In this document: positions 1 through 64,000 of the stretch, piece by piece
Numbering within the stretch: the first letter of the stretch is position 1
Layout: each line of letters opens with the position of its first letter
Source: the human T2T-CHM13v2.0 reference genome, Homo sapiens
Assembly (NCBI RefSeq): GCF_009914755.1
Contig: NC_060934.1
DNA: 64,000 nucleotides
Direction: 5' to 3' (one strand)
Notes under the pieces: generated by a model
What the model saw: only the letters and a program-made list of their open reading frames with translations
Databases searched by the model: none
What the model was told of the DNA's origin: nothing
Translations under genes and position numbers: made by a program

Positions 1-164
1 GGATACACTATTTCTAGATGTCAAAAAGAGGAAAAGGTGAAGATCAGGAGGCACAACATTCCAAGGATATAAAAGCAAATGTGAAAATGCCATAAAGTGG
101 ACATCGGCTTGGCCTGTTGAAGGCTGAAAAGTAAGTCTGGGCTGAGTAGATGGGGCTGGCATCA

Positions 165-380
165 CATTTGATAGTTTAGCTCTGCCACTTAGTTTTCATT
201 TTCTACTTTAAAGACTTACTCTCATTTCTCATCTTAGGTTTCCACATCATTACATGTGGCTTACAATGCTTCCATTACAAGGTTTTCTACGAATAAATTA
301 CAGAATGTATACTGACCACTTAGTGCTTGGCAAATATTAAAATGAAAATAAATATTAGTTGTCACTGATATTATTATTAA
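165..380 (+). mobile_element. MIR SINE fragment, degraded
   Basis: GCTCTGCCACTTAG core start and a 3' end resembling MIR (CTTAGTGCTTGGCA...AATAAATATTAG...TTATTATT). Confidence 0.5.
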
Positions 381-469
381 TTTGTAATATCTTCCCTGTC
401 TTCCACAGTATACCATACTCCAAACTGAATCATTATTCTAACTATTATTATTATTAGCAGTATTAGTAT

Positions 470-594
470 TATTTTGCAGAGAGGGGTTCTTGCTTTGTTT
501 CCCAGGTTTGTCTTTAACTCCTGGGCTCAACTGAACCTCCGACCTCAGCCTTCCAAAGTGCTGGGATTGCAGGCTTGAGCCATCACGCCCAGCC
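470..594 (-). mobile_element. FLAM_C / free left Alu monomer
   Basis: Reverse-strand left monomer: CTCCTGGGCTCAA...CCAAAGTGCTGGGATTGCAGGCTTGAGCCATCACGCCCAGCC; no right arm. Confidence 0.85.
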
Positions 595-869
595 TAAATG
601 TGATGTTTCATTTTTCAGAAATGCCACCCCTCATCCTGAACTCCATGCACTGAAACATTCATCACCACCCTCGCCATCTTTTCTATCAGCCTGTTCAAAA
701 GTTCCAGATGGCTCTTCAATGATTCTGTCTTCACATTTGACGATATGTTAATTGATTCAATATATGCCTGTATTACAGATCCAAGCAAAGTCTATGTTGC
801 CTTCACCAGTGTTCAGATACACCTGGGTAGGTATTTTGTAGGGTTGGGACTCCTGAGGTCTATTTGCAT

Positions 870-1340
870 GGGCCTATATCAGGAAAGTGAAACCCATTCC
901 AGGTAGCCAACTAGTAAGGTTTTAAAATAGAAAACTAGCTACAAACATGTGGGAGGAGCTTAAATACCAAACAGTTGATAAAAAGGTAACCCCCAAATTA
1001 GCAAAAGTAGAAAGTTGTTATCACCCTTAGGCTACAGGAATAAGGGAGGGAATGGAATTTCCAGAGTCCGAGAGACTGGTTACCTTGGTGGGGTAGAAAT
1101 GGTAGGAGGTGAGGTCAAGGGGAGATGTCCAGCAAGAACGGGAACCATAGGAGACATGCAGTCCTCTCTAACAACACTACCAAAAACAGAGAAAATGAGA
1201 ACTAACTCAAGTTTTTCTTTTCTCCCTCTGTTCAAACTCTTGTGAGTGTTCACTGTTGCCCAGACCTAGCTGGAAGCCAGAAGGAGAGGGAGTCCTGGGA
1301 AACAGAGTTTGCAGGGGTCAATCCCCTATGATATGAAGCC
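870..1340 (-). mobile_element. Old ERVL-type solo LTR (LTR33-like), degraded
   Basis: CAGGAAAGTGAAACC start and CCTAGCTGGAAGCCAGAAGGAGAGGGAGTCCTGGG motif; resembles 13610-14000 and the reverse of 31330-31826; family uncertain. Confidence 0.4.
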
Positions 1341-2129
1341 AAGCAGGGGAAATGCAGGAAATGCACCTGAGCACAGACAAGTGAAACAGACAGCACAGGA
1401 ACAGACACCAGGACCGCCATACCACACACTGCACATCCCCACCTGAACGCTCTGCTGTGATATTTGTGCAGCACACACAGGCAGCTTGGGAGTGATCAGA
1501 CACCTAGGAAACAACTTGTCTTTCAATAAGAGTCAGATATTCATATTTTCCTGAGAAAGGGGACAATGTGTGATAAGCACACATTGCCAGTCACTTAACT
1601 TCTCCCTCCTGCCTGAGCTCAAGGACAGTCTGCAAACCAAACCTGAATGAGCTATTTAACGAATACATTCAAGTATAAGGGGTCCCAGGCAGAACTGCCT
1701 TGAGTTGTGGGCAACAGAGTGTGATACAAAGGTATAGCCAAAAGATCTCCCACATTAGCAGAAATTACACTGACTTTTGTCATAATAAGCTCAAATCATT
1801 CCTGTAGTAATAGGCCTTAATGCTCTCCATAGTTACCTTGATGCACCAGATCTTGACTGCTAGACACCCCAGTTCAGGTATCAGCAGACAGCAACAACAA
1901 CAACAGCACAGCAAGAAGTCTCGTTGAGTCCTAGCTATAAAGCCCACATCATGATACCTGGACCTAAACATTGACTCACCACACTGAACTGGATCAAGAA
2001 GGAATAAAAGGATAGAAATATTAACATTGCTGATGCGATTGTCCATGAGCCCATGATAATACATATCATTTATTGTTATATAAATATGTGCTTTATATAA
2101 TTCTCTCTTTCATATAATTCTCTCTTTCA

Positions 2130-2220
2130 TCACGTTTGAGACATTGTAGATTCTAAATCACATCCCAATTTCAAAGATGCTGAAATAGAAAAAAATGCAC
2201 TTCAGAGCCAATGAAATATA
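2130..2220. mobile_element. MER104-like (TcMar-Tc2) DNA transposon fragment
   Basis: CACATCCCAATTTCAAAGATGCTGAAAT...AAAAAATGCAC...ATGAAATA matches one end of recalled MER104; opposite orientation to the copy at 58426. Confidence 0.55.
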
Positions 2221-2249
2221 TGATACATAAAACTAGACACGTATTTATA

Positions 2250-2460
2250 ATAAATAACAATGGATCACTTATTTTACATCAGGCACTGTACCACACATTT
2301 TTATTCTCATTAATCTTTATAACAAATATGTGGAGGGAGGTACTTTGTTTATCTTTATTTTACAAATGGTGAAACTGTGATTAGGAAACTTGTCTGTGGT
2401 CGCAAAACTATTAAGCTGTGTAGTCTGGATTCAAATTCCAAGCTCATGCTGACATCCATT
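2250..2460 (-). mobile_element. MIR SINE
   Basis: CAGGCACTGT...TTTTACAAATGGTGAAACTGTGA...ACTTGTC...GGATTCAAATTCCAAG is the reverse MIR core. Confidence 0.7.
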
Positions 2461-3723
2461 TTTTTACACTGCTTCTATGTGGATCACTTCCTGAGAGCTT
2501 TCAAAAAAGTATTATCTTAGGAAAGATACTAAAAAGAGGATATAGAATATATCTGACAATGTTAAGTAGGAGACAGGAGAATTTAGGCTTTTTGTTTTGT
2601 TATTGTGAATCAATAACTACATCCATTGCATACACACACATACACGCACACACAAAAACACACATCACACACATATATACACAGTGGTGTGACCTAAGAA
2701 AAGCTGGATTACATGTAGGTGCTTAATCATAATGATGTCTGGGTTTTGTGGGTGGACCAGGACTATGTATCTCTTATCACTATATATCCCATGGCATCTG
2801 TTTCAGTGATTTTCATTTGAATACTCAACACGTGTTTTCTCAGTGAGTGAATAAATTAATACATTAAGCATTGTGTGTATACAGGGAATATGGGTACAAT
2901 GATACTGAGTAAAGAGGGTCTAAGAGACTGTTCCTAGCTCGATTAGGGCTTAGCTAATCAATGTCATCTAGGTATAAGCAGAAAAATATGCCAATTGAAA
3001 GGTTAGATCTCTTTTAATTATACTGGGGCACTTGCAAAAAAGGGGCTGTCTCATAAATTTTTCACTAGCTAAAATGATAAAATATTGATTCAGAACTCAC
3101 AATTAATCCTTATAAGTAGACGAGGCTTTTAATAATTCAGTCATGTCTCTCCATGGTCTTGTTTGTTCCCTCCCCATGGCTGGGTAGAAGCTGCTTTCTG
3201 AAAAGATGGAGACCATTTTTACCCAACAGCATCAGCTCAGATTCTTGTGATTATAACACAGCATGGTAAATATTAACTAACTCTTAAGTGCTTAGCCTCA
3301 TTCCCCAAACACTTTCTAAAGCAGAAACACAGGTCATTCTCCTTCCATGTGTGCCTACTTGAAATCTGTTTTGTTTTAGATGTTCAATTGGATACCTTCT
3401 TCTTTTGACTTCCAATTAACTCTGACACTCTGAGTTATAAAACACACTACAGTTTTGAGAATGTAGATATAAAATGACACATGGACAGTTTCTCAAAGGG
3501 TTGCATACAGGGTCACTAGAGACTTCAAGCCCTGGCTCTGTCATCAAGCTGCTTTGAGAAAGCATGGCACTCTACCAGGCATCAGTTTTCTTATTTGGAA
3601 AACGTTGGTCCCCTCAAGGCCTGTTTTGACTTAACTTTCTTGAGCTGAAGTACTACCATTCTATGAGTACAGGTACTTTTGGTTCAAATAAATTCTGTAG
3701 AATACACTTAGTAAGAGGGGCAA

Positions 3724-4041
<318 letters not shown>

Positions 4042-4799
4042 AAGGGGGGCAACATCTTAGTCAAAAAAAAAGACTTTTCTGTTTTAGTAGAAAAGATGCC
4101 AGATGTGAGGCTCTTCTATTCCTGATGGTTTAAGGGTTTCTATGATGTTGTTTTTGGTCCATCTCCAAAGTAAACAAATTCCCATTTAAACCATGTGCTC
4201 TGATGTTGTCATCCAGATATTATTTTTCTTTTGTTTTTATATTCTGCAAATCTTAGTTGGCAGACATATCTTAGACCCACAGGGGAAGAACAAATACTAT
4301 AATATCATTTTTATGATTACAATTCATATCAAAGTAGGGAATTGCATAGATACAGTGTTGGAGAGAAGAAGAGGTATACATTTCAAGTAAGGTCTCTAAA
4401 TCCAGGAGTTTAAAATGTATATTTTTGATCAAACAGAATCCTCTGGCTCTGTTTCCTAAGTTTCTCTAAACTTCTGCAGTTTCTTCTCTTATTTCCCCTA
4501 AAAATATAGTTTATTCCTATTCTTTGGTTTTTGTTTTCTACTTTGAAAACAAACTTTCAATTCCAAGTGACAAGGCAAAGTCACTAGGTGAAGACACTTA
4601 AATTTGAGACTCTTTAGCTATAAAGAAGTTTAGAAGCAAGTTGAGGCTCAACTATTTAATTGCCATATATTACTTATTATCTTCTAGAAGTCTGCATTCT
4701 TACTTTTTCTTATGGCTTGATCCACTAAATTCACCAATGAGTCTGATATTTTTTGCTTTCTTTTCTTATATACATATAAAATCAATCTTGCTATAGATT

Positions 4800-5006
4800 G
4801 CTGCTTCATGCCTTCTGCCATGTGAGGACACAGTGAGAAGATGGACAACTATGAACCAGGAAGTGAGCCCTCACCAGACGCTAAGTCTGACAGTGCCTTG
4901 ATCTTGAACTTTCTGGCCTCCAGAAATGTAAAAAAAAAAAAAGTATGTTGTTTATAAGCACCTAGTCTGTAGTATTCTGTTACTGCAGCCCAAATAGACT
5001 AACACA
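4800..5006 (+). mobile_element. MLT1A-type MaLR LTR, 3' half
   Basis: GCCATGTGAGGACACAG...CCCTCACCAGAC...CCTTGATCTTGAACTT...GCAGCCCAAATAGACTAACACA. Confidence 0.85.
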
Positions 5007-5233
5007 CTAGGTTTTTAACTGTTGATCTTGTATTCTTTTTCTCGTTCAGCTCTTTATAAATTGTGTTCCACTGGAGATAATATTCTGTAATATATTGATC
5101 ATGTTCCCTATTGTATCTCTCCTTGCAAAAGTAATACAAGAGATAAACTTGCTAAAAATTATATAACTCGACATTGTCATAAATCCTATCCAACTCCTTC
5201 CCATGTAGGTACCCCACCACCACCACCCCACCA

Positions 5234-5236
<3 letters not shown>

Positions 5237-5272
<36 letters not shown>
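5237..5272. repeat. (CA)n microsatellite
   Basis: Perfect AC run. Confidence 0.95.
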
Positions 5273-5274
<2 letters not shown>

Positions 5275-5409
5275 AGAACACTCAGTAACATCTTAACAGG
5301 AATGTTAGTGTTGTAAGAATACAGTTGGAGGAAGTCACATTGACCATGGTCAGAACACTATGAATTATAGTAGTTGTAGTACCCATCATTTTCTGGAGTG
5401 CTGACCTGC

Positions 5410-5635
5410 CTGCCAGTCCTTGATTCAAAAGTCATACTTCTATTATATACATCTGGTCAACTCATTCAGGTATACTACTTAAAATCAAAGCCTGCTTCTT
5501 TGTTAGTAAAATGAGTACAATAAAAACCTTATGTGGTTGTTTTGAAAATTGAATGGAAGAATACATATAAAAAGCCTGACATAGAGTAATAAACCCTATT
5601 GGTAATTGTTGTTATTGCTACAACTATCATTATTG
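5410..5635 (+). mobile_element. MIR SINE
   Basis: GTAAAATGAGTACAATAAAAACC...GGTTGTTTTGAAAATTGAATG...GCCTGACATAGAGTAA. Confidence 0.6.
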
Positions 5636-5678
5636 CCATCTGCTAGGGCCTCTGACACAGTGCCATGCTGATGTAGGT

Positions 5679-5698
5679 ACTGCTGCCCTCTGCTGGAA
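5679..5698 (-). promoter_or_regulatory. Candidate CTCF binding motif
   Basis: Minus strand reads CCAGCAGAGGGCAGCAG, matching the CTCF core CCASYAGRKGGCRS; occupancy cannot be inferred from sequence. Confidence 0.5.
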
Positions 5699-7874
5699 TT
5701 GTTTCAGCCTGTTTTGCCTCCTAAGACAAATGAAGGTCATTGATCTTTTCACAAAACCTCCCAAGTTCTTGTCAGCCCTTCACCCAGTACTGACCTTCTT
5801 AGCGGTTCATGCACTGACCTTGCAAATGCTAAGAGGTAGATAATTAGCCATGCTCTTAACTCATACAGCTCGTCATACCAGTCACTTTAATGTGGGGTGA
5901 TAAAATTTGTAATTTTTATGAGGCTTACCCTGCAGATCTAAACTATAAAATATGCCATGGAAAGATAGTGGATAGCTGGGGGAAGTGCTACCTGAGGTTT
6001 AAAATATGACCCTAACAAATTCATCTCAATTCCACCAACCAGGCTTCAGAATTAAAGAGAATGGGTACCTGTAACAACAAAAGCATCCACAGAAAAATGT
6101 CTCTTCTTCCTATCTCTTTATTTTTATTTGTGGTTTAAGACATTTCTAAAAGTAGTTTCACATAAGCATTTACAAATGCCATTTAGATATATCACTTCAC
6201 ATTGGGCCAAACAGTGCATATTTAATGAGTTATTTGCTGAAGCCATTCTCTCTCATTAATAATGGACAGATGGACCACTAGCTCAAATCAGTTTTAATGA
6301 ATGTGGGCTAAGGCATAGGCCTAAAATATCCAGATTCCTGTATTTACATTTTTCTGATATTTTCACCCTTGACATCATAGAACTTTTTCTTTTTCCTTTT
6401 TCTCCCAAAGTAGATTTTTTTCACCTGTCTGCTCACAATTAAACTGTAAACACTCACCAGCTTAATCTGTCCTATTTCCTCTCTTCATATCACCTGAGGA
6501 TTTAAACATGCCTTATTGATTCTCAATCATGCAAATCTTTCCTATAAACAAATCTATTCATTCAGCTCTGATCAGCAGCTATTAGTAAGCAACACACATT
6601 GGCAAGGTAAACTAAACACTGCAGATGAGTTAGGAAAAAAATCACTGATGTGCTTATCCAAATTCTGTGTGGCATGTGAAAATGTTTTTTCCTTTTTTTC
6701 CATTATGACAGCTGTCTAAGTGCAAGGTTCTAAGGAAAGATTAAGATGCTGGTGACTTAAAACACGATGACTTGGAGCCCAGTAATGGAAGATTTTTATG
6801 ATTTCAGATTCCTTTTGAGTTGACAAAACAAAACAAATATTTATATTTAAGTTGATTTTTCAACTATAAATTGATTCTGAAGCAAAGTTCTGTTTTTTGT
6901 GGGCTAACACAAAGGAACTCAAGACAATTCCTGGAAGCCAAAAGTTACAACATACCTTAAAGATCACCCAACCAATCCAATTACCCACTGTCTGGCAAAG
7001 GGACTGTCTTTCCAGAAGAAACCCACTCCTCCTCTTTCTCTTGCATTGAGTTTTAATTCCTGGGTCCTGATGACATCAGAAAATGATTCTCAGCTACGTC
7101 CACCCACTGGAAACACCTGGGTCTTCCTCAGATTAATTCAACCAGAATGTTGTCGAGTTTTTGGGAGAGAATAATGCCTCTGATGAGAGGTTGCATAGCA
7201 TGTTTTAAAACCTTCAGTAATTAGAAATTCACCTATTTCAATGACAATCCATTCCAATGTAGAAGATGATTACGAAAAATTGCTTATCTCAAGCTGAACC
7301 CTGAAAAAGTTTTATTTTGTAATCACGCAAAATGCATATTTCCTCCACTGCACGAATATTATCTTCTTTAAATACATAGCCAGATTTCTTTTTCATTATA
7401 AAATGATTTTTTGCCTTCACCATCCTAATTGCTTGACCCTGAGTAACAGGCACTTTATCAATTTATCTTAATTAGTGTCTTGCAAATAAATGATGTATTA
7501 AAAGTAGAGAACAGACCATGCAGAGAACAGACCAAACATTCTCTTTCTTGGAATATTAAATTGAAGTGGGCATAATAGAAGTCCCCCCTCCATGTTGCTG
7601 TCAACAAATGTTTGTGAAACAGTGATTCTCAAATAGGTAAGTAGAGAGGTTACCAAAATCTCAAATTTTATCCTGCCCCCTCCAAATTGCATACAGCTCT
7701 CCCGCCTCTCATGATTACTATTTTTTATAGAAAATCAAGAAAGTTTCCCTCTGTCTTATAACTACATCTGACACTATCACTCTTTTGGATAAATTGTTTC
7801 ATTGACTATTCTCTTTTTGGTTATTTGCAACTTCATAGCAAATAACCAATACAAACTTCTCTACTTATTTTTAG

Positions 7875-8010
7875 CTATTCTACTTCCCTAAGGCTTAGGT
7901 TTTGCATTTATAATGTGTGAATAAGACCACCTATATCTTAGGGATAGTGCAAGGATTGAAATTGATGATTTTCAGTGTCTGTCATCTGTTCAGTGCTCAA
8001 TAAATCTTGG
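7875..8010 (+). mobile_element. MIR SINE, 3' part
   Basis: ACCACCTATATCTTAGGGATAGTGCAAGGATTGAA...GTGCTCAATAAATC. Confidence 0.55.
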
Positions 8011-8415
8011 CCTAAAAATAATGACATGCAAGGCTTTCATGAACTGACTTTTATGTACTTTAGCTATCTCATGAGCCTTCCTTCAGCTTTTGTATCATGA
8101 ACTCCAACCATTCTCAATAGGTATCATTTCTATAACTTGCAGATTTGATTTCCAATGACTTAGTTTAGAGCCAAATAGAACACTGGCCTTTTCACATATA
8201 ATTCTATGCTACAATATCTCTCTATTATGCATTTGGGCTCTAGTTTCTGTGAACCAAAAGATAATACAATTATCAAAATTTCACCTCACCAGACCAAGTC
8301 CAGGATTTCAGTATTTTCTAATGTTTTTTATTTTAACTCTCTCATTTAATATATTAATGATGTGTTTTTCCACCATCAATATTTAACCCCTAAGTAGAAG
8401 ATTAATGGAATAAAG

Positions 8416-8637
8416 CAGGAGTGTCCAATCTTTTGCCTTTCCTGGGTCACATTGGAAGAAGAATTGTCTTGGGTCACACATAAAATACATGAACACTAAT
8501 GATAGCTGATGAGCTAGAAAAAAAATGCAAAAAAAAAAATCATGATGTTTTAAGAAAGTTCACAAAGTTGTGTTGGGCTGCATTAAAAGCCATGCTGGGC
8601 TACACGTGGCCCTTCAGCTGCAGGTTAGACAAGCTTG
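8416..8637 (+). mobile_element. MER30 (hAT-Charlie non-autonomous element), full length
   Basis: CAGGAGTGTCCAATCTTTTG...GGTTAGACAAGCTTG termini; degenerate 8-bp TSD GAATAAAG/AAACAAAG; homologous to 63300-63534 in reverse. Confidence 0.9.
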
Positions 8638-10006
8638 AAACAAAGTTTCTGATATTAAGAAGCTTATATTCCAAGTAAAAAAGACAATCCCATTCAAGAA
8701 TAATGGCAAAATAACATATTAGCAAGTTAGAACATATACATGATAAGAAAATTATACGACAATGGTTAGATATGTACTAAACAGAAATCTAGGTAAAGAA
8801 ATTTTCAGAGTAGGAAAATCTTGAACAGTAACTTGGAGGAAACTAGTTTTGAGACAGAACTTAAAGTAACCACTGAATATAAACTCATAAAAAGGAGCTG
8901 AGAAGAGGAAAGTTTTGCATGGAAGTGCATGAGTAAATGGTCAGAAGTAGGGATAAGCAAGGTTTATATGACAGAAGGAAAGTTGATACCAGCTTTCCAA
9001 GCTTTATTTCCCTAAGGTAAGTAAATATTTTCATTTAGGTTCTCTACTTATATTTATCTAAAATCATCAGTGAGTTTGAATACATACCACAAATTTACAG
9101 GTAAACCTTCAGCTTATGTTTACCATTTTAGAGATGTCTGGCCTGAATAATTATAGGATTGGTCCACACTAGGAATTTGCATTCCAAAGAAAAATACTGC
9201 CAATGTGGAAAAATATTTTATCCAAATCTTTGGAGGTGGAGAAAGGAGAGTATTAAAGTAATGATTTAAAAAGACACTTACATGTTTTGCTCTTTGGATT
9301 AATCTTCTCTGTATTGTATGAATAACCACAATATGCAATGTACCATCTGGAAAACCAAACACTGGAAACCTGGAGGGCTAGTGTTTTATAAATCTCCTGA
9401 TTCCAATATTCTCTGGTCTCTAAAGTATTATAAAATAGATATAGAACCAGTGGACTGCCTTTTGTTTTCCCTCTAACTCATGAACTAGTTTCTGTTATGA
9501 AACTTGGGCTGTACCTGCAATTCTCAAAAACATCCATATTGAAATCTTTTAAGGAATTACTTTAACATGGTGTAAAAAGGATAAAAGATCTTTTGATATT
9601 CAATATTTTTCTTATGAAAAAAGATGTCCTGTGCAAATTTCGACTAACTGGAAGTTTATAATGTATTAAGAATCCTAAAACTCATGACACTTAACAAAAT
9701 TATATGGCAGTATTAGATAAGAGAAAATAAATTTATTTTCCAATCACTGTAATTAAGAAAATCATTAGGGAAAATGTGGAATTTAAACAAGGACTGGGTA
9801 GAAAAAATATTTGGTATGGTTAGAATTGGGTAGGACTTGCCAGGAATTGAAAATTGCAGGACTAAAAAGACATATTGTTACCTACAAAGATTTTTCATAG
9901 ATTCCTAGCAACATAAATTTATGTTAAGTTTGGTAGTCTCCCAGACAACAGTCGGTCAGAATTGCCAACTATAGACTTGTTATATTAGGATTTTGGATTT
10001 AGAGCA

Positions 10007-10487
10007 TGTGGTGGTTAATATTATGTATCAACTTGCCTGGGCTAAGGAATGCCCAGATAGCTGTACCTGGTAAAATATTGTTTCTAGATGTATCTGTGAG
10101 GATATTTCCTGGAGATACTAGTATTTGAATCAGTAGGCTGAGAAGGTCCAGCCTCATCAGTGTGAGTGGGCATCATCCAATCTATTGAGAGCCCAAATAA
10201 AACAAAGAGAGAAAAGGTGACTTCCACTTCCTCTTTCTCTCTCTCTCTCTCTCTTTTTGAGCTAGATCATCTATTTTCTCCCATCCTTAGATATCAGAAC
10301 TCTTATTCTTGTGGCTTTGGCCTGTGGGACTTACACCACTGCCACTCACCCCTTGTTTTCATAACTTTGGAATAAGAATGGTAGTTATAGTATTGGCTTT
10401 TCTGGTCCTCAGGCCTTCAGACTTGGACTGAATGACTCCACTGTCTTTGCTAGTTCCTCAGTTTGCATAATAGCATAGTATCTCTCA

Positions 10488-10532
<45 letters not shown>

Positions 10533-10623
10533 GACAGATAGATAGATAGGACAGATAGATAGATAGATAGATATTGGAGGTATCTATCTATATACATAGA
10601 GAGAAGGAGAAAGAGAGAAGGAG

Positions 10624-10658
<35 letters not shown>

Positions 10659-10694
10659 CAAGAGAGAGAGCAAGAGAGAGCCCTAACAAATACA
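10007..10694 (+). mobile_element. MLT2 (HERV-L) solo LTR
   Basis: TGTGGTGGTTAATATTATGTATCAACTTG...GGGCATCATCCAATC...CAGGCCTTCAGACTTGGACTGAA...CCCTAACAAATACA. Confidence 0.85.
10489..10680. repeat. Compound (TAGA)n + (GA)n microsatellite inside MLT2
   Basis: TAGA array 10489-10573 followed by a GA/GGA-rich array 10598-10680. Confidence 0.95.
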
Positions 10695-10809
10695 GAGGGT
10701 AAGTTTTGTTTGGCAGCACATTTTGATTGTTTGTATTTATTTATTTGCTTTTGGTTATATTCAAGAACTTTAATTTTTTTTCATCTTGAGTTCCAAATGG
10801 AGGCATCTC

Positions 10810-11740
10810 TTTTTTCCCCCCAAGCTTTACTAAGGTATAATTGACAAATAAAAATTGTATTATTTACTGTGTACAATGTGATATTTTGATATGTATAAAC
10901 ATTGTGATTACCACCATCAAGCTAATTAACATATCTGCCCCCTCACATAGCTATCATTTTGTTTTTTGTGGTAGGTATATTTAAGATCTACTTTCCTAAC
11001 AAATATCATGAATACACTACTTTACTATTTGCTATTGTCACCATGTTGTACTTTAGGTCTCCAGAACTTACTCCTCTTAAAGCTGAAAGCTTGTACTTTT
11101 GACTAACATCTTTCCATTTCTTATGGTCCTCAATCCCTGGTAACATTTTTCTTTCTCTGTGTCTCTGAGAGTACATTCCACATGTAAGTGAGACTATTAA
11201 GTAATTATCTTTCTGCCTCTGGGGTATTTCACTTAGCACGATGTGTTCCAGACTCTTCCATGTTGTCACAAATGTCAGGTTTCCTTATTTTTAAAAAATG
11301 AATAATATTCCAGTGTGTATGGCTATCACATTTTAAAAATCTATTTAACAATGAACAACTACTTAAGTTATTTTCATATCTTGGCTATTGTGGATAATGC
11401 TGCAATAAACATAGGGATAAGGATAACTTTTCCGAATAGTGATCTCACTTTCTTTGAAAATATACCCAGAAGTAGGATTGCTGAATCATGCAATAGTTCT
11501 ATTTTTAATTTTTTTTTGAGGAACAAACATACTGTTTTCCATAATTGCTGTATTAATTGTTATTTCCACAAACAATGTACACAGATCCCCTTTTCTTCAA
11601 ATCCTCCTAACACTTTTCTCTTGTCCTTTTGATATAGCCATCCTAAGAAGTGAGAGAGATCTCATTATGGTCTTGATTTGTATTTTCCTGACGACTAATG
11701 CTGTTGAGCACTTTTTCATGTACCTGTTGGCCATTTTCCA
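10810..11740 (-). mobile_element. L1MA (L1MA8/9-like) 3' end
   Basis: GGTATAATTGACAAATAAAAATTGTAT 3'UTR end, ATACCCAGAAGTAGGATTGCTG; minus ORF 11597-11794 contains ORF2 C-terminal residues (ANRYMKKCSTAL...IQIKTIMR). Confidence 0.9.
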
Positions 11741-13059
11741 ACAGACATTTATTTTAGAATAGCAGGAATTTGTAGTTTTCTTTCTTGCCCTCATAAACTC
11801 TCTATACCAATAATACTATAAAATCAGATTAAGTACATATATCTGCAGAGAAAACAAATTAACAAAGAAATTATCATTTACAATAAAATAGTAAAATCTT
11901 TACTAAAGAATAGCTAAGAACAAGAATAGGGATTACTAAATATTAAAATTCTAATAACACATGACATAGATTTCATTCAACTTCCTCAGGTGCTACAAAA
12001 CCATTTTAGGTTAAGATGTATAAAACTGACTATGTACCCCTAATATAGAAAAAAATGTTGATATAGAAACTCACACTTCCCAATGCAGACTTTTTTTCCT
12101 GAATTAAACTTGGACAGATCTATTGCCAAAACTGTCAAATACGTTTTTCAAATAATTATATTAATATTAGTTAATGAATTCATAAATACACAATGATCAT
12201 AAGGAGCTAAATTGGTAACTGATCTCTAGGCACAGAAGGTCTGATAGTAGGTCAGTCTTATAGGAATCTGGTTTTGTATGAGTGGAAACCTTCTCTTTTT
12301 GCAACATTCAGGTACCCAGATTGAAGCCAGAATCTAACTTTAGGATGTTAACAGAACATTGTTGTTATATTTTTTAAAGATTAAATAATGTTTTGTATAG
12401 TTTTCCTTTGTTGTTCTTTATTCTTATTTCAAAGTATTTGCTCTTTGTAATGAACAATTATGTATTTTTCTCTACATAACTGTAATACTGTGACTTCTCC
12501 CTCTTCAGTTCCAACTTGTTGATATAATTGTTTAATATTCTACCTATCCATTCATAATAGTTTTCTATATACATATAAATGCATGTGTTTTTCCTTTATT
12601 ATTTTCCTTTTTTGATAAGATTAACTTATACGTTTACTTCATTATGGCGAGTAATCACGGGGTTTACTATCCAAGAAGGACAGTAAATGGTTGTTTAAAT
12701 TTACACTCACATCAGTAGTCTATGAGAATGCAGCTATTCCTAAGGTTTTTTTTTTTTTTTTTAGCACCAACTGAAAATAATCCTTTCCATTTTGTGAATT
12801 TAAAAAAATGGTATATTATTGTTTTAATTTGCAATTATCTATCTACTAGTGAAGTTGGATGTCTTTTCATGGGGTTGTTTGATGTTTGCATTTAATTTCT
12901 TGTGAATTTCCTACTCAAATTTATTGTCCATTTTCCTTCTGTTGTTTTTTAAAAACAATTTATAGATCTTTTTATATTAAAGAAATTAACATTTTGCCCA
13001 TTTTTTGTGATGTCAATATTTTCTTCTGTCTTTTTTTTCCTTTTGACTATTTTTGATAA

Positions 13060-13342
13060 TTTTTTTTTTTTTTTGAGACAGAGTCTCGCTCTGTCGCCCA
13101 GGCTGGAGTGCAGTGGCGCAATCTCGCCTCTTCCCGAGTTCACGCCATTCTCCTGCCTCAGCCTCCCGAGTAGCTGGGACTACAGGGGCCCGCCACCACA
13201 CCCGGCTAATTTTTTTTTTTTTTTTTTTTGTATTTTTAGTAGAGACAGGGTTTCACCATGTTAGCAAGGATGGTCTCGATCTCCTGACCTCGTGATCCGC
13301 CCGCCTCAGCCTCCCAAAGTGCTGGGATTACAAGCATGAGCC
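13060..13342 (-). mobile_element. AluY with internal deletion and clipped 5' end
   Basis: AluY diagnostics TTCACGCCATTCTCC and GGATGGTCTCGATCTCCTGACCTCGTGATCC; lacks GCTCACTGCAAGCTCC and the terminal ACCGCGCCCGGCC. Confidence 0.9.
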
Positions 13343-13515
13343 CAAATTTAGCCATATAAAAATTTTAATTACAATGTCATCTAATCCATCGGAGTTGTTT
13401 GTTTTACTTATTACTTTATGGCTTCTTGGCTTTTTTGCCCCTCTCCACAAAATTATACAAATATTTTCTTCAAAAGTTTTGTCTTTTATATATTATATTT
13501 AAAGCTATAACTCAT

Positions 13516-13518
<3 letters not shown>

Positions 13519-13554
<36 letters not shown>
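13519..13554. repeat. (GT)n microsatellite
   Basis: Perfect GT run. Confidence 0.95.
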
Positions 13555-13555
<1 letters not shown>

Positions 13556-13609
13556 GCATGTGATATGAGATGAGGTATACTTTTATATTCTTCTAATGGA
13601 ATAGTTATA

Positions 13610-14000
13610 TCATCAACCAGGATCCTGGTATGAAAAATATCAAACAGGGTAAAAGTAGACAACTTAATAAAAGGATAATTTATAAGGAAGAGGGCAAGGT
13701 TGAGGGAAACCAAGAAACAGTGAAGCATCCTTCTCCTTCATTAGACTTGGAGAGGTAAGAGGAGGAGAGATGTGTTATCAGGACCTTGCAGGAGAAGGCC
13801 ATTAAATGAATTTATTGCCCCAGGAGAGCAATGAAACAAACTCACAGTCCAACAGAGAGGTACATGGAGGAATATATACACAACATCACTCTGCTTTTAC
13901 TCTCTAAGTCCATCTCTTTGTTGTCTGTCTTAGGCTGAATTCAATAAGAAACCAGATAACAAGGGGACTGATCAAGGTAGTCCACACCTTTGGTCTCAGT
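13610..14000 (-). mobile_element. Old ERVL-type solo LTR (LTR33-like)
   Basis: GGGCAAGGTTGAGGGAAACCAAG...TAGGCTGAATTCAATAAGAAACCAGA; reverse-homologous to 31330-31826. Confidence 0.5.
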
Positions 14001-14019
14001 GAATGGTGAGGGTTAGAGA

Positions 14020-14560
<541 letters not shown>

Positions 14561-15941
14561 TAGCAGCAATACAGCGGGATAAATGGAAAGTATCTAGTTA
14601 TTCTAGATTAAATAATCGATCCCTTTTCCACTAAATTTAATGGCCATCTTTTACCTATATTAAATTACTTTATTAAATAAAAATGTTTCCTCAACTTTCT
14701 GTTTTCTTCTGCTTATCCACTTCCCTATCCTTATTCTAATCACACACCATTAACATGAAAGGGACTTTCTAATGTGAGGTAGATATAAATGCTTCATCAC
14801 TATTGACCACATTTTTGTTCCTTTTCTTAATTATTTCCATATATTTATTCTTCTATATGAAATTACATGTGGGCCTACATTTTCTTTTCTTTCCAAAAAA
14901 TGTCTGTCAGCTGGTGATATGATTCAAAGTATATTTTTAAAAGTATAATTAAATAATCTGATGCTTAATATATTTGGTAGGAAACAACATTTTCATGTTA
15001 ATTGATATCATGTAGTAAAATGATCTGTTACTCTACTTATCAAGATCTTATTTTATGCTCTTCTATAACTTTTTTAGATTTTATATTAGGTGCCTATATA
15101 TATATGTATATCTATCTATCTTATTAAATTTATTTTTAAGTATTTTATATTTTTGTGGTCATTATTATAAATACTCTTTTTCATTTTCATTCTTGACATT
15201 ACTTTTGAATAAAGAAAACTTTTGGAATTTCTAGATTTATAATCAAACATCTAATTAACTTATTAATTCCTGTATATTGGATTCACTTGGATTTTTCTAA
15301 AATACAAGCATGTAATCAATTCTTCAAAGTTAATTGTATTTTTTTCATGTTATGAAATATTTTGAATTCTATTAATTGGATAAACATTTGTTAAAGTACT
15401 GATTAATAGTGGCGATATCGATCATACCTGTTTGGATCCAGATTTCAGTGAAAATGACTTCAACATTTAGCTTTTTAAGATGATGCTTGCTATCAGTTTG
15501 GGGTTGATAAATAGGATCATATATAGGTAGTTTCGTACTATTTGTATTTTACTTTCATTGAATTTTACTTAGATTGCATTTTTGTTCTTTTACATTAATA
15601 TATGTCTCATTTAATATTTTGTGGATGTTACTTTTTACTTTAAAGACAGTGTTCACATTTTGATAGATTAACACTGAATATTTTTGGCACTCCTAGAATA
15701 ACCCCAACTTGCTGAGAAGTATCTTATTCTGACATATGATTTATTGATATTTTAACTTGGATTTTCACACCTATATTTATAAATGAGTTTTGTCTGTGGT
15801 GTTTGTACTATCATCTATTTTAGGTTTGGTTAAGAAAATTTATGCTAACCCACAAAATTAATTGGACTTTTCTTTGGTATGGACCTATAAGAATTATTAA
15901 TCAGTTTTAACTAAATTTTTATGTAACTCCTGAGGAACTAA

Positions 15942-16253
<312 letters not shown>

Positions 16254-17549
16254 TTCAGTTACATTTATTTAACAAATTTCGAAAACTTTCCTTTGATCAT
16301 TTTTCTGTTCAGGCTTTATAACTTTCTCAAAGTATTATTTATATTTTGTTACAAAATTATCTATTTTTCATAGTTTCAATATGTTTTCAAAGAGTTCTAC
16401 ACAATGGTATTTTTTAACTTTCTATAATTTTTACAGAAATCAGGTTAATACTTTTCATTCTTAATTTTGGATGTATTTATTTCTTTTCTTTAATCAAACC
16501 AACCAATGTTTTGAAAAGTAGCTATTTATTGGATTAGATGTAATTTCTCCACTTTCTTATTTCATTGATTTCTATTTTTATCTTTATTAAAACATTCCTC
16601 TCAATATTTTGGTTCATTTTTATTTTTACTTTACTAGGTTCTTGAAATAAATAATTTATTCACAAGTTTATTTTTTAAATTTAAAAATATTTAGAGGTAC
16701 AAGTGTTTCTCTGAGTACAGCTTTAGCTTAAACTCATATTTTGCTATGATTTATTACTTTGATTCACATCTAGATAATTTATAATTCTAGGTATAACATC
16801 ACTTGAATTAGGAAATATTTATAATATTGTTTCTTACCTTTGAAGGGGTATAATTTTGTTTTCTTGTTATATGTTTGTTTCTTTGTTGTTATGTAATCTG
16901 ATTTGACTATGATAAAAGAATTCATCCTATAAAGTACCAAATATTTGGAAGTTTAGATTTTCTGTTACTAATTAATTATATTAGTGGGCTTTTCAGTGAA
17001 TATTTCATCAATTTAAGAAAAGAATATGTATACATGTGATGATCTCTGTGAAAATACTTGATTATATTTCATATTTTGACTTTTGACTACTGGATGTATC
17101 AAATTCTGTAAAATATCTTCCTTTATGTATTTCCCTTCTTTGAGGTTTGGTACTAGAAGGTAATGACTAGTCTATTACTATAGGTTGTATACATTGGAAA
17201 AGAAAGCTATTCCTTTATTATTAAATAATGGAGTTAGCATTGAATGAAACATTATTATTAATAAAGCCAGTTTCTATTTTTGCACTTACATAATGTATTA
17301 CCATATTTATAGTAAATACAAAATATATATTATAAATGAATGCGTGCATATACATTTCGTTTATTTTAAACACACGTTTAATTAAAACATAACATTATTA
17401 AGGGGTAAAAATAAAATCATAGTTAGCTAAACTATTACGAAGTGACCATCCTGCTGTAACCACCACCAAAAGAAATGCTATATATTCAGTTTCAAAAACC
17501 TCCCTTGTGCCCCATTTCAGTAATTTCCCGCTGTACAACTTTGTATACA

Positions 17550-18522
17550 TACAAGGCAGAAAGACTTTTAGGGGCTTCCCCCGAAGCCCTACTAATACGG
17601 TTTGGCTGTGTCCCCACTAAAATCTCAATTTGAATTGTATCTTCCAGAATTCCCATGTGTTGTGGGAGGAACCAAGGGGGAGGTAACTGAATCATAGGCG
17701 CTGGTATTTCTCGTGCTAGTCTCAGGATAATGAGTAAGTTTCATGAGATCTGATGGGTTTATCAGGGGTTTCCGCTTTTGCTGCTTCTTCCTCATTCTCT
17801 CTTGCTGCTGCCATGTAGGCAGTGCCTTTTGCCTTCTGCCATGATTCTGAGGCCTCCCCAGCCATGTGGAACTGTAAGTCCAATTAATTAAACCTTTTTT
17901 TATTCCCAGTCTCGGGTATGTCTTTATCAGTAGTGTGAAAGCAGACTAATATACCTAACAATAACTCTTCTTGTATTCATGCCTTTGTATAAACCCATCC
18001 TACTGAGTATGGGTAGGCCTTGTGATTTGTTTCTAACCAAAAGAACACAATAAAGGTGATGAGATGTCACTCGAGCTTAAATTATGTTATATATGACTTC
18101 ATTTGCTAGCAAATTGGCTCTGCAGACACTTATTATTGGCTTGATGATGTAAGTGATCATGTTGAGGAAACCACAGGGTCAGGAATTGAGGGCAGGAACT
18201 CCAGGAAGCCTCTAGGACCTGCGGGCAGCTTCAGGTTAACAGTCAGCAAGAATTGGGATATCTCGATCCTACAATGCCAAGGAAATGAATTCTGCCAACA
18301 TCCTGGGTGCATTTGGAAAGAAATTCTCAGCCAAACCTGCATGTGACAATTCAACTGAGCAGACACTTTGATCTCTGCTTTGTGAGATCCTACACCGAGG
18401 ACCCAGCTAAACCATGCCTGACCTCCTAACCCACAGAAATCATGAAATAAATAATGAATGTGTTGTTTTAAGCCTCTACATTTGTTGTAATTTGTTATGC
18501 AGTGATGATACATAAGTAATAT
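17550..18522 (+). mobile_element. MLT1E-type MaLR LTR interrupted by THE1A
   Basis: TTGTGATTTGTTTCTAACCAA...CAAGGAAATGAATTCTGCCAAC...GTGTTGTTTTAAGCC...TTTGTTATGCAG; homologous to 29076-29652. Confidence 0.8.
17593..17953 (+). mobile_element. THE1A solo LTR
   Basis: TAATACGGTTTGGCTGTGTCCCCAC...GGGTTTATCAGGGGTTTCCGCTTTTGC...GACTAATATA; 5-bp TSD CCTAC/CCTAA. Confidence 0.9.
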
Positions 18523-18684
18523 ACCCCATTATGAATTCTATCACCGTAAATTTGCCTATTTAGAACTTTATATTAATAGAATCATTAAGTGTATGGTCAT
18601 AGGTATTTGGCTTAACTCTATATTATGTGCTCCTGCAGGTTTTTGATGCCTTCTTAATACATATAAAATTTAAACTTCATCTGC

Positions 18685-18999
18685 TTTTTTTCTTTCTTTC
18701 TTTCTTTTTTATTTTTTGAGACAGGGTCTCACTCTGTTGCCCAGGCTGGAGTGCAGTGGGCCAATCACAGCTTACTGCAGCCTTGACCTCTTGGGCTGAA
18801 GCGATTCTCCCACCTCAGCCTCCCAAGTAGCTTGGACTACAGGCATGGGCCACCATGCCTGGCTAATTTTTGTATTTTTTGTAGAGACCTGGTATCACCT
18901 GTTGCTCAGGCTGGTTTCAAACTCCTAGGCTCCAAGTGATCTGCCTGCCTGGGTCTCCCAAAGTGGTGGGATTACAGGCATGAGCCACCACACTCGGCC
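18685..18999 (-). mobile_element. AluJ (Jb-like), full length
   Basis: GAGACAGGGTCTCACTC...CACAGCTTACTGCAGCCTTGACCTC, J-type diagnostics. Confidence 0.92.
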
Positions 19000-19856
19000 T
19001 CTATTTGTTTTTATGAGTGTTTTGACCTGTATGTCTGGTACTCCACTAGGCAACTACAGCCAGTTCTAATTATTTTAGGAGTTCAAGTGTCAAGCAGGAA
19101 GATGACAAAAAGTGCAGATGAGAAACACATATTTAATCACCCATCTTCCCCAATTCTCCTCTGTTTCATTTTATTACTAAATTATACTAAATAACAAATT
19201 ATTCCTTATTTCAAATTTTTTGTTTAACTTTGAAAATATACATATAGACTTATCTTTAGTTTAATTCACAATTTAAATATTTTCTTCAGTTATTTTGGGT
19301 GAATGCTACTTACAAATCCTGGTGATAAAAGAGTTTTATTTTGCCACTAGCTAATATGGAGTGTTCTCATAGAGCTATAAATAAACTCAATACTCATTAT
19401 GCAAATGAATAGAACCAGACAAAATTAAATGGGTTCAGCTTGGTGGCATCGTTTCAGAGATCTAATTTGGGGGTTTCAGTCCTCTAGGCTGAGAGAGCTG
19501 TGGGAGCCACATTAAGTTGCTCTTAATAAATAATAAACCATATCAAGCAGAAATTGCATTGAGAGGGGTATGACCTTAGGTAGTTCAGGGGAAGAGTTAC
19601 AGGGAGATGACACTAGGTGCTGATGATAACTTCTTCATACACTGCTCCACGCCTGAAGGTGACTTACTGTGATCAACTCTTAGCCTTCAGTTTTTAAGGA
19701 TGAAACATCTATTTTTACTAGCTTCTTTCTGATAATCTAGGAGGTATATAATCTCATCTATTTAACATTTCAAAAGATAGGCAGAGATCAACAAGAAAAG
19801 TTAACCAATGTGTTGACCTTGAAACTAAATCTAGGTAAGATTCTTGGCTCTGCCAA

Positions 19857-19887
<31 letters not shown>

Positions 19888-19935
19888 TGCGTGCATGCAC
19901 ATATACACACACAAACCCACACACATACACACACC
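19857..19935. repeat. (CA)n microsatellite with degenerate extension
   Basis: AC run followed by CA/TA-rich sequence. Confidence 0.9.
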
Positions 19936-20385
19936 TGTATATATTTGGGCAGATAACTTCAACTTCCTGAGTTTTTATTTCCTTGTTGATTACAACATAA
20001 TAATAAGGGTGAGAAGGATGGACCAGATAATCTGATAGGGACAACTAAAATGATAGGCAATATAATTCACAGTCCTGGTTTACAGAAGGGTTAAACTAAT
20101 GCTAGGTAAGAAAATATAGGAACTAATTAGTGAGTAGGTCTCAGTTTCTTTAATTCAATTTCTGATTTTTATTTTTTTTTACTATGACACTAATTTCTAA
20201 GTACATTTGAGCTACAAAAAGTATATACATGATTTCACATTCTTGTCTAGACAACATCAGAGTGTCCATAGAATCTGTAAGATAATTGGCAGCTATATTG
20301 GAAAACACAGCTGAGACTGCTGTGGTGAGTAAAATAATTTCATCAATGAATAACCACTTTCGATTATAGATGATATGTAGAGAAA

Positions 20386-20678
20386 TCTATATATTCCGTA
20401 TTCGTAGTCAACAATGTTAAACCATGAAGAGAGACATCAACCCCTGCCCCAAAGAGAAACGGAAGGATAAATTGTAACAATGTGGTCTAATTATGTTAGA
20501 GTCAATCCTCATTGTGAAACCTAAATATGGTCTAACAAAACAGATTTCACAATGAGAGTTGACTCTAACATATTAAGACCACATTGTTACAATTCATCCT
20601 TTCATTTTTCCTTGGGGCAGGGGTTGATGTCTCTCTTCATGGTTCAACATTGTTGTATAAGAATACAGAATACATAGA
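20386..20678. repeat. Long inverted repeat: 134-bp arms, 25-bp spacer
   Basis: 20386-20519 versus the reverse complement of 20545-20678 aligns without gaps at 119/134 identity (hand count). Confidence 0.95.
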
Positions 20679-22052
20679 CCATATTTAGATTCTAACAAAA
20701 CAAAGACCATATTTAGGGTCTAACAAAACAAAGTTTTCACAATGATGATTGACTCCTGGCCAGCTTCAGAAAAAGAAAGAAATTTGTAATTTTTACCAAC
20801 TGTATTTCCCATTTAAGAAACAAATGAATGGGTAAGAATAATAAAATTAGACTTTATTTGATGTTTACGAAAATGCTTTATATATGTAATTTGAATATTC
20901 ACTGATCATCCCATGAGAAGTAGATATTATTGCCACTGCCAGATATAACAATTCATCTGCATTTTTCAGGTGGAAAATTTGACTTGAATTTTGTAGTATA
21001 ACCAAGAAAAATAGGAGAGCCCTATAATTGGCTCAGAACATCTAAATAACCCCAACTCTTCAAAGAGACCTGTAATTACTTTGATGAAGTTGTCTAAACA
21101 TCCATCCATCCTGTCTTTGAAGGATTAGATGCAGAAAAAGCAGATATTTCTCTAATACTATCTGCTAATCTCAAAGAAGTGTTTTCAAATGGGAGAGAAA
21201 AGGTCAATTTTTTTCTTACAAGCTGCTTTTAAAGTATTATTACAAGATAATTGCAATTTCCAACTAATCAAAGATATGTTTAGGTGCTCAGATAATTTTA
21301 TATGCAACTCATACTTTCTATAACCAGCCTCATGTGTATAATTCCCCAAATCTACTTGGGAAAAAAATTGCCTTTTTCTGCTGGGCACTGAGATTCTGAA
21401 ATAAAACCCACAAAGCCATTGCCGGCTTAAACCAGTGGCAGGTCACTAAGGAAGGTCTGCATCTGCCAGGTAAGACTCAATCTCTTCCCCTTAGATCTCA
21501 CTCCTGGTATTCTTCTAACAAATAACCATTTTCTCTATGCTATGTCTTGTACAGCATCTTCAACAGTCTTAATGCTTACTTGAACCTGTGTGTTACAGTC
21601 ATTAAGACAGCAGTATTGTTTTAATGAGACATTTCCATTCCACCCAAGCCTTAATGACTACTTTCAGGTATCTTTTACGAGAATCCTGGGCAGTTGTTTT
21701 GAAGATCATATGCAAGAAAATAAAGTTACTGTAAGCCAGAGCAAAGTTTGATGGGTTACTAGGATGAATGTCTTATTTTCTTGGGACAAAGAGCAGAAAC
21801 TAGTGACTAGTGAAGGCTGCAAATTTTCAAGAATAAAATCTATTTCAAAATAGGAAGATAGATAATACTTCCGGTTTTAATGTTCAGCTTATAGGCAATA
21901 GAACAGGCTAATAATATTGTCTAATTAGAGTATTATAAAGACATTATTGTGATTTATTTTATAGCGAATGATTCTAAATTCTAAAAAGATAAATGATTTG
22001 TTCAAGTCCACATAGCAAACCTTGAGGATCACTCCTACCTAAGAAGATCTTG

Positions 22053-22357
22053 GGCCAGGCACGGTTGCTCACGCCTGTAATCTCAGCACTTTGAGAGGCT
22101 GAGGCGTGCGGATCACTTGAGGTTAAGAGTTTGAGACCAGCCTGGCCAACATAGTGAAACCCCGTCTGTACTAAAAATACAAAAATTAGCTGGGCATGGT
22201 GGCACGCAGCTGTAGTCCCAGCTACTCAAGAGGCTGAGACAGGAGAATTGTTTGACCCGGGAGGCAGATGTTGTAGTGTGCCGAGTTCATGCCACTGCAC
22301 TCCAGCCTGGGAGACAGGGCAAGACTCCGTCTCAAAAAAAAAAAAAAAAAAAAAAAA
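22053..22357 (+). mobile_element. AluS (Sz/Sx-like), full length
   Basis: Complete dimer with A24 tail; TSD AAGATCTT on both sides. Confidence 0.95.
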
Positions 22358-23179
22358 GATCTTAGAGCAGAATAGCGTGGAGCAGAATTGCTGCCATGCT
22401 GTTTTATAGTCCACACCCCCTATAATTCCTGCCGAGCACCTGAAGTTCAACTTTTCCTCCTCTGCTCTTTGCTCCGTGACTTCCTAACATGGCAATGCAG
22501 CAAAACCTGATCTTGGCAATACTTTCTTCCTGGATCCTCCTTTATCAAGGCTGAACATCTCATTAGCCTATCAGGTTGGTTTCTTCCCTTCGATGATTAA
22601 GGTGTTTTTTCCTTTTACTCTAAAGAAATAACAAACAGCTCTTATCTGCACTTCTTATGAAAAGGCTTTTGCTTAAACACCAGCTTGCTGTATGTGAAGT
22701 GTATGTATTTTTGAACCTGAGAGTCAATCATCACCCAATTATCATCTTAGGCATTACTTGAGAACTTTGTTTTTCTTGTTTTCTGTGCACCTGATATATC
22801 ACGAAGAACAAGTTTCTGTAGGGGAATCAAGGAGGCAGTTGCCATCTATTTATCAGAATAATTAAAAACAGTATCCAAATGGAATCAGGCAATGAATACA
22901 AAACAGGGAGATGCTAAATTGATTTAGAAAATAAAATTGAATCTTTGGATATCTTGAGGCTTGGAGTCTCAGGATGAGAAGACACACCAAAGGTCATCTC
23001 ATTCCTCTGTGAAATACCTGGCCCCTTGGTCACTCTGTGCTTAAAAATGCTAATGTGGGAACCTTACTATTGACAAAGGCAACCCATTCCATTTTTACAT
23101 GCTTCTGACTCTCAATTTGTTATTATATTTTGTTTTGTTTCTTATTTATATATGTGTGTATATATGTATACATACATGA

Positions 23180-23590
23180 AATGTATATATAGTCACAGAA
23201 AAATTGAGCAGAAAGTACAAAGAGTTCCTGTATATTTCCTCCCCCTCCACTCCCCCAGCCTTTCCTACCATCAACATCCCCCATGAGAGTGGTACATTTG
23301 TTACAATTGATGAGCCTGCATTGACATATAATTATCATGTATAGTCTATAGTTGACATTAGGATTCCATCTTGGTATTTTACATTCTATGGGTTTTGACG
23401 AATGTATAATGACATGTATCCACTAATATAGTATCATAAAAAATAGTTTCAATGCTCTAAAAAATCTCTAAGCACTGCTTATTTATCTCTCCATCCACCT
23501 CCCCAACCTCTGGCAACTACTGATCCTTTCACTATTTTGCCTTTTACTGAATGTCTTGTCATTGGAACTCTACAGTATGTCTCCCTTAAA
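23180..23590 (-). mobile_element. L1MC1/2-like 3' end
   Basis: AAAATTGAGCAGAAAGTACAAAGAGTTCC...GTGGTACATTTGTTACAATTGATGAGCC. Confidence 0.8.
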
Positions 23591-24154
23591 TGTATATCTA
23601 CTGGTCCCAGTTCTCTCATTTGGAGCTATACAGGAAGACAGAATATTTCTTCCTTAGCCCTTCAGCTATTTAAGAAGAGCTACCCAGTCCTTTTAGAGTT
23701 TATGATTTTTCAGGCCCAAACCTTGTCATTCTACTGATTATCTTAGGATATGCATCTGTGATTCATCTTAAAACCATGAAAGAAAAGTAGTAAGAGGTAA
23801 TTATTATGAATGACTTGAGTGAAGTAAATGTACATAAGCTAGTAAGGTAGAGACAAAAACCCATTCAGCTTTCAAGGACAAAGCTAAGGGGCACTTCTTC
23901 CAGGACACCATCCATGGTCATCTCAGCCAGTAGAGCCCAGACAATTCTCTGTGGAACGTCAGGTGGTGTCAATTCAGATGCTTATACCTTTATAGAATGG
24001 TTGTGATTGATTCCTTTTTCTAGGATGATACCATAGAAAGGAAATTATCCTGGTGGATCCACAGATTTGGATGCATTCTAGCATACCCTCCATGTAATCT
24101 GGGGAAATAATCTCCTTTTTACTTGTTAGCTCAACCATGAAGAAGGAATTTGTA

Positions 24155-24360
24155 ATACAACAATAATAATTACCATTTATTAAATATCTAACGTGCTTTG
24201 AAGATATTTTCTTGATATTACAACAACCTTTCTTGATATTACCACAACTTTTCTTGATATTACAACAACCTATTCAAGGAGCAACAATTCAGAGAGGTTA
24301 AGCCACATGCCCAACATCACCCAACTGATAAGTAATATGATTTTAAACTCTTCGGTCTGA
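24155..24360 (-). mobile_element. MIR containing a 3 x 21-bp tandem repeat
   Basis: TACCATTTATT...CAGAGAGGTTAAGCCACATGCCCAACATCAC; unit TTTCTTGATATTACAACAACC at 24208-24270. Confidence 0.65.
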
Positions 24361-24418
24361 AGCTAAAATAATAAAACTTTATTGATAAAATTATTAAATT
24401 ATTAAAATATATAGTAGA

Positions 24419-26640
24419 TATCTCAGTTTACATTCCCACAAAAGCAGAAACAAAGCAAAATCTTACTGAGTTGCTTTGTTATTTTCGAGTGCAATCCCAA
24501 GGAGCAGAAGTGAGGGACTAGGAGAGCAGAGCAGGAAAGGAGGGTCAGCCTGTGACAAGGACTTACTACAGAGCTCACAGCTCCAAAGGGCAAGTGATTG
24601 CTCCGTCTTGTGATCATCTTCCAAGATGTGATGTAAACCATGTCTCATTGTACGTTCTTCATTTTATCCAGCTCCAATACTGCAGTATGAAATTCCCATT
24701 TGTAGTAGGGACAGGATGCTTTGTTTTTCCTTGAAAGGTGAATTACAAACCCCATCTATCATAGAATCCCCTTCAAAGTAAGAACAGACACAATATCTGA
24801 AAAGATGTAAGCCAAGAAGCCTAGTGAAAAAGCTACCATCCACACTGCTACAGTTTGCGCCAAGATTATCTTCGGTATTTATCATATCTGGCTCCATAAT
24901 CAGTTTCCCTCACTTTTGGTCAGCACTTCAGTTTATCTGGATGGCTTATCTGGTGGGGTGACCAAGGCACTTATCCCTTCCATATCTGTGTTTTCAATTG
25001 TTCTACTTTTTTAAAGTCAAGGTTTATCAAGAGTTTATTCTTATCATGGGTACAGAAACACAAGGTGCCAAGGTGAAACCTGTGCATTCAAAATATACCT
25101 TCTTCCCACCCCCAACTATGTAGAACAACCTTAGCTCATTGTGGTAATCAGGGTCTGCTGCCCCTAACAATCTAGTAACTCTTTTGTTTATGCCTGTTCC
25201 CTATTTTAAGAATCCCAAAGCAACCAGAAAGTAGCTAAAGCCTAAAATTCAACAGAAACATTAGTATCTCTAAGAGAAACATTCTTTTTCTCAGGATCTA
25301 TGACCACTGACTTGGCAAAGCCTACAGTCAGGGGGACAGAAATCACAAATTCCACAAGCAGATCATTGGGGTAAGGTGAGAAAAGCCAGCACTATTTCTA
25401 CTCCTTGGTTGCCAGGCTTATATATACCAGTTATTATGAGCACTCTTGGTCCAGCAAACAGACTGTATTTTGGTGGGCAGTGCCTCAGTGTCACGGGATG
25501 TTGATCCCTCACTACCTTTTTAGCTAATCCTTTAACAACGCATTCTACTGCTTCTTCTGGGTGATCGGGTTTATGATAAGAACAATGCAGCTGTTATCAT
25601 GCAACTTTTTCGTAGCTCCTTTGCTGTACAAGAATCCCTTGTTCCAAAATAATGTGTGGGCTACCATGACAATAAGTTAGGTATTTTTAAGTCCTTAAGC
25701 AGTGATGGTGAAAATACAGCGGGTAGGGAAGGAAGCCCCATATTTTGAGTAGGTGTTGATTCCTGTAAGAAGGAATTCTCTCCCTTCTTAGTGGAAGGGA
25801 TCCAAATTAATTGACCTGCCACCATGGGACTGGCCAGTCTTCTGGAGGAAGGATGCCGCATGGAGGCGTCACTCTTAAAATGAGCCTGACTTTCAGTGCA
25901 TTCTGTGCTATGGCTTCAGAAGATGAAAGTACCCTTCATAGCTGTCCCAGAGGCTCTTTGGCTTTATAGTGTGCTTTGAGTTAGCAGTTTGGCTGTCCCG
26001 AGCCTATCATGTTCTCATTTCAAGTTTTCCAAAAAAGAATAGAACACATTCACATTTCTTATGATTATCATTTCCCCCACACCATCCAAGCCCTCAGCCA
26101 CTGCAGATCCAGTGGCTCACCTTCTACCTGCCCTTTGTTCCGATTATTAACAACTGAAAGCCTTGATGGTTACAACCACCCCAATTATCACCAGCAATGA
26201 TCTTATTGACACCAGATCAAAGAGTCATCAAGTTCCAAATTTTCATCTTCTTTCTAGAGCTCTGCCACCTCCCCAATACCAACGGTCTTAATCTGCCTTC
26301 TGCTACAAAGCAGAGTACAATGCAAAGATTTATAAGGTACTGCTTTATTCAGGAATGGCATCCCAGCGAGCAAGATAAAGGTCAGGAAAGTGAAGAAGGA
26401 AGCAGGTTTCACTATTATGGTCACAGAGGAAAGTCTACCACATGCAAAGCCCCATGTCAACACAGAAGACCCAGGGTGGGAGGCAAGAAGTACATGGCAG
26501 AGGTATGAGGCAGACACTGGCAGGTTGAGCCTGAGTGAAGCTGGTCAGAATCCTTTCAGAGTGCATCACTGCAGCCTCTGCTGAAATAAGACTCAGGCAA
26601 AACTGAGAGGCTATGCAGTGGTGCATGAACAGTGCCTGAT
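24419..26640 (-). mobile_element. Decayed ERV-L-class provirus (LTR16-like LTRs; internal integrase and dUTPase remnants)
   Basis: Two related LTR-like blocks starting at about 24419 and 26284. Minus-strand translations: WWQVN*FGSLP / FLLTGINTYSKYG (25735-25860), HCSYHKPDHPEEA (about 25548-25587), RVTRLLGAADPDYHNELRL (about 25125-25185). Confidence 0.75.
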
Positions 26641-27479
26641 GCAGTGAATAAGATTGGGAACAAGTTAATGCATTTATGACATATTATGTTCTCCCTAATC
26701 ACTGAAATCATTTGTCTTAGTCACCCAAACTATTTTATATTACTCCCCCTAATAAAAGGAATGAATTTGCCCCAACCTTCCTGGTGAATGAGAAAGGCCA
26801 TGAGATCAGCTATAAAGTCTTCAATTTATAAGCAGAGTTTCTTCTCTATCTGATTTGTATATGCAAGCATCTCTCCTGTTTATTGCCTGGATAGAAGTGC
26901 AAACACAGCAGAGAAACATAATGAATGCCTTATTTTGATTGTCCAAGCTGAAAGTAATGAAAAAGCCAAACTGATAGAAATTAGGAAATATGAATCCAAT
27001 TTACAAAATTCTGCCAGGGCTAATAAAACAAGGTATAACATCAGTTGCACAACCAAAAGACTGCCATTTTATGGTCATTTTTACGGCATATGATTTTGAC
27101 ATTGACTACATTCCTTTTTTATGTTCTAGTTATATGAATATTCTACTCAATGTTTAAATTTAAAAAGCTGCAGAAACAATGCAAAGAGCATAGCTCTCAA
27201 TGACCAGAAAACTAAGAGGCACTAAATTATAAAGTATGTATAAACAATGATGTATAAAACAAAGAATTTCAGAGGCCATAGAACTACATCGAACTGCAGC
27301 TCAAATGTCCTCCTTTCACACTCCCCAGTGCCTTCTACTTCCACCTGGCATCCTATGCATGCTCTAGGAATATGCCTTTTACACACTGCTGAAAAGAATG
27401 GCCCAAAGAAATTTTCCCACAGTCTCAATCTAAACAAATAATGTGGGTGGCCATAAAGTCAATTACTGTGATAAATACA

Positions 27480-28280
<801 letters not shown>

Positions 28281-28429
28281 TAGAACAGATTAAATTCAGC
28301 ATTTATTGAACGTTTAAATGTACAAATCACAGTGCTAAAAAATGCCAGTACTTCAGGACCTTAAGACTCAAGTTCATGAAAAGCACAGTCTGCTCTCTCA
28401 CTCACTAAATAGAAAAATAGAGACAGAAA

Positions 28430-28435
<6 letters not shown>

Positions 28436-28461
<26 letters not shown>
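28436..28461. repeat. (GA)n microsatellite
   Basis: Perfect AG run. Confidence 0.9.
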
Positions 28462-29075
28462 TTTCCTAGACATTAAATAAGGCAGAAAAGACTCCAACTC
28501 TATCATTTATCACTTTTCTAGAAAGTCTTCCTTTTTTCCCCACCTCCAAGTAAAACATGATTGAGGTAAGCACAATCAGATACATAATTTTGCCCCTTGG
28601 TCATGAATGTATAATTCATAGTTAAATTCTTGGCCCAAAGTGCATAAATGGACACTTCTTTTAAGCCTTTCTTCCATTCCAACCATTTTCCTGCATGTGG
28701 GCCAATACAAAAGAGAAAATTGTCTGTAATATGAAAGGAGAATACAACAGGTCAAAATGAAACAAAAACAAGAGATGGAAATAGAGAAATTCTGCTTTCC
28801 TACAACTACTTCATACATGATTCCAAACAGTGCCCAAAGTCCAGATATTGTAAGACAGGTAGCTTCTTGTCTACAAATTGTTTTTTATAGTGTAAGCTAG
28901 ATTTAATGGGACTCTAATACTTACCAGACAGTAAGATTCCTAAAAATCTATTTACTACACATGGCTAAAGGTTATCGCCCAGAAAACTCTAGACTTTGGC
29001 CTTTTCAATGATATAATATGTTTGGAACTATTCAATGCACCTTTCCAGAATGAGCTTGTTTCCATTTTAGCAAAG

Positions 29076-29652
29076 TGTAGGACAGATTTTAAGGTGGCCT
29101 TCATGGTTCTTGACTCCTATCATTCATACCTTTGTGAAATGTTCTTACCTTGAGTGGGGGGTGGGATCTAGGACTTGCTTCTAATCTGAGTGTGGCAAAG
29201 ATTATGGTGATTACATAAGTCTCTAGTACCTGTCTAGGTATTGCTAAAGTCTCTTCCTCTCTGTTTCTGGCCTTGAAAAAGTAAGCTATCATATTATAGA
29301 AGGGCCTGTAGGGAGGGTAATGTGACAGATTTGCAATTGGCCTCTTACTGCTGACAGCAACCCCTGGACAACAGTCAACAAGAAGCCAAGGACGTACACC
29401 TTTTAGCCTCAAGGAAATGCATTCTGCCACTGACCTGAGTAGGCTTAGAAGCAGACTCCTCTCCAATCCAGCCTCCAGATAAGAATCCAGCTTGGAAGCA
29501 CTTTGATTACAGCCTTACGAGACCCTGAGCAGAGAATCTAGCTAAGCTTTACCAATACTCCTAACTCACAGAACTGTGAGATAATGAATGTGTGTTGTTT
29601 TATGCTTCTAAGTGATTGATAACTTGTTATGCAGTAATAGAAAACTAATACA
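29076..29652 (+). mobile_element. MLT1E-type MaLR solo LTR
   Basis: TGTAGGACAGATTTTAAGGTGGCC...CAAGGAAATGCATTCTGCC...GCAGTAATAGAAAACTAATACA. Confidence 0.85.
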
Positions 29653-29676
29653 TATAAGAATAAACCATTCAAATTA

Positions 29677-29841
<165 letters not shown>

Positions 29842-30494
29842 AAAGAGTACTAGGTTAAGATCCTCCCTCATGTTTTCTTGAGTCACTCCTTATAGAAAAT
29901 ACCAATGTGTTATCTCTTTAAGGTACAGATTCAGAACTACAAGAAAGTTCTTTAAAAATGAGACATTTGTTCATCATAACCCTGAAGCTTTTCTTTTGTG
30001 GATTCCTCTGAATCTGGAAAAAAAAAAAAACTGTGCTTCCTAGAGTTTAGATCAATAACTAATTTGAAAACTAAATCTCTAGGCCTGGTTAGATGGTTTG
30101 TAAATGACTGCAGTGACTAAGTGACAAAAGAAACAAATTGTCCAGCTAAGTGTCCACTCACTCAATTGATTCCACTGATGTCACTTTTGATTTTCATTAG
30201 TGGAATTATTACATAAGATATACCCTAAACCTTTATGGCTTATTAAAGTGAGCACAATGAAAATAGCAGTTCACTTTTTCTAGGAGACTTCATTGTGCTA
30301 GTAGATAAAATTACACAATTGATGCCTTTGTGTGCTTCTTATTAGAAATGGTACTGAAGTCCTATTGATGGGTTCCAATTCCAGCCTTGTCCTTTATTAA
30401 CTTTGGAAAACTGGATGAGCTATATAAGTCCCTTAGGCACCTAAAAAGCTAGTTGAATAATGATCAGATATCTGACAAAGCTTAACAGTAAGGA

Positions 30495-30755
30495 TACACA
30501 TTGGTTAGGATCAGGGCTTTTGACATCAGACAATCTTATGTTTGATTTAGAGCTTTAACTTTTGTTTGTGTCTATGTGACGATCTTAACCCAACAAAATC
30601 TCAACTTCTTATGTATAACATGAGCATTCTAATTCCTACCCCATTCATTTGTTATGAAGATTACTTAACGTAATATGCAAAAATTAGATCTAGGGGATGA
30701 TATGTAGTAAATGTTCAATAAATGTTTTCTATTATTATGACATTTTCTATTATTG
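30495..30755 (+). mobile_element. MIR SINE, near full length
   Basis: TGGTTAGGATCAGGGCTTTTGACATCAGAC...GTAGTAAATGTTCAATAAATG. Confidence 0.7.
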
Positions 30756-31144
30756 CTACTACTATTAATATTACTACATGAAAATACCTAGCATAACATA
30801 TAGCCAATATTTAGTTTCTTTCTCCATATGCTTTTTATCACCCTTCCCTGTGTCTCACTCCTACCCTGCAATTTTAAAATAATTCTAGGAAGTCATGGGC
30901 CTATTTTCTTAAAATAGTTCACTGATTCAAAGAATATAACTGTTCTGAGAAGAATGTCTCACATGGTTATCTACACCCTAAGGTGAATGACAAATATCAC
31001 ACTATCCCATGGCTGCTAAGGTTCTCAAATTAAATGTGTAGACACAAAAATGGGAAAGCATGAAAGGGAAGAAACCCTCCAGGAAGAGAGCCATGTTCTG
31101 TGTCTTGGGTTTTGTCCTTGGAGCAGGGAGAAAGCTATTCCTTG

Positions 31145-31885
31145 GGTAGCACATCGTAGTGAGTCAGAGTACTGTTTGTGCAAAAAGACTGTCTGGGTTC
31201 AAATCTTTCCTCTGCTGCTCATGAAATGTATGACCTAACGGCAGAGTGCCTAAATCAGTTGCCTCACCTGTAAAATAGGACTAATGTTATTTATCGGTAT
31301 GGTATAGTTATTGTGATGATTAAATCAGTTATCCACAGGAATCACTTTGGGCTGGAGGGTTTCCACTCACCTCCATGGGTTTACAATCCACTTTTCTCCC
31401 CTCATTTTGGTGCCTGGGAGGCAGGCTTGTGTATTCTGCTGCGATAAAGCCTCCTTCTCTTCTGGTTTCCTATCAGGTTCAGCAAATGCAAGACACCACA
31501 GGAGATGGGAGGTCAGAAGGAAAATGAGGTCTGTGTACCTTTCCCTATAGCCCAGCTCCCTGCCAGGCCACAGATAGAGAGTGCTGCAGTTGGCAACCAA
31601 AACTGAAGTACTGAGTGGCAGACACTGAGTGGCATTCTTCCACACCTACAGTTTTGCCAAGTTCTGTTAACCTCTCCCACCTTTTGCTCCTTCTAGTTTA
31701 GAGGTACCTCACCAGCTTCTATTGGTTTACCTTAATCCTGCCCATATTTTTGTGAATAGCCCCTTAATTAAACTCCCAAATCCTCCTTTTTGAATATGGC
31801 ATCTCTTCTCTTTTGGGTTACCACACACTTACAACAGTGTCTATCAGGCAGTATCTACTAAATAAATGTTATCTATTACTAAATA
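31145..31885 (+). mobile_element. MIR split by an LTR
   Basis: CTGGGTTCAAATC...CTCACCTGTAAAATAGG...GATTAAAT (to about 31327), resumes CACTTACAACAGTGTCT...AATAAATGTTATCTATTA (from about 31826). Confidence 0.65.
31330..31826 (+). mobile_element. LTR33-like ERVL solo LTR
   Basis: CTTCTGGTTTCCTATCAGGTTCAGCAAATG...CTGCCCATATTTTTGTGAATAGCCCCTTAATTAAACTC. Confidence 0.6.
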
Positions 31886-34514
31886 AATTGCAGAGGTTAA
31901 AGTGGTGTTTTTCTCTAAATACAACCATCACTATAATAACAAATAAACATAAACTTTTATCCAGCAACATAATGATTCAGAGTTTTCAGAGGGCCAGAAC
32001 TGCTACTACTTCATTCTAGAAGCAGTCCTCAGGAAGACTGCTGTTCATAAAACGCGAGACAGGTAACAATGATTAAGATACGCAGGAAATGAAAATAAAA
32101 AATTATGTATCCCACTATACTTTTATTTAAATAAAATATACAATACATGAGAAACAAAATATAGAATATCTAAGGGTGAAATTAAAGATTGTTTTTAAAA
32201 ATCAGCTAAATTAGAAAATAGGCATACTGGAGTAGGGTTAGTTCTTTTTATTTTATTATTTTACTACCCTAACAAACATTATTATTACTATATATCCAGC
32301 TAAACAACTCTGCAGTCATCTTAAGGGAAATACCATAATACTGAGTAGGTTTGAAATTGAGTCTGATCACAAGGTGAAAATATCATGCCAACTAACTTAG
32401 AGAGCTTACCAAGAAAAAGATTATGTAAATAAGTGGTTGCCGAGTTTTTCATCTTTCTTATTTGTGAATTGGAGAAAGGTTGGCACGGTGAATAATAACT
32501 TTGCTATTTTTGAAGAATAACAAATTGATCATAAAAATATTGATAATATGCATTCATGCTTCATCTTATATCCCATATATTTAAATGGCTAATCCATAGC
32601 ATATGATTGTATAAACATCAGAAGTTTTATTTACTAGAATTTTTTCTTTCTTTATAAGCAAAGAAGATGCAAGTCCTTTAAAAGTCTTGCCATCTATTTT
32701 AATAAGCTGTACTTAATGTTATCAGCAACTTACTTTAGGGAGAGTTCCTATACATAGAAATAAATGCCAGACCAAACATTGCTGCTGATTTGTTCTTGCA
32801 AGTCTGCCAAAAGGATAATATATTCACAAATAGAATGTATTCTCTTATTAGTTTTTTTAGTATTACTGCAAAAACTGCAATGATTTTCCATTTAATAGGG
32901 AAAAAAACACTTCACATTCCTAGAAAATTGTTTCTTAAGGGGAAAAGGGGGAAAATAAGACTATGCCCTTCTCAGCAGAAATCATTGCCAGGGCGTGAAG
33001 GTAATATATTTCATCTCCCAGTCTATTATAATTTTAAAGGTTTTATTTTTTTCCTTATCCTCACTTCTCTTTTCAGCTGCAAGTTGTCTCATCAGCCCTC
33101 TCAGCTGATCTGATGTCATGGTTATTTTTCTCTCCTGTTAAAGGTCAGGGATGTTGGTAGGATTTGCCTTTGCTCTTTATGTTTGTGGCAAAGGAAATAC
33201 AAGCAACTTCTCTTGAATCAAATTGAGTTTAAAGCAAAATAGGGACACGGTTCTACATGCATAGGCAATCGGGATAAGCCAAATGGGATAGACTGATGGT
33301 AGCATTTAAACTTACAGAGGCCTGTTTTCATTAGAGCTGTTCAATGAACTGGTAAGCCATCTGTGTGCTAAGAATTCTGTGAACTGAAGTAGCCTTTTTC
33401 TGTTACGCACAATTGGGGAAAAATAAGTATATATTCAATGCTAAGTATATAACACCACCTAATACAATCTTTATCTGCAAATTACTGAAATTATGCATTG
33501 GATGCCAATGGGAAAACAAATCTGGAACCATTCCAGTTAGTCAAGCTATTTTAATAAAATAGGGGGAAGGAGCTGTTAGCAAGATACTGGTTGAGAAACC
33601 ATGTTTATTTGTAGGGGCCTGGTCAATTCTTCTCCGTAACCAATCTCTACTCTATTAGATTCAGATCATTCTCTCCGTGTTTGATATTGAAACTGAGCTT
33701 AGGCTCAGCATAGTGAAGTGAAGAAGGAAATGAACTTCGAGTCTTCCTCCATGAAGGCAAGATAATATTTCCTATACAAACACTTGTAATGAAACATGAC
33801 AAGAAAGATCACAGCATTAATCAGAAGGCTTCAGTTAGAACAATTTGCAGGAACAGATGGAGATAAAGGGTTTGATAATAGATTGGGGGCATCTTAAAAC
33901 GAGGAAACTAGTGATTAGGAATTCTATTTGGTTTTAAACACATTACTTTTTTGTCTTATCAGCATGTGAAGTGGTATAGTTGCTGTAAGTCAATCTAACC
34001 ATAGTTTAGTGGCTTACACTATGCACTACAGATTTTCAATGTTGTCAGGTTATGGAGCTTTTCTGTATTTGTGACCAACACATTCCCACATTTTCTCCCT
34101 CTCATACTTCCAGGGCAGAAGGAATTCTCTTTTGTTGAAGCCCTGATGCAATGAAAGACCTTCAAAACAAGACAGTGTTCTACCTCATATAAGACTACTA
34201 TCTCTTATAGATCTAAAGACCCTATAAGAGCTTTGGGATGAGAGAATGAAAAGCTACTGATGGTGATCTCAACTTGAGGGGCACTGAATAAGTCATCGTA
34301 TCTATCAATATTTGTCCTTTTGACTAAATTTCCAACCTAAGAAGTCCAATTTCAAGGGAAATACAACTGCACCTGTGAAAGGATTCTCTTAATTTGATAA
34401 GAGCTTTTAGTTAATTGGAGCAGATATCTGAAAACATGAAGCTTGGGACATGAGCCATGAGACAGGCATAGAGTGGAAAGGGAAATGGGAAATAGGGAAC
34501 AGAAAGAAGAAAAG

Positions 34515-35100
34515 CATGCATTCATTCAACATCCAATATGCACATACTGGGCAGCTCATATATCAGGCTCTCTGCTGGACAATGAGATAGAGAACAGACA
34601 TTCACCAAGATAGACAGGTTCCTGCACTCTGGGAGCTTTCACTTCAGTGAGAAATGACATACAATAAACACATAGATGGTAAATAAAGGAGATAAGGTCT
34701 GACAGTAATAAATGCTGATAAGGGAATAAAATAAGATGGTCAAAAGTACTGAGGGTAGGGGAGAAGGAGAGATACTTGAGACTGAATGCTCAGATATAAC
34801 CTCTCTGATGAGAAGGCATTTAAAATGAGACTTGAATAAAGAGAAGAAGCCTTGCAAACTATCAGGGAAACAGAGTTCCAGATAAACAAGCTTCAAGTGT
34901 AAGGACATTGATAACTATTTTTTTTCCAACAAACTTTGTCTGTCAAAGGAATTCAAGTCCCTGTGGATGGCATGTAGTAGGAGAAAAGAGCAGTAGATAA
35001 GTTTGGAAAAGTGGAAAGGCCAAACACAGGGTTTCAGAGGCCATCTGAAGAAGACTCAATTTTATTCAGAACTAAAAGGGGAGTGATAGGGACTTTTAAG
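34515..35100 (-). mobile_element. L2a LINE 3' region
   Basis: CATTCATTCAAC tail, GTTCCTGCACTCTGGGAGCTTTCA, CCTCTCTGATGAGAAGGCATTT. Confidence 0.75.
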
Positions 35101-35101
35101 G

Positions 35102-35477
35102 TTTTTAAGTTGGCTAAGGCTGCCACAACAGAATATGACAGTCTGGGTGGCTTAAACAACCAAATTTTATTTTTCCACAGTTCTGGAGGCTAGTAAGTCC
35201 AAGATCAAGGTGGCAGAAGGGTTGGTTTCTGGTGAGTCCTCTCTCCCTGCCTTGCAGATGGCTGCCTTATGGCTGCATCCTCACCTGGCCTTTTCTCTGT
35301 GCATGCACACTCCTGATATCTCTTCCTTTTCTTATAAGGAATCCTATTAGATTAGGATGCCTCCTAATGACTTCATTTAACTTTGATTACTTTTTTAAAG
35401 GTCTATCTGTAAATATAGACACCAGATACTATAACCTCAACATGTAAATTTGGGGAAACCCAACTCAGTTCATTACA
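35102..35477 (-). mobile_element. MLT1B-like MaLR solo LTR
   Basis: GGCTGCCACAACA...GGTGGCTTAAACAAC...CACAGTTCTGGAGGCTAG...TCCAAGATCAAGGTG. Confidence 0.85.
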
Positions 35478-36084
35478 CAAGTCAAGACGGTATTTGTAAA
35501 ATGCCCCTTTGGCTGCCATGTGGAGCTTGGATTTGGGGTGGGGTCATGATGATGTAGAAAGAGCAGAGACAATGTTCCTTTTCTGTACTTTATGCTAATG
35601 CCTTCCCCAAAATTTCATCAGTGTTAGATGCATGTAAACAGATAGAAAAACTAGCTAATTAGCTGTTCTTGTTGAATATATAGGTCAGGGTTCAGTCCAA
35701 ATAAAAGAATCTTGGATGTGCTAAAAAAATCAAACAAAAACAAACAAACAACAAAAAAAACATAAAAATTTTTTCAGTTTCTATTCTTCCTGTTTTGAAG
35801 ATTGCAAGGTCATGGGTTTTTCTGTCTATAAATTCCAAGAAAGACACTGTTGGAACATCTACAGCAATATCAACATAGTAAAAGTCTCATAGATCATAAA
35901 GGTCCTGCCTCCCACACAAGACAGTCTGCCATTGTTGTTATATGAGACCAGAACAAGTGATTTGTTGGCCGTGCCCCACTTACCAAGGTCTTTTCAGAGC
36001 TTGGATAATGGCCCTGGACACATTGAAACAGAAAATCCTTTCCCTTACCTCCATCCAACTGGAGCAGAAAGTAAGAGAAATGGG

Positions 36085-36315
36085 GTTATAATGATGGCTA
36101 CAAATTTTGAGCCTATAACACATGCCAACTAAGTGCTTTTAAACCATGTTTTCTTTTGAATAGAGAACAAACACGTGAGATGGGGATTTTTAACCTAATT
36201 TTAGAAATGAAGAAATGAGGCTCGAGATGAAGCAAGTTGTCCATGCTCTTACTTACATAGTCAGTAAGTGCAGAGCCAAGTTCTGACCCTGATGACCTTC
36301 ATAAGCCTTGATTCT
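36085..36315 (-). mobile_element. MIR SINE
   Basis: ATTTTAGAAATGAAGAAATGAGGCTCGAGA...GTAAGTGCAGAGCCAAG. Confidence 0.65.
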
Positions 36316-36539
36316 AAGCTATGTGCAATGGCACATGTATCTGCACACCAGTGGGGTTTCACTTTTAAAGTTATGCAACACAACAACCATTAGCAAAATT
36401 CTCCTAGACTTGAAACAATCAAAACCTCATCCAGATGTACTGGTTGTACAAAAAGTTATTGTCCATTCTAAGATATAATCCTTAAGATATGCACACATTG
36501 CATCCTAATCAACAATAGTCCTCCCTTTATGCCTGCTAA

Positions 36540-39710
<3,171 letters not shown>

Positions 39711-39764
39711 ATTCAATTGTTTTCTTGTTGTACCTGGAGTCCCATTTGATCAATCTATGAAACT

Positions 39765-39767
<3 letters not shown>

Positions 39768-39802
<35 letters not shown>
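39768..39802. repeat. (CA)n microsatellite
   Basis: Perfect CA run. Confidence 0.95.
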
Positions 39803-39804
<2 letters not shown>

Positions 39805-40914
39805 TAAAAAAATAAAATTAGGAGCATGCCATGCCTCCTATTCTGCATTATGCCATGCAAATACTTCCACGTCAATATACAATCAATCAACTACAAGGTA
39901 ATGCTATTGTTATCCCTATTTCTTTCTGCAAAAGCAGGAGGGCAGGTAGGACCAGCAAATGTCTTGCTAACTAGTACTAATGCAGTCTGTCATTTGTTTC
40001 CTCTGAACCAGGTATATGTTAGGCTAACTTTTTCTTCTCTGTGGTACTTTTTAAGTTCTTCAGAAACATCTACTCCTGAAGATTTCTTCAGAAACAAGTA
40101 CAGCTCTATTGACTCATATAAATGTGACTCAGATTTCCCCTCACCCTCAGGCATTTGGTGGCAACACTTTTAGCATAGGGTTCTTTGCTCCTTTAGGCAG
40201 CTCTCTCCAACAATACCAGAGCTGCTCTTTCTCACACGTGGTTCATATCTAGCCAAATGAAAACATGCACAGTTGATCTCTCATCCTCAGAAATGAAATT
40301 GCCTCACAGATACAACCTCTCCTTTGCTGCCCCAGAAATCTTCATGGGGAAAAATCTGATGCACTCTTTTAGAGGAGGCTTGAAGTGAGGGAAAAGAACA
40401 CCCTGGCCAAGGCATGCATGGATAGAACCCACAGCACTAACAAGTCTCTCCAAATAAATCCTTTATCTAAACTTCAGCATCTTCTTTTTTGGTTTCCTGA
40501 GTCTTAAAGGATGGAAATGTGTGGCCAATAGCAGAAATTTTATTTCTTTGCTCTTAATCAACTCTTGTAAGTTCTCTACAGTTGGTCTATAGACTCACTT
40601 TAAAATGTGGAGTTACTGACATTTGGGGCCACAGATCAATCTGAGAGCATTTATAGTCATAAAAACATATCTGCAAGAATAGGTAGCTTGCTATGAACAG
40701 TAGTTACATCTGGAAAGTTGATTTAGATAAAAGAAACCTTCTGCACTATTTGCATTTCTTCTCTTATAAAAGATTATTTTATAATTATAAAATAAGATGT
40801 TTTCATGAAAATAGCTTCTACATTATGAATTGTTGTGAGCACTTAAAGAAGTGTTTGGAACAGATTAAATCCTGGTTGAAGGTAGCTCTTATTGCTACAT
40901 GCATAGTATTATAA

Positions 40915-41450
40915 CATGCATTCAGCAAATATCTAGTGAGCATTTATTTTATGTAAGACACTCTGCAATTTTCTAGGCATGTAATAGCAAACAAGACAAA
41001 CCTGTTTCCAGCCTTAATGTCTGTTAAAGAGGACTAAGAAAAGTAAACGAGTAAATACATACAATTATTACAAATTACAATTTGTGATGAGGAAACAAGG
41101 AACAATGAGAGACCGAGAAAGAACTAAAATGATTACAGCGATCATCCACTTGTCTTAGCGTGGTCATGTGAGGCCTCTCTGGGAATGGAAATTTAGACTG
41201 AGACCCAAAAGATGAAATAGCTTGGAGAGAAAAGCCAATAGAGGGAAATTACCAATACAGAGAACAGCATTTCCCAAGGCAAAAAGGACCTTGGTATGTT
41301 TGAGGAACTAAAAAGCAAGACCAGAATTGTTGGAATATAACAAGCAAGGGAGACTGTGGTATGAAATGATGGTGAAAGATAGCAAGGCCCTCCAAATTCA
41401 CAGCCTCGCAAGCTGTGGTCTGGACTGGATTTCATTTTAAATACATTATG
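40915..41450 (-). mobile_element. L2 LINE 3' region
   Basis: CATTCAGCAAATATCTAGTGAGCA...GTGGTCATGTGAGGCCTCTCTG...GTTTGAGGAAC. Confidence 0.7.
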
Positions 41451-41574
41451 ATTGTCTTGCATGGTCCATTATAGCATGTCACACAACATAAACCTGGAGA
41501 AAGGGGAGTGACCCACTGAAAGATTTCCTTTGCTTTAAAATCATAAAGATTTACGTTCCTTGTCTTTTAACCAA

Positions 41575-41690
41575 TAAACTCTGTGAAGATAAAGATGGTG
41601 ACTGTCCTCTTTACTATTGTATATCCAGCACTTAGAAAATGATCTGGCACAAGATAAGCTAGATTAAATATTTTCCAGATGAATGAATAC
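41575..41690 (+). mobile_element. L2 3' terminus
   Basis: TGTATATCCAGCACTTAGAA...CTGGCACA...GATGAATGAAT. Confidence 0.65.
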
Positions 41691-41704
41691 ATGACATCAA
41701 TATT

Positions 41705-42725
41705 ACACAGTGGCTAAATGCTTGAGCTGTGGAATCTGACAGACCTGTATTTGAATCCTTACTTTCCAAATCTATTGGCTCTATGGCCTTGCACAAATAC
41801 AGTAAAAACTTGAGTTAAGGGCTAACACAGGGAGCCCCTGAAAGATGAGTTTTCCTGAAGGATGGCCTCCCAGCAAAACAGTTGGTCTCCTACAGAACAA
41901 GGCCATTTGAGAATTGAAAACTGCTCCCTGGAAACTGGCCACACCTGGGAGCTTCAGGCAATCAGTCACAGTTCTCTGAGGCCGCAGCGGACTGTACTGA
42001 AGTTATATCATATAGTGGAGGAACTTGGGCCTCTCACTAAGAATGTGTTGAGGTTTGGGCAAGACAGAAAATTTTCAACAATCCAGCTGCACCCAGTGCA
42101 TGGATTCTTGCTCCTATTTATGTCAGGAATGGTACTAGTGCTCCACCAACCCTGGATATCAAGGCACAAGAACAGGGCTTGGAGGCTACCAGTCCACCAC
42201 ATTATAACAAGCCAGCTTCATTTTCATCAGGCCGATCAGTACTGCCCCTAACTTTTCAGCTGGAAAGCCAAAACCGTTAGTCATGGTTCCTTTCTGCATC
42301 TACCATCCAGTCCTGCCTAGATTCCTGTGCACTGCCCAGGGCACAATGGCCATTAGGCAATACCTATGTCTATCTCTGGACTTCCAGCAAATGCTCTTCC
42401 AAACCTGGGGCTGCAAACTGTCAGGTGATTTGCTCTCTTTTTGTTCTTCATGACTCTAAGCCTCAGGTTTATATTTTTTCTTCTTTTTATTTAAGAATTT
42501 TTTAATCATGTTTTTCTAGAGAGCGGGTCTCCCTAACTTGCCCAGGCTGGTCTTGAATTCCTGAGCTTAAGCAATCCTCCCACCTCAGCCTCCCAAAGCA
42601 CTAGGATTACAGGCACAACCCACCGTGCTGGGCCTCAGGTTTCTTATCAGTAAAATATGTATAACAATTATGCCAACTCTATATGGATGCTAGGGATATT
42701 AAACCAGACAATGTAAGCAAAGAGT
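41705..42725 (+). mobile_element. MIR split by an unidentified insert and a FLAM
   Basis: 5' part CAGTGGCTAAATGC...GACAGACCTGTATTTGAATCC...GGCCTTG (to about 41805); 3' part CTCTAAGCCTCAGGTTT...AGTAAAAT (from about 42454). Confidence 0.65.
42475..42634 (-). mobile_element. FLAM_C / left Alu monomer
   Basis: GCCCAGGCTGGTCTTGAATTCCTGAGCTTAAGCAATCCTCCC; TSD TCAGGTTT on both sides. Confidence 0.85.
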
Positions 42726-42744
42726 TTTGGACCTTACTATTCAA

Positions 42745-42913
42745 CCTGCTTTATTTAATAATCTGATATTTTTCATCATGAAATATTTTGTCGTATGATT
42801 TTTAAAAAACTCTGTTTTAAAATGTTATTAATTTTGATTACTGACTTTGGCACATTCCTAAATTTTGCTTCTGAAGTGAGTACCTCTCTTGTTTCATCCT
42901 AGTCCCATCCCTG
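42745..42913 (-). mobile_element. MER96B-like hAT element fragment
   Basis: TTGATTACTGAC...TAAATTTTGC...CATCCTAGTCCCATCCCTG terminus. Confidence 0.55.
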
Positions 42914-43572
42914 TCTTATCTAATATATACTAAACACTAAATAAATATACATTATTTATATTATTGTTACTCTTATTATACACACTCTCTTCTCATTCTC
43001 TCTCCTCCTTCATACACATACATACATGCACATACACATATACACACCTCAAAAGGCTACTAGTGTAACTGCATATTTATTGATATAGAGCTTGCCTTCT
43101 GAAAAATAAAAAATATATAGTCATTTATATCATATAGCCTTTTAATTTTTAATACTTCCTATCATAACATCCAGCACACATTGTTTTAGAACGGATTCTA
43201 TGCTGGATTTGCTGTGTAATGTGGGCTTAAAATGTGCTGCTGTTTTATAAGACTCTCTCATCTAAATTGGATCAACAATTTTCACAATTCTAGGATTGTG
43301 CCTCAGGAAACAGCAGCAGATTTAGAGTGCAGCAGAACTTCTTATAATGCCCAGCAAGAAAAAGTAGCCAAGGATAGGTCCGATCTCCACAGGCTTTTTT
43401 AATGTTCTCCTACTCCACTGAAGTAGGACAGTGATCAAATTAGAGGAATACATTTTAGAGAAGGAGCAACAAACAACCTCTCTATGCATTATCAAAAGTG
43501 TATACATAGCTAAGGTAATGGCCATCTACTTATTACTGTGATATGATTTTTTTATATTTTAAAAAATATACC

Positions 43573-43855
43573 GGCCAGGTGCAGTGGCTCACATCTGTAA
43601 TTCCAGCACTTTGGGAGGCCAAGGCAGTAGGATCCCTTGAGCCAAGGAATTCTAGACCAACCTGGGCAACACAGTGAGACCCTGTCTCTACAAAAGATAA
43701 AAACAATACTAGCTGGGTGTGGCGGTGCATGTCGGTAGTCCCGGCTACTCAGGAAGCTGAGGTAGGGGGATGGCTTGAGCCCAGGAGGGGAGGCTGCAGT
43801 GAGCCATGATCAGGCCACTGCATTCCAGCCTGGGCAACAGAATGAGATCCTGTCT

Positions 43856-43908
<53 letters not shown>

Positions 43909-43930
43909 AAAACCAAACAAAATAAAAAAT
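43573..43930 (+). mobile_element. AluJ (Jo-like) with (CA)n in its tail
   Basis: GGATCCCTTGAGCCAAGGAATTC...GAGGCTGCAGTGAGCCATGATC; CA run 43859-43902. Confidence 0.92.
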
Positions 43931-46480
43931 AATAGCAATATGTGATTTTTCACAGCTATGAGGTTTACCTCTCATTCATCTGACAATTGCATGCTAATAT
44001 TTTCAATATGTGCCATACATAACTCTTGACAACATGGTCATTGTAAAAACAACAGAGAATGGGGAAAAGCTGGAGGAGAAAGAAAGAGGAGTAGAATAGA
44101 AGAAGGACAGAGTAATATGGAGGCAGAAATAGATGCTTCCAAATAACAGAGCATTTGAGTAGGAACTTTAAGTTCTGAAAATCAGTTTTGGTCTTATAGA
44201 GAACAATGCAAGTCTTAATAATAATAATAAAAATCTTTGAACATCATAGTAAAAATTGTAAGGAAAATGAAACATAAAATCCACATTATAAATTCGGTGA
44301 GCTTCCCTAGGTTTTCATACTTCCTGCCAACAAAAGGCTTGTTCCATGTTTGATGACAGAATCTGATTATTAGCTGAGATCTGATTTAAAAAAAATACAA
44401 AGTTTGGGAATAATTAGGTTAAAGAAACAAAAGACAAGTGAAATTGCTTTCAGCCAAATGACCTTCAAAGAGCAAGAATCAGGAGTCATGTATTCGCCAG
44501 CAAAACATCCTGATCATCTTCAAGTAGGTGCTGTCTTGAGAGTGTGTGGAATTAATGAAGTCCCTCACTGGATGCTTTAAAAATATATCTTTCTATTATC
44601 AGCTTCTATAGAAATGGAAGTGCCAGACAGGAGAGAGGCTTTCATGAATGATTAAATAATCAAAGAAAATAAAATGGAGATGAGCTGCAAGCAAATCCTG
44701 GAGGGTCATATTATGGGCATAATAGAAGTGACTTGAGATAAAATTCTTAGGAGAATTTGCCATTTGGGTTTCCAGATAAGCAGGGGGGAAGAATTTATGC
44801 AATTCTTTTAGTAACTGACTTTCTTCGGACTTTGCATATGGGCAATCTCTTTGCAGACCATTCTCTCTTTGTGTGTATAGAATCTATTCAGAATAGGACC
44901 CTCTTTGTTCAGTGTGCTATAAGTCACTATAATGAGTGAGACCATATTTCTCTAGTGAAGGAAATATTTGTAGTTTCATTTTAGGAAAATGCTAAGCACC
45001 AAGTTGATTTTTAAAAGTAGGAGGAGGGTCAAAGGGGATTTCACAGCTGTTAAGGAGCGATGTTTTCACTTCACATTTGTCATCCATAATCTGCATCTTT
45101 CTCTCCTGACTCCAAAGTTACAAACTATGCATTATTTTCTTGCTAATAACTGACAGGCATCCTGCATTCTAGCAGATTTGTAATGAAAAATAATTGTCTA
45201 TGGATGGAAAAACACCTTAGACAAACATTTTAATAGAAAATTAATTCTAGCAATTTGGATAGTTTTACTTACAATTTTAGATTCAATGTTCTGGTAAAAG
45301 AAATAGCTAGCTAATGCTAGAACAGTTTGTCTTTTTAATATTGAGAGGCACAATATTTTACAGTAAATTAAGTGTCTCGCATAGCCTACATTCTTGGGAT
45401 ATTCTGTGTTACAAATCTTGTGAGATCTAAAAACTCTCCAAATTTGCTGGTGAATAATCCCAAAGAAAATATTCTAGCACATGCCACTTCTAAGTTCTTG
45501 TTCAAAGTATAATAGGAAAAGAACCATTAATGTTTCTTATTTAGGCTTCCTATAAAACATGCATAATGAGGTAGTCACTGCATCTAGTACCCAGCTATCA
45601 GTGAGACAATATGGAACTACTTCCGTATTTGTCATGTAAGTGAGAAAGAATAACCACTATTTTGTATGCTTATTTATTTTGGCGTAGAGTCTTATAAAGT
45701 AACTTAGTTAATGGAAGACATAAATTAATTCTTTTCAATAGTAAAAAAAAAATGCAAAGACAATCTAGGCTTCAAGATTAGGAGGAAAATGCTATGGGCC
45801 TGATACCAGAAGGTAGGATTACATAGTCATTTGGAGAAGGACCTATTGTGAACAGTATTATGGTATTGCCTGCAGAGATAGATGTTCATTGTAGAACAGG
45901 TTTTCTTCATCCACGTCTACAAATATGTTCTTGGGGAATCAAAACCAAATTGTTTCCCTTTTAAAAGTATCCAAAATACAATGGCATTTGGTTATCATTT
46001 TGATGGAATAGTTCCAAAAAGACACACAAATGAGGAGCTGTTGTTATTTTTGTCCTTTATTTTTTGAGACCTTCAGATGACAGTGAAAGTGGATTGGTGA
46101 AACAATAGCCCACATTGACTCTTGTAGCCATCTACTCAGATCCCCAGAGGATTTTTCTAGATAACAGAGAGAGCCCATGTTGCGCTGGGACAGGTTTTAG
46201 GGTAGAGAAGAAGGTAAAATGCAAGCAGATTTATGTCTATCTAAGAGGTTGTGTCTGAAACTCTGTTTCATGGACATATACTTATTAATTTGATACATGG
46301 AGACAAAGAGAGCGACGCAATAACACAGGAAGCAACGTTTATCAGAGCTCACTGAACACACAGAGCGGTGTGCCATGGCTTAACCAAACAGAATGGGAAC
46401 AGGGAAGCCTGCAATTCTGTCAAAATATTTTAGGACACTGGGTCCAACATATTCTTAGGGGATGTGGGTGGGAGGAAGAA

Positions 46481-46932
46481 TGTTAAAAAGTAAACTGAGG
46501 CACAATAAAATTTAAAAGAGTTTATTTGAGCAAACAGCAATTCATGAATCAGGCAACTCCAAGCCAGAAGTCATTCAGATGCTCCATCAAGGAAGTAAAA
46601 CAAAGAGGTGTTTTTTTTGTTTGTTTTTTGTTTTTTTTTTTTTTGGACAAACATTGAAGTAAAGCAAGGAAAATATTTTGATTGGTTATAGTTCTATAGT
46701 TGCCTTATTTGATGTGCCCAGTTAGAAAGTCTCTAGTTATATAATTATACATTTGTGGCTGCTTCTAATTGGTTGAACTTAAGTTCTGTTTTCCTTTAAT
46801 ATAGGAATTTACAAGAAATGGCTCAGGTTAAGTTTCACTTAACCTTAAGGTTAAAGTCACTTATGAGGCCTAATTGGCCTTGTTTGCTCAGGGATTCTTC
46901 AAGCCTGGTCTCCATTTTTATTTACTTTAACA
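46481..46932 (-). mobile_element. ERV1-group solo LTR (MER93-like)
   Basis: Terminal inverted TGTTAAA...TTTAACA; TTTATT (polyA signal on minus); CCAAT boxes on minus; family from recall. Confidence 0.7.
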
Positions 46933-47999
46933 GGAGCCAGAAATAAACCAATAGAATTAGCATAGAAAATCCAAGTTTGCGAAAAAGCCAGGCACCACAA
47001 TTAAGACCTTCTTCCTCTAGATTTCAAAGTTTTTTGGTGATGATAACCAAGGATTTCAGTCAATCTGAAAATGATGGAAAAATCAAACTTAACAAAGTAC
47101 AACTCTGAGGACACCACTGCTTTGCGCATAGACTTTTCACATTGGATCTTCTGCCGTTTTGCATTAGTCTAAAATACTTGGCCTGGTATTCAAAGCCTAG
47201 AAAAACTGGTTTTAACTTACATCTCCACTCTTTGTTGTCTCTTTACTATATCATAAGCCTCAATCTTATTGTTCATTCTACATCATTTGGCTTTTTACTC
47301 TCTATTCATATTGCATTTTGACTGATAGCCAATTCTGCCACTCCTTGCCACATGTCCTAATATCACCCAGCTTAAATGCTATCTCTTCCATAAAACTCCA
47401 CAAGATTTCACCCAGCGGGAAGCACTGCTTCCTTCTTTGCTGCTTCTCTGTTCTTTGTGCACTCTAGGACAGGCCACATAATAGGGAATGAGAAATATAG
47501 GCTATACAGCTAGAATGAACTGGGTTGGAGAGGATGCCTCAAGGTTCCAAGTGTGTAATCATGGATATTTTAATCTTGCTGCATATCAGTTTTCTCATCT
47601 CAACAACGGGAATCACAAGAAGATGTGGTAAGCGTGCTAACCCTGTGCATTCCTTTCATCCATCCTCTTTTCCCCTTCCCTTGTGGAACCCCCTTCAGAA
47701 TGATAGTTGATAAAGCTTTAACCCTGTAAATTCATTTCCTCTTTATGTTAAATCTCTGCCTCCATCCTTAGTTTCAATCCAAAATTTCCCAATCCCTGGT
47801 GGACCTCACACTCATTATGTCCCAAATGAAACCCCACCACCTCTCTGTTGCTGTCCTCCAAATCTATTTGTCATCTTGCATGCCTATTTCCCAAGGTCTG
47901 ACAAAAAGAATCACAGGTTATCAGTCAACTAACAGATAAAAAAACTGAACCACAGGGAGGAAATGTAACCTATGACATACATACAGTGAGTACAACCAG

Positions 48000-48120
48000 A
48001 ACCTATTGAGTGTCTGCTCATTGAAGGCAAAGACATAATTTTTCTTGTTGAGTGTTATATCTCTTGGAGTCGGCACAGGGCCTAGGTGCTCAATAAATGT
48101 TTTTAAATAAATAAATGGAG
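48000..48120 (+). mobile_element. L2 3' terminus
   Basis: TGAAGGCAAAGAC...GGCACAGGGCCTAGGTGCTCAATAAATGTTT. Confidence 0.7.
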
Positions 48121-49307
48121 AGAACAAGGAGTATAGAGCCCTTTTTTTTGGCATTCTTTTCATTATAATATGCCATTAGACTTCTCAGAAGCTATTATCT
48201 GGGTATTTATTGTTATTTATTTTTAAAAACAGGGCTTCTCTAGAAAGATGAGGGCAGGAGTTGGCACCATTCTTAAGACAGCCTTTCAGTCATGAAGTCT
48301 GCTCTCTCTGAGTGCCTTCTTGCAATACCAGCATTCTGACATGCTCACTTTTTTTTACCGGTCATACATCAGTGAGTTTAATTAACTTTTTAAAATAACA
48401 CTAAATTTTGCTTCCCCAGGACAGAGCGTGGACTCTCTTGGTCCACGGCAGAATCAATGTCTGTGCCCAGATCTTTTATGAAATATATAGCCCCTAACTT
48501 TGTCTTTCAGCGAGTGATGTAAATGACTTTCTTTGGGTCTTTAATTATCTTGGGATGATGGCATCTCTTAATCTAGCTATTGCTGAGTTCCCTAGAACTC
48601 TGCTAACTATAGAAACTGGTTGTGTAAAAAAAAAGTTCACCCACGGAGTAATGACAAAAACTTCTTTATATTAGATCGACAAAATACAGTAGCTGTGTAG
48701 TGAGGGCATACCAATTATTTAGTGCATATCCTCATACCAAATAATTTGTTATTAAGGATTTCAAATTTATAATAAAAATATGTTATCTTAGTAACGTCTA
48801 TTATCCCAGGCAAGGTGACAAACCTCCCGAAAGTAGACATATTTTTGAATCCACAATGGGGTGCTTCCAATGTGCCTATATGCCTTTCTGTCATCTAAAG
48901 GCACCACAAGAAATGTGCTCTATCCTCCCTTCCTTCTTTAAAATTCTGTTTAAATGGCTGCTTGGCGAGGTCTCACAGGTGCCTCTAGTAATCATGACAT
49001 GACAAATGTCTGTGACAAGAGTGCTATATTGTATGTTTCCAGAGTTTGCAATCCTAGTGTCACGAGATCAACATCAGATTTCATGTAGACGATGAAAAAT
49101 TGGCCTCATTATGCATAAGCATAACTAACCTAATACACAGTAAAGTGCTGTTTAATAGCTCTCATATTAACTTCAATTTACAGAGATTGAACTGGGGACC
49201 AGAAAGATAAACTTTCCAAAGTCACACAGTTTTTAAAGTGTTAGAACATAGGTAACAGCCCAAGTGACTGGTACTTTGTAAATGGTATCATCTAAATAAT
49301 ATTACTT

Positions 49308-49488
49308 GCCAGGTATGGTGGTATCCACCTGTAGTCCCAGCTACTCATGAGGCTGAGAATGGAAGGACAGCTTGAGGCCTGCAGTTCGAGGCTGCAATAC
49401 ACTATGATCATCCCTGTGAGTAGCCACTGCACTCCAGCCTAGGCAACATAGAAAGGCCTCATTTCTAAAACTAAGCAAACAAACAAAA
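49308..49488 (+). mobile_element. FAM (fossil Alu monomer)
   Basis: Monomer retaining the 7SL-like segment CTATGATCATCCCTGTGAGTAGCCACTGCACTCCAGCC that dimeric Alus lack. Confidence 0.8.
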
Positions 49489-49642
49489 CTGCTGTGTTAA
49501 AATCATCTTCAAACTTAAATGATATTCCTGAAAACACATGACATTTGCATCTATCCTCACACACACATTTTTCATTTTTCATACTGTAAGTATAAGCATC
49601 AAATTTGAGTTTCAATAAATTAGACCCTGGGTCAATGAATAG

Positions 49643-50061
<419 letters not shown>

Positions 50062-50689
50062 GCAACCAGATTTTTTTTTTCAACAGTAGAAAAGGTCCTG
50101 AACATGTGGCCAGAAACATCTGGGTGGTAGCCCGGGCTCTAGATCAGTGTGGTTTAAATCTAGACATGCCAAAATTAGTTTTGCCTTTAGTTCTTTCAAC
50201 TGTAGTGGAAAGAAGGGGACATATACTTTTTCTGGTTCCTTATTACAGTGACATTCTATGATGTTATAGGTAATAAAATCAGTAAAATATGCATACATAT
50301 TTATATCACACATACATTCATATATAGTTTTTCTTTATCAACACTTCTGGTTGAGGGAAATAGGCATGCTTTTAGGTGCTCAGTAATTTCTTGAAAAACT
50401 AATCTTACTGATTTAAAAGGTGTAATTAGGTGCTTACAAAATAGTTGGAAGGGCAGAGTGGTACAAGTCAGCCTCCTGCTTATTAAATTTAGGAACATTT
50501 TGCTGTAGCTACAGCCTTGAGGTTAGCAAGCTGCTGCAGCTCCCAAGCCTTAAAGGCCTCTCACCACTACAATTCTGAAACCTAAACACTGGAGCAAGAC
50601 ATTCAGCTACTGTAAATACTTCTAGTAGCCCTCAAGAAGGGCTGAATGATGGATTCTGGAAGGAACTACTCATGGATTTGCACACATTC

Positions 50690-50827
50690 TTTTAACGGCT
50701 TTACCTGATTCATAACTGGACCCAGCTGCCAGGGAGTGTGGGAAGTATAGTTTTCAGTTTTCAGCCTCTCTAAAGAGAAAATGGATAGAAAGAAAGCTAA
50801 GAGAGCCAATACACATGATTTACCACA
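50690..50827 (-). mobile_element. Old MaLR LTR fragment (MLT1K/L-like)
   Basis: CCCAGCTGCCAGGGAGTGTGGGAAGTATAGTTTTCAG...TTACCACA. Confidence 0.5.
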
Positions 50828-51873
50828 TCTGGTGATTGGGTTCCACAATTATAGGATAACCTGAAAACTACTTCAAATGAACGCTACCCTTGAGTGTCCC
50901 ATAAGTTCTACTGAATGACCAGTATTGTATTATCCCTCCCTAAATTGAATATAGCCACATTTACTGCTAGTTTGGATAAAACTGTTGTATTCCAGTTTTG
51001 TGCTTGGCTTATGTTAAAGACAAGGGCTTTCCAATCATTACAGTCATAGTAAGGGAAACGGAATGCTGAGGCATACAGAGAACAGACAGCAAATGTGTCC
51101 CAGTGCCCAAGAAGTGAAATGCCAAAAAAAAAAAAAAAGCCTAAATCTATGTTCTTAAGAAAAAAAAAAGCACTTTTTTTCTTTGCTTGTATAGTTGTAT
51201 TTGCATATGCTGAATGCTTATGTTGTACAATCTTAGTGAACTTATTAAGTGTGTATTATGTAAATTTGGTACTGTGGTCAGTACTGTGAACATTATCCAC
51301 ATGCAGAAAACAGGGATCCTAACTTCAGGGAAGTAGCATGTGACTGGAACAGCAAGCATGTATACATACATGCAAGCTAGAACGAGCTAAGTAAAAGAGA
51401 CGAACAGAATAGCACTTAGAGAGTTCACAGATCAGGGAGGAGGTCCTCTTGAATGAGATAAGTTAGCATCTGAGACAAACAAATGAGAGGATATATGAAG
51501 ATACACAGCTTTTGCTTCTCTGGATGCAAATAATGTTTTCTATCACTATAACAAAATCTGTAGTCTTGACCTTCCCCTTAAGACTCAATGGTAACAGATT
51601 TTTCTGATATTCATTTGGTCAAATATTTAGTCAATTATAATTTTCCTAGTTGCAGCAATTTGAGATATTAGTTTGGTTTTGTTAAGAGTATTTTTCACTT
51701 CTTCCCTATTCTGCGCCCCTCATCCATGCCATGCCAGTCTTAGTGTTTCCTTGCCTCAGGAATTTTATAGAAGTAAATCAAAAGCTTCAAAGTGAAATGT
51801 TTCCTTCATGTCTTTAGTAAAAGTTTAAAATCAGGGAAGAAAACATTCTTGCAGCATTAGAGAAAAAGGAGAG

Positions 51874-52227
51874 TATATTAATCCATGTTCATGCTGCTGA
51901 TAAAGACATACCTGAGACTGGATAATTTATAAAGAAAAAGAGGTTTAATGAACTCACAGTTCCACGTTCCATGTGGCTAGGGAGGCCTCACAATCATGGC
52001 AGAAGGCGAAACGCATGTCTTATATGGTGGCAGCAAAAAAGAAATGAGAGGCCAGCAAAAGGGGCCTCCCCTTATAAAACCATTAGATCTCGTGAAACTT
52101 ACTCAAGCCACAAGAATAGCATGGGGGAAACCGCCCCCATGATTCAGTTATCTCAAACAACATGTGGGAACTATGGGAGCTACAATTCAAGATGATATGT
52201 AAATGTAGGCACAGCCAAACCATATCA
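51874..52227 (-). mobile_element. THE1B/C solo LTR
   Basis: GCTGCTGATAAAGACATACCTGAGACTGG...CACAGCCAAACCATATCA; perfect 5-bp TSD GAGAG. Confidence 0.93.
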
Positions 52228-52716
52228 GAGAGTCTCTACCTTTATAGATTATAAGAGGAGAAAATGAGATTTTTTCCCCCCGCCAGATGAGTAGGAGTTA
52301 AAGGTCTCTGGGTTTTGCAGGCAGTAGGAACACATTATCCAATTCCAGACATCACTTCAGCGTGCTGGTGAAACATGCCGAGGCTGAAGTTTGGCATGCT
52401 TAGGGAGGCCAGCGCCTGGCCCCTGACTCCTGGCTTCCCTTGCTTTAGTGAAGAATCACATGCCATCACGTGTCATGGAACCCCAGAGGCGCCAGTCTTC
52501 CAGGAAACACATGGACTTGAACAATAAAGCCAGCAGCAATAACCATGACAGGATGGAGACTAGAATTTGCTGGATTTCCCTAAAAGCATGGACATCTCCC
52601 ATAAATGAGTGAGGTATTAATAGAATTCCTACCCTTCCCTCACCCCACAGTGTTCTTTTGTGCACCTGAGTTTGGTAACTACATCACATCCACCACATGT
52701 ATCTCACCAACAACAA

Positions 52717-52720
<4 letters not shown>

Positions 52721-52766
<46 letters not shown>
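52721..52766. repeat. (TA)23 microsatellite
   Basis: Uninterrupted TA run. Confidence 0.95.
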
Positions 52767-52769
<3 letters not shown>

Positions 52770-53449
52770 ATTTGCAGGTCTGTGAAAGAAAACAAAATAT
52801 TTGTGAAGAGAGTTGTATGGACTTAGAGACAAGGAAAATAAAATTCTGCTGACAGATTTATCTCCAGCTGGTGCACAGCAGAATGCACTGGACCTGGCCA
52901 CTTCAGGAAGCATGCACCTTCTCATCTCATTTTATTACCAACCAGTTGTCAGACATCATTTCATTTCTACCAAAATGGGTAGACTTTTATCTGCAACTGT
53001 AAAGTTTCTCTGTAGCCATTCTGCTTTAATCAGAACCATAGCATGGAGAGAAAGGTCAGAGAACGATTTGGATCTATGAAGTCCAGCCAGCCCAATGCAC
53101 AGAGGCATGATTTTAAGTAACGATCCCACTTTAGAAGTCTGTACACAGTTCTGAAGCACTGCCGTGAATAGTTTTTAAAAAGTCCGTTGATTTTTGGCAT
53201 TTTCCTCTAAAGTAAAAAATATGCAAGAAACATATTATATACAAAATGTTTTCTTAATTCATTTTGTACATTAAAGAACTGTTTGGGGAATGCACATTAG
53301 ATTGAAGAGATCTCAAACAATAAAAGTATTGATGACTAAAAACTTGTGGGACAGTAAACTTTAAAAAGAGACTAAAAGTTTTAGAATGGTAATTATTCTT
53401 TATAGCTGTGAATGTTAAATACTTTTTAATCAGCAAATTACAAAGCAGT

Positions 53450-53546
53450 TGCAGACTACTTGATCTTATCACTATATATGTATCAAAACATCACTGTACA
53501 CCTCATGAATATGTACAATTACTATTTGTCAATTAAAAATAAAACT
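53450..53546 (+). mobile_element. Short L1MA 3'-terminal fragment
   Basis: GTATCAAAACATCACTGTACACCTCATGAATATGTACAATTACTATTTGTCAATTAAAAATAAA. Confidence 0.7.
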
Positions 53547-54194
53547 TTCTTAAATGTTAAAAATTTTTAAGGCGAGTATAGTAAGTTGTTCCATCATTCA
53601 ACCAAATTTTTCTATTTTAAGACGAAATTTTTAAAAGGATTAAAAAAAAAAACAGCGTTACCTATTTGCAATTTAGTACCATGTCTAAGAATAAAAATTT
53701 TAGGGACAGCCCCATCAACAGATTCAAAAGTACCATGTATCAAATAATTTAGAAAAAAAAAAAGATGATACGCTCTAGATAACTGTGTTACAGGATCCAA
53801 AATGTGACTGTAATGATAATGAAAACACTAATGGCAAAGATGATTTAAAGAATTTAAATAACATTGTTCAATGAAATATGTGAAAATTGTATTACATGTA
53901 GATTTTAACATACATTGGTAAACAAATTAATTAGTAAGTAAAAATCTATTATAAGAGTTTAAATAATCAAGTGTGTAAAACAAAGAAAACCTCTTGAAGA
54001 ATCTTTTCCACTGGGAAATAGCTTATATTTGATGATTTTACATACATAAAAATATATATACATATTATATGCTGTATATTTATGTTTACATATAAATAAA
54101 ACTAAACTAAAATATATAGCATTGATATATAAACTGTTATTCTATTCTTACAGAACCACATTATAGAATAAAAATAGTGGTTACCATCATTTGA

Positions 54195-54740
54195 TTTTCT
54201 TTTTAATTTTTACTTTTTGAAATAGCTTTAGATGAAGAAAAGCTGCAAAAGTAGTATCTTTATATCCTTTACTCAGCTTCCCCTAATATATACAACTAAC
54301 ATAGCCACACTAAAGTTATAGAAGCCAGGAAATTAACATTTTGTTGTCTTTCATGGCCCTGACACTTTTAACAGTGATTGTTTCCTGTAGAATGTCCTTC
54401 AATGAGGTTTGATGTCTTCTCATGTTTAGAATGAGGTTACACAGTTTCAAGAGTAACACAGAGGCGGTGTGTCTTTCTCAATGTATCCTATCAGGATATA
54501 CATTTGTCTATCTTAAATAGTGTTAACCTTGATGTCTTGATTAGAGTGTTGTCTGCCAGGTTCCTCCATTGTAAAGTTGCTATTTTTTCCTTTGTAATTA
54601 ATAAGTATATAGTGTAGAGTCAATTTGAGGTATGCACATTTTCTATTTCTCACTGTACTTTCCCCCACTGATTTTATCATTCATCAGTGGTTTTTGCCTG
54701 AAATAATTATTTTGATGGTGTTTTATGAATGGTGACTCTC
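54195..54740 (-). mobile_element. L1MC4-like 3' end
   Basis: TGTAGAATGTCCTTCAAT...GTCTGCCAGGTTCCTCCATTGTAAAGTT...TTTGTAATTAATAAGTA. Confidence 0.75.
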
Positions 54741-54916
54741 TTTATTAGTTCTATTTGATTATGTAGTGTTTCTTCTTTAGGGATTCTGTTAATATTATTA
54801 ATCATTATTATTCATTCTTTGCCTTTTATTTCTCCTACTTTTTCTTCTATCATTTTTTAACTCTTTATATCATTTTCTTTCTCTTGGTTGATTTTCTGAC
54901 ATTCTTCAAAAACTCG

Positions 54917-55687
<771 letters not shown>

Positions 55688-56576
55688 CCCTGTATTAAAT
55701 TTTTATTTCAGTCTCTTCTTTCTTGTAATTTATTTTTCATCCTGGAAATAATTTTGTCTTTCTTTCATATTTTCTTGAGTCCAATCAAGTCTTTTTATTT
55801 CTCTCTACTTTTTGTCTATTTTGATGTTTAGTTTTTGAATTTCTCATTCAATGCGGTTTTCATATCCTCAAATGCTTATTTCAGTATATTTTGGAGTGTT
55901 AGCTTGCAGTTTTCTCTGCTTCCTGGAGAATTTTTTGCAGCTGATGTATTTGTAATTTTGTCTTCTGAATTTTTACAATAGCCCTATGTGCATTTGTTAA
56001 TTTTTCTTTTATGAACTGTTGTGGTATTGAGGTATTTTACAGGATTTTTAGAGGTACCCTATTCTGTCCTCTAATATAGTGATGGATTTTGTTGTTTATT
56101 CTCGTGGTAGAGGAGGATTTAAAATTCTTAGATTCTGTGACTTGCAGATCCTAAGTTTTATCTTAAAGACCTAAATTTTTCTTTTTTCTTCTTTCCCCTT
56201 CATAATCCAACAAAGGGGGTTGTTTTTTCCTTTTATTCCCTTTTCCTCCTTCAGAAACTATGCATATCAAAACTGTTGTTCTAAATCATACATACTTTTA
56301 AGTTTCTCTAATAGTCTATGCTCTGATCTACCTTGACACTTTTTTAGTATTTTCACACTAAGGGCTGTGGCTTTGAATTAAACTTAGGCCTCATAGGTAA
56401 CTGTGCCTTCTCTCTTCAAAATTATTTTCCATCTTTCTTTGTTACAAAGTTTTGCAGGGGGCAGGGGTAGAGGGGGAGCAGGAGAGAGTATAGAGCTAGG
56501 ATCTGGTGACTTTTCTCCTTTTACTTAAGGCATTTTGAAAATTGAACATGTTATGGTTTTTTAATTATCCAGAGCA

Positions 56577-56619
<43 letters not shown>

Positions 56620-56736
56620 TACATACGCACACATACATGTTATATATACATATATGTTATATATACATACATAACATTTTATATATGTTAACTATGTTAT
56701 ATATAATGTTATATATTTATAATATGTTTTATATGT
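56577..56736. repeat. Compound (TA)n/(CA)n/TATG low-complexity tract
   Basis: Alternating purine-pyrimidine repeats. Confidence 0.9.
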
Positions 56737-57171
56737 GTAATTCCTCTTTTTACTGTTCTGAATTGTTTTGAGAGGAAATATTGGATAGGTGGTTTGTCTT
56801 CAGCCACCTAGAAAGCTTTCTAAAAGTATTATCTTTTTGTTCCTTTGTCTTCTTTCTAATCTTGTCTCTCTTCTTCTAAATTTCTTTCTTCAGGCTATGT
56901 GATTACAATATAAGCTTTAATATTTGTGATAGAGATATTTATGCTTGAATTCTTTTCAAAAGAGACAAAATAATTGTGCTATGAAAAAGAGTAGAATAGT
57001 AGATTTTCTAATCCATGTGGCCTTTATTTTTTTATACTAGAGTCAGAAGAGAGTAGAATCGACTGGATTTGTGATTTAATATTTTGTTGTTAAATGAGGA
57101 AGAAATGTCATGGGGTTAATTCTTGTATATGTGTGCATGGCATATGTTTGTGTTTATGTACCTTAAATTAT

Positions 57172-57242
57172 AAAACACAAAGTATCTGATTACTTTGTGT
57201 TCCAAATCATAGAACACAAAGTAATCAGATACTTTGTGTTTT
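57172..57242. repeat. Perfect 31-bp inverted repeat with 9-bp spacer; each arm is itself palindromic
   Basis: AAAACACAAAGTATCTGATTACTTTGTGTTC-CAAATCATA-GAACACAAAGTAATCAGATACTTTGTGTTTT. Confidence 0.97.
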
Positions 57243-57959
57243 CCTCATATTTTCACTTGTTTAGGTCATTTGCATTATACACATAAAACATCAAACTAGT
57301 TAATAGAATTATTTCTCATCTCACTTCTGTATGTTACATCCCCTTTAGAGTACTGATAGTTCCCTTACAGTTTTCACAAAGCTCTAGTCAGAAATGAAAG
57401 AAAATATTTATACTTTTTACAATTATGAATGTCCAATTTTAAGTGATTTTTAATAATTTCTTCATTACATAGTGCCACTCTTGCAAAGGGTATCTATTCC
57501 GTGGTTCATTGTCCTTTGAATTCTCTCTTCCGTGTTTCTCTGACACATCAATTGTCAAAACCACAGTAGGGCTGGTGACAGCTCCTAAGATGCTGTAGTC
57601 AGTAGGGCGACATTGGCACTGAAATAGCCAGACACAGAGAAGAGTCAGTGGCCACCTCACCAAACAGCTGCTCAGGGTTCCAGCATGATGAAACCAAAGT
57701 TAAGGCTACACAGCTAACCACAATCAGGGAGAAAACAAGTCGGGAGACAGGAATACACAGAACAGAGAGCTCTCTGGAGGCAACAACTGCCAGGATTCCT
57801 CAGACGAATCGTGACATCACATCCTTTCCAGCCCAGCCAGGAGCTTCTTTCACTGTTTCTAACTATATCAGGAACGCATTTTTCAGACAGGAATGGTAAA
57901 GAGGTTTCAACATGCACACTAACTTTAATCCATCGACTGTGAATTATGGAACTTATATG

Positions 57960-58095
57960 AGTTGACGAACAGTCTATCCCAGTTTGCCTAGGATGTTATT
58001 ACCATTTCAGACATTTTATTGAAGCATATTTATTAATAGATTTCTCTTTGACTCGCAGGAGGGTCCTAGTTTCAATCAATTACATTGTCACCTCA
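57960..58095. mobile_element. MER94-like (hAT-Blackjack) element
   Basis: TCCCAGTTTGCCTAGGA...TATTAATAG...GTCCTAGTTT...GTCACCT. Confidence 0.5.
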
Positions 58096-58425
58096 CCTAT
58101 GAGAAAGACCCTCAGTCTTCCTAAATTTCCATAGAAACATTTTTGATTGATTTGTGATGCCTCCCCAGAGTTATGAATAGTTTAAAACCTGAGAGAGATG
58201 GCTGCAGAGCTTATATACCTCATGTTTGTCATGTCCATATTAATGTATGAGTCCATTGCAAATACTTTGTTAAGCTAGGAGAGTAAGGGAGCAGACAAAT
58301 GGGAGAGTATAACTTCACAACATGTTCTATATTGGCATATGTAGCTCACATTAATGAGAGTGATGATAGTTAGATTTATCAGTTGATGAGGGTAAGTGCT
58401 TTAAAAAAGTTTTATATCATTGTCT

Positions 58426-58570
58426 TATTTCCTTGATAGTAAGATGCATATTTTTCACATTTTATCCTTGCTAAATTCAAGAAATGTCCCATAATTGATA
58501 TAGTTTAATTACCAGAATATTCTCTTTTAGTGTTACATAAGACAGTAGTGCATTGTACATGCCTTGATTT
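58426..58570. mobile_element. MER104-like (TcMar-Tc2) element
   Basis: TAAGATGCATATTTTTCACATTTTA...ATAGTTTAATT...TTAGTGTTACATAAG. Confidence 0.6.
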
Positions 58571-58780
58571 ACTTTCTTTTCTGGTTGTACCTCCATCTCT
58601 TTAGGAAGTCTGTCTTTGGACTATAAGAACTGAAGAGTCTTAGAATTTACCTCTCACTGGAGCAACCTTATTTCTTAAGGGTTATTCTTAGAGTTATTTC
58701 TTAACTCTAACGTGGATCTATATTCCAAAGTGTTTCTACAGGACTTTTCCTGAGATCATATCCTTGCTTTGCTTCCTTCT

Positions 58781-59280
58781 TGTTGTAGGCAGAATGAGAC
58801 CTCTCCAGAAAAGTTTGCATATCCTAATCCTCAGAACTTGTGAATAAGTATGTTATATGGAAAAAAAAATTAAGTTCGTAGATGAGATTATGATTGTTAA
58901 ATTGTTAATAAGCTGACCTTAGATAGGGAGATTATCCTCAGTTATCCAGGTGGGTCCATTATAATCACACACATCCTTAAAAGCGGAGGAAGTCAGAGTG
59001 ATGAAAAGTGAAGACTCCACTCACTGTTGCTGGCTTTGAAGGAGAGGGAAGGGGCCGTGAACCAAGACATGTGGGTTGCCTCCGGAAGCCAGAAAAGGCA
59101 AGGAAATGGATTCTCCTAGAGCTTCCACAAAGGAACACAGTTCTACCAACACCTTGATTTTAGCCCTGGGAGACCTGTGTTGGACCTCTGATCTAGAGAA
59201 CTCTAAGATCCTAGATCTGTGCTGTTTTAAGCCACTATGTTTGTGCTAGTTGAGTATAACAGTGATAGAAAACAAATGCA
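58781..59280 (+). mobile_element. MLT1D MaLR solo LTR
   Basis: TGTTGTAGGCAGAAT...ATAGGGAGATTATCC...AAAAGGCAAGGAAATGGATTCTCC...TGTTTTAAGCCACTA. Confidence 0.88.
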
Positions 59281-59289
59281 CTCTCATTT

Positions 59290-59740
59290 CCTGAACTGCT
59301 TAAAATCATTTGGTGACTTGCTATTGCACTCAAGGGTCACCTAACATTCCCAATTTAGCTTACAAGGTGCTGTATGATCAACTTCGTGCCTACATCTGTC
59401 AACTCTCTTCTTTCTACAAACTCCTTTCCTGTTCCCAGCTTTTGCACATTTTTTCTTCTCCTGGAGCCACTCTTTCCACCTCTTTCCTGCTGGCCAACTT
59501 CCCCTCTTCTTTCAAGTTTTATTTTGTATTTTTTTTAAGGGACTCTATAATGATTTTCAGACTTCTAAGCATTTCATTAAAATTTGGTAAAAATTTAAGT
59601 AAATAATCATTATGCATGATTTAATATTTTACATTTCTCTCCCCTGCTACATGGTAAATTCCCTGCAAGCCTAGATGTTCATCTTGTTCAGCCCAAGACC
59701 TAGTACAAAATCTGGCATAAAATATTTCCTGATTGAATGA
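59290..59740 (+). mobile_element. L2 fragment
   Basis: TTAGCTTACAAGGTGCTGTATGATC...CTAGTACAAAATCTGGCATA...TGATTGAATG. Confidence 0.55.
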
Positions 59741-60704
59741 TCAATTTTATGTTGCAAACAGAGATGAGATAAACTTGAGAATCAAAGAAAATAATAAATT
59801 GCCCAAGGTAACATGGCTGGTAAAAGGCAGATGTAGAATTCACATTAAGGTCTTTTTGGTGTGAAAGTTTGAAAACTTATTATAGAATATTCTCTTATAT
59901 TGCCTCTTACGGACTTTTAAAAATTAACTTCAGAGTACAATATATAAAATCTAAGGTAGGACTAGGTTTGTAAAAGGCATTCAATATGTAAGCAGATAAT
60001 GCACAAAATGATAGTTGGGGGGCATGTATGCAAATACATAAAATATATGAATAAAGTGGGCAAAGCACTATCATGGAAGAATGGCACTCTGCCCTCATCT
60101 GAAATGCCAGAATTTTAATCATGAGGAAGCCATTGTTGATTAGGCTTCTGATTGTTTCTCTGATTTTAAGATGCTTCTCAATATAAACAATAACATCAAT
60201 GATGTGTTGACCCAGCTTTGCAGGTCCCATGGCCCACTGTGACTTTATTAAATGCTATTGGGAAAGTTAATTTCCCTAAATTATTTAAGTTCAACTTCAG
60301 TCCCTGAGAACAAAGTTATCCTGCCTAACCATTAATAAATTGGCGGAATGTTAAATAGCACTTTAATTTTGTTTCATTAATGTTCATTAAACAACCAAGA
60401 AAGGAAGGAAGTTGATTATGTCAAGCTCACGATTTTTAATTAAAATGGAAAGAAGCTGGAGCTCCTAATTTGCAAACACAGAGCTTCAGACAGCAAACAG
60501 ATAAAGTTTATTGTGCACTGTGAGAAGACAAAAAAATACCAGTTAATTAAAACTTTAGTTTAAAATGTCTCTACTTTAGACATAAATTGCTGTTTTGCAT
60601 CTTCCTATAAACCTTCAAACTCCATGGAAAGCATCATATACAAAATCTTAAATATTGATGATGCATTTTATCATACCTTGAATCACATGTGCTTGAATAC
60701 TTTA

Positions 60705-60865
60705 TTAGGGAGCACATAGTGGAAACAAGGCTTGCTAGGAGTCAGAAAATATGGTTCTAGTTCCAACTTGAGTTTTATCTGATTCATGGCATGATTTGAA
60801 ATATGTCACTAAATTTTCATGTGCCTTAGTTTTCTTCATCAGTGAAATGAAATAATACTTGCTCA
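60705..60865 (+). mobile_element. MIR SINE
   Basis: AGGAGTCAGAAAATATGGTTCTAGTTCC...GTGCCTTAGTTTTCTTCATCAGTGAAATG. Confidence 0.7.
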
Positions 60866-61449
60866 AGAATTTTTATTGTTTGACTTGTCATTATTTGTTC
60901 ATTTGTGAATTGTTACAATAGGTTTTTGGGCTACATTAAAACCGGATCCCCAGTTCAATTCAGCATCAGGAAAGAATATTCAAAGAGTGGCTTACTTTGT
61001 CAGCTGGACTCTTGGGAAATTTGATTCAGAGTCAAGGTGGCAACATGTCAGTTCAAAGGCTGTCTAAAAACCAGACTTCCTTTTATCTTTAGTGTCTGAA
61101 AAGAAAAATGAAATATCCAAACTTATCCATTCTGTTTCCTCCAGCCAAGGAAAGGGAGAAAACTTATGATTCCCTGAAAAGTAACTCCAAGTGAAATTCA
61201 CCTTACGTCACATATATTTTCACAGGTATAAAAAAAATATGTAATTTGAATCCTATCTCAAATGTATTTGTAGAACTTGTAATTTAAGAAAGCCTGGCAA
61301 GGAACATGAAAATAGAAAGCTCCATATATATGTATGTCGATCACTAGTCAATTTCACTTTAATTAAAAATTTTTATCTGTACCTTAGGTACACAGAATTA
61401 AATTATTCATGCCTGATCCTCCAACCTTGGCTTCCCAAATTCCTAGGAT

Positions 61450-62200
61450 TACATATTTTTACAATGTCCCTTCTTTATACCTATTTCGATATATGTGTGT
61501 CCTTAAAAAATACATGTTTGTTGACTAAATTTCTATCTGGATCATCGTTTTCAAATGGCCTACATATTTTCTTTTTTGTGTTTGCTTAACATCTTACTTT
61601 CAGGAAAGAGTATTTTACATTACTGAACTATAATTACTTTTTCTCATACAGTTCTGTCAACTATTAATTATGAATTTGAAAATATTTTTCAACAAATATA
61701 TACTAACCATCACTTGTATCTTTTTGATACATTTTCCCTTTCATCTACTCTTAGAGTAAATTTGGCTTGATTTTAAATGTCCTAACCTGCATTTCTTTTA
61801 GATTATACATTTTTTTCCAAACAAAAAATAATCATTTTATATGCATCTTTCCTATAATAATTTTAGAGGTTCTTGATTTTTATTCACCTTGGCCATTATT
61901 TGAACAATGAGTTTAGCCTATTTACATGTATTATAACAATTCATTTATTAGGATTTATTCTGAATCTTATTTTTTGTGTTTTCTACTTGCCATATTTACC
62001 TTTTGTATTCTTCAGGTGGTTCCTTGTATGTATGGATCACGTTAAAATGTTCCCTATTATCTTCCTAAACTTAAGAATATTTCTGCCTCCAAATTATAGG
62101 CACAAACAAGAATCCAACATAATCTCCCCTTCAGTCTCTTTTACCCCTAACATCTTCAACCTACGACACCATATGTAGAATTCTGGGTTGAATTATGTCC
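61450..62200 (-). mobile_element. Ancient degraded L1 fragment
   Basis: T-rich L1M-like sequence (TGAGTTTAGCCTATTTACATGTATT). Confidence 0.45.
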
Positions 62201-62766
62201 CCCAATGAGTCTCAGTCCTACCAATTATTAAGTATTTAACTTCACACAAGAAAATGGAATGTTCCCATGATGAGTTTCCTCATTAGTAAAATGTAACATT
62301 TTACTAACACACTCACCTCACATGACTTCTTGATGAATCACTTAATTCTAAAGAAAGGAAGGGGTTCATGCATGGTGATGTACCATATATTAAGACATGT
62401 ACATTTTAATGCCTGGGGTCATATGTTTCCTAGTAATGTGGAAATATGGCTGATTAGCTTCTGAAAGAAGACAGCAGGCACTTGATAAATGGAGCAAGGA
62501 TCTATTTTATAATCGATTACTACTTTCAACCTCGGGCACTGCCTAACAAGGGAAGCATTGGTGTGGCTTATCACAGTTGTGGAAAGCATATAGCACTTTG
62601 AATTTGGGGGAGCACCAAAAGAAAAACTTCACCTCGTTCATATTTTTCTGTAACCAATATACTAGTTTCTCATTGTACCTTAATCATATCATTAAAACAA
62701 AAACATGATGTATGAGAAGTTCTTAGTCTTGACTTACCACATTTTATGAAATCAGGTAATTTCAAA

Positions 62767-63230
62767 CAGACTGCTCCTGACATTTGCAGAACTAGGAACA
62801 GAAGTACACATGGATAACTCCCACCTTCTTACTTCACTCCAACCCCCATCCACTGCCACAGACCTAGCTGGTATGTGTACAGACATCCATCCAAACATCC
62901 ACACTTCATACCCACAGGGCCTAGGGCCAACAGCAATTCTCCTTAAAGGGTTAATGTGCCTTCAGCAGGATTGATTTTGGGAAAAGATCCTCATAGACCC
63001 TGAAACAAACTTAAAACAGGTTGAGCAGAGAACCTTCTGGGTCCCAGATACCTAAAATATGGTCTGGAAGAGAACATAAATACATATTCCAGTTGTGGAC
63101 AGATTTCACTGGCTCCAGTGGAATCCTTGTTCTGGAGAAGGGGTGGGCACAGCTGGGAACAGCAACAGCAGACCCCTGAAAAGCATGGCATCCGGGACAG
63201 GGGTCCCAATAGCTCGTATATAAGGATATT
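62767..63230. mobile_element. MER115-like (hAT-Tip100) fragment
   Basis: CATTTGCAGAACTAGGAACAGAAGTACACATGG start and GGGACAGGGGTCCC end resemble recalled MER115. Confidence 0.4.
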
Positions 63231-63299
63231 ACGCATCCCAGATTTCTCCAGAGTCAGATTAGTTGGTAACACCAAGAGGCATCTCCAAAACCATTAAGC

Positions 63300-63534
63300 C
63301 AAGTTTGTCCAACCCACGGCCCACAGGCCACATGCAGCCCAGGACGGCTTTGAATGCAGCCCAACACAAATTTGTAAACTTTCTTAAAGCATTATGAGAT
63401 TTTTTTTTCTTTTCTTTTGCGATCTTCTTTTTTCAGCTCATCAGCTGTTGTTAATCTTGGTGTATTTTACGTGTGGCCCAAGACAATTCTACTTCCAATG
63501 CGGCCCAGGGAAGCCAAAAAATTGGACACCCCTG
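63300..63534 (-). mobile_element. MER30, full length
   Basis: CAAGTTTGTCCAACC...ATTGGACACCCCTG; degenerate 8-bp TSD CATTAAGC/CACTAAAC. Confidence 0.92.
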
Positions 63535-64000
63535 CACTAAACTTTTATTGTATTGCCTCCTGGCGTAGCTTAGTGAAGAGATTCCCGTGTGTAGTATAAC
63601 AGAATAACCCTATGTATTTTGTTTGTTTGTTTTTGTTTTTAGACATCATGCGTGGAAATTTTGATCCATTAATTCTAAAGTCTATCTGGGAATAGATATC
63701 TTTAAGAATCTCATTTGCCTTTTTTTCTTTCTTTTCAGTGTGAGGAGTCATTAGTTAACTAGATTTTTCTAAAGGAGATGCTAAAAAATCTCTGTTCTTA
63801 TAAGATATATGATTACCCTAAGGGATAATTCAGAGATCAGCCATGTTCAATGTGATTACAGGTGATGAGAAATTTAGTGCACTTTGTTGAGCATAGCACC
63901 CATCAGAATACAACCTTGAAACTTGTAAGTTGTCAGGAAATGTATAGTGTTATATAAGTTTAAAAGGGGCCATTGAGTTTGTTATATAAGTTTAAAAGGG

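What the first reader, a model, noticed from the sequence alone, without database searches (positions are those of the whole stretch)
20675..20755. Shuffled copies of the hairpin loop next to the right arm: serial template-switch scar
Seen: after the right arm the sequence is built almost entirely from pieces of the loop and inner arm. TAGACCATATTTAG (20675-20688) is the reverse complement of 20521-20534, joined to the arm through shared TAGA. TCTAACAAAACA (20691-20702) is a direct copy of 20531-20542. AGACCATATTTAGG (20704-20717) is the reverse complement of 20520-20533. GGTCTAACAAAACA (20717-20730) is a direct copy of 20529-20542. TTTCACAATGATGATTGACTC (20735-20755) is the reverse complement of 20499-20519 with 1 mismatch. 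20676-20731 can also be read as a 2 x 28-bp tandem. Inference: an ancestral ~21-bp stem-loop seeded fold-back synthesis of the long arm, followed by several microhomology-mediated switches (FoSTeS/MMBIR or polymerase-theta-like) before the original template resumed. The third inner-arm copy also allows two mutually exclusive hairpins sharing one left arm.
Basis: partly seen in the sequence, partly recalled or inferred. Interest (0 to 1): 0.7.

Follow-up and report, generated by a model that had tools for sequence, protein, structure and literature searches.

The report
Old DNA copying scar beside hairpin
A single-copy stretch of non-coding human DNA holds a 137-base hairpin followed by a patchwork of short copies of its own loop, likely left by a DNA polymerase that jumped templates several times tens of millions of years ago; it is a clear example of a known kind of mutation, with no sign of function.

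Summary
The five pieces match their donors with 0, 0, 0, 0 and 1 mismatches and cover 73 of 81 bases; 10,000 shuffles reached at most 37. The locus is single-copy. The arms differ at 16 of 137 sites, so it is old and not a fold-back assembly artefact. Serial template switching is supported; the proposed history is not the best one. The left arm is bracketed by a 12-of-15 direct repeat (20380-94 / 20514-28; background 2e-4), and the left flank holds an exact 7-base complement of the right arm's start. The left arm is therefore more likely the new copy, seeded by a 7-bp stem. 20717-55 then reads as one direct copy of 20529-65, so no ancestral 21-bp stem is needed. All four short pieces start in one 6-base spot of the loop. 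Exact junction microhomology is visible at only 2 of 6 junctions. The alternative hairpin is about 75 kcal/mol worse. No primate outgroup could be reached, so polarity is inferred (about 50%). Verdict: new member of a known class (complex templated insertion); low interest.

The parts
20380..20394 (+). Outer copy of the direct repeat that brackets the left arm; 20382-20388 is the exact reverse complement of 20542-20548 (inferred 7-bp seed stem)
   Evidence: 12 of 15 to 20514-20528, best of 221 start/register pairs tried; 7 of 7
20386..20522 (+). Left arm of the long inverted repeat; inferred to be the newer, fold-back copy (20386-20519)
   Evidence: 137 nt, 16 mismatches to rc 20542-20678; polarity inferred from the bracket
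20514..20528 (+). Inner copy of the bracket repeat, spanning the left-arm/loop border
20523..20541 (+). Loop (spacer); the motif GGTCTA at 20529-20534 is where all four short pieces start when read on the + strand
   Evidence: donor starts 20534, 20531, 20533, 20529
20542..20678 (+). Right arm; inferred to be the original sequence
   Evidence: ends in TAGA shared with the first patch piece
20675..20690 (-). Piece C1: inverted copy of 20534 to 20519 (14 exact; 15 of 16 when extended)
20691..20702 (+). Piece D1: direct copy of 20531-20542, followed by one unexplained A (20703)
20704..20717 (-). Piece C2: inverted copy of 20533 to 20520
20717..20755 (+). Piece D2 plus third inner-arm copy: one direct copy of 20529-20565 with a 2-base gap, or a direct piece plus an inverted copy of 20499-20522
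20676..20731 (+). Apparent 2 x 28-bp tandem formed by C1+D1 and C2+D2; the copies differ only at their internal junction (2 bases)

Best explanation
This is a single-copy, non-coding patchwork of local copies that was likely made by replication template switching in a probably early simian ancestor: a fold-back at a 7-bp stem likely copied the right arm to create the left arm, and repeated re-priming on the loop likely built the patchwork at the base of the new hairpin. Step 1 (inferred): a strand made right-to-left passed the right arm and loop, folded back where 20382-88 complements 20542-48, copied 134 bases to the TAGA at 20675-78, and rejoined its template through TAGA/TCTA, leaving the direct repeat around the left arm. 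Step 2 (inferred): the then-perfect 137-bp inverted repeat with a ~20-base spacer stalled or broke at its base; a 3' end at 20678 landed four times on GGTCTA in the loop, on alternating strands, stopped three times at the loop-stem border, ran 21 bases into the stem the fourth time and rejoined the flank at 20756. The two steps may be one event. Shown: the pieces, their donors, the bracket, single copy, divergence. Inferred: polarity, order, enzymes, age. I put template switching as such at about 0.9 and this particular history at 0.5.
For: Pieces exact and far beyond chance. Bracket 12 of 15 at the exact arm-length register; background 803 of 3,913,065 pairs. Given TCT at both ends, the four bases before also match in 111 of 10,422 pairs. 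The right arm has no such bracket (best 9 of 15). At the one core mismatch (20520) the right arm and piece C1 both read the flank's version. Seven-bp seeds are common (2.4 per kb), 21-bp stems rare. 20717-55 aligns as one direct copy. Donor starts cluster in 6 bases. Long, near-identical, short-spacer repeats stall forks and are cut at the base (PMC7999016, passages). Germline insertions from up to five templates are described (PMC8421209).
Against: No outgroup sequence was available, so no ancestral state was seen. The bracket was noticed after the fact, and a left-arm-original history could also have used it as a switch site. The model needs two rare steps at one place, plus later loss of 2 bases from the loop. 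Exact junction overlap is seen at 2 of 6 patch junctions; 4 bases or more has chance probability about 0.025 per junction. The patch carries 2-4 private changes in 77 bases against 4.9 expected (P=0.13-0.46), so the order of the two steps cannot be read from divergence. Junction overlaps are symmetric and do not give the direction of synthesis.
Confidence: 0.5

Rival explanations
1. One complex event with the LEFT arm original: a strand stalled at the loop's right end (about 20544), folded back over 134 bases, then switched six more times (MMBIR-like), twice more launching from the same AGA end, before resuming at 20756. No ancestral stem.
For: The copy-model parse explains 20543-20755 from 20300-20542 alone with 2 untemplated bases under 2 of 3 settings. 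Both direct pieces end in the same extra A followed by AG. It needs only one event, and the loop templates lie within 30 bases of the inferred stall point.
Against: The bracket around the left arm becomes a 0.2-1% coincidence. Two switches must land in the same register at 20520-22.
Confidence: 0.2
2. One reading: an older 21-24-bp stem-loop (left inner arm, loop, third copy) primed fold-back synthesis of the right arm, then four switches, then resumption at 20529.
For: 20717-55 is a direct copy of 20529-65. A long stem is a strong primer. Successive events at one hairpin are described (PMC10710096, part 1 of the text).
Against: Bracket unexplained; seed rare (3 others in 264 kb); no clear shared derived change between the right inner arm and the third copy.
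Confidence: 0.12
3. A simpler three-switch junction later gained an ordinary 28-bp slippage duplication, so only one inverted/direct cycle is real. This is compatible with any polarity.
For: 26 of 28 identity and an AGA at both ends of the unit.
Against: The two differing bases are adjacent and sit exactly at the internal junction. Each version is explained without mutation by its own donor extension (20689-90 continue the inverted copy as read in the right arm; 20717-18 start the direct copy).
Confidence: 0.12
4. The hairpin is a palindromic DNA transposon (MITE), or an assembly chimera of fold-back reads.
For: Long inverted repeats in human DNA are often MITEs; one lies at 15955-16281 in this window.
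Against: One candidate locus genome-wide for three queries, against 5,512 candidates for the control repeat. The arms differ at 16 of 137 sites, whereas a fold-back artefact would give near-identical arms. The search can miss very old repeats.
Confidence: 0.03
5. The hairpin is a selected RNA structure (pre-miRNA-like, or a two-state switch).
For: 8 of 11 transition mismatches would be G-U pairs on the minus strand. Rfam miRNA models score it.
Against: P=0.11 for that bias, with 5 transversion mismatches besides. All 13 Rfam matches lie below their gathering scores (best 65.1 vs 130). No annotated transcript covers it. The alternative fold has negligible weight.
Confidence: 0.03

Closest known systems
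Complex MMB-TI (templated insertions linked to MMBIR), Osia et al. 2021, PMC8421209
   Same: Local templates copied in both orientations through successive switches; found as germline variants (33 of 103 and 26 of 99 curated calls were complex; up to five templates).
   Different: Those were called against a reference lacking the insertion; this one is old and in the reference. It has a 134-base tract and re-uses one loop motif four times. Microhomology is visible at fewer junctions, perhaps through age.
Short-range four-point template switch mutation, Loytynoja and Goldman 2017 (PMC5453318); Walker 2021 (PMC7954356); Monttinen 2023 (PMC10710096)
   Same: The long arm alone fits the type that creates an inverted repeat (1-4-3-2 / 3-2-1-4, 31% of 794 events). 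Multi-switch cases are noted in PMC10710096.
   Different: The patch needs five switches, with returns upstream of the departure point, an order not seen in the 2017 set. The stem is longer than the 30-55-bp miRNA-like class.
Polymerase-theta templated insertions (TINS) / SD-MMEJ, PMC7165422 and PMC5728401
   Same: Short (12-24 base) direct and inverted pieces in succession, in AT-rich DNA.
   Different: First-round tracts are rarely over 10 bases and templates typically lie within 30 bases of the break. Here the arm is 134-137 bases and the donors lie 113-160 bases from the right arm's end.

Membership tests
Complex MMB-TI | Several nearby templates copied in succession, including inverted ones | tested here: met
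Complex MMB-TI | Microhomology or microhomeology at junctions | tested here: inconclusive
   Exact overlap 4 bases (arm|C1) and 1 base (C2|D2); the other junctions show 0 against present-day donors or cannot be resolved. The left-arm ends give 7 and 4 bases if that arm is the insert.
Complex MMB-TI | Is an insertion relative to an ancestral or reference allele | not testable with these tools
   No primate genomes or other human assemblies are held (no relatives)
Four-point template switch mutation | One reverse-complement fragment, two switches | tested here: not met
   The whole structure needs about 7 switches; the long arm alone would fit
Four-point template switch mutation | Return point does not precede the departure point (observed types) | tested here: not met
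   Direct pieces restart at 20531 and 20529, upstream of sequence already copied (rule)
TMEJ TINS / SD-MMEJ | Tracts of about 3-30 bases | tested here: inconclusive
   Met by the short pieces, not by the 137-base arm
TMEJ TINS / SD-MMEJ | Template within about 30 bases of the rejoined break | tested here: inconclusive
   Not met if the break was at 20678; met for the four loop pieces only if it was at about 20544
TMEJ TINS / SD-MMEJ | Insert AT-enriched relative to flanks | tested here: not met
   70.1% vs 68.0% and 71.5%
MITE / palindromic DNA transposon | Dispersed copies in the genome | tested here: not met
   1 candidate vs 5,512 for a control repeat; very old families could be missed
MITE / palindromic DNA transposon | Match to a Dfam/Repbase consensus | not testable with these tools
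   No repeat library is held
miRNA precursor | Rfam family match at gathering score | tested here: not met
   0 of 13 listed matches reach it
miRNA precursor | Transcribed and processed to ~22-nt RNA | not testable with these tools
   No expression data; the supplied annotation shows no gene here

The most novel reading that the evidence does not exclude
The locus is a germline fossil of an extruded cruciform: a new long palindrome formed first, then a 3' end at its base primed repeatedly on the single-stranded loops of BOTH strands, which is why every piece starts in the same 6 bases of the loop, alternates strand, and mostly stops at the stem. If so, 'long hairpin plus loop-patchwork at its base' would be a searchable genome-wide signature of cruciform-templated repair.
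Probability: 0.12. Interest if true: 0.5.

Novelty: new member of a known kind. Interest (0 to 1): 0.22.

Why it matters
It matters little on its own: intergenic, single-copy, apparently old, no sign of function. Its value is as an unusually legible multi-switch scar whose three possible histories predict three different outgroup alleles, so one alignment settles the mechanism. Multi-switch events are missed by the two-switch scans used for primate genomes (PMC10710096), so such cases are under-counted.

Tried and rejected
Genome-wide DNA searches for other copies of the hairpin, left arm and both flanks found only the locus and its own second arm; transposon origin rejected at that sensitivity. 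Rfam: generic hairpin matches below threshold. Minus-strand G-U bias: not significant. Uneven spread of arm mismatches, as arm-to-arm correction might leave: none (KS p=0.82). Patch younger than the arms: not shown. Two-state hairpin: rejected on energy. A bracket on the right arm, or between loop end and resume point: none (best 9 and 7 of 15). The bacterial promoter/terminator scan is irrelevant to a human locus and was ignored. Two younger perfect hairpins were viewed as possible controls for the bracket signature; I saw no clear bracket by eye and did not test it further. Literature: six searches listed nothing on this locus; none was a search by coordinates. The supplements of PMC10710096 were listed but not opened; its multi-switch figure (SI Fig. 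S3) and datasets, and the event tables of PMC8421209, PMC5453318 and PMC7954356, could bear on whether this site or this pattern is already recorded. Earlier scan findings were not available. The background covers 264 kb, all upstream of or within the window.

Full report
Observation. They follow a 137-base inverted repeat (20386-20522 / 20542-20678; 16 mismatches, no gaps, 19-base spacer). Local exact matches cover 73 of the 81 bases, against a mean of 3.1 and a maximum of 37 in 10,000 shuffles. In 264 kb, 6 clusters passed a filter for mixed direct and inverted local copies: 2 are this locus, 3 are simple repeats and 1 is a local duplication. The feature is real.

What it is not. Searches of the whole genome with the structure, the left arm and both flanks gave one candidate place each. 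A control repeat from the same window gave 5,512 candidates. It is therefore not a recognisable MITE, although very old repeats can escape this search. Rfam gave 13 matches, all below gathering score. Of 11 transition mismatches, 8 would be G-U on the minus strand (P=0.11), so there is no sign of RNA selection. The 'two mutually exclusive hairpins' exist on paper only: the main fold is -113.0 kcal/mol as DNA, the forced alternative -37.6, with pair probability about 1e-48.

Age. The arms differ at 11.7% (95% interval 6.8-18.3%; corrected 12.7%). From recalled neutral divergences (human-chimp about 1%, human-macaque about 6-7%, human-marmoset about 11-13%; no call), this points to around the root of the simians. 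Arm-to-arm conversion would make it older; error-prone synthesis would make it look older than it is. Such divergence argues against a fold-back assembly artefact and makes apes uninformative as outgroups.

Anatomy of the patch. A copy-model parse with 20300-20542 as donor gives, under 2 of 3 penalty settings: long inverted arm, inverted 16, direct 12, one A, inverted 13, direct 14, one A, inverted 24; the laxest setting keeps the four loop pieces but adds chance fragments. Read on the + strand, the four short pieces start at 20534, 20531, 20533 and 20529, all within GGTCTA in the loop, and three end within about 3 bases of the stem border. The last 39 bases also align as one direct copy of 20529-20565 with a 2-base gap. 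Exact overlap at junctions is 4 bases (arm to first piece) and 1 base (third to fourth piece); the other four junctions show none against present-day donors or cannot be resolved. The two tandem units differ only at their internal junction, and each version is explained by its own donor extension, which favours two priming cycles over a late duplication (inference).

Which arm is new. But the left arm is bracketed by a direct repeat: 20380-94 matches 20514-28 at 12 of 15, at exactly the arm-length offset. The background rate is 803 of 3,913,065 pairs, and the right arm's best is 9 of 15. Equivalently, flank 20382-88 is the exact reverse complement of 20542-48. Even if TCT is granted at both ends, the four bases before agree in only 111 of 10,422 background pairs. 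At the mismatch 20520, the right arm and piece C1 both carry the flank's version. This is what an inserted left arm would leave: fold-back at a 7-bp stem and return through TAGA/TCTA. Seven-bp seeds occur 636 times in 264 kb; 21-bp stems 4 times including this one. The right inner arm and the third copy share 0-1 differences against the left arm; 1.5 are expected if all are of one age and 4.6 if the short stem were twice as old. Against this reading: the bracket was found after the fact, no ancestral allele was seen, two rare steps are needed, and a left-original history could have used the same bracket as a switch site.

Mechanism. Most likely (0.5): the fold-back made the left arm; the perfect palindrome then stalled or broke at its base and a 3' end there re-primed four times on the loop before rejoining the flank. 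Long, similar, short-spacer repeats stall forks and are cut at the base (PMC7999016, passages). Enzymes cannot be named from sequence. The arm length and donor distance fit MMBIR-like switching better than polymerase theta (PMC7165422 passages; PMC5728401 passages).

Relation to what is known. It works like the complex germline templated insertions of PMC8421209 (passages and part 1 of section 10 seen); formal membership needs an allele without the insertion, which I could not test. The long arm alone fits a four-point switch (PMC5453318, passages; PMC7954356, passages); the whole does not. PMC10710096 (part 1 of 6 of the text and passages; supplements listed but unread) notes multi-switch hairpins that its method misses. 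Six searches (listings only, apart from the papers named) showed nothing on this locus; the LINC02624 search listed 3 papers on fibroid expression.

Verdict. A real, old, probably functionless scar of serial template switching; a new member of a known kind. Interest 0.22.

Noticed in passing
window 57172-57242: Perfect 31-bp inverted repeat with a 9-base loop. Each arm is itself an 11-bp stem around 6 bases, and those 6 bases are inverted between the two arms. Single-copy in the genome. Looks like a younger nested template-switch product.
   Followed up: partly
window 15955-16281: Dispersed repeat (5,512 candidates, about 90% identity over the first 170 bases) containing an 83-bp inverted repeat; 183-312 is a second, inverted partial copy of the same family. 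Family not identified.
   Followed up: partly
L011:9923-10000 (G000:C10:106933923-106934000): Perfect 28-bp inverted repeat with a 22-base loop; another candidate recent template switch.
   Followed up: no
L019:4040-4120: Local direct duplication of about 33 bases with a partly palindromic core; resembles LINE-1 sequence from recall, not tested.
   Followed up: no
window 20479-20490 and 20524-20535; 20494-20500 and 20531-20537: An 11-of-12 direct repeat 45 bases apart and a 7-bp inverted repeat that folds weakly inside the arm and loop. They may be chance or traces of an older local copying event.
   Followed up: partly

What the first reader, a model, noticed from the sequence alone, without database searches (positions are those of the whole stretch)
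20386..20678. Ungapped 134-bp-arm inverted repeat in apparently unique DNA: potential long hairpin RNA or cruciform
Seen: 20386-20519 and 20545-20678 are reverse complements with a 25-nt spacer, at 119/134 identity with no indels (10 transitions and 5 transversions by hand count). I do not recognise the arms as any TE, and there is no obvious TSD. Established knowledge: long, short-spacer inverted repeats outside TEs are rare and unstable in mammalian genomes; transcribed duplexes of this length can be ADAR or Dicer substrates. Inference: 11% divergence suggests an old duplication, yet the arms stay in exact register. That is compatible with drift, but also with a maintained hpRNA/miRNA-like precursor or a structural DNA element.
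Basis: partly seen in the sequence, partly recalled or inferred. Interest (0 to 1): 0.8.

Follow-up and report, generated by a model that had tools for sequence, protein, structure and literature searches.

The report
Single-locus inverted duplication, likely relic
A real 293-base near-palindrome in a human chromosome 10 gene desert is a one-off local inverted duplication, most likely a DNA-copying error now decaying, not a transposon or a shown RNA gene.

Summary
Arms 20386-20522 and 20542-20678 are 137 nt, 121/137 complementary, ungapped, with a 19-nt spacer. It is the largest close inverted repeat in the window.

It is not a multicopy element. BLAST of the arm and of 751 nt around it, and 31-, 27- and 28-nt probes with up to 3 mismatches, hit only this locus in the 3.1-Gb genome. 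A control query from an old interspersed repeat gave 2011 candidates. No target-site duplication of 5 nt or more was found.

The junctions point to an origin. Both arms run into a locus-specific 28-nt unit carrying a 5-bp mini-hairpin. The axis sits on that hairpin, the right arm's outer end shares (T)AGA with the next unit, and a third partial copy lies at 20704-20755. This mix of inverted and direct repeats with microhomology fits fold-back or template-switch DNA synthesis, followed by a 17-nt inner deletion and 16 substitutions.

Mismatch spacing, wobble bias and the lack of indels do not depart from drift. No Rfam family reaches its threshold. Transcription, small RNAs, editing and other primates could not be examined. 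Verdict: ordinary, probably a neutral relic.

The parts
20386..20522 (.). Left arm of the inverted repeat (137 nt). It contains all 3 CpGs still present in either arm.
20523..20541 (.). 19-nt spacer. It is not foreign sequence. Read on the - strand it continues the left arm into the 28-nt unit. Read on the + strand it continues the right arm into the same unit.
   Evidence: inverted pairs I3 and I4
20529..20533 (.). Pivot GGTCT. These 5 nt are shared by the inward extensions of both arms. They form one half of the unit's 5-bp/8-nt mini-hairpin and are the inferred fold-back priming site.
   Evidence: alignments; the role as switch point is inference
20542..20678 (.). Right arm (137 nt). Under the insertion model this is the newly made inverted copy, together with 20534-20541.
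   Evidence: which arm is the copy is inference
20675..20678 (.). Outer junction. TAGA is at once the last 4 nt of the right arm and the start of (and base before) the first 28-nt unit. This is the inferred return-switch microhomology.
   Evidence: sequence; I3 (17 nt, 94%); the role is inference
20672..20733 (+). Tandem array of a 28-nt unit, 2.2 copies, 91% matches. The unit occurs nowhere else in the genome with up to 3 mismatches.
   Evidence: D2
20704..20755 (+). Third, partial copy: one 28-nt unit plus the first ~21 nt of the arm, in the right-arm orientation. It matches 20526-20565 (score 52). It also matches the reverse complement of 20499-20533 at 34/35 with a single 17-nt gap (score 44). 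In 500 shuffles the mean score was 18.2 and the maximum 31.

Best explanation
This is a locus-specific inverted duplication of about 140-155 bp of unique intergenic DNA. It is not a mobile element and not a demonstrated RNA gene.

The most likely origin is a single DNA-synthesis error. A growing strand that had just copied the left arm and an adjoining 28-nt unit folded back on that unit's own 5-bp mini-hairpin (AGACC, 8 nt, GGTCT). It then copied itself backwards to position 20386, making the right arm. It returned to the proper template at a 3-4-nt microhomology, (T)AGA, at the start of the next 28-nt unit.

This would have produced an almost perfect palindrome with an 8-nt loop. Later a 17-nt deletion removed the inner end of the left arm, widening the spacer to 19 nt. 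Sixteen substitutions then accumulated, two of them CpG-to-TpG differences.

The wider spacer and the 12% divergence are the kind of changes that reduce hairpin and cruciform formation. That may be why the structure has survived. Today it is most probably a neutral relic.

Shown: the anatomy, the uniqueness in the genome, the junction homologies and the drift-compatible statistics. Inferred: the fold-back mechanism, which arm is the copy, the order of events, the age and the neutrality.
For: (1) Uniqueness. BLAST of the 137-nt arm returned only the two arms, from 1 first-look candidate. BLAST of the 751-nt locus at E <= 10 returned only itself. A 31-mer and a 27-mer with up to 3 mismatches each gave 2 hits, the two arms, against 0 for the reversed control. 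The 28-nt unit gave 2 hits, both here, against 0 for the control. A 21-mer gave 53 hits against 78 for the control, so no excess.

(2) Positive control. A 151-nt piece of an old interspersed repeat gave 2011 candidates, and the 40 that were scored were 81-88% identical apart from the query's own 100% self-match.

(3) Junction anatomy. Each arm extends into the spacer with homology to the 28-nt unit, and the two extensions overlap at GGTCT 20529-20533. The left extension matches the third copy 34/35 with one 17-nt gap. The right arm's last bases overlap the first unit (I2-I4 and D2-D3).

(4) No TSD of 5 nt or more.

(5) Drift-compatible statistics: run length P = 0.15, wobble bias P = 0.23, P(no indel) 0.10-0.20.

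(6) Literature. [quoted passage not shown] In yeast Alu-IR assays, raising the spacer from 12 to 20 bp cuts recombination about 40-fold, and divergence cuts it exponentially (PMC10164571, passages).

(7) 12% arm divergence argues against an assembly fold-back artefact, which would give near-identical arms (inference).
Against: No outgroup genome could be examined. The ancestral state, the direction of copying and the date are therefore all inferred from one sequence.

The model needs a pre-existing smaller quasi-palindrome: the third copy at 20704-20755 against the inner end of the left arm. If that is older than the big arms it should be more diverged. It is less diverged, 1/35 against 16/137 mismatches. 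The difference is not significant (Fisher P = 0.20), but it runs in the wrong direction.

An inverted insertion of about 145 nt is long next to the miRNA-sized events in the template-switch study I read, which set only a lower length limit of 15 nt.

The genome search depends on a word-based first look, and no Dfam or RepeatMasker library was available. A very old family (under ~75% identity) or a very low-copy family cannot be excluded. The mitochondrial genome is not among the 24 contigs held, so a mitochondrial origin was not tested directly.

Neutrality is a default here, not a result. No expression, small-RNA, editing or conservation data were available.
Confidence: 0.62

Rival explanations
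1. The same local inverted duplication arose during double-strand-break repair rather than at a replication fork. One route is snap-back synthesis in polymerase-theta-type end joining. Another is resolution of a hairpin-capped break.
For: The same features fit: an inverted copy lying next to its source, and 3-5-nt microhomologies at both junctions. Sequence alone cannot tell a fork switch from a repair switch (inference).
Against: As I recall, and no call checked this, templated insertions in end joining are usually much shorter than ~145 nt. No deletion scar is visible at the outer junction. The accompanying direct repeats are described for replication template switching in PMC10710096.
Confidence: 0.15
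2. It is the relic of a palindromic non-autonomous DNA transposon (MITE), or of some other very old or very low-copy repeat, whose relatives are too diverged or too few to be found.
For: The shape, two long terminal inverted halves with a short loop, is MITE-like. If the ends are shifted by 4 nt, a TA dinucleotide flanks each side (sequence). No Dfam or RepeatMasker library was available, so a curated-family match was never attempted.
Against: There is no second locus in 3.1 Gb by BLAST or by four probes of 27-31 nt at up to 3 mismatches. The same search recovers an old family at 81-88% identity with 2011 candidates. Each arm lies only about 6% from their common ancestor, so sister copies of a family of that age should be about 88% identical and easy to find (inference). 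No TSD of 5 nt or more was found. The inner-arm third copy and the 28-nt units at both junctions are not expected for a transposon insertion. The only mild probe excess, a 22-mer with 46 hits against 27 for the control, traces to an unrelated interspersed family. Of the 8 such loci fetched, the longest BLAST match to the palindrome was 35 nt.
Confidence: 0.08
3. It is a functional hairpin-RNA locus: an hpRNA/endo-siRNA source, a young miRNA-like precursor or an ADAR substrate, kept by selection on pairing.
For: Either strand would fold into a duplex of about 137 bp (-184.8 and -205.9 kcal/mol). The - strand tolerates more of the mismatches as G.U: 8 of the 11 transitions. Template-switch hairpins are a documented source of new primate miRNAs (PMC10710096, abstract).
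Against: No Rfam family reaches its gathering score. The best hit is a plant long-hairpin model, MIR859, at 65.1 bits against a threshold of 130. The whole-window gathering scan gave nothing here. The RefSeq table supplied with the finding shows no transcript over the site: LINC02624 ends at 4957, 15.4 kb upstream. The stem is about four times the ~35-bp stem preferred for pri-miRNAs (PMC10710096, introduction). Base rates are low. Only 57 of 6,054 (0.9%) miRNA-sized template-switch hairpins in genic regions are miRBase loci. More than 99% of 5,134,754 predicted human dsRNAs have phastCons below 0.5, and the conserved ones are shorter and less stable (PMC11838218, passages). The internal statistics do not depart from drift.
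Confidence: 0.05
4. It is an assembly or sequencing artefact, a chimeric fold-back read incorporated into the assembly.
For: Fold-back chimeras do occur in long-read libraries (general knowledge; no call checked this).
Against: Such artefacts give nearly identical arms. Here the arms differ at 16 of 137 positions with a transition bias and CpG decay, and the centre is asymmetric.
Confidence: 0.01

Closest known systems
Template-switch mutations (TSMs) and quasi-palindrome extension during replication, as described for primate genomes (PMC10710096)
   Same: An inverted copy lies directly beside its source. Direct and inverted repeats occur together. There are short homologies at the inferred switch points. 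The 8-nt loop of the mini-hairpin has the opposite orientation at the axis compared with the flanking units. The product is a hairpin-capable sequence in previously unique DNA (paper passages).
   Different: The inverted segment is about 145 nt, well beyond the miRNA-sized events that paper focuses on. The event itself is not demonstrated here, because no parent or ancestor sequence was available. At least one further step, the 17-nt deletion, and possibly an earlier smaller event are needed.
Palindromic MITEs of DNA transposons, the source of several human miRNA families
   Same: Overall shape: two long inverted halves with a short loop, folding into a long hairpin.
   Different: It is single-copy in the genome. 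It has no TSD of 5 nt or more. Its junctions lie in a local tandem unit.
Closely spaced inverted Alu pairs and other long inverted repeats studied as fragile motifs (PMC10164571, PMC7999016)
   Same: It is a quasi-palindrome whose arms exceed 100 nt, with a short spacer. The expected behaviour depends on arm identity and spacer length.
   Different: The arms are unique DNA made by duplication in place, not two independent insertions. An inverted partial-Alu pair of the usual kind lies in the same window at 15992-16219.
PATRRs (palindromic AT-rich repeats)
   Same: It is a non-TE palindrome a few hundred bp long in non-coding DNA.
   Different: PATRRs are near-perfect and more than 90% AT according to the review (PMC7999016). 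This one is 64.5% AT and 88% matched, with a 19-nt spacer.

Membership tests
MITE / non-autonomous DNA transposon | Multiple dispersed copies in the genome | tested here: not met
   Only this locus was found by BLAST and by 31-, 27- and 28-nt probes with up to 3 mismatches. The positive control gave 2011 candidates.
MITE / non-autonomous DNA transposon | Target-site duplication flanking the terminal inverted repeats | tested here: not met
   No direct repeat of 5 nt or more when each end is allowed to shift by +/-8 nt. Three 4-nt matches were found among 289 end combinations, which is chance level. A 2-nt TA duplication cannot be excluded.
MITE / non-autonomous DNA transposon | Termini matching a curated superfamily consensus (Dfam/Repbase) | not testable with these tools
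   No repeat library is held.
Template-switch / fold-back inverted duplication | The inverted copy lies next to its source, with no dispersed copies | tested here: met
Template-switch / fold-back inverted duplication | Short homology at the switch points, often with accompanying direct repeats | tested here: met
   The GGTCT pivot at 20529-20533 is shared by both arm extensions. (T)AGA at 20675-20678 is shared with the next 28-nt unit. There is a direct third copy at 20704-20755. That these sites were the actual switch points is inference.
Template-switch / fold-back inverted duplication | An ancestral or outgroup sequence lacks the inverted segment and is explained better by a switch alignment than by a forward alignment | not testable with these tools
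   No other primate or mammalian genome is held.
miRNA precursor (any Rfam family) | Score at or above the family's gathering threshold | tested here: not met
   The best hits are MIR859 at 65.1 against 130, MIR5998 at 56.7 against 180 and MIR9560 at 36.6 against 74. All are plant long-hairpin models. Nothing was found here at gathering level.
miRNA precursor (any Rfam family) | Stem of about 35 bp with an apical loop of 10 nt or more (PMC10710096, introduction) | tested here: not met
   The stem is about 137 bp and the loop 19 nt.
hpRNA / endo-siRNA locus | Transcription through both arms and phased 21-23-nt small RNAs | not testable with these tools
   No expression data are held. The supplied RefSeq table shows no transcript over 20386-20678.
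PATRR | Near-perfect palindrome with more than 90% AT (PMC7999016) | tested here: not met
   64.5% AT. 88% arm identity and a 19-nt spacer.

The most novel reading that the evidence does not exclude
The palindrome is transcribed, most plausibly from the - strand, where 8 of the 11 transition mismatches become G.U pairs. It would then act as a primate-born long hairpin RNA yielding endo-siRNAs or a young miRNA-like product, or serve as a non-Alu ADAR1 substrate. That would make it a rare human example of a non-repeat hpRNA gene created in one step by template switching.
Probability: 0.04. Interest if true: 0.6.

Novelty: new member of a known kind. Interest (0 to 1): 0.2.

Why it matters
It matters modestly. 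The locus is a clean and unusually long example of how replication or repair template switching can build a hairpin-capable palindrome of about 290 bp from unique DNA. Its switch-point microhomologies, a seeding mini-hairpin and a centre-widening deletion are all still readable. It could serve as a worked case for studies of how palindromes are born and stabilised, and as one more piece of raw material for new hairpin RNAs. Nothing found here suggests a present function, and such quasi-palindromes are already a catalogued class of feature in the human genome.

Tried and rejected
(1) Multicopy TE or MITE. Rejected on the genome-wide searches with a working positive control.

(2) The mild excess for one 22-mer, 46 hits against 27 for the control. 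I fetched 8 of the hit loci. Seven of them belong to one interspersed family, 69-89% identical to each other. Their similarity to the palindrome is confined to the probe region: the longest BLAST match in any of the 8 loci is 35 nt. This is a chance resemblance.

(3) Known RNA families. The evalue-mode Rfam scan of 19800-21300 gave 19 matches, all below their gathering scores. The high ones are plant long-hairpin miRNA models that score on stem structure alone. The gathering-mode scan of the whole window gave one hit elsewhere.

(4) Signs of selection inside the one sequence: run length, strand bias of wobble-compatible transitions, absence of indels. None is significant.

(5) Ordering the events by divergence. 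The third copy against the left arm has 1/35 mismatches and arm against arm has 16/137, Fisher P = 0.20. This is too little data to order anything.

(6) The supplements of PMC10710096 (3 files held as text) were searched for a 16-nt core of the arm, for its reverse complement and for 'chr10'. There were no occurrences. That paper's genome-wide hairpin list may lie in files not held.

(7) A literature search for LINC02624 found 3 papers, all on uterine fibroids by title and abstract. None bears on this site.

(8) Earlier findings of this scan were not open to the session.

(9) Not tried. I did not search the literature for this locus by coordinate or sequence beyond, so I make no claim that it is absent from published inverted-repeat catalogues.

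Full report
**1.

The repeat finder reports arms 20386-20522 and 20542-20678: 137 nt, 88% complementary, 19 nt apart.
- A base-by-base comparison gives 121/137 matches and 16 mismatches (11 transitions, 5 transversions), with no indel.
- Pairing does not continue outward. 10 of the next 39 positions pair, which is chance level.

The fold energies are far from shuffled sequence.

| Fold | Energy (kcal/mol) | z-score | Shuffles as good |
|---|---|---|---|
| RNA, + strand | -184.8 | -25.9 | 0 of 100 |
| RNA, - strand | -205.9 | -30.1 | 0 of 100 |
| DNA | -106.7 | -24.7 | 0 of 200 |

Among the six close inverted pairs found in the whole window, this one is the longest and the best matched.

**2. 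It is not a multicopy element**

The window's own genome (3.1 Gb, 24 contigs, no mitochondrial contig) could be searched.

| Query | Result | Reversed control |
|---|---|---|
| 137-nt arm, BLAST | the two arms only, from 1 first-look candidate | n/a |
| 751 nt around the locus, BLAST at E <= 10 | itself only | n/a |
| 31-mer from the perfectly matched core, up to 3 mismatches | 2 hits, the two arms | 0 |
| 27-mer from the inner arm, up to 3 mismatches | 2 hits, the two arms | 0 |
| 21-mer, up to 3 mismatches | 53 hits | 78 |
| 22-mer, up to 3 mismatches | 46 hits | 27 |

- The 21-mer shows no excess over its control.
- I followed up the 22-mer excess by fetching eight of the hit loci. Seven belong to one interspersed family. 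The longest BLAST match of any of the eight loci to the palindrome is 35 nt. The excess is a chance resemblance.
- The tool warns that its first look is word-based, so I ran a positive control. A 151-nt piece of that old family returned 2011 candidates. Of the 40 scored, one was the query's own 100% match and the other 39 were 81-88% identical.
- A family of comparable age and copy number would therefore have been seen.
- No flanking direct repeat of 5 nt or more exists, even when each end is allowed to shift by 8 nt.

**3.

- Directly after the right arm lies a 28-nt tandem unit (20672-20733, 2.2 copies, 91% matches).
- With up to 3 mismatches this unit occurs nowhere else in the genome: 2 hits, both here, control 0.
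- The unit contains its own mini-hairpin: AGACC, 8 nt, GGTCT.
- After the second unit come the first ~21 nt of the arm again, in the right-arm orientation. Together, 20704-20755 forms a third, partial copy.

Local alignment of 20679-20760 against the palindrome gives two matches (the alignment is also shown).
- Score 52 to the + strand, at 20526-20565: the spacer plus the start of the right arm.
- Score 44 to the reverse complement, at 20499-20533: the inner end of the left arm plus the spacer. This is 34/35 identical with a single 17-nt gap.
- In 500 shuffles the mean score was 18.2, the SD 2.6 and the maximum 31.

So the 'spacer' is not foreign sequence. Read on the - strand it continues the left arm into the unit. 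Read on the + strand it continues the right arm into the unit. The two extensions overlap at GGTCT 20529-20533. At the outer end, the last bases of the right arm, (T)AGA at 20675-20678, are also the first bases of the first unit.

**4. Most likely origin (inference)**

The pattern is an inverted copy beside its source, accompanied by direct repeats, with 3-5-nt homologies at both junctions. [quoted passage not shown] Loop inversions and multi-switch cases are also known (PMC10710096; passages and sections 6, 9 and 13 read).

The simplest reading has four steps.
- A nascent strand that had copied the left arm and one unit folded back on the unit's 5-bp stem.
- It copied itself back to 20386.
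- It rejoined the template at (T)AGA.
- This inserted about 145 nt and created a palindrome with arms of about 155 nt and an 8-nt loop.

A later 17-nt deletion at the inner end of the left arm gives the present asymmetric 19-nt spacer.

The third copy implies that a smaller quasi-palindrome already existed at the site, or that the event involved more than two switches. One genome cannot decide between these. The divergence comparison, 1/35 against 16/137 mismatches (Fisher P = 0.20), is too weak to order the events and, if anything, runs against 'small one first'. A break-repair version, snap-back synthesis, fits the same anatomy and is kept as a rival.

**5. Age**

The arm-to-arm distance is 0.117 raw and 0.127 +/- 0.033 with Jukes-Cantor correction.
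- With both arms evolving at 0.5 to 2.2e-9 substitutions per site per year, the point estimates are 127, 63, 42 and 29 My.
- That means tens of millions of years, with wide error.
- The left arm keeps 3 CpGs and the right arm none. Two of the differences are CpG/TpG.
- These rates are assumptions, not measurements made here.

**6. Is there any sign of maintenance?**

Not in this sequence.
- The longest perfect run (33 nt) has P = 0.15 under random placement of the mismatches.
- Transitions compatible with G.U number 3 on the + strand and 8 on the - strand (binomial P = 0.23).
- With 16 substitutions and indel-to-substitution ratios of 1:7 to 1:10, the chance of seeing no indel is 0.10-0.20.
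- Once the arms are followed into the spacer there is an indel, the 17-nt gap.

No Rfam family reaches its gathering score.
- The top evalue-mode hits are plant long-hairpin miRNA models that score on stem structure alone: MIR859 at 65.1 against 130 bits and MIR5998 at 56.7 against 180.
- The whole-window gathering scan found only a signal-recognition-particle RNA match at 18716-18863.

The RefSeq table supplied with the finding shows no transcript over the site.

Base rates are low.
- 57 of 6,054 (0.9%) miRNA-sized template-switch hairpins in genic regions are miRBase loci (PMC10710096, section 9).
- More than 99% of 5,134,754 predicted human dsRNAs have phastCons below 0.5, and the ~1,500 conserved ones are shorter and less stable (PMC11838218, passages).

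**7. Why it may persist**

- In yeast assays with inverted Alus, widening the spacer from 12 to 20 bp lowers induced recombination about 40-fold.
- Divergence lowers it exponentially, with instability lost at 75% identity.
- A single mismatch near the centre already matters (PMC10164571, introduction passages).
- A review states the same principles and quotes a catalogue with 718 spacer-free, near-perfect human palindromes longer than 200 bp (PMC7999016, passages).
- The present 19-nt spacer, a mismatch three pairs from the loop and 12% divergence all point toward stability.
- That this explains survival here is inference.

**8. Comparison and verdict**

It works like a template-switch or fold-back inverted duplication and meets the features of that class that could be tested. 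The defining test, an ancestral sequence lacking the inverted segment, was not possible. It fails the tested defining features of three other classes.

| Class | Tested feature | Result |
|---|---|---|
| MITE | copy number, TSD | single locus; no TSD of 5 nt or more |
| Rfam miRNA families | gathering threshold, stem length | below threshold; stem about 137 bp |
| PATRR | more than 90% AT, near-perfect arms | 64.5% AT, 88% arm identity |

It is a new member of a known kind, of low interest.

What remains open:
- comparison with other primates;
- a curated repeat-library search;
- the mitochondrial genome;
- all expression, small-RNA and editing data.

The boldest reading not excluded is a primate-born hairpin-RNA gene. 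I put it at about 4%.

Noticed in passing
window 15965-16240 (arms 15992-16074 / 16137-16219): Two partial Alu-like pieces sit head to head. The first is in reverse orientation with its T-run at the left. The second is forward with an A-rich tail at the right. Together they form an 83-nt-arm, 83%-matched inverted repeat with a 62-nt spacer inside one masked block. Its right arm also pairs with another masked repeat at 14248-14324 (77 nt, 83%).
   Followed up: partly
window 19846-19950: A CA-rich microsatellite with interspersed GC/AT steps lies about 440 bp upstream of the palindrome (family D1). Whether such a tract promoted fork stalling and the template switch is pure speculation.
   Followed up: no
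window 18716-18863 (- strand): The only Rfam match in the window at gathering level is Metazoa_SRP, 71.1 bits against a threshold of 70. It lies inside a masked repeat at 18652-18892. It is most likely a 7SL-derived (Alu-type) fragment rather than an SRP RNA gene.
   Followed up: no
loci L003-L009 (own genome, 7 places on 6 chromosomes): These belong to an old interspersed repeat family, 69-89% identical to each other, with 2011 first-look candidates genome-wide. The family shares a ~22-nt word with the arm by chance. It was not named, because no repeat library is held.
   Followed up: partly
window 20605-20609: There is a run of five T on the + strand inside the right arm. It would act as a Pol III terminator if the + strand were transcribed by that polymerase. 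The - strand of the palindrome has one four-T run, in the spacer.
   Followed up: no
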